A stretch of DNA of 32,703 bases from an uncultured cyanobacterium (GTDB lineage Bacteria > Cyanobacteriota > Cyanobacteriia > Cyanobacteriales > Microcystaceae): the NCBI GenBank assembly GCA_963807635.1, contig CAWEDJ010000024.1, positions 1-32,703 on the forward strand. The letters are read 5' to 3'. The notes beneath the pieces were generated by a model. It was not told the DNA's origin. It saw nothing but the letters and a program-made list of their open reading frames with translations, and did no database searches. Below are positions 1 to 32,703 of the stretch, piece after piece (the stretch's first letter is position 1; every line of letters begins with the position of its first letter). Position numbers and translations under genes: made by a program.

Positions 1-2
1 TA

Positions 3-140
3 GTTAAATTCTGGCTTCAACCTATTTCTTTGTCCAAAAATAGAGGGTTTAAAGATCATGAATTAAATGATATTTTACAACTGGTAGAAACTTACGAACA
101 ACAATTATTGGAGGCTTGGCATGACTACTTTGATACTTGA
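3..140 (+). CDS. DUF4160-family protein, C-terminal part (truncated by the window edge); putative TA partner of the DUF2442 gene
   Basis: Manual translation from nt 3: VKFWLQPISLSKNRGFKDHELNDILQLVETYEQQLLEAWHDYFDT*. The KFWL...GF...EL...LLEAW pattern is typical of DUF4160, and the frame overlaps the start of the DUF2442 ORF. Confidence 0.75.
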   Translation, partial: VKFWLQPISLSKNRGFKDHELNDILQLVETYEQQLLEAWHDYFDT

Positions 141-423
141 AACTGAACCCCTCGCTACCCAAATTGAAGTAACAGATGAAAAGTTAATTGTAAATCTAGC
201 AGATGGGCGTAGTTTAATTATTCCTTTATCTTGGTATCCTCGCCTACTTCATGCAACCAAAGAAGAAAGAGAAAACTGGGAAATTTTAGGAGATGGTTAC
301 GCGATCGCTTGGGATGATCTTGATGAACATATTGGGATTGAGGGATTATTAGCAGGCAAATCTAGTGGAGAAAGCGATCGCTCTTTTGAGCATTGGTTAA
401 CAGCAAGAGTTATTTCTTCATAG
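121..423 (+). CDS. DUF2442-domain protein (putative antitoxin-like partner)
   Basis: Motif L.V.LADGR.L.IPLSWYPRL..AT.EER.NWEI.G.G..I.W..LDE.I.IEGLL; coupled to the DUF4160 gene. Confidence 0.85.
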   Translation: MTTLILETEPLATQIEVTDEKLIVNLADGRSLIIPLSWYPRLLHATKEERENWEILGDGYAIAWDDLDEHIGIEGLLAGKSSGESDRSFEHWLTARVISS

Positions 424-496
424 ATAAGACAGTATAATTTATTCTTGAAATCTTCATTCTAGAGATTTTTACGTCAACATAACAAAAAGTTATTAA

Positions 497-676
497 ATTC
501 CAATTAACAAAATAAGTGATTAACTGGGTATTAGGTTTCTAGCAGTCGGGGGGCATGATAACTAACTCTTCATTAGGCGATCGCTCTAAACGTAAATCTC
601 GATTTGCTGTTGCCAAGAGTTCAAATTGCTCCTGGGTAACTTTCAAACTAGCAGGAATAATTAGCGTAGATTGCAT
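497..676 (-). pseudogene. Uma2-family endonuclease remnant (N-terminal part only)
   Basis: ATG at 676 gives MQSTLIIPASLKVTQEQFELLATANRDLRLERSPNEELVIMPPDC* (stop 539-541), matching the cyanobacterial Uma2 N-terminus (EQF..L..ANRDLRLER...EL.IMPP). Weak homology (NTQLITYFVNWN) continues to ~497; the catalytic half is missing. Confidence 0.75.
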
Positions 677-697
677 AGAAATACTCCGTAGAAATCA

Positions 698-3600
698 CTA
701 AACTTTAGCATCAGGTAAAGCTCCCTTCATCTTACCCAACCAATCAATTAAACTTTCTAATTGCTGTTTCGGTTTCACTACTCCCAAACCCCTCACCGTT
801 ACTTTTTTCGGACTAAAGACAAAACGCGATCGCAGATGTTGGGGAAGATTTTCAGCTAATAATTTCCAAGCAGGTTCTTCCATCGGTGTTTCTAAAATAA
901 TATGCTGTTTCCCATCGGATTTAATGCGCGAAAAGCCAATTGATCGGGCAATGTGTTTTAACTCAATTACCTTAAATAATTGCTCCACAGGAGAGGGAAT
1001 CACGCCATAGCGATCGCACCATTCCGCCGCAACTTGGGCTAATTCTTCAATAGAATTTACAGCCGTAATTCGTTGATAGGCCGCCATTTTTTGTTCTAAA
1101 TCAGGAATATAATCCGAAGGAATAAACGCCGTCACCTTTAGATCAACTTGGGTTTCTTCTACCTTGGGAATCTCTTGTCCTTGAACTTCTTTGATCGCCT
1201 CCTGCAACATTTCCATATAGAGGTCAAAACCGATCGCTTCCAGTTGTCCCGACTGTTCCGCCCCTAATAAACTCCCCACACCGCGAATTTCCATGTCACG
1301 GGTCGCTAATTGATAACCTGAACCCAATTGGGAGAATTCTTGCAGGGCTTTTAGGCGTTGTCGCGCGGTTTCCGTCAATTCTCGCTTATTAGGGTAAAGA
1401 AGCCAAGCATGGGCCTGAATGCCCGAACGACCGACCCGACCCCGCAGTTGATAGAGTTGGGCCAAGCCGAATTTTTGAGAATCTTCGACAATAATGGTGT
1501 TAACCCTCGGAATATCTAGCCCTGCTTCAATAATTGTCGTACAAACCAAAATATCCGCCTCTCCATCATTAAATCCCAACATGGTACTTTCTAATTCGGA
1601 TTCATCCATTTGTCCATGCGCGATCGCAATTCTCGCACTAGGAACCATTTCTCGTAGTTGTCCCCCCAATTCTTCAATCCCTTCAATGCGGGGAACGACA
1701 TAAAAAACCTGACCCCCTCGGTCTAATTCATTGCGAATAGCGGTACGAATCACTTCAGGATTATAGGAAGATAAATGGGTTTTAATGGAACGTCGAGAAG
1801 GGGGAGGAGTCGTAATTAAGCTCATCTCTCGAATACCCGATAAGGACATATAAAGGGTGCGGGGGATCGGCGTGGCGGTGAGGGTTAGCACATCTACTTC
1901 AGTTTTTAAACTCTTGACTTTTTCCTTTTGATTAACTCCAAAACGCTGTTCTTCATCAATTACTAATAGACCTAAATCTTTAAAATCAATTCCTTTACTT
2001 AATAGTTGCTGAGTGCCAACAATAACATCCAATTCTCCTGATTTTAAACGTTGTAAAATCTCTTTTCTCTCCGAAGCAGTACGGAATCGATTTAACAAGC
2101 CAATATTAATGGGATAGGGGGCAAATCGTTCTTTTAGGGTGTGATAATGTTGCTGGGTTAAAATCGTTGTTGGTGCTAATAGGGCAACTTGTTTATGTCC
2201 ACTGGTAACGGCCTTAAAAATGGCTCGTACTGCTACTTCTGTTTTGCCAAAGCCCACATCGCCACACACTAATCGATCCATTGGGCGATCGCTTTCTAGA
2301 TCCCGTTTAACATCCTGTACGGCTTTCAGTTGATCGGGAGTCGCTTGATAGGGAAAGGAATCCTCTAATTCTTGTTGCCAGACTGTATCTAGGGGATAGG
2401 AAAAGCCCGTTTGTTTGGCTCGTTTGGCGTAGAGATTGAGTAAATCAACGGCTAATTTTTTAACTGTTTTACGGACTTTATTTTTAATATTTTCCCACAC
2501 TTTACCCCCCATTTTATGAAGTTGGGGCGGCTCGGCTCCACTATAGCGATAGCGGGATAAACTATCAAAATTCTCGGCAGGAATCCGTAAAATTCCATCA
2601 GCATATTGAATGACTAAATATTCACGACTTTCTAATTTTTCGAGTTTTAAAAATTTACCAATTCCATGACTTTTATGGACAATATAATCTCCAGGAGAAA
2701 GTTTATTGAGATCAACTTGTTTCGATGCCGCGCGTCGGCGTTTACGGATATATTCAGGCGTGGCGAGGGCGTGTTGACCAAATAATTCTCGATCAGTAAC
2801 TACCGCAATGCGAAAAGTCGGTAAAATAAATCCTTCTAACTCGGCAACCCCAGAATATTTAAGCGCGATCGCTGTTTTTTGGATTTTAAACTTTTCAATG
2901 GCGCGATAATCCTTGGGATTGGGAACAAATTGCACCGTACAATCATGTTCTTGCAAAAGGGAAACGGTACGAGACGGTTGGGCAGAAATTAACCAAATGG
3001 CATAATTATTGAGAGTGAAATTCGTATAAACTTCCCGTTTTCCCCTGAGAATTTCCCCTAATTTTGAAAATTGATGGGGCATGGTGGGAATCGGACGGTT
3101 TGATAAATTGAGGGCATTTTTTTCCGTCGCGTCTGCTAGTTCGGAAACAAAAATGGTTTGAAATTGGGGTTCAATAATTTCTAAAACTTCATTAAAACTA
3201 CGATGAATTTTAGGGAAATGATTATCATATTTAGATTTAATAAATTGCCATTCCTGCTCAACGGATTCTAACCAGCGATCGCTGTGGCCATGACATTGTT
3301 CGCGTTCATCAATGACACAAAGGGTATTCGTCGGTAAATAATCCAGTAAAGAAGCAGGTTTTTCAAAGGCAATCCCCAGAAAACGTTGCATTCCGTCGGG
3401 ATAGTTTCCCATTTCCAGTAATTCTATTTCTTCAGGGGATAAATAACTCGAAATATCCTGTTGATTCCTTTGAATTTGTTGAGCAATAATCGGATTAAAA
3501 CTAGTCGGTGTTAAGACTAATTGTTCAACCTTATCCAGCGATCGCTGAGTAGCAGGATCAAATTCCCGTAACTTTTCCAACTCATCATCAAACCACTCTA

Positions 3601-4183
3601 AACGAACAGGTAATTCTGCCGAAACAGGAAAAATATCGATAATATCGCCGCGCCGACTCCATTGACCCTCACCTTCTACCGACGCAACCCGCTCATAGCC
3701 CAATTTTACTAAGTTTTCATCTAAAACTTTACTGTTTTCATTCATCCCTGCCCGTAAAGTCAAACAATATTCTTGAAAAATGTCAGGATCAGGCAAATGG
3801 GGTTGTAGGGCTTTTTCGGTGGTAATAATTGCGGTTAAATGGGACAATTCTGCCAAATTAGACAATACTTGCATCTGTCCCCAGATCATTTCCGATTCTG
3901 CACTCAAGGCTTCGTAGGGAGAGGCTTCTGAAGTGGGATAAAAATTAATGGTTTTCCACCCCATGATTTCTAGTTGTGCCGCCCAGCGTCCTGCTTCTTC
4001 CAGGCTCGAAGTAATCACCAAAAGATGATTACCCAAGCTCTGAGCTAGGGTCGAACTAATTAACCCCTTGGGCAAGCGAGAAATTCCCGTGAGGGAAAGC
4101 GTCCTCTGCGCTTTTAGTTTTTGCAAGAGTTCTAGGGTGAGAGGAAGTTTTTCGAGATGACGAATGATAGAGGAAAAGGTCAT
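698..4183 (-). CDS. mfd: Transcription-repair coupling factor
   Basis: 1161 aa; UvrB-like N-terminus, CarD/RID domain ([15 protein letters not shown]), SF2 helicase motifs ([32 protein letters not shown]) and C-terminal TRCF domain. Confidence 0.98.
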
Positions 4184-4590
4184 GGGTAACGTTTGAAGGT
4201 GTCGTTAGCCGATCTTAACGCTTTAAGAGAAAGCAGTGATCGCGATTAGAGCAAGAAAATCACAAAAAAAAAGTAAATATTTCAGGATTAAGTTTAATTT
4301 CAGAACTTATCTTTCGCACACTATTATAGATTGTGCTTTAAGGTGGTTTATAACGAATAAAAACTACACATCGTAGTATGATTTTAGACCATGCCACTAC
4401 CAACAGTAAACAATTAAAGGACAAACACTAAATATGGAATCGTGAGAACATTGATTCACAAATTACGATTGATAAAGCAAAATAGTCAAATGTTCAAAAA
4501 AAAGTAAAGTTACTATATAATTGGTAAAACTATATAGATTACAAGTGTTTACATCCAAATCCTTAACGAGTTTGCTAGGATTTTTTGCCC

Positions 4591-5529
4591 ATGACATATA
4601 CAGCAGAAGACATACGAAGAAAATCCGACTTTGGCTTGAAAATTGATTTTGGGCATGATCGGAAAAATTCTGCGCGTTTTTTTGTCACTCTATCAAAATT
4701 AATAAATTTTTGTGAATTTGTAGATCAAACCTTAGCTTCTTCCCTAGACTCCTCTCTTCAGCCCATTATTCTTTTGGAAGATTTAGAAAAAGGTTCATTA
4801 CTAATATGGTTAAAAACAGCCTTGCAATTAGTAGATGATGATGCATTAAGCAATTTAAGTTTGAGAAAACTTTTTGGAAAATATGCAGTAAAAGCGAAAT
4901 ACATCTTGATTGATTTTTTAGAGAAAAAAACAACTATTTCTAATGCGGATGAAATCCAAGTACTTCAAGCTGAATTGATTAATGAATATTAGGAGACTTT
5001 CGGTGCATCTTTGTCACCTCTTACTATTAACCAACGACAAATTACTGATTGTATTCGTAAATACCAAGATGCTCTTCATGATTTAAATGAAGATGATAAG
5101 GTTTACTATTTATCCCCTTCCTCTAGACCGTCTATTCAATTTAATCGTACTTTTGATGTCTCTCCTGAAACGTTAGAAGATATTATTACCAAAGAAACCA
5201 TATCAAGCGAACTGAATATGGTTTTAAAAATCAAAAAGCCTGATTACCTCGGTGATTCTAAGTGGCAGTTCAAACATGGAAAAAATACCATGTCAGTTAA
5301 GATATTAGATGAAAATTGGTTAAATCAGTTTAGATCAAGACAAATAACTATCGCGCCTGGTGACTGTTTGAGAGCAACTGTCAGATCAGAAATTAAATAT
5401 GATTCTAATTACGAACTTATTTCAGAGAATTATGAAGTTATACAAGTTCTTGAGGTTATTCAAGCTGAATCACATATTCAGCAGAAATTAGACTTAAGTT
5501 TGCAATCAAATAATGATGAGCTTGAATAA
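4591..5529 (+). pseudogene. AT-rich uncharacterised protein (~310 aa) interrupted by a single in-frame TAG at 4990-4992
   Basis: ORFs 4585-4992 and 5011-5529 are in the same frame: AAT GAA TAT TAG GAG ACT TTC GGT GCA TCT TTG. ATG at 4591. No HIP1 site seen. No named family recognised. Confidence 0.65.
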
Positions 5530-5539
5530 TCGGCTCGTA

Positions 5540-5902
5540 TTAAACTAAACTCGGTTTACGAGTATGCCATTCTGTTGATTGTTCGTAGGCATAACCCACT
5601 CGAAATAACAGATCTTCCCGTAATACATTACCAATTAATTGCAACCCAATCGGTAAATTTTGTTTATCAAATCCGCAGGGAATACTCATCGAAGGTAAAC
5701 CCGCCAAATTAACAGGAATCGCCATTAAATCTGATAGATACATACTGAGGGGATCGGCTGTTTTTTCTCCTGCTTTAAAAGCTGTTGTGGGAGCAGTCGG
5801 ACAGACTAAAACATCAACTTTTTCAAAAGCTTGATCAAAATCTTGTTTAATTAAGGTTCTGACTTTTTGGGCCTTTAAATAATAGGTATCATAATAACCC
5901 GC
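5540..5902 (-). pseudogene. gatA: Duplicated 3' end of gatA (last 120 codons plus stop), lacking the 5' part of the gene
   Basis: Aligns without gaps to 6489-6851. Manual count gives ~29/363 nt mismatches in 23 codons (16 synonymous, 7 non-synonymous). Confidence 0.95.
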
Positions 5903-5904
5903 TT

Positions 5905-6468
5905 TTAATTAGACAGCCAACTAAATAATTGTTGTACCGTTAATTGCAGATCTTGAGCAAAGGTCGGAACGGGTAAAACCGATTCGGGTTCATCATAAAA
6001 TGTCACTTCTTGATCCGCAACATACACAAAAATAACCTGTTCTTCTGGATCAATTAACCAAGCCATTTGTGTGCCACTTTTTAGACAAGAGAGGATTTTT
6101 TTGATGGTTTTTGTCTGAGTTTGATCAGGGGATAAAATCTCAATAACCCAATCAGGCGCGATCGCAAAAACATTCGCCACCGAACCATTCTCTTCTCTAG
6201 GAATCCTATCCCAAGTAAAAACTGCTAAATCGGGAATGATTGATTTTCCCGAAAAAGTACATCGTAATTCAGGAAAAGCTCTAGCAATTTTAGGCGATCG
6301 CACCACTGCATTAATCGCAGTTCCTAATTCCATTTGAATCGCACTATGTTTTCCTTGGGGCATGGGTTTTTGAATAATTTGTCCATCAATAAATTCACTG
6401 CCAGGCTCGGTTTCTGGTAATTGGAGAAAGTTTTCTAAAGTTAAAGATGGAACTAGAGTTTGTAACAT
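5905..6468 (-). CDS. Uma2-family (DUF820) PD-(D/E)XK endonuclease
   Basis: 187 aa: [65 protein letters not shown]. Confidence 0.93.
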
Positions 6469-6488
6469 TTCAAATACCCATCAAATTA

Positions 6489-7937
6489 TTAAACTAAGGG
6501 TGGTTTTTGAGTATGCCATTTTGTTGATTGTTCGTAGGCGTAACCCACTCGAAATAATACATCTTCCCGTAACACATTCCCAATTAATTGCAACCCAATC
6601 GGTAAATTTTGTCCATCAAATCCGCAGGGAATACTCATCGAAGGTAAACCCGCCAAATTAACGGGAATCGTCATTAAATCTGACAAGTACATACTGAGGG
6701 GATCAGCCGTTTTTTCTCCTGCCTTAAAAGCCGTTGTGGGGGCAGTCGGGCAGACTAAAACATCAACTTTTTCAAAGGCTTGATCAAAGTCTTGTTTAAT
6801 TAAGGTTCTGACTTTTTGGGCTTTTAAATAATAGGCATCATAATAACCCGCAGAAAGGGCGTAGGTTCCTAACATAATGCGGCGTTTTACTTCAGTTCCA
6901 AAACCCTTGGCACGAGTCTTGGTGTACATCTCAATAAGGCTATCGGCTTCTTCTCGAATTCCGTATTTGACTGCGTCATAACGGGCTAAATTGGCCGAAG
7001 CTTCGGAAGGGGCAATGATGTAATAGGTGGGTAATCCATAGCGAAAACGGGGGCAAGAAATTTCCTGAACCGTTGCACCTAATGATTTTAATTGCGCGAT
7101 CGCCTCTCGGACTCTTTCTGCCACAATCTCATCTAAACCTTCCCCAAACGTTTCGGTGATGACTCCTACTTTGAGTCCTTTCAAATCAGGTTTTAATGCT
7201 TGGGTATAATCGGGAATTTCAACTTTCAAACTGGTCGAATCCTGGGCATCATAACCCGCGATCGCTTGTAACAAAATCGCCGCATCTTCCACCGTGCGAC
7301 CAAAGGGGCCAATTTGATCCAAAGAAGAGGCATAGGCCACCAAACCAAAACGAGAAACTAAGCCATAGGTCGGTTTCATGCCCACAACCCCACACAAAGA
7401 AGCGGGTTGACGAATGGAGCCGCCCGTATCCGAACCCAAGGCCACCACACATTCCTCTGCCGCCACTGCCGCCGCCGATCCCCCCGACGATCCCCCTGGC
7501 ACTCTGCTTAAATCCCAGGGATTAGCCGTCACCTGATAGCCTGAATTTTCTGTTGAACTACCCATCGCAAATTCATCTAAATTTGTTTTACCCACCATCA
7601 CCGCCCCTGCGTCCTGTAATTTTTGGGTAACGGTGGACTCGTAGGCGGGAACAAATCCTTCCAAAATACGGGAGCCGCAAGTGGTGGGAATGCCCCGTGT
7701 ACAAAGATTATCCTTAATGCCGATGGGAATGCCTTCTAACAATCCAATGGTTTCGCCCGCCGCAATTTTTGCATCTACTTGTTCGGCCGACGCGATCGCC
7801 TTATCCGCCGTCACACAGAGAAAACTATGGAGTTTGGGTTCTAGCGTTTCGATTCGTTGTAGGGTTTCTGTGGTAATTTCAACAGCAGAACGCGCTTTTG
7901 AGACCAATTGTTGATGCAATTCGCGGATGGATGCCAT
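6489..7937 (-). CDS. gatA: Asp-tRNA(Asn)/Glu-tRNA(Gln) amidotransferase subunit A
   Basis: 482 aa amidase signature ([47 protein letters not shown]) and [19 protein letters not shown]. Confidence 0.98.
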
Positions 7938-8016
7938 GTGTACTAAACGTTATTTTGTCAGTAACCAGTGTATCATCGAATCTGGGAGCTAGGATTTTTT
8001 TACGATTATAAAGGCG

Positions 8017-8853
8017 TTATTGAGAGTCTAACCAGAGAAATGGATCGAGTTGATAATAATTTTTTAAAATCTGAAAAAGTTGGGGATGAAATTGTTTTAA
8101 GATCTGGGCTTTTTCTAAAAATAGTTCAGTCACAACGGCAAAAAATTCGGCGGGATGGGTTGCACCGTAGGGATCAATGGTGAGTTTTAAACCATTTTCA
8201 ATTTGACTTTGTAATTGTTGATATTCTTCGGTAAAAATTCTAGACCATTGTTGATAGTCTGCTTGATTTTTTAAGGGTGGAACGCCATTAGCCATTCCCT
8301 CTTGCTGGTCTAATTGGTGGGCGAATTCATGGAAAATAACATTATGCCCGTCTTGCCAATTGGCTAAATCTTGTTGAATAATGTGCCAGGATAAAATCAC
8401 TTGTCCTTCCTTTCCCCAGGATTCTCCACTGGCAATATTTTCTTGTTCTTCAACGATATATTCATCTACTGCGATCGCCCGTTTAATTTGAAAAATATGG
8501 GGATAAACTAAAATCATCTTAAGCTTAGGATAATAATTTTCCCGTAAATTTAAGGATAATAAACAAGCTTGAGCCGCGATGATGAGGCGAATATTATCAG
8601 TAATATTTAAACCCTGACAACCAATAAATTGTTTTTCGGCTAAAAAAACTTGAATGTGGGATCTGAGACGTTGTTTAATGGGTTCGGGAAGATGGTTATA
8701 GAGGGGTAATTCCGTTTCTAAAATTTCTAGCCATTCTAAGGGAAAAGGTCTTTTTTTGAGGGAATCATGACGCAGTTTTCGTAAAAGCGGTTGTCCCCAA
8801 ATATAGGCAATGATGAGCAAAAGTAAACTCAGAACAAAAAGAGTCGGTCGCAT
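8017..8853 (-). CDS. MtfA/peptidase M90 family zinc-dependent peptidase
   Basis: FLAEKQFIGC, DGHNVIFHEFAHQLD (HExxH), YGATHPAEFFAV. Likely start is ATG 8853 (MRPTLFVLSLLLL, TM segment); the longer ORF would overlap the divergent gene. Confidence 0.88.
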   Translation of the reverse strand: MRPTLFVLSLLLLIIAYIWGQPLLRKLRHDSLKKRPFPLEWLEILETELPLYNHLPEPIKQRLRSHIQVFLAEKQFIGCQGLNITDNIRLIIAAQACLLSLNLRENYYPKLKMILVYPHIFQIKRAIAVDEYIVEEQENIASGESWGKEGQVILSWHIIQQDLANWQDGHNVIFHEFAHQLDQQEGMANGVPPLKNQADYQQWSRIFTEEYQQLQSQIENGLKLTIDPYGATHPAEFFAVVTELFLEKAQILKQFHPQLFQILKNYYQLDPFLWLDSQ

Positions 8854-8974
8854 AATCGTTGGGGGTTGGAATTGAATTTCAGCAATAGAAGGATTTGGCG
8901 ATCGCGTTTTTGATCTCCCATAACGGGAACTAAAATGATAGGATTTTGAAACAAAAACATCAAAATTTTTCACC

Positions 8975-10255
8975 GTGGCCAAGGTTGTTGTCGAGAGTCT
9001 CTATAAAAGTTTTCCGAGTCGGGGTGGAAGTTCGATTTCCCCTATCCCGCCTAACCAAGAAAATATCACCGTTACTGCCTCAGAATCTAAGGGTAACAAA
9101 TCCAGTCAAGTCAACGTTCTACGATCCATCAATCTCGCCATTGAAGACGGAGAATTCATGGTCTTGGTGGGGCCATCGGGCTGTGGGAAAAGTACATTAT
9201 TGCGTCTCATTGCAGGATTAGAAGACGTTACAGGCGGAAATATTCTGATTGGCGATCGCGTTGTTAATCAAATTCCATCAAAAGCACGGGATATTGCGAT
9301 GGTTTTCCAGAGTTATGCCCTCTATCCCCATTTATCGGTGTATGACAATATTGCCTTTGGTCTGCGACGGATGAACACTCCTGATGAAAAAAACCAGGGG
9401 AAATTTCCCCAATGGCTAGAAAATACCCTCACGGGACTCACTCGCAAATTACCCAAGGGACTGCGGCATCGTTCAGAACAAGAAAAAAAGATTGAGCAGC
9501 AGGTCAGGGAAGTGGCGGCCCGCTTACAGATTGACTCCTTACTCGATCGCCTACCGAAAGAGCTTTCAGGGGGGCAAAAACAACGGGTCGCATTAGGAAG
9601 AGCGATCGCCCGAAATCCGCAAGTTTTTTTGATGGATGAGCCGTTATCAAACTTGGATGCCAAATTACGAGCCGAAACTCGCAGTCAAATCGTCAAACTC
9701 CAACGTCAACTAGGCATTACGACGATCTATGTGACCCACGATCAAACCGAAGCGATGACAATGGGCGATCGCATTGCGGTGATGTATCAGGGAGAAATTC
9801 AACAGTTGGCGCGACCGTTGGAACTTTATAATCATCCTGCTAATCGCTTTGTGGCGGAATTTATTGGCTCACCCCCGATGAATTTTATTAAAGTCGAGGT
9901 AGAATCAGCAAAATTAGTTACCCATGCTCAATTTCAGTTAAATTTATCGGAATATTGGCAACCCTTTGTCAGTTTTTATCCAGGGCGATCGCTACTCCTG
10001 GGTGTTCGGCCAGAGCATTTTTCGGTGAGTACCGCGAGTCCCGAAAATTTAGAAGTTGAGGTCGATTTAGTCGAAGCCTTGGGCAATGAAACCTATTTAT
10101 TCGTCCATGTCGTTGACGATCCAGATCTGCACCTCCAAGTCCGTATGTCTCCTGATCACACCGTTCAACGAGGAGATACCCTTTGGCTGGCGATCGCGAT
10201 CGATAAAGTTCATTTCTTTGATGTCAAAACCGAAAAAGCCATTAATCTGGATTAA
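8975..10255 (+). CDS. Sugar/glycerol-phosphate ABC transporter ATP-binding protein (MalK/UgpC family)
   Basis: GPSGCGKST Walker A, MVFQSYALYPH, LSGGQKQR signature, FLMDEPLSNLD, C-terminal TOBE domain. Confidence 0.93.
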   Translation: MAKVVVESLYKSFPSRGGSSISPIPPNQENITVTASESKGNKSSQVNVLRSINLAIEDGEFMVLVGPSGCGKSTLLRLIAGLEDVTGGNILIGDRVVNQIPSKARDIAMVFQSYALYPHLSVYDNIAFGLRRMNTPDEKNQGKFPQWLENTLTGLTRKLPKGLRHRSEQEKKIEQQVREVAARLQIDSLLDRLPKELSGGQKQRVALGRAIARNPQVFLMDEPLSNLDAKLRAETRSQIVKLQRQLGITTIYVTHDQTEAMTMGDRIAVMYQGEIQQLARPLELYNHPANRFVAEFIGSPPMNFIKVEVESAKLVTHAQFQLNLSEYWQPFVSFYPGRSLLLGVRPEHFSVSTASPENLEVEVDLVEALGNETYLFVHVVDDPDLHLQVRMSPDHTVQRGDTLWLAIAIDKVHFFDVKTEKAINLD

Positions 10256-10260
10256 ATTTT

Positions 10261-10761
10261 GTGATGATTCTTTGTTCTGATCTAGAAATTTATTTCAACA
10301 AACCAACTGATTATTTACTTGCCAATCGACAATCCTTAATACCCGATTGGGATTGGAAATGGGAACAACAAACACCGACCCTCGCATTGATTTTATTGCA
10401 AGCTCAGTTTCCTTTATTAGAAATTTCTGAAACAATTCAAGCTGAAAAAGATCGATTATTAGGCAAATTTATTTGTCTGGCTCAAAGTATCAAATTAGAA
10501 AGCGATCGCCATAATATCTTAACTGAAATCATCTTTCCCGTTGATGGAAAACCCCTCTTTTCAAGCACAGGCGATCGAGTTTTTAATTTACCTGCCTTAA
10601 TTCAAGATATTTTAGATTTTCCTGTCGAAAAAACGGCCCAGGGTTGCCAGGTTTTTATCCATCCTCAGTGGTCTTACGCAGTGTATCCTGGATTAGTCTT
10701 AATGAATACTTCTATCAACAAAACAGAGGTTGTGGTAAAAAAAATACTGCTCTCCCACTAA
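10261..10761 (+). CDS. MMADHC/CblD-like (methylmalonic aciduria and homocystinuria type D) family protein
   Basis: Pattern EKDRL..KF ... P.DGKPL.S..G ... GC.V..HP.W..AVYP recalled from cyanobacterial MMADHC homologues. Confidence 0.65.
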   Translation: MMILCSDLEIYFNKPTDYLLANRQSLIPDWDWKWEQQTPTLALILLQAQFPLLEISETIQAEKDRLLGKFICLAQSIKLESDRHNILTEIIFPVDGKPLFSSTGDRVFNLPALIQDILDFPVEKTAQGCQVFIHPQWSYAVYPGLVLMNTSINKTEVVVKKILLSH

Positions 10762-10791
10762 CCTCAAATGTTGAATTATTTGACAGTTGCA

Positions 10792-11544
10792 TTATTGATT
10801 TAAAGCTTTTAAAAATCGGTTCATACTAGCAAATAGGCCTGACTTTTTAGCTTTAACCGTTTCTTCACTATTTGCGGTTATTGGAGTCGTTTTTTCTAGA
10901 ATCAAATTTTCTAAAGCTTCTCCCAAGGGTTTTTCAGGAACTTCCGCAATTAATTCATAACCGTTTTTATTTTCTAAATGAACTTGCCAAAGGGAAGGAT
11001 AGGCTCGCAACACCACCGCTCCCTCTAGGGGACGAAAATAGTAGCTGGTTTCTAAGGTTTTGAGGAATCTTTCTCGTAATGCTCGGGCCGCGTAACCAAT
11101 GCCAACAATGGAAACATCTTCTAGTTGGGGAATCAGCAGAACTACGGGGCGATCGCCTGCCAAATTACAAAGTTTTTCTACCGATTGCACTTCTACCGAG
11201 GAAGGAGAAACTAAAAGAAAAGCTTGATCTTCATCGGAAATTTTCTGATCAACGGGAATATAACGACTTCCCAAATCACTAATCCGAAAATCCGTTTCTC
11301 CCCAATCCCGTCTGGCTAGGGCAGCGGCTCCTGTATCAGGAAAAATAACCTTTAATCCCGCCCCATAGTCTTGAAACAACGATGTAAATTCTAATCCCAA
11401 GGACTGGGCTTGTAGCGCAATTTCAGGAATGACTAACTCCACTTGTAAACGAGTACGTCCATCCGCTAGGGCTTGTTTGGTAAAAATAATGGCTTCGGCG
11501 ATCGCTTCTTCTAAAAATTGGGGAACCATATTGGCAATGTTCAA
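10792..11544 (-). CDS. DUF1995-family protein
   Basis: ALADGRTRLQVEL, FPDTGAAALARRDWG, VSIVGIGYAAR.LRERFL, conserved in cyanobacteria and plastids. Start could be the downstream ATG (MVPQFL). Confidence 0.85.
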   Translation of the reverse strand: MNIANMVPQFLEEAIAEAIIFTKQALADGRTRLQVELVIPEIALQAQSLGLEFTSLFQDYGAGLKVIFPDTGAAALARRDWGETDFRISDLGSRYIPVDQKISDEDQAFLLVSPSSVEVQSVEKLCNLAGDRPVVLLIPQLEDVSIVGIGYAARALRERFLKTLETSYYFRPLEGAVVLRAYPSLWQVHLENKNGYELIAEVPEKPLGEALENLILEKTTPITANSEETVKAKKSGLFASMNRFLKALNQ

Positions 11545-11662
11545 TGTTCAAGAGTAAAATTTTAGACTAGAACTAGAATGTTCGTTTATAATTTTTATAA
11601 TTTTCTGACAGGATCATCTTACTATTATCAGTATCGTTTATCCGTATCATTCAGTTGTATCA

Positions 11663-11905
11663 TCAGTGATATTGGTTACGGGTCTTAAGAGGCCGCCAAC
11701 CCGCCTGCCAGAGAGAGCGATCCTTTAGTTGCTTTGCATTAATCCAAAAACGAACCTGTGGATCACAACAAGCAACCAATTCGGCAAAAACCCATTCTCC
11801 CTGATTCCGACGATTAACGACCTGGAAATGCTGCCATCCCCAGGTTTTGTGTTGAGATGTCCACTTTGAACCCAATAGATATGGAAACTTTTGTTTATTT
11901 TTCAT
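11663..11905 (-). CDS. TIGR02450 family tryptophan-rich protein
   Basis: KFPYLLGSKWT....WGWQHFQVV ... RFWINAKQLKDRSLWQAGW. Confidence 0.85.
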   Translation of the reverse strand: MKNKQKFPYLLGSKWTSQHKTWGWQHFQVVNRRNQGEWVFAELVACCDPQVRFWINAKQLKDRSLWQAGWRPLKTRNQYH

Positions 11906-12051
11906 CTGCCGACAATTCATCCTTCTCTAGTGGGGGACAAGGTATATTATCCCAAAACCATGATTTTCTGATCAGATACTCTAACATGGGTATTAGAATT
12001 TAATAGCGTCAATGCTACTTAACAAAGTCCTATATTAGAGTAATAGTTTTT

Positions 12052-13591
12052 ATGAAATTTTCAGTCCAATCCTCCCCTAATCTCCGCCTTTCTGGCCCTA
12101 TCGCCCGCGCTTGGGTAGGCAGTCTCTTGTTATTGACAATGGGAATTGCTCCCTTGCCCACTCTAGCAGGAAATTCCCCCTCAAAATCTAAACCGACTAC
12201 GACCGCAGTCAGCCCCTCCGTCTTTCCCTCTTCGGTCGCTCAACCCAATGAATCGGACTATCTTCTGGGGCAGGCAATCGGCTCCGTATGGATGTCTATC
12301 AGGTGGAAGAATTTAGTAAAAGTGAATATCAAGTTTTAGTCGATGGAACTCTGAGTTTTCCCTTAGTAGGAGTCATTAAGGTCAACAACATGACCATTCC
12401 CCAATTGACGGCGGTTCTCAACAAAGAATACTCGAAATATATTAAACGTCCCTTAATCACCATCGGGCTTCTCCAACCCCGCCCCCTAACTCTAACTCTC
12501 GCAGGGGAAATCAACTCTCCAGGCTCCTATACCCTGCCCATTGCCCAGGGACAGAAATTTCCCACCCTAACAGATGTGATCCAACAGGCAGGAGGATTAA
12601 CCCCCTCAGCTAACGTGAGCAATATTGTCGTACGACGCACGAGTACTCCAGGTGGCAGTCCCCAAACCCTTAACCTCAATCTGTGGGAACTTCTACAAAA
12701 GGGAAATAGTAGTCAAAACATTACGATGAGGGATGGAGATACCATCGTCATTGCCAGTGAAGATAAAACTGACCCTAATCAAGTCCGCCAATTAGTCGAT
12801 GCCAACTTTGGTATTCGCTTTGATTCAGAAATCAATGTCGCAGTAGTCGGAGAAGTCTTTCGCCCAGGAGCCTATAAACTCAGTCCCACCAGAGCCACGA
12901 GTAATATTCAGGAAGTAGGGGGAGCAGGGGGAACTGCCAGAACACTGCCAACCAAAATGGTGTCCGTCAACCCGTCCGTTTGACCCAAGCCCTCCAGGAA
13001 GCAGGAGGCATCAAACCGATCGCTGATATACGGAATATAGAAGTCCGTCGTCAGAACCGTTCAGGGAAAGAAGAATTGATCACCGTGAACCTGTGGGAAC
13101 TCTTAGAACAAGGTGACTTAGATAAAGATTTAGTTCTACAAAATGGCGATACAATTTCCGTCGTTGAAGCAAAAAGCCAGACTTCGGAGCAATTTGATAC
13201 CCTCGCAACGGCCAACTTCGCGCCCAAGAGTATTCGAGTCAATATTGTCGGAGAAGTCCGTAGTCCAGGGACGAAAGAACTGCCTCCCAATACGACCCTC
13301 AACCAAGGATTGCTAGCGGGTGGTGGTTTTGATCCGCGCCGAGCAGACAGAAGTAATGTTGAGTTGGTTCGTTTAAATCCCAATGGAACGGTGACCAAAA
13401 AAACCATCAAACCCAATTTTGGAGAAGGCATTGATGAAGCCAACAATCCCACTCTCCGCAATAATGATGTCATTTTTGTCAACACCAGTGCCTTAGCCGC
13501 CACAACGGATACCATTGGGACTATTTTTAGTCCTCTTGGAGCCATTTTAGGAGGTGGTGCTTTGTCTCTTATCAATTTATTTACTAATTAA
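12052..13591 (+). CDS. Polysaccharide export protein with SLBB repeats (Wza/GumB-like); two apparent frameshifts
   Basis: Three ORFs join into one protein: signal peptide, Y.LGAG.RL..DV Poly_export motif (shift in CTGGGG ~12266-12270), then SLBB repeats (second shift near G-runs ~12915-12945). Adjacent to a Wzc-like gene. Confidence 0.85.
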
Positions 13592-13603
13592 CCCTTTAAC
13601 CCA

Positions 13604-15955
13604 ATGCCTAAAGAACCTGACACATCGATAATCTATAGCCGGAGAAGAGCGATGGAAGAAAGTCTGAGTAACCCAGTTGCTGCTGCGAAGAGTCCTACTA
13701 ATGAAGTAGGACCGTCTTCCTACACTGTTGCTAGGGGCAGAGGGACAAGCGAAGAACTGAATTTGCGTCAGGTTCTCTTTATTCTCCGCCATAGATTATG
13801 GCTTATCTTAGCCATTGCTGGTGGGGTCAGCTTTGCGGTTTTATTGTGGACACTCCAACAAAGACAAGTGTTTGAGGGGAATTTTCAATTGTTAGTGGGT
13901 GATCCTATCGTCCAACAGGATCCCACTAAACAACTGGTTTTGGATCAACTGGGTGTCAAAGAAGTGGATTATGATACTCAAATTGCTGTATTGAAAAGTT
14001 CTAGTATTCTAGAACCCATTATTAAGGAAATATCGCTTCAATATCCTGAAATTAGCTATGAAAACCTAGCGGGAGGAAACAATCCTTATTTAGCGATCAA
14101 TCAACTTAAAGACACTAAGATTTTACAAGTGTCTTTTCTCGATAGCGATCGCGAAAAAATTGAATATATTCTGAATGCTCTTTCAAAAGCCTATCTCTCC
14201 TATAGTTTGGATGAAAGAAAAATCCAAATCAATCAAGGAATTAAATTCGTTGATGATCAGTTACCCAAGCTACGGCAACGGGTTAATACGCGACAAGCCC
14301 AACTACAAAAATTTCGGCAACAACATAATCTACTTGATCCAGAACTCAAGGCAAAAGAACTTTCCGATTTAGAATTCTCTTTAAAAGCCAAATATATTGA
14401 TCTTCAAGTCAGCACTAGGGAAGTGATGTCTCTCTATAGTGTGTTGCAACGTCAATTGGGTTTAAGTTCTGAGGATGCTCTGGCCTCTAGTGACCTCAGT
14501 GAATCTCCCCGTTACCAGAATTTACTCAACCAGTTACAGGCCATTGAATTAGAACTCGCTAAACAATCAGCTCTCTATTCTGATGAAAATCCCATTATTC
14601 AGAACTTAAAAACTAAACAAGAAAACCTCAAACCTCTGCTGCGCCAAGAAGCTCAAGCGGTATTGGGCGATCGCTTCAAGACAATGGAGTATCAATCTTC
14701 CCTAAGTTCTCCTGGTGCTTTGCGGCTTAATCTGAATCAACAGTATATTCAAACTGCCAACCAATTACAGGTACAAAAAACAAAACTGGCTGCCATTGAA
14801 CAAGAATTAAATGAGGTTAATAAACAAATCAAGCAAATGCCCACCCTCGCTCGGCAATACATGGATTTACAGCGAGAAATGAACGTAGCAACGGACAGCT
14901 TAAGTCGTTTTCTCGAAGCCCAAGAAAAACTACAAATTGATGCCGCCCAACAAACCATTCCTTGGCAATTGATCTCTCCTCCTTCTGTAGACGAGACGGC
15001 GGTTTGGCCTAAGCCCGCCCGTAATATCAGCTTGGGTATCATTGCAGGCCTATTGTTTGGCGTTGGAGCGGCTTTCTTGCTAGAGCGGTTAGATCCTGTT
15101 TTTCACTCCGTTGAAGAACTCAAGGAAGAAACCCAAGTGCCTATTTTGGGCATGATTCCTTGGCAGAAGGATCTCCAGCTTGTTGAAAAAGTTGTGGGGG
15201 TTAATGTCTCTCCCATGATTTCCTCTCCTGCGACCCCCAGTGAAAAATCGACGAAACAAACAAACCGTTCCTCTCGTTCGGGTTACCGCTCCTCTGGTTT
15301 TTTAGAAGCTTTCCGTTCTTTCAATACGAATATTTGGCTTTTGGGTTCGGATCATCCTATTCGTTCTCTGGTTATTAGTTCTGCGACTCCTGGGGACGGC
15401 AAAACCACGACTTCTCTTAACTTAGCTCAAGCTGCGGCCGCGATGGGACAAAAGGTATTATTGGTTGATGCCGATTTACGCCGTCCTCGTGTTCACCATT
15501 TCTTTGGATTAGTTAATGCCCAAGGGTTAAGTAATGTCATTGCCACGGGGTTATCGGCAGAAGAGGCGATCCAAAAAGTCCCTCAATGGGATAATCTTTC
15601 TATTTTAACGGCGGGTTCCATGCCTCCCGATCCCATTCGACTCCTCACTTCTAGGCGGATGCAAGAGTTGATGGATTCCTGGGAGCAGAGTTCTGCCTAC
15701 GATCTGATTATTTACGATACGCCTCCCCTACTCAGTTTTGCTGATGCTCGCATTATTGCTTCTGGAACGACGGGTTTGATTTTAGTGCTTAAGTTAGGAA
15801 AAACTGACCGTTCTGCCTTTAAACACGTTTTGGATGATATAAAAATGGCTCAGGCTCCTCTATTAGGAATTGTGGCCAATAGTGTGAGTCGCAATGATTA
15901 TGGGGGTGCTGGTTACTACAACTATTACAGCTACAGTCAAGCCCGTGCGTCTTAA
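13604..15955 (+). CDS. GumC/Wzc-family polysaccharide co-polymerase and tyrosine autokinase
   Basis: Two TM segments flanking coiled coils, SATPGDGKTT Walker A, VDADLRRP, IYDTPP, Tyr-rich tail GYYNYYSYS. An alternative start is ATG 13652, preceded by GGAG. Confidence 0.93.
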   Translation: MPKEPDTSIIYSRRRAMEESLSNPVAAAKSPTNEVGPSSYTVARGRGTSEELNLRQVLFILRHRLWLILAIAGGVSFAVLLWTLQQRQVFEGNFQLLVGDPIVQQDPTKQLVLDQLGVKEVDYDTQIAVLKSSSILEPIIKEISLQYPEISYENLAGGNNPYLAINQLKDTKILQVSFLDSDREKIEYILNALSKAYLSYSLDERKIQINQGIKFVDDQLPKLRQRVNTRQAQLQKFRQQHNLLDPELKAKELSDLEFSLKAKYIDLQVSTREVMSLYSVLQRQLGLSSEDALASSDLSESPRYQNLLNQLQAIELELAKQSALYSDENPIIQNLKTKQENLKPLLRQEAQAVLGDRFKTMEYQSSLSSPGALRLNLNQQYIQTANQLQVQKTKLAAIEQELNEVNKQIKQMPTLARQYMDLQREMNVATDSLSRFLEAQEKLQIDAAQQTIPWQLISPPSVDETAVWPKPARNISLGIIAGLLFGVGAAFLLERLDPVFHSVEELKEETQVPILGMIPWQKDLQLVEKVVGVNVSPMISSPATPSEKSTKQTNRSSRSGYRSSGFLEAFRSFNTNIWLLGSDHPIRSLVISSATPGDGKTTTSLNLAQAAAAMGQKVLLVDADLRRPRVHHFFGLVNAQGLSNVIATGLSAEEAIQKVPQWDNLSILTAGSMPPDPIRLLTSRRMQELMDSWEQSSAYDLIIYDTPPLLSFADARIIASGTTGLILVLKLGKTDRSAFKHVLDDIKMAQAPLLGIVANSVSRNDYGGAGYYNYYSYSQARAS

Positions 15956-16519
15956 TGGATAAAGTTCAGTTGCGCCGTCAACTTCTTCAACAACGCCGAT
16001 CGCTTCCCACCACAGTATGGCAAGAAAACAGCGATCGCCTTTGTCAAAACCTCATCTCTTTACCACTTTTTCAGGCGGCGAAAACAATTCTAGGTTACTT
16101 CAGTCTCCATCAAGAACCTGACCTTAGCTCTTTGTTTCGCTCTTCTGTTACTTGGGGCTTTCCCCGTTGTGTCGGACAAAATTTAGCTTGGCATCGTTGG
16201 GCTGTGGGAGATTCCTTGCAAATTGGCCCCTACGGAATTGCTGAACCCGAAGCCGATTCTCCCCCATTATCCCCCTCAGAAATTGATTTAATTCTTGTTC
16301 CTGCCGTTGCTTGCGATCGCCGAGGTTATCGGTTGGGCTACGGTGGAGGATATTATGATCGACTATTTTGCTGATCCACTTTGGGCAAATATTCCCACCG
16401 TTGGAATTATTTTTGAATTTGCCTATTTATCGGCCTTGCCCGTTGAACCTTGGGACATGACCGTATCTTTAGTTTGTACAGAAAATAGGGTTTATTTTCC
16501 TCATAAAATCAACCAATAA
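15955..16519 (+). CDS. 5-formyltetrahydrofolate cyclo-ligase; one apparent frameshift near 16366-16369
   Basis: EPDL, GPYGIAEP, DLILVPAVACDRRGYRLGYGGGYYDR; continues in another frame as ADPLW...LPVEPWD...VCTE. The shift falls in a TTTT run. Confidence 0.9.
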
Positions 16520-16680
16520 GTATTATTACTCAAGTTAATACATTAAGTTTTATTGAATGAAAGTGGAGAGAATCAAATCTCTTTGCTAGGATAAAAACTG
16601 CTATCAAAATAATGCAATATCGAAAGTTTAAGAACTTTTTATTATTGATTAATGGTGGCAAAATTACAATAAAAGTATCT

Positions 16681-17003
16681 ATGATTAAGCATTTTTGTGA
16701 TGATTGGGTTCGGGAATGGTGCGATGATAACGGTTGGACGGATCTGTTTATGGAACGTTCCAATAACTATTGGGCTTTTCCCCCTGGGGCGGTGATGCCT
16801 GAACCCATTCCCTCTAAAACGCTACGCCTGATCAAGTCACAAAAGGGTCTATGTCCTGAAGAACGAATTTGGTTGACTTCCGCTATGCTGATTAGTCTGA
16901 TTGCGATCGTTTCCAGTTATTTTTGGGAAATCCCATGCCCTTGGTTTTGGCTTTTGCCTGTGCGGCGGTCACTGCGGGTCAATTAGAAATAGAAGAAATT
17001 TAG
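16681..17003 (+). CDS. Conserved cyanobacterial membrane protein; apparent frameshift near 16920-16927
   Basis: WVREWCDDNGWTDLF...YWAFPPGAVMPEPIP; after the shift GNPMPLVLAFACAAVTAGQLEIEEI* (stop 17001-17003). Confidence 0.75.
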
Positions 17004-17047
17004 GGATTAGTGATTTAGGAATGAATAAATTAAAAGGGAAAACAGGA

Positions 17048-17335
17048 TTAGTGAGCAATCCATTGGGCATCATTCACAATAAAAATACCCCCTAGTTTAT
17101 TCAGTAAAGGCTGTATGGCATTAGATAACGGTTCTATTATTTCTGAATGGGGACAAATAATCATGATGTAACTATTCGTGATGAGGTCGTCTCCATAGGA
17201 ACCATGCTCACCACAACCCGATACATTATGAATGATGGTGTATCGTTCAATTCCATGTTTTTTAAGAACTTTTAAAACAGAAGGAACTTCGGGGTCACTC
17301 ACAATAATTTCAATTTTTTTAACAGATTCTAACAT
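17048..17335 (-). CDS. sbtB: P-II-like regulator SbtB
   Basis: KKIEIIV...YTIIHNVSGCGEHG...GGIFIVNDA, P-II fold; 2 bp downstream of an SbtA-family gene. Confidence 0.8.
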   Translation of the reverse strand: MLESVKKIEIIVSDPEVPSVLKVLKKHGIERYTIIHNVSGCGEHGSYGDDLITNSYIMIICPHSEIIEPLSNAIQPLLNKLGGIFIVNDAQWIAH

Positions 17336-17337
17336 TT

Positions 17338-18333
17338 TTAAATTCCCAATAATTTAATGGCTTGTAGATAAATCGGAATACCAACAATAATGTTGAAAGG
17401 AAAGGTGATCGCTAGGGCCATCGAAACATAGAGGCTAGGATTGGCTTCAGGGACGGTCATCCGCATGGCGGCGGGTACGGCAATGTAGGACGCACTGGCA
17501 CACAGCACGGCAAACAAGAGAGCATTTCCTTCACCCATGCCAATGATTTTGGCGAGTATAATCCCTATGAGGGCATTGGCGATCGGCATTAAAACAGCGA
17601 AACCGATGAGGAACATACCCGCTTGGCGAAGATCTCGAATGCGACGGGCGGCAACGAGTCCCATATCTAGCAGAAAAAACATTAACGCACCATAGAAGAG
17701 GTCTTTTTCGACAAATAAATGAACCTTTCCCCAACCAGTAGCACCCGTTAGCACTCCTGTTATCAGGCTACCAATTAATAACAAAACTGAGCCATTTAAA
17801 AAAGCTTCTCGTAATACTTCACCCCAGGACGTTTCCTCAACTTCGTTTTCATCAGTAGAAATAGTCGCTTTTTTAGTGAAAACTCTGACCAGAATCAAAC
17901 CTACTACGATCGCGGGAGATTCCATCAGGGCGAGGGCGGCTACCATGTGACCCCCGTAGTCGATCTGTAATTTATCGAGCAGGGAACTGGCAGTAATAAA
18001 GGTTACAGCACTAATGGAGCCATAGGTCGCCGCGATCGCCGCCGCATTGTAATTATCGAGCTTAATCCGCAAAATAAAGAAGGAATAGACTGGCACAATG
18101 GAAGCCATCAAAATCGCTGCCAATAAAGTGACGATAATGGAAGAACTTAAACCACTCTCAACCAGTTCATGTCCACCTTTAAAGCCGATCGCGACTAGTA
18201 GATAAAGGGAAAACAACTTGGGTAAGGGATTGGGAATTTCTAAATCGGACTGAACAAAAACCGCTATCATTCCCAGAAAAAAGAATAAAACGGGCGGATT
18301 TAAAATATTTGATAGAATTAAACTGCTATCCAT
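17338..18333 (-). CDS. sbtA: Sodium-dependent bicarbonate transporter, SbtA/DUF897 family
   Basis: SDLEIP, AIGFKGG, YGSISAVTF, LMESPA, FLLDMG, ASASYIAVPAAMR, TFPFNI motifs; multi-TM. Confidence 0.88.
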   Translation of the reverse strand: MDSSLILSNILNPPVLFFFLGMIAVFVQSDLEIPNPLPKLFSLYLLVAIGFKGGHELVESGLSSSIIVTLLAAILMASIVPVYSFFILRIKLDNYNAAAIAATYGSISAVTFITASSLLDKLQIDYGGHMVAALALMESPAIVVGLILVRVFTKKATISTDENEVEETSWGEVLREAFLNGSVLLLIGSLITGVLTGATGWGKVHLFVEKDLFYGALMFFLLDMGLVAARRIRDLRQAGMFLIGFAVLMPIANALIGIILAKIIGMGEGNALLFAVLCASASYIAVPAAMRMTVPEANPSLYVSMALAITFPFNIIVGIPIYLQAIKLLGI

Positions 18334-18434
18334 TGCTTATTTGAAATTTTTCACTTAATCTGGCAGGATAAGAAACATATTAGGACAATCGGGATCAGAT
18401 TCAGCATTCTGTATCAAATCAACAACATTGCAAT

Positions 18435-21400
18435 TTAAGGCTCAACTTGAGGTTCACCGAAACCACCGCCGCCTGGGGTTTCAATGACAAAGGTATCCCC
18501 TGCTTCCATACTCACCGATGCGATCGCACCGAGTTCTTCCAAACTTCCATCCTGGCGAATCAGATAATTGTGTCCCACCTGACCCGATCGCCCACCGTTT
18601 AAGCCAAAGGGCGGAATAACCCGATTTCCCGACAAAATATTCGCCTTCATCGATTCCAAGAAGCGAATCTTCCGTATAACCCCATCTCCCCCGTTAAATT
18701 GCCCTAATCCACCGCTATGGGGACGAATCTCGAAACTTTCAAGTAAAACAGGAAAACGCCATTCCAAAACCTCTGGATCGGTTAAACGGGAATTAGTCAT
18801 CTGAGTTTGTACCGCACTGGTTCCCGCAAAAGTCGCTCCTGCCCCCGATCCACCGCAAATTGTCTCGTAATACTGGTATTTTTCATTGCCAAAGGTGAAA
18901 TTATTCATGGTTCCTTGGGAAGCCGCCATCACTCCCAACGCACCGTAAAGAGCATTTACAATGGCTTGAGAAGTCTCCACATTGCCAGCAACAATCGCGG
19001 CGGGATAGGAGGGATTGAGCATCGAACCTTCAGGAATAATCAGGGTTAAGGGTTTCAAACAGCCATGATTGAGGGGAATATTTTCATTAACTAAGGTGCG
19101 AAAAACGTATAAAACTGCGGCTTGACAAACAGCAACGGGAGCATTTAAATTACTCTTTAATTGGGCAGAAGTTCCCGTAAAATCGATAATTGCAGAACGA
19201 TGCTGATAATCAATGGTAATTTTGACTTGGATTTTTTCACCCCCATCCATGACATAACAAAATTCACCCGCTTTTAAAACCGCGATCGCTCTGCGTACCG
19301 ATTCTTCTGCATGATTTTGAACAAAATTCATATAGGCTTGAACGGTGAATAAACCATAATGTTCAACAATTCTTTGTAATTCTTCCACTCCTTTCGCGTT
19401 AGCATTCACTTGAGCAATTAAATCCGCAATATTTTGATCCAAATTACGAGCAGGATAAGTATTATTTGAAAGTAATTCTCGTAATGCTATTTCTTGAAAT
19501 TCACCCTGTTGAATTAGCTGAAAATTATCAATTAAAACACCTTCTTCAGTAATATTGTGACTATTCGGTGGCATAGAGCCAGGCGTAATTCCCCCAATAT
19601 CTGCGTGATGGCCCCGCGAAGCCACATAGAAAAGAATTTGAGTTCCTGTTTGATTAAAAACAGGCGTAATTACCGTAATATCAGGTAAGTGAGTTCCGCC
19701 ATTGTAGGGATTATTCGACGCATAAACATCGCCTTTTTTTAAGTTATTTCCTACCGCTTCGATTAAACTATGAACACTCGCTGACATTGACCCTAAATGA
19801 ACAGGAATGTGGGGAGCATTAGCTACTAAGTCACCACGCTGATCAAAAATTGCACAGGAAAAATCTAATCTTTCTTTAATATTGACCGAAGTGGCTGTAT
19901 TTTGTAGCGTAATTCCCATTTCTTCGGCGATAAATTGAAACAGATTTTTGAAAATTTCTAGACGCACAGGATCGGGTTTTAAAAGAATTTGTTCTACTGC
20001 TTCTTTTCTTAAAATTTTCTTGGAATTGATTGGCTCTAAAATCAGAGAATTACGATTCGTTAAGGTTGCTTGCCAATTCGGTTCAATGATATTCGTTCCT
20101 GTTTTTTCGACAATCATTGCAGGGCCAATAATTTGATCATCGGGTTGTAAGTCTTCTCTTTGGTAAACAGGCGTGTCATACCATTGATTTTTAGTAAAAA
20201 TTTTAACTTCGGCGATCGCGTAAGGTACACCTTGAGAAGATCGTGAAATTATGGGTTCTTCAGGAATTGCGATCGGTTGAATAATTTCCACAAAGAGGGA
20301 ATCAACAATCAGATTTTTGTGAAGTTGAATAAATCCATAACGTAATTGGTGTTCTTGCTCAAAAGCTAAACGCATTAATGCAATATCTTCCTGAAAATCA
20401 ATTAATAACGTTGAATCGGTTCCTTGATATTTTAAGCGGACTTTAATCAAGATTTGATTGTCTTTTGAAGAATTTTCTAGACTCGCCATGATTTCTTGTT
20501 CGGCGGCTAATTGTAATTCAGTAATGACTTTTTTTAGTTCCTCAAGATTATCGGTTTGTAAACACTTTTCAATGCTACATTGTTTGACCACTCGAATATC
20601 TGCTAAACCAATCCCATAGGCAGATAAAACCCCAGCATAGGGATGGATAAAAATTCGTTGAATCCCTAATTTTTCGGCAATGAGACAAGCGTGCTGTCCT
20701 CCCGCTCCCCCAAAACAAACAAGGGTATATTCTGAGACATCATAACCCCGTTGCACCGAGATTTTTTTAATCGCATTAGCCATATTTTCTACGGCAATTT
20801 CAATAAATCCTGATGCGACGGATTCGGGCGTGTAAAAATGACCTGTTTGGGCTTGAATTTGTTGGGCTAATTGGGTAAATTTTTGTTGAACAATGTCTGA
20901 ATTTAGGGGGAGATTTCCCGTAATGCCGAAAACAGACGGAAAATATTGACTTTGAATTTTTCCTAATAAAATATTGGCATCGGTAATACACAGGGGGCCT
21001 CCCCGACGATAGGAAGCAGGGCCTGGGTTTGCTCCTGCCGAATCTGGCCCGACTTGATAACGATTATTTTCAAACTTTAAAATTGAGCTTCCACCAGCCG
21101 CAACCGTGTGAATGGCCATCATGGGAACCCGCATTCTAATTCCCGCAATTTCTGTCTCGAATTGTCGTTCGTATTCTCCATTAAAATGGGCAACATCGGT
21201 GGAAGTTCCCCCCATATCAAAGGTGATAATTTTGTTAAATCCTGCCTTTAAACTAGTTTGTACTGCGCCGACAATTCCCCCTGCGGGGCCTGACAATAAA
21301 CTATCTTTTCCTTGAAAATTGTTAGCATTCGTTAATCCTCCATCGGATTGCATAAACATCATTTTAATGGATGATTTTTTGTGGTTATTTAATTGATTAG

Positions 21401-22076
21401 TCACTTGATCAACATAGCATCGTAAAATAGGGGAAATATAGGCATCTACAACGGTAGTATCTCCCCGTGAAACCAGTTTCATTAAGGGGCTAACTTGATG
21501 GGAAATGGATATCTGAGTAAAACCAATTTCTTCGGCGATTTTAGCAACTTGTTTTTCATGATCAGAGTAACGATAACTGTGCATCAAAATAATGGCACAA
21601 CCCCGAATGCCTGATTGATAAATTTTGATTAAATCTATTTTAATTTGTTCTAAATTAAGCGGTATTAATTCATGACCTTGAGCATCAATTCGTTCTTCTA
21701 CTTCAATCACTGCTTCATACAATAATTCGGGTAAAATAATTTCACGAGCAAAAATATCAGGTCGATTTTGATAACCAATTCTTAGGGCATCTTTAAATCC
21801 TTTAGTAATCATTAAAACTGTGCGATCGCCTTTTCGCTCTAATAAAGCATTTGTCCCGACCGTTGTACCAATTTTGATGACTTCAATTTCTTCTGAGGTC
21901 AGTGAATCTTGGGGAGATAGCCCTAAAATATCTCGAATCCCTTGAACGATCGCATCCTGATAAAGTTCTGGATTTTGGGATAATAACTTATAGGTAATAA
22001 TTTGATTATCTGGGGTAATGGCAACAATATCGGTAAAGGTTCCCCCGCGATCAGCAAAAAATTTCCAAGGCATCAT
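18435..22076 (-). CDS. 5-oxoprolinase (ATP-hydrolysing), fused hydantoinase A/B
   Basis: DRGGTFTD, SGPAGG, DMGGTSTDV, SVNIKERLDFSCA, GGTHLPD, TNSRLTDPEVLE, TPGGGGFG. Confidence 0.95.
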   Translation of the reverse strand: MMPWKFFADRGGTFTDIVAITPDNQIITYKLLSQNPELYQDAIVQGIRDILGLSPQDSLTSEEIEVIKIGTTVGTNALLERKGDRTVLMITKGFKDALRIGYQNRPDIFAREIILPELLYEAVIEVEERIDAQGHELIPLNLEQIKIDLIKIYQSGIRGCAIILMHSYRYSDHEKQVAKIAEEIGFTQISISHQVSPLMKLVSRGDTTVVDAYISPILRCYVDQVTNQLNNHKKSSIKMMFMQSDGGLTNANNFQGKDSLLSGPAGGIVGAVQTSLKAGFNKIITFDMGGTSTDVAHFNGEYERQFETEIAGIRMRVPMMAIHTVAAGGSSILKFENNRYQVGPDSAGANPGPASYRRGGPLCITDANILLGKIQSQYFPSVFGITGNLPLNSDIVQQKFTQLAQQIQAQTGHFYTPESVASGFIEIAVENMANAIKKISVQRGYDVSEYTLVCFGGAGGQHACLIAEKLGIQRIFIHPYAGVLSAYGIGLADIRVVKQCSIEKCLQTDNLEELKKVITELQLAAEQEIMASLENSSKDNQILIKVRLKYQGTDSTLLIDFQEDIALMRLAFEQEHQLRYGFIQLHKNLIVDSLFVEIIQPIAIPEEPIISRSSQGVPYAIAEVKIFTKNQWYDTPVYQREDLQPDDQIIGPAMIVEKTGTNIIEPNWQATLTNRNSLILEPINSKKILRKEAVEQILLKPDPVRLEIFKNLFQFIAEEMGITLQNTATSVNIKERLDFSCAIFDQRGDLVANAPHIPVHLGSMSASVHSLIEAVGNNLKKGDVYASNNPYNGGTHLPDITVITPVFNQTGTQILFYVASRGHHADIGGITPGSMPPNSHNITEEGVLIDNFQLIQQGEFQEIALRELLSNNTYPARNLDQNIADLIAQVNANAKGVEELQRIVEHYGLFTVQAYMNFVQNHAEESVRRAIAVLKAGEFCYVMDGGEKIQVKITIDYQHRSAIIDFTGTSAQLKSNLNAPVAVCQAAVLYVFRTLVNENIPLNHGCLKPLTLIIPEGSMLNPSYPAAIVAGNVETSQAIVNALYGALGVMAASQGTMNNFTFGNEKYQYYETICGGSGAGATFAGTSAVQTQMTNSRLTDPEVLEWRFPVLLESFEIRPHSGGLGQFNGGDGVIRKIRFLESMKANILSGNRVIPPFGLNGGRSGQVGHNYLIRQDGSLEELGAIASVSMEAGDTFVIETPGGGGFGEPQVEP

Positions 22077-22499
22077 TTTATTCCTGTTATTAATAGTGGG
22101 GAATTATATCTTATAAAAAACACAATATCTTTAAAATAAAACGGCGATCACCTAATATAAAGTAATGTAATTTTTGAATTTTCTAATCCATATTAAAAGC
22201 AAACCAAACTGCCCAAACGAGCAGACTTCCAAAAAAGATAGTTCCAAATAACAAAACAATGGTATTAAAAGTTTGAGAATCAATTAAAGTCATACAGAAT
22301 ACGGAAATAAACACTACTTTCTGTATTAAGCGGGATCAATCAACCATTTGTCAATCCTATACAGGAGGGAAAACCTAACGATTTATAAAGTTGACCTGTG
22401 ATCGCGTCATAGATCTAGAAGGATTCATGGCACAATTAGAGGTTAACTAGATGTTTAAAATCTGCTGTTAATCTTCCTTCATTCCCTAATAAATTCACG

Positions 22500-22772
22500 A
22501 TGTTACGGCTTATCCCCTGGTTTCTGCACATCATTGACCCCATCCTCATCCCTCTTTGTTTTTGCTTTGCTTGGAGCTTCTTATTTCTGTTGGGATGGAC
22601 ACTCTGGCAAGGCATTAAAGATACTGCTACGCGATCGCGACAAATGCACCAAATTCCCTGCACCCGTTGTCAATTTTTTACTAATTCCCATTACCTCAAA
22701 TGTACTGTCCGCCCTAGCATTGCCAATACGGAACAGGCGATTTATTGCTCCGATTATTATTGCCAGGATTGA
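22500..22772 (+). CDS. Conserved cyanobacterial small membrane protein with Cys-rich C-terminus
   Basis: TM segment followed by HQIPC..CQFFT....LKCTV.P..A.TE.AI.C.DY. Confidence 0.75.
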   Translation: MLRLIPWFLHIIDPILIPLCFCFAWSFLFLLGWTLWQGIKDTATRSRQMHQIPCTRCQFFTNSHYLKCTVRPSIANTEQAIYCSDYYCQD

Positions 22773-22780
22773 ATCAATTA

Positions 22781-23617
22781 ATGAAAATTGGCATCGTGGG
22801 ATTGGGATTGATTGGGGGATCATTGGGTCTAGATTTTCGCGCCCAGGGGTTTTCGGTATTGGGGATTTCTCGTCAGCCAGTAACTTGTATTAGGGCAAAA
22901 GAAAGAGGAGCGGTCGATCAAGCGAGTGTGGACTTTTCCCTATTATCGGAGGCTGAAATCATTTTTCTGTGTACTCCGATCGCGGCCATTATACCGACGC
23001 TCAAATCTTGCATTCCCTACTTAAAATCAGACACTCTAGTAACCGATGTGGGATCGGTAAAAGCTTCGATTGTCGAAGAATGTTCGCAACTTTGGCCCAA
23101 CTTTCTCGGTGGGCATCCAATGGCAGGAACGGCGGATCAAGGCATTGAAGCGGCTCAATTGGGACTATTTAAAAACGCCCCCTACGTTCTTACGCCGACA
23201 CAGCAGACAAAACCGCAAGATTTAGCCCAAATGGCAGAACTGGTTAACGCTTTAGGCGCAACCTTATATCAATGCGATCCCCAGAGTCATGATCAAGCCG
23301 TTGCCTGGATTTCCCATTTGCCCGTGATGATTAGTGCCAGTTTGATCTCAGCTTGTCAGGGAGAATCCGATCCCGCTATTTTGCACTTAGCCCAAAGTTT
23401 GGCGAGTTCGGGTTTTCGAGATACCAGTCGCGTTGGCGGAGGCAATCCTGAATTGGGGGTGATGATGGCCCAATATAATCAGACCGCCCTGTTGCGATCG
23501 CTGATGGCTTACCGTCAGCAATTAGACCAGATGATTGATTTAATTGACCAGAAAAAATGGCCCGCATTGAATGAACAATTACAGGCGACTAAGCGCGATC
23601 GCGAATTATTCCTCTGA
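22781..23617 (+). CDS. tyrA: Prephenate/arogenate dehydrogenase
   Basis: MKIGIVGLGLIGGS Rossmann motif, TDVGSVK, GGHPMAG, HDQAVAWISHLP, GFRDTSRVGGG. Confidence 0.95.
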   Translation: MKIGIVGLGLIGGSLGLDFRAQGFSVLGISRQPVTCIRAKERGAVDQASVDFSLLSEAEIIFLCTPIAAIIPTLKSCIPYLKSDTLVTDVGSVKASIVEECSQLWPNFLGGHPMAGTADQGIEAAQLGLFKNAPYVLTPTQQTKPQDLAQMAELVNALGATLYQCDPQSHDQAVAWISHLPVMISASLISACQGESDPAILHLAQSLASSGFRDTSRVGGGNPELGVMMAQYNQTALLRSLMAYRQQLDQMIDLIDQKKWPALNEQLQATKRDRELFL

Positions 23618-23672
23618 AGACGGTTTTAGCAAACTGCAAGTATGCAGTAGCCCTGAACCTCAACTATTGATT

Positions 23673-23827
23673 ATCGGCGTTGCTAATTTAAAGTATGTTT
23701 TTGCCCCCCTAGCCCCCCAACTTTGGGGGGAATAATTCATTAAAAGTCCCCCAGAATTGGGGGATTTAGGGGGCATTTAAAAAGTCATTGTGACAGGAAA
23801 TTCATATCCTGATTAAGCAACGCCGAT
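23673..23827. repeat. REP/MITE-like palindromic element with nested GC-rich hairpins
   Basis: Outer inverted repeat ATCGGCGTTGCT (23673-23684) / AGCAACGCCGAT (23816-23827). Inner pair GCCCCCCTAGCCCCCCAACTTTGGGGGGAA (23703-23732) and GTCCCCCAGAATTGGGGGATTTAGGGGGC (23746-23774). Confidence 0.85.
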
Positions 23828-24045
23828 TAATCTTCATCCCACGCTTCAACTTTTAATACTTCGCCAATAGGATCTTGCATTCCAAAGCCAAAATCTTCTA
23901 GTTCTTTTTTCCAGAAACTCCATTCATCGCCATAGAGCAAGGCTAATTTCCAGAGACTATCGTTGGGTTTAATGGCTTTCGACTCGACAAGGGAGGCCAT
24001 TTTGCGCTGAAACTTTTCCATTGGATGGGCAAGTGTTTTTGTCAT
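23827..24045 (-). CDS. DUF4327-family protein
   Basis: HPM.K.QR...SLVES..IKP.DSLWK.ALLYG.EW..WK.EL.DFGF.MQDP, a cyanobacterial family. Confidence 0.85.
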   Translation of the reverse strand: MTKTLAHPMEKFQRKMASLVESKAIKPNDSLWKLALLYGDEWSFWKKELEDFGFGMQDPIGEVLKVEAWDED

Positions 24046-24319
24046 AAATTTTGGTTAATTTACGGATATTTACTAAATTGTTGAAAGATTTTACAAGGAG
24101 GGACTGCTCTGAAGAAGTCGTTTTTCTAAAACAGGTGTCAAAAGCGAGAGCAGTGAATAGGGATACAGCATCCTTGCTTCTTCTATTCTTACTTTATTTA
24201 TCTTCATAATGCAATAGTTTAGCTCAGAAAGTACGGTAATTACTACTCCAAATTCCTTAAAATCAACATAAATTGGCAAGTTCTTGGTCTGTAACCCCCT
24301 TGATCCTCTATCAAAAATT

Positions 24320-24664
24320 TTATATTTCAGATTTTTCATTGCTATTTTCTAAGGCGATCGCCCAATCGTGCATCGTTAATAACATCGGCTTTAAACTTTC
24401 TCCCAAAGTGGTTAAGGAATATTCAACCCTGGCAGGAACTTCGGCATATACCACCCGATGGATCAATCCGTCCATTTCTAGTTCCCGTAATTGTTGCGTT
24501 AAAACTTTTTGGGTAATCTTGGGAAGGCTTCTTTGTAACTCATTAAATCGTTTTACTTCAGAAAATAAAGCTTGTAAAATTAGGATTTTCCAGCGACCAC
24601 TGATCATCTCTAATACTTTTTCTGCGGGACAAAAAGCATCTTTTTTAGGTGAAAAATTTCCCAT
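24320..24664 (-). CDS. HxlR/DUF24-family winged-helix transcriptional regulator
   Basis: CPAE..LE.ISGRWKILIL, KRFNELQR, ITQKVLTQQLRELE.DGLI.R.VY.EVP.RVEYSLT; N-terminal Cys. Confidence 0.93.
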   Translation of the reverse strand: MGNFSPKKDAFCPAEKVLEMISGRWKILILQALFSEVKRFNELQRSLPKITQKVLTQQLRELEMDGLIHRVVYAEVPARVEYSLTTLGESLKPMLLTMHDWAIALENSNEKSEI

Positions 24665-24681
24665 AATGACTCAGTATCTTT

Positions 24682-24696
24682 TAGGTAACTTACCTA
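24682..24696. promoter_or_regulatory. Perfect palindrome, candidate operator between hxlR-like and pirin genes
   Basis: TAGGTAA-C-TTACCTA in the 123-bp divergent intergenic region. Confidence 0.45.
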
Positions 24697-24787
24697 CTAT
24701 CCAGTGCCTACTTTCACTCTAATTCAAAATTTGTTAATCTTGAAAATAACAACGGAAGAATCATTATCACAAACCATCGAGGAAACT

Positions 24788-25486
24788 ATGCTGGAATTGC
24801 GTAAATCACAGGAACGGGGTTATGCCGAACATGGATGGCTCAAAAGTTATCATAGTTTTTCCTTTGCCGACTATTATGACCCTAATCATATCAGTTTTAG
24901 AAGTCTGCGGGTTATTAATGAAGACCGTATCGACCCAGGCGCGGGCTTTCCGACTCATGGACATCAAGATATGGAAATTATTACCTATGTCCTAGACGGC
25001 GAATTGGAACATAAAGACAGTCTGGGTAGTGGTTCTATCATTCGTCACGGTGATGTTCAACACATGAGTGCGGGAACGGGCATTGCCCATAGTGAATTTA
25101 ATCCGTCTAGAACTAATCCTGTGCATTTATTGCAAATTTGGATTATGCCGAATCAAAAGGGATTAAAACCTAGTTATGAGGAACAAAAAGTCGATCTAGA
25201 GAATGCTTCGGGTAAATTTCAGTTAATGGTTACGCCTGATGGTCACAATCAAACGATTAAGGTGAATCAAGATATGACCCTATCGGTGGCACTCCTCAAA
25301 GCGGGTGAGGAATTTAGTCATGCTCTCGATTCTCAACGTTACGGTTGGTTACAAGTTGCGAAGGGCAATCTCACCCTCAATGATCTACCGCTTCAACCTG
25401 GGGATGGAGTCGCGATCGCCCAGGAATCCGCATTGAACATTAAAGCCGAGAGTGATGCGGAAATTTTACTCTTTGATATGGCTTAA
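24788..25486 (+). CDS. Pirin-family (YhhW-like) bicupin protein
   Basis: RG...HGWLKSYHSFSFADYYDP, LRVINED, GFPTHGHQDMEIITYV, HSEFN, LQIWI. ATG 24788 preceded by GAGG. Confidence 0.93.
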   Translation: MLELRKSQERGYAEHGWLKSYHSFSFADYYDPNHISFRSLRVINEDRIDPGAGFPTHGHQDMEIITYVLDGELEHKDSLGSGSIIRHGDVQHMSAGTGIAHSEFNPSRTNPVHLLQIWIMPNQKGLKPSYEEQKVDLENASGKFQLMVTPDGHNQTIKVNQDMTLSVALLKAGEEFSHALDSQRYGWLQVAKGNLTLNDLPLQPGDGVAIAQESALNIKAESDAEILLFDMA

Positions 25487-25494
25487 ATAAATTG

Positions 25495-25535
25495 GGCTTT
25501 CATCCTAAAAGAACCTTTAGGGGAGAGCCTTTTTT
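25495..25535 (+). terminator. Probable intrinsic terminator after pirin
   Basis: GGCTTTC..CCTAAA / TTTAGG..GAGAGCC imperfect stem followed by a T6 run. Confidence 0.55.
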
Positions 25536-25548
25536 CATTATTTCTAAT

Positions 25549-25839
25549 TTAAGGATGGGGAGTAATAGCAATAATGGTTATTTCCTGCTGATTCGGCCCA
25601 TAATGCCAAAATATCCGAAAAGCCCCAGGTGTTTTATTTTCGACATAGGATTCAAACACTTCCTCACCCTTTTGACCTCGAATTGCGTTGTATTTATGGG
25701 TCTGTAAACTGCGATGGCGAAGATTTATTTGCATTAAACCCAATGTTTTCCGAACTTTTTCTAGTTTTTTAGGATCATCGATTTCAAGTTCTGTTAAAGC
25801 TGTTTGGGCTTTAGGTTGAAATATTAGTCGAAAATTCAT
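25549..25839 (-). CDS. RelE/ParE-superfamily-like toxin
   Basis: 96 aa basic protein: L.TH.Y...FESYVENKTPGAFRIFWHYGP....ITIIAITPHP, ending in the RelE-like R-I-F strand and terminal H. Confidence 0.65.
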   Translation of the reverse strand: MNFRLIFQPKAQTALTELEIDDPKKLEKVRKTLGLMQINLRHRSLQTHKYNAIRGQKGEEVFESYVENKTPGAFRIFWHYGPNQQEITIIAITPHP

Positions 25840-25901
25840 CAGTATATCTAAAATGTAATGTTACAAATTCAACCTAGTTGCTTTAGCTACAAATTGGAAA
25901 T

Positions 25902-26207
25902 TTAAGGTGAAAGTTCACCACAGTCGTCTATCTCCAAATCGGCATATTTAGCAAAAAATCCGATATATTCCCCTTTTCCTTCCGCAGACTCCTTTAATCC
26001 CTGCTTGACTGCCGCTAAAGCTTCAGGATTTTCAAACAGCCAACGCTCACGTTCGGGAATATCGACGATGGGTTCTAATAGAATTTGTCCGAGATCATTG
26101 GTTAGAACACGGTAAGTTTTGCTTTTTATGCCAGTCTCAAGGGCAATATTTCCTTGACTATCGGATTGAACAACTTCTTCTATAACGCGAAATTCAGTGT
26201 CAAGCAT
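25902..26207 (-). CDS. Putative antitoxin (AbrB-like N-terminus, acidic C-terminus)
   Basis: DSQGNI.L...YRV.....GQILLEP...IPERERWLFENPEAL..V.QGL.ES; upstream of the RelE-like gene. Confidence 0.6.
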   Translation of the reverse strand: MLDTEFRVIEEVVQSDSQGNIALETGIKSKTYRVLTNDLGQILLEPIVDIPERERWLFENPEALAAVKQGLKESAEGKGEYIGFFAKYADLEIDDCGELSP

Positions 26208-26332
26208 GGTACTTTTGGGATTTAACTAAAAATATTGACAAAATCTACTATAAAGAAAGTTAATTGTCGATTTTCATTAATATAGCTCAGACTTCTAATC
26301 TTAACTTAAATCATAGCGAATCAGAATTAAGA

Positions 26333-27523
26333 TTAAATCTGTAAATTAATCTCCTGTTTACTAAACGGTAAATCCTGATTAATCGCATCAATTTCATCCT
26401 GTTCCATTTGATTGATCTCATCAATATAGTGGAGCAGGATTTGGCTCATTTTTTGATTATAAAAGCGGTGTAAACTGTAATTTGGCGTTGCAGGAAATCC
26501 CCTTCTGCGTTTATGTTGACCGCCCGCCCCTGGATCAAAAAGCGTAATCCCTTGTTGAATTGCCCAATTAATCGGTTGATAATAACAGGCTTCAAAATGG
26601 AGACAATCAAACTCTTGCAAGCTTCCCCAATAACGACCGTAGAGATTTTCATCCTTGCGTAAACAAAAGGACAATCCAACGGGATGATCGGGATTATTTT
26701 CACTGAAGGCCGCGACTAAAACGACTCGATGTTGATAATTGGGATAGAGATTTTCAAAAAACTGACGGGTTAGATATTTACTACCCCAATAAAACTTGTC
26801 ACAGGTACTACTATAAAACCGATAAATGAGAGGAAATAAGTGATGGGGAATTTCTGCTGCTGCTAGGGTTTTAATGGTTAATCCCGCTTGTTCTACGGAT
26901 TTACGTTCCCGTTTAATATTGCGCCGTTGATTGGCATCAAACATTTTTAGGTAATCATCAAAACCGCTAAAACCTTGATTTTGCCAAATATAACTGTGGT
27001 GTAACCAACTCGTAAATCCGTAGTTTTCCATTGTTTTTCGCCATTGGGGATCAACAAAAAGAAAGTTACAACCCGATAGACCGTTGCGATCGCAGAAATG
27101 ATCGATCTGGGAAACCATAATTTCGGTGAGGGTAAACTCATCTTCCCCTGGAGCCATCAGAAAACGATACCCTTCGGCGGGGGTAAAGGGAGTCATGCCC
27201 AATAATTTGGGGTAATATTCAATGCCTAAACGAGCGGCTAGATTTGCCCATTGATGATCAAAGACAAATTCACCGTAACTATGCCCTTTCACATAAAAAG
27301 GAGCCGCCGCCACCAGTTCTTGACCTTTCCAGATTGTTAAATGACAGGGTTGCCATCCTGTTCTTGCCGTTGCACTCCCAGAAATTTCTAGATTATTGAG
27401 CCATTCCCACTCCAAAAAAGGCGTTTTCAACGGTTGAGCTAGGGCATCCCAAGCAGCTTGGGGAATATCGGCCATGCGTTGTTGCCATTTCACGGAATAG
27501 GGAGATTTGAATGATTTAAACAT
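26333..27523 (-). CDS. GNAT/FemAB-like acyltransferase (DUF482 family)
   Basis: HSYGEFVFDHQWA, YYPKL..MTPFTP, LYGRYWG, LHFEACYY, GAGGQHK.RRGF. Confidence 0.9.
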   Translation of the reverse strand: MFKSFKSPYSVKWQQRMADIPQAAWDALAQPLKTPFLEWEWLNNLEISGSATARTGWQPCHLTIWKGQELVAAAPFYVKGHSYGEFVFDHQWANLAARLGIEYYPKLLGMTPFTPAEGYRFLMAPGEDEFTLTEIMVSQIDHFCDRNGLSGCNFLFVDPQWRKTMENYGFTSWLHHSYIWQNQGFSGFDDYLKMFDANQRRNIKRERKSVEQAGLTIKTLAAAEIPHHLFPLIYRFYSSTCDKFYWGSKYLTRQFFENLYPNYQHRVVLVAAFSENNPDHPVGLSFCLRKDENLYGRYWGSLQEFDCLHFEACYYQPINWAIQQGITLFDPGAGGQHKRRRGFPATPNYSLHRFYNQKMSQILLHYIDEINQMEQDEIDAINQDLPFSKQEINLQI

Positions 27524-27554
27524 GGCGATGGGGTCTTCACCTCAATTGGCTTTT

Positions 27555-28265
27555 TTATAGGTTATCGCAACTATTTTGAATGTGACCCTTGTAATGTAAG
27601 AAAATTTCCTGTTCTCGTCTTTCTACGCTGATCAACTGTAAGCTTTTGGCGTTGGCGAGAGTAAAACCTTCTCCTTCGACGGGAGTGGGAGCCATTGTTC
27701 CACCGACTAAAAAAGGACAAATGGTTAACCAAATTTCATCAATGTAATCTGCTTCTAATAAGCTACTAATCAGGGTTCCGCCGCCTAAGACTGCTAATTT
27801 TTTGATTCCTGATTCTCCTAGCTTATTGAATGCTTTTTCCCAATTTATCGCTGATTCTGGACTTTCAATCTGAATAACTTTTTCAAAGCCAGCAGATTTT
27901 TGCGATCGCCACTGGTCTGCCCCTTTATCGGTCGTCAAGAGCCAACGCGGGACAGGTTGAGAAAAAAAGGGAAATTGGGGATCGAGCCGTCCTGAAGCCG
28001 AACAAACAATCTGTACGGGTTGGCTGGGTTGCGATCGCGCTTGTCGTTGGGCAAGTAAATCAGGATTTTTAATCGATAAAGTGGTTCCGTAGGCTCTGAG
28101 GGTTTCCGCTCCAAAAAGGACTCCATCGACCAGGGCAATCTGAGATTCCAGATGATCTTTATCCTGTTGTGAACCGAATCGAGCGGCGGTTTTGTGGCGA
28201 TCGCTAATTTTGCCATCAGCAGTCATCGCTAATACCACAGTGGTATGGGGTCGTTGCATATTCAT
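27555..28265 (-). CDS. RibD C-terminal (pyrimidine reductase-like) domain protein
   Basis: AMTADGKI, GAETLR, LAVLGGGTL, IDEIWLTICP...GG..APTPVEG.GF. Confidence 0.88.
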   Translation of the reverse strand: MNMQRPHTTVVLAMTADGKISDRHKTAARFGSQQDKDHLESQIALVDGVLFGAETLRAYGTTLSIKNPDLLAQRQARSQPSQPVQIVCSASGRLDPQFPFFSQPVPRWLLTTDKGADQWRSQKSAGFEKVIQIESPESAINWEKAFNKLGESGIKKLAVLGGGTLISSLLEADYIDEIWLTICPFLVGGTMAPTPVEGEGFTLANAKSLQLISVERREQEIFLHYKGHIQNSCDNL

Positions 28266-30352
28266 CTATAAAGAATCTGCGACTAAATAGGTGTAACGTC
28301 TCAGACTTTGTTCATAATCATCCAAAAGACGTTGAGCCTCTTCAAAGGTAATTTTTTGTTCCGCCAGAGCCGCTTCCGTATAGCGACGCATACTTTCCAA
28401 TAAATCCGACCCACATCGTACTGCACATAGCTCAACACTTCCGTCATCGTATCCCCTCGAACAATAGATTCAATCTGATAACCCTTGGGATTCATGGCGA
28501 TATGTACCACATTAATATCCCCAAAAAGATTATGTAAATTTCCCATAATTTCCTGATAGGCTCCGATTAAAAACATTCCCAAATAATAAGAATCTTTTGT
28601 CAGGATTTTTTCGGATTTGCCATCAGAATTAATGGTGCTTTTTTTGCTGGATAAAATGGGATGTAATTCTAAGACAGACTTCACATCCCTCAGATCAATA
28701 AATTGATCGATCTTACCGTCACTATCACAGGTTAAGTCGGCTAAAATCCCCCGCTCTGTGGGTTTTTCCTTCAGACGATGGATCGGCATGATCGGAAATA
28801 ATTGATTGAGTGACCAGGATTCGGGGGCAGATTGGAAGACTGAAAAATTCACATAGTAAATAGAAGCCATGATTTTTTCTAGATCTTCTAAATCATCGGA
28901 AACATAGTCCTGATGACGAGTGATTTCTAGAATTTTATGACAACGAGCCCAATATAATTTTTCTGCCCTGGCTCGTTCCGTTAAACTCAAATAACCGAAG
29001 TTAAATAGACTAATGGCTTCTTCCTTAAATTGAATGGCATCGTGATAAGATTCTTGGTAATTTTTTTTAGAAATAGAGTTATAAATTTCCCAAAGATTTT
29101 TAACAATTAGATGTTCTTTATTATCTAAGGGTTCGGGGGGATTGTAGGGAATATCACTGGTACTTAATACATCAAAGACTAAAACCGATTGATAGGACGC
29201 GATCGCCCTGCCGCTTTCACTAACGAGGGTGGGAACTGCAATGTTGGCTTGCTCACAGGCTTCTTCAATCGCCCCTACAATATCGTTGGCATAATTCTGC
29301 ATATTGTAGTTTTTCGACGCATAGAAATTCGTATGAGATCCGTCGTAATCTACCGCTAAACCACCTCCTACATTGAGATAGCGCATTTTCGCGCCCATTT
29401 TAACCAACTGAATATAAATTTGGCTGGCTTCGCGCATTGCTTCTTTAATGAGGGTGATATTAGAAATCTGGGAACCGACATGGAAATGCAATAATTTCAG
29501 ACAGTCCAACATTTCTACCGCTTCCAGTTGATTCACCATTTTGAGAATTTCAGGAATGGTTAAGCCAAATTTAGAGCGATCGCCGATGGAGGTTTTGGCC
29601 TGTCCCCAATCCTTGGGATTTAACTTAGCTCGCACCCCTAAAATGGGCTTAATATTTAATTTTTGACTAATATCAATCACCAGATAAAGATCCTCTAATT
29701 GATCAATCACAATAATCGGTTTGTGGCCTAATCGTTTGGCTAATAAAGCGGTTTCTAAATATTCTCGGTCTTTATAACCGTTACAAATAATTAAACTTTT
29801 CAGGACTTTTTCATTGCGGTCTAATTGGGGCGGCAAAGTGGCTAGGGCAATCATTAATTCGGGCTTGGAACCTGCTTCTAACCCAAATTGATAGGGTTTT
29901 GCCATAGTGAATGACGGCTTCCACAATATGCCGTTGTTGATTTACATTTAATGGGATAAACCCCTTGATAAATGCCAGGGTAATTATAACGAGCGATCGC
30001 CTTAGCAAAACAAGCATTTAAACGTTCAATACGGTCAGCCAAAATATCAGAAAAACGGATCAAAATGGGCAATCCCAAATTCCGTTTACGCAGAGATTCT
30101 ACCAATATCCAAAGATCCAACGACCCCGCGATCGCCCTGGGGAGAAACCGTCACATGACCCGCCGCATTAATCGAAAAATAAGGATCACCCCAACCCTGG
30201 ATACCATAGAGATTTTCACTATCCTCGATTGTCCAGAGAGGAGCCTCTTTTTTAGATTTTTTCATGACTTTTTCGGCTTTAGAAGGCAAATCTTCCAAAA
30301 AAATCTCTAGTTCAGGTTTATTATCCAAATCCATCACTGACTCCTCAGACAT
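28266..30352 (-). CDS. speA: Biosynthetic arginine decarboxylase; about four apparent frameshifts
   Basis: LY.I.GWG.PYF, YPIKC(N)Q PLP-lysine motif, GLEAGSKPEL, KFGL, HFHVGSQI, GGGLAVDYDG, SESGRA, DLTCDSDG, GAYQEIMGNLHNLFGD. Shifts near 30122, 29941, 29898 and 28410; C-terminus ...YEQSLRRYTYLVADSL* ends at 28266. Confidence 0.93.
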
Positions 30353-30471
30353 ACGAATGATTCCTATCCTATCTTGCCACTGTACTAACCTAGTTTAAGG
30401 GTAAAGCGTGATACAATTGACTGGTTTTGTGGGTCACGATTGTTATTGTTAACGGTTGATATTGAATTTTT

Positions 30472-30999
30472 ATGAAATTAATCGATTCCAAAGGGCGTTT
30501 ACTCGGTAAATTTAGCATTCTCGATTTAGGAGCCGCTCTAGTTATCCTGCTAGTCATTATTGGCATTTTTGTTGTTCCTGGCACCTCTGGCAAGAGTATG
30601 ATGGCCCAGGTACAAACCAAATCCATTGAAGTTGATGCAATGGTACGGGGTCTGAATGTCATGAATCCTGAAGATTTGCTCAGAGATTTTAAAGAAGAGA
30701 AAAAGACAAACATTATTATTCGCAATCAACCCGCAGGTCAAGTCGAAATTGTCAACGTCCGAGAATTAGCCCGCACGATCGCGGTTCCCCAACCCGATGG
30801 AAGCCTCAAATCCTTACCCGATCCCCGTCCTGATAATTTTAGTCAGGATATGATTCTCACCCTGGGCGGAAAGGCTGAGATGACTCCAACAGGGGCGGTA
30901 TTGGGGAATCAGAAAATTAAAATTGGTACGGTGCTTGAATTAGAAGGCAAAACCTATAATTTCAACGCTAGTGTGATTGCTCTCCGCATTAAGTCCTAA
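30472..30999 (+). CDS. DUF4330-family protein
   Basis: IDSKGRLLGK.SILDLGAALVIL, IIIRNQPAG, VPQPDGS...LPDPRP, KIKIG..LELEG. Confidence 0.85.
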   Translation: MKLIDSKGRLLGKFSILDLGAALVILLVIIGIFVVPGTSGKSMMAQVQTKSIEVDAMVRGLNVMNPEDLLRDFKEEKKTNIIIRNQPAGQVEIVNVRELARTIAVPQPDGSLKSLPDPRPDNFSQDMILTLGGKAEMTPTGAVLGNQKIKIGTVLELEGKTYNFNASVIALRIKS

Positions 31000-31012
31000 A
31001 ATTGGTCTAATT

Positions 31013-32086
31013 ATGTCTGAACCGATTATTTATTTGGCGGCAACGGGTCACGGATTTGGCCATGCGGTACGGGTGGCTTCAGTTGCTTCAGTGATTCAAA
31101 AGCTCTGCCCTGAAAGTGTCCTGATTTTAGCGACGACGGCTCCCCGATGGTTGCTCGATTCTTACATTGAGGGCGATTTTATTCATCGTCCCCGTGCCTT
31201 TGATGTGGGAGTGATTCAGGCGGATAGTTTACAGATGGATAAAGTGGCGACTCTGGAAAAATTACAGGAGATTTACGCCCAACAGCGATCGCTCATTGCC
31301 TCAGAGGTTAATTTTCTACTCACCAATCGAGTCGGGGTGATTCTTGCCGATATTCCTCCTCTGATGACCGCAATCGCCCAGAAAGCAGGTATTCCCTGTT
31401 ATATGATGAGTAACTTTGGTTGGGATTTTGTTTATCGCAGTTGGGGTGAACCCTTTGCTGAAATCACTCGTCAAATTGAGCAGAATTATCAAGAATGCGA
31501 TCGGCTTTTTCGCTTTCCGTTGAGTGAATCCATGAGCGTTTTTCCCCATATTACCGATGTGGGTTTAACAGGCGGCGATCCCCGCTATGGAGAAAAGCAA
31601 TTACGTCAGCAGTTTGGATTAAATAAATCCCCTGAAAAAACCGTTTTATTGACCTTCGGCGGTTTAGGTTTACAGGCAATTCCCTATACTAATTTAGAAA
31701 AATTTCCCGATTGGCAATTTATTACCTTTGATCGGAATGCGCCCGATTCTTCTAATTTAATTAAAATTACCGACAATCAATATCGTCCCGTTGATTTTAT
31801 GCCGCTCTGTGGAAGGGTGTTTTCTAAGCCTGGGTTTAGTACCTTTGCGGAAGCCATGCGTTTAGAAATTCCCGTTATTTCTTTGACGCGAGATGATTTT
31901 TCTGAAGCGGAGGTATTACTCACGGGGTTAAAAGATTATTCCTATCATCAAATTGTTACTCCGAAAGATTTTTTTGAAAGTAACTGGGAGTTTTTAGAAA
32001 TGCCTTTAACGTCTCCTCGAAAAGCTGAAAAATTAGATAAGCATGGTGCAGAGGCGATCGCAGAGGCAATCCTAAATCTTTTTTAA
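31013..32086 (+). CDS. GT-B glycosyltransferase (L-arabinokinase N-terminal-like)
   Basis: TGHGFGHAVR, DVGVIQ.DSL, ADIPP, NFGWDF.Y, LLTFGG, SKPGFSTFAEA. Start ATG 31013. Confidence 0.85.
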   Translation: MSEPIIYLAATGHGFGHAVRVASVASVIQKLCPESVLILATTAPRWLLDSYIEGDFIHRPRAFDVGVIQADSLQMDKVATLEKLQEIYAQQRSLIASEVNFLLTNRVGVILADIPPLMTAIAQKAGIPCYMMSNFGWDFVYRSWGEPFAEITRQIEQNYQECDRLFRFPLSESMSVFPHITDVGLTGGDPRYGEKQLRQQFGLNKSPEKTVLLTFGGLGLQAIPYTNLEKFPDWQFITFDRNAPDSSNLIKITDNQYRPVDFMPLCGRVFSKPGFSTFAEAMRLEIPVISLTRDDFSEAEVLLTGLKDYSYHQIVTPKDFFESNWEFLEMPLTSPRKAEKLDKHGAEAIAEAILNLF

Positions 32087-32163
32087 TTTTTCCGAAGATT
32101 TTGCCAGAAAACGGTTAAAAGTTCAGTTTTGGGTTCATAGTAAATTTTTATCCGTGCCATCAT
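32083..32163 (-). pseudogene. Truncated DUF2283-like gene fragment
   Basis: MMARIKIYYEPKTELLTVFWQNLRKN* resembles the DUF2283 N-terminus (KI.Y...T..L.V) and ends on the glycosyltransferase stop (shared TTAA). Confidence 0.5.
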
Positions 32164-32171
32164 AAAATCTA

Positions 32172-32385
32172 TCAAGCAAAAACAATCCTCCTTTAGGTTC
32201 CGGGAATTTCTCGACTTAATGCTTGGGCTATTTCAATCCATTCTTGAATAATAACTTCAGCATTTTGTAAGGCTTCTTGATAAGTTTTTCCCATCAGCCA
32301 TACAGCCAAATAATTCAGGAACTTCAACAATGGAAGGTTTAATCTCTTGGCTCCAGTAGATAATCATTTTGTAGGCAGTTTTCAC
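32172..32385 (-). pseudogene. hicB: HicB-family antitoxin, frameshifted and degenerate
   Basis: Y.MIIYWSQE....IVEVPELFGCMADGK / TYQEALQNAEVIIQEWIE.A..L.REIP / EPKG, spread across several frames. Confidence 0.8.
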
Positions 32386-32407
32386 AATCACTCGCTATGA
32401 CTAGGGT

Positions 32408-32608
32408 TTATTGATCAATGGTGAAAGCAATTTGTTCAAGGTCTATAATATTTCGTTGAGAAGCATTCAAAAATTCTAACCTGATCGGCTCATCGGTTTC
32501 ATCATAACTGATAATAACTCCGCCAGGTTCAGAGATAGCATTTACGGGAAAAGTATCTCGTAAAACAATCATAAGAATATCTGTTTCTTTGTCATATTTG
32601 ATTTTCAT
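32408..32608 (-). CDS. DUF2283-family protein (putative antitoxin)
   Basis: MKIKYDKETDIL.I.L........E..GVII.YD....P..LEFLNAS. Confidence 0.85.
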   Translation of the reverse strand: MKIKYDKETDILMIVLRDTFPVNAISEPGGVIISYDETDEPIRLEFLNASQRNIIDLEQIAFTIDQ

Positions 32609-32702
32609 GGTTTTCCTCTTGCCAATAGCGGTTAATTTGATTTGTCCAGTATAGATTTAAGATTCGTTTAGTGTTGCCAATGATTACAAAGGGAATTCTA
32701 AG
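32592..32702 (-). CDS. DUF4258-like (RelE/BrnT-fold) putative toxin, C-terminal part (truncated by the window edge)
   Basis: LRIPFVIIGNTKRILNLYWTNQINRYWQEENHENQI* overlaps the DUF2283 start; DUF4258-DUF2283 is a recurring gene pair. Confidence 0.6.
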   Translation of the reverse strand, partial: LRIPFVIIGNTKRILNLYWTNQINRYWQEENHENQI

Positions 32703-32703
32703 T

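Follow-up and report, generated by a model that had tools for sequence, protein, structure and literature searches.

The gatA locus of this uncultured cyanobacterium carries a gene for a putative nuclease of the Uma2 family between an intact gatA and a displaced, diverged copy of the gatA 3' end. Host recombination probably produced the structure, in the form of an insertion with long target duplication in which Uma2 was carried as a passenger. Understood this way, the locus is an unremarkable example of a class already in print, and the interest is carried by the genome-wide set of like structures, termed scars here, and by the bias of their breakpoints toward HIP1 sites. The insertion is old and shared across strains. 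The window analyzed, 32,703 nucleotides in length, is one whole contig of a 4.03-Mb genome (G000; 107 contigs, 3% estimated contamination).

On the minus strand, an intact gatA (6489..7937; 482 amino acids, C-terminus TQKPPLV; Pfam Amidase) is separated by 20 bp from an intact gene for Uma2, a putative PD-(D/E)XK nuclease (5905..6468, minus strand; 187 amino acids; PF05685, E = 4.5e-35). Two bases, AA, lie past the Uma2 stop codon (5903..5904, minus strand), and homology to duplication-free relatives stops exactly there. They are followed by the displaced remnant of the gatA 3' end (5540..5902, minus strand), which comprises codons 362-482, ends in TRKPSLV and has no in-frame upstream start. 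It is a copy of the functional gatA 3' end at 6489..6851 (minus strand), which in turn is 13 of 351 nucleotides off the allele in G004, a relative. The repeat is 363 bp long including the stop (120 sense codons plus the stop codon), with a spacing of 949 bp between the copies, and the copies differ at 29 nucleotides with no indels; 16 of the differing codons are synonymous and 7 are non-synonymous. In the 4.03-Mb genome the remnant is the sole second gatA-like DNA match (blastn E = 9e-149). An earlier reading of the sequence alone had given these coordinates and counts, all of which held on recount. That reading was also right that the contig lacks an integrase, as a profile search of the contig for PF00589 returned no match (the six matches genome-wide are confined to contigs C28 and C93), and that one side of the insert is a non-homologous join. 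The gatA breakpoint shares no microhomology with the continuation of the G003/G004 type.

Gene X, a hypothetical gene of 32% GC (4585..5529, plus strand), converges on the remnant and contains one in-frame TAG at 4990-4992. Beyond it lies mfd, which encodes the transcription-repair coupling factor (698..4183, minus strand) and is the conserved far flank of a variable slot after gatA. Elsewhere in the window, one gene at 28301-30352, presumably arginine-decarboxylase-like, is apparently split over three frames, and a polysaccharide export gene at 12052-13591 is present as three ORFs; in G004 it is a single 513-aa frame.

Relatives differ in what they carry between gatA and mfd. Three of 80 metagenome loci contain near-orthologous Uma2 genes: L111 and L113 have the junction, and L112 has no duplication. 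The order in G004 and L112 is gatA-Uma2-237 bp-mfd, again with no duplication; in G003 the end of Uma2 is seen, then the same 237-bp spacer, then mfd. G001 has gatA-Uma2 without a duplication, followed by a different gene, and G005 and G002 have no Uma2 at the slot behind gatA. The GatA end of the TQKPPLV type is 5' of Uma2 in all carriers examined. The interval is a variable slot, with one allele class of the form gatA(QKPPLV)-Uma2-spacer-mfd and a second, apparently, of the form gatA(RKPS-type end)-other cargo. The sequence 3' of the remnant also varies: gene X is found there in the window and in L113, where it is intact and lacks the in-frame stop seen in the window, and three other genes follow immediately after the stop codon in L111. 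Gene X occurs in 5 of 301 genomes and has no Pfam match. In the four distant ones it converges on two small genes, of which one is presumably PIN-like by its motif. The 237-bp spacer between Uma2 and mfd (L002:1264-1500 in G004; L031 in G003) holds a repeat of about 115 bp that is present in many copies across the genus and is possibly a miniature mobile element.

To account for this structure we propose that a Uma2-bearing DNA end was, once, joined non-homologously to gatA at codon 362. The join could have been made through a recircularised fragment and a single crossover, or through one-ended repair, and the product would read new 3' end - Uma2 - old 3' end - old cargo. With gatA sequence now flanking Uma2, the cassette would be movable by ordinary homologous recombination, and the unit could later enter Uma2-free alleles by double crossover and leave them by pop-out. 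Such exchanges would explain how one junction comes to be accompanied by remnants that differ and by downstream cargo that differs as well. The genome contains a ComEC-family gene. The same process probably lies behind about a dozen scars in this genome.

The same structure would also result from the mirror direction, in which the resident arrangement was gatA-Uma2-spacer-mfd and a fragment that starts within gatA and carries gene X came in through homology at the mfd end and took the place of the 237-bp spacer. The gatA-Uma2 arrangement of G001 and G004 may, by its presence there, be ancestral, and G003 shows only the Uma2 end, spacer and mfd; the DNA that the window has in addition to G004 is exactly 4185-5902, and gene X is low in GC and rare. 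We nonetheless regard this direction as unlikely, for Uma2 is the least diverged part of the locus among carriers (97-98% identical, versus 92-94% for the parts of gatA), as expected of an incoming piece, and the junction is constant while the downstream cargo varies between carriers.

Insertion by host recombination, with Uma2 as passenger, still has to accommodate the history of Uma2 itself. The gene belongs to the Uma2 / DUF820 / COG4636 family (PF05685, 121 bits against a cut-off of 27, profile positions 1-172 of 172), and its closest solved structure is 3OT2 (E = 3e-80). In the accessible parts of PMC2701414 and PMC3424549 the family is termed a predicted endonuclease, and no activity is reported. 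Divergence among five alleles is 2.0-4.1% for Uma2 versus 5.1-7.2% for the 5' part of gatA, and synonymous differences affect 4-12 of 187 codons in Uma2 versus 46-66 of 362 in gatA. The lower divergence of Uma2 relative to the gatA 5' part implies that its allele spread recently, both with and without the duplication; the Uma2 allele is younger than the adjacent gatA alleles. Passive carriage alone does not by itself explain such a recent spread.

The gatA locus is one of a dozen like scars in the genome. We screened 2,829 ORFs, all 150 aa or longer, for a non-paralogous copy of their own 3' end downstream and found 13; after one 99.7% copy beside a transposase-like ORF was left out, 12 genes with 13 repeats remained, at 82-95% identity. 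The mirror classes in the same screen numbered 7, 4 and 1 ORFs. Besides gatA, the scars are on contigs C31, C32, C37, C39, C50, C60, C69, C93, C100, C105 and C107 (L039-L049). At each of these eleven a small cargo lies between the gene and the diverged copy of its 3' end, and the scar on C105 has two nested remnants. The hosts include carB, clpB, an ABC ATPase, MarC, a short-chain dehydrogenase, a TsaD/HypF-like gene and a deaminase. Cargo of the toxin-antitoxin type is found at 7 of the 12 scars (YefM/YoeB, Phd/ParE, HicA/HicB, BrnT, DUF29, DUF433/DUF5615 and Gp49), and Uma2 at only one. The DUF29 cargo has a weak HicB match, and the DUF433/DUF5615 and Gp49 cargoes are presumably toxin-antitoxin genes. 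The remaining cargo consists of a transposase, a sulfatase and genes without an assigned function.

When six scars were checked in relatives, two, those at clpB and at the short-chain dehydrogenase, proved to be cargo-free in G003. The dehydrogenase slot contains different duplications of its own in G001 and G004, and the clpB-scar cargo sits elsewhere in G001 and G002, in a local duplication each time. Within the genus the screen was replicated by one scar in 726 kb of G005 (L206:2322-2963), with a 102-bp 3' remnant and a host gene that we take to be pdxH-like. Outside the genus no housekeeping-gene scars were found in 1.2 Mb of G015 (778 ORFs; the two hits are paralog arrays) or in 0.4 Mb of G024 (267 ORFs).

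These data bear on the proposal of the sequence-only reading that Uma2 cut the resident gatA near the ALSAGYY stretch and drove its own insertion, as free-standing homing nucleases do, a model also akin to the double-strand-break model proposed for restriction genes. Some observations speak for it: Uma2 has a nuclease-family fold, its allele is young and widespread by the synonymous counts given above, and Uma2 genes lie within gene-end duplications at 2 of 56 non-orthologous loci with enough flank. Both are independent cases from other organisms. One of these, L136:161-1683, has an AcrB-family host and a duplicated 3' end of 354 bp at 84%; the other, L175:3762-6221, has nested duplicated gene ends, presumably ArsR-like, around Uma2. 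In addition, the portions of Furuta et al. (PMC2853133) available to us already put forward DNA breakage as the cause of such insertions, that of a lone mcrA included. Against this, the genome has 39 Uma2-like ORFs, of which only one is inside a scar, and the other 11 scars carry other cargo. With unrelated cargo in a dozen like scars, ordinary recombination explains the locus better than nuclease action does. The gatA-Uma2 arrangement moreover occurs without a duplication in G001, G004 and L112. To the right of the break the gatA copies share their first 29 nt in both L111 and L113 and their first 15 nt in G000, the resident left side having been overwritten; carriers with 29 identical bases at the break would therefore not be immune on that side.

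Recurrence at gatA was also lacking in the genomes searched. The segment used as query, gatA codons 362-426, matched 386 of 401 cyanobacterial genomes, 6 of them twice, and none of the 386 apart from G000 has a tandem gatA remnant, with the proviso that a query limited to these codons would miss shorter remnants. The five other double-match genomes were rejected as cases of recurrence, their copies being on separate contigs. Four genomes (G189, G271, G284 and G353) have two full-length gatA-like genes each, on separate contigs. Uma2 was found within about 1.5 kb of gatA at 3 of 30 gatA loci, all from one genus. Taken with the 12 scarred host genes, the varied positions and cargo of their duplications and the single Uma2 in 39 that lies in a scar, the evidence does not support insertion driven by Uma2, which we judge to be quite improbable, nor does it support the suggestion that Uma2 genes spread by this route. 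The sequence-only reading had named random breakpoints and arbitrary cargo as what would count against it, and across 12 host genes, only one of them with Uma2, that is largely what was found.

The remnant has a history of its own. In a phylogenetic tree the three remnants (G000, L111 and L113) are monophyletic with support of 99/97 and stand apart from five functional 3' ends; since they form one clade, a single junction event is indicated. Among 74 close GatA sequences, 69 have an end of the QKPPL type or a one-residue variant of it, and 4 are full-length proteins with a remnant-like end (RKPSLV, RKPSLI or RKPSLTII); the same variety of ends is seen in short products that group with the remnant ORF. 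The full-length RKPS-ended alleles, known here from protein sequences, may have arisen by pop-out or by the collapse of an assembly. No further alleles turned up in two exact-pattern scans of collections that may leave out near-identical genomes. Private changes number 10 non-synonymous and 15 synonymous in the remnants and 2 and 10 in the functional copies, a contrast in decay that is not significant (Fisher P = 0.26). The L113 remnant is frameshifted, and a frameshifted fusion product of Uma2 with the displaced GatA end was dropped from consideration for that reason. The remnant is thus a real, decaying gatA allele type, and it probably still swaps tracts with functional alleles.

The remnant-type C-terminus on full-length GatA and the separate remnant clade support the proposal of the sequence-only reading that the copies represent alleles from two lineages, and the RKPS-type ends on 4 full-length proteins among the 74 sequences bear out its view that the downstream copy is a displaced 3' end of the resident type. 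The synonymous bias that it offered as proof of two lineages fails on its own, in that remnants sharing the same junction also differ mostly synonymously. A local tandem duplication within one chromosome, later decayed, would fit the extra amino-acid changes and the one frameshift in the remnants; it is very hard to reconcile with private remnant changes that are 40% non-synonymous versus a neutral expectation of 75%, and with a remnant C-terminus that is found on full-length proteins.

The junction itself is not an assembly artefact, because two independent contigs from metagenomes, L111 and L113, show it identical to the base; their identity to the window is about 94.5% in each case. A Logan contig of run X1, possibly the source sample, spans the junction by 60 bases, and contigs of X3 and X4 run past it by 24 and 29 bases, respectively; three of four runs thus cross the junction, with the bridging threshold of 31 bases reached by X1 alone. 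A chimeric assembly of two strains, the check that the sequence-only reading had called for and one that a genome in 107 contigs with some estimated contamination might invite, is ruled out by the recurrence of the junction in two other assemblies at 5% sequence divergence and in Logan contigs, and by a join without any shared word.

Breakpoints of the scars lean toward HIP1-like sites. Of the 13 remnant starts, six are no more than 5 bp away from GCGATCGC in one copy or the other, with up to one mismatch allowed. On the gene side 5 of 13 starts are near a HIP1-like site, against a null of 3.6% per side (binomial P = 6e-5), and the exact octamer is found at 3 of 13 (P = 0.014); the motif was spotted before testing, and the sample is these 13 repeats and one independent case. 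That case is the G005 scar (L206), whose remnant begins right after a HIP1-like site. At the far boundaries, which served as a control, HIP1-like sites occur in 2 of 13, and the contrast is therefore modest. The density of HIP1 in the genus is about 1,200 sites per Mb, and G015 and G024, in whose 1.2 Mb and 0.4 Mb no comparable scar was found, have a third of it. HIP1-like sites are absent from several scars in other loci (L061, L136). The carB remnant is 26 bp longer in G001 than in G000, which implies that the HIP1-adjacent start in G000 is the end of a later deletion and not the first join.

At gatA there is no HIP1 site within 60 bp of the junction. The first 9 bases of the remnant recur once in gatA, from 7259, inside the HIP1 site that reads 7265-7258, an octamer (7258..7265) kept in G001, G004, G005 and L111-L113. 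Only 3 of 1,369 gatA positions share such a 9-base property, and the other two are HIP1 sites themselves. This suggests, post hoc, that the gatA remnant was at first longer, with its start 408 bp further upstream in this HIP1 site, and was then trimmed. Spacings between neighbouring HIP1 sites in G000 are almost never below 20 bp or at 46-53 bp and peak near 30-34 bp, in keeping with the reported periodicity. Each flank of the DUF433/DUF5615 pair has two HIP1-like sites, separated by about 30 bp and with AT-rich sequence between them; the paired flanks were seen in two genomes at different loci, L040 (the clpB scar) and L060:169-221 and 1187-1237. A search for a dispersed family of the paired flank of the clpB cargo gave six loose matches and no such family.

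We tentatively advance, as a possibility short of an even chance, that in this genus HIP1 sites mark the points of breaking or joining when accessory genes are captured behind housekeeping genes without an integrase, and likewise when the resulting scars are later trimmed. At gatA the remnant would have started at 7265-7258 and lost 408 bp via the 9-bp microhomology, and self-targeting cassettes of this kind would spread by homologous recombination. HIP1 has been tied to site-specific and illegitimate recombination (PMC4390886) and to transformation (bioRxiv 10.1101/2024.09.10.611283; PMC13756078), according to the parts of these sources available to us, and laboratory work indicates that it helps transformation and recombination. 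Our literature search, which left subscription journals mostly uncovered, turned up no paper on gene-end duplications that enclose toxin-antitoxin or Uma2 cargo and are associated with HIP1. What HIP1 does has long been a matter of question, and natural scars with ends clustered at HIP1-like sites would offer a direct trace of such a role, one that can be counted. If the proposal is true, HIP1 has a role in natural populations in the acquisition of toxin-antitoxin and Uma2 genes, and cyanobacteria have a route to these genes without mobile-element enzymes.

Several known systems resemble the locus in part. Element e14 at icd is an integrative element that carries a replacement 3' end, and the order of restored gene, cargo and displaced, diverged tail is the same here; the present case is unlike that type in that its contig has no PF00589 integrase and the scars have no attachment point in common. 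Phage homing endonucleases of the free-standing kind, whose genes likewise adjoin conserved genes, replace alleles without duplication and need an immune allele, whereas the gatA locus has a duplication and a single junction, with none of the recurrent same-target invasion across lineages that marks homing in the 386 genomes with a match. In the T6SS effector and Rhs orphan 3'-end arrays, as described in the accessible parts of PMC5361080, a new 3' end with cargo also displaces the old end without an integrase, and homology-facilitated illegitimate recombination (HFIR) is proposed; there a variable toxin domain is displaced, here a conserved housekeeping tail of no evident use. Homology on one side and a join without homology on the other are shared with anchored illegitimate recombination in E. 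coli, where, in the parts of PMC3240628 that we could consult, an anchored donor gave gene-end duplications in 56 of 60 recombinants (109-950 bp in the 14 sequenced), ascribed to recircularisation and a single crossover. That system differs in being laboratory E. coli conjugation, and classical HFIR deletes rather than duplicates.

Like an insertion with long target duplication, the gatA locus places a putative nuclease gene between two long direct repeats that match imperfectly; it lacks an integrase or transposase, and its repeats cover the stop codon and leave the target gene intact. Such insertions were reportedly described by Nobusato et al. in 2000. The class as set out in the available portions of Furuta et al. 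2010 (PMC2853133), which cover a lone mcrA, orphan methylase genes and a Microcystis case, is defined by a direct repeat of more than 30 bp around an insert of less than 20 kb, with no integrase or transposase; the first screen for it sought inserts with a restriction gene as well as a modification gene. At gatA the repeat is 363 bp at a spacing of 949 bp, and neither an integrase nor a transposase gene lies next to or within the insert, which contains Uma2 alone and not restriction and modification genes together; evidence of the empty site consists of proteins alone for gatA and of the two sister scars that are cargo-free in G003. The locus departs from earlier examples in its cargo, Uma2 here and toxin-antitoxin genes at sister scars rather than restriction-modification genes, and in belonging to a dozen cases in one genome whose breakpoints lean to HIP1-like sites.
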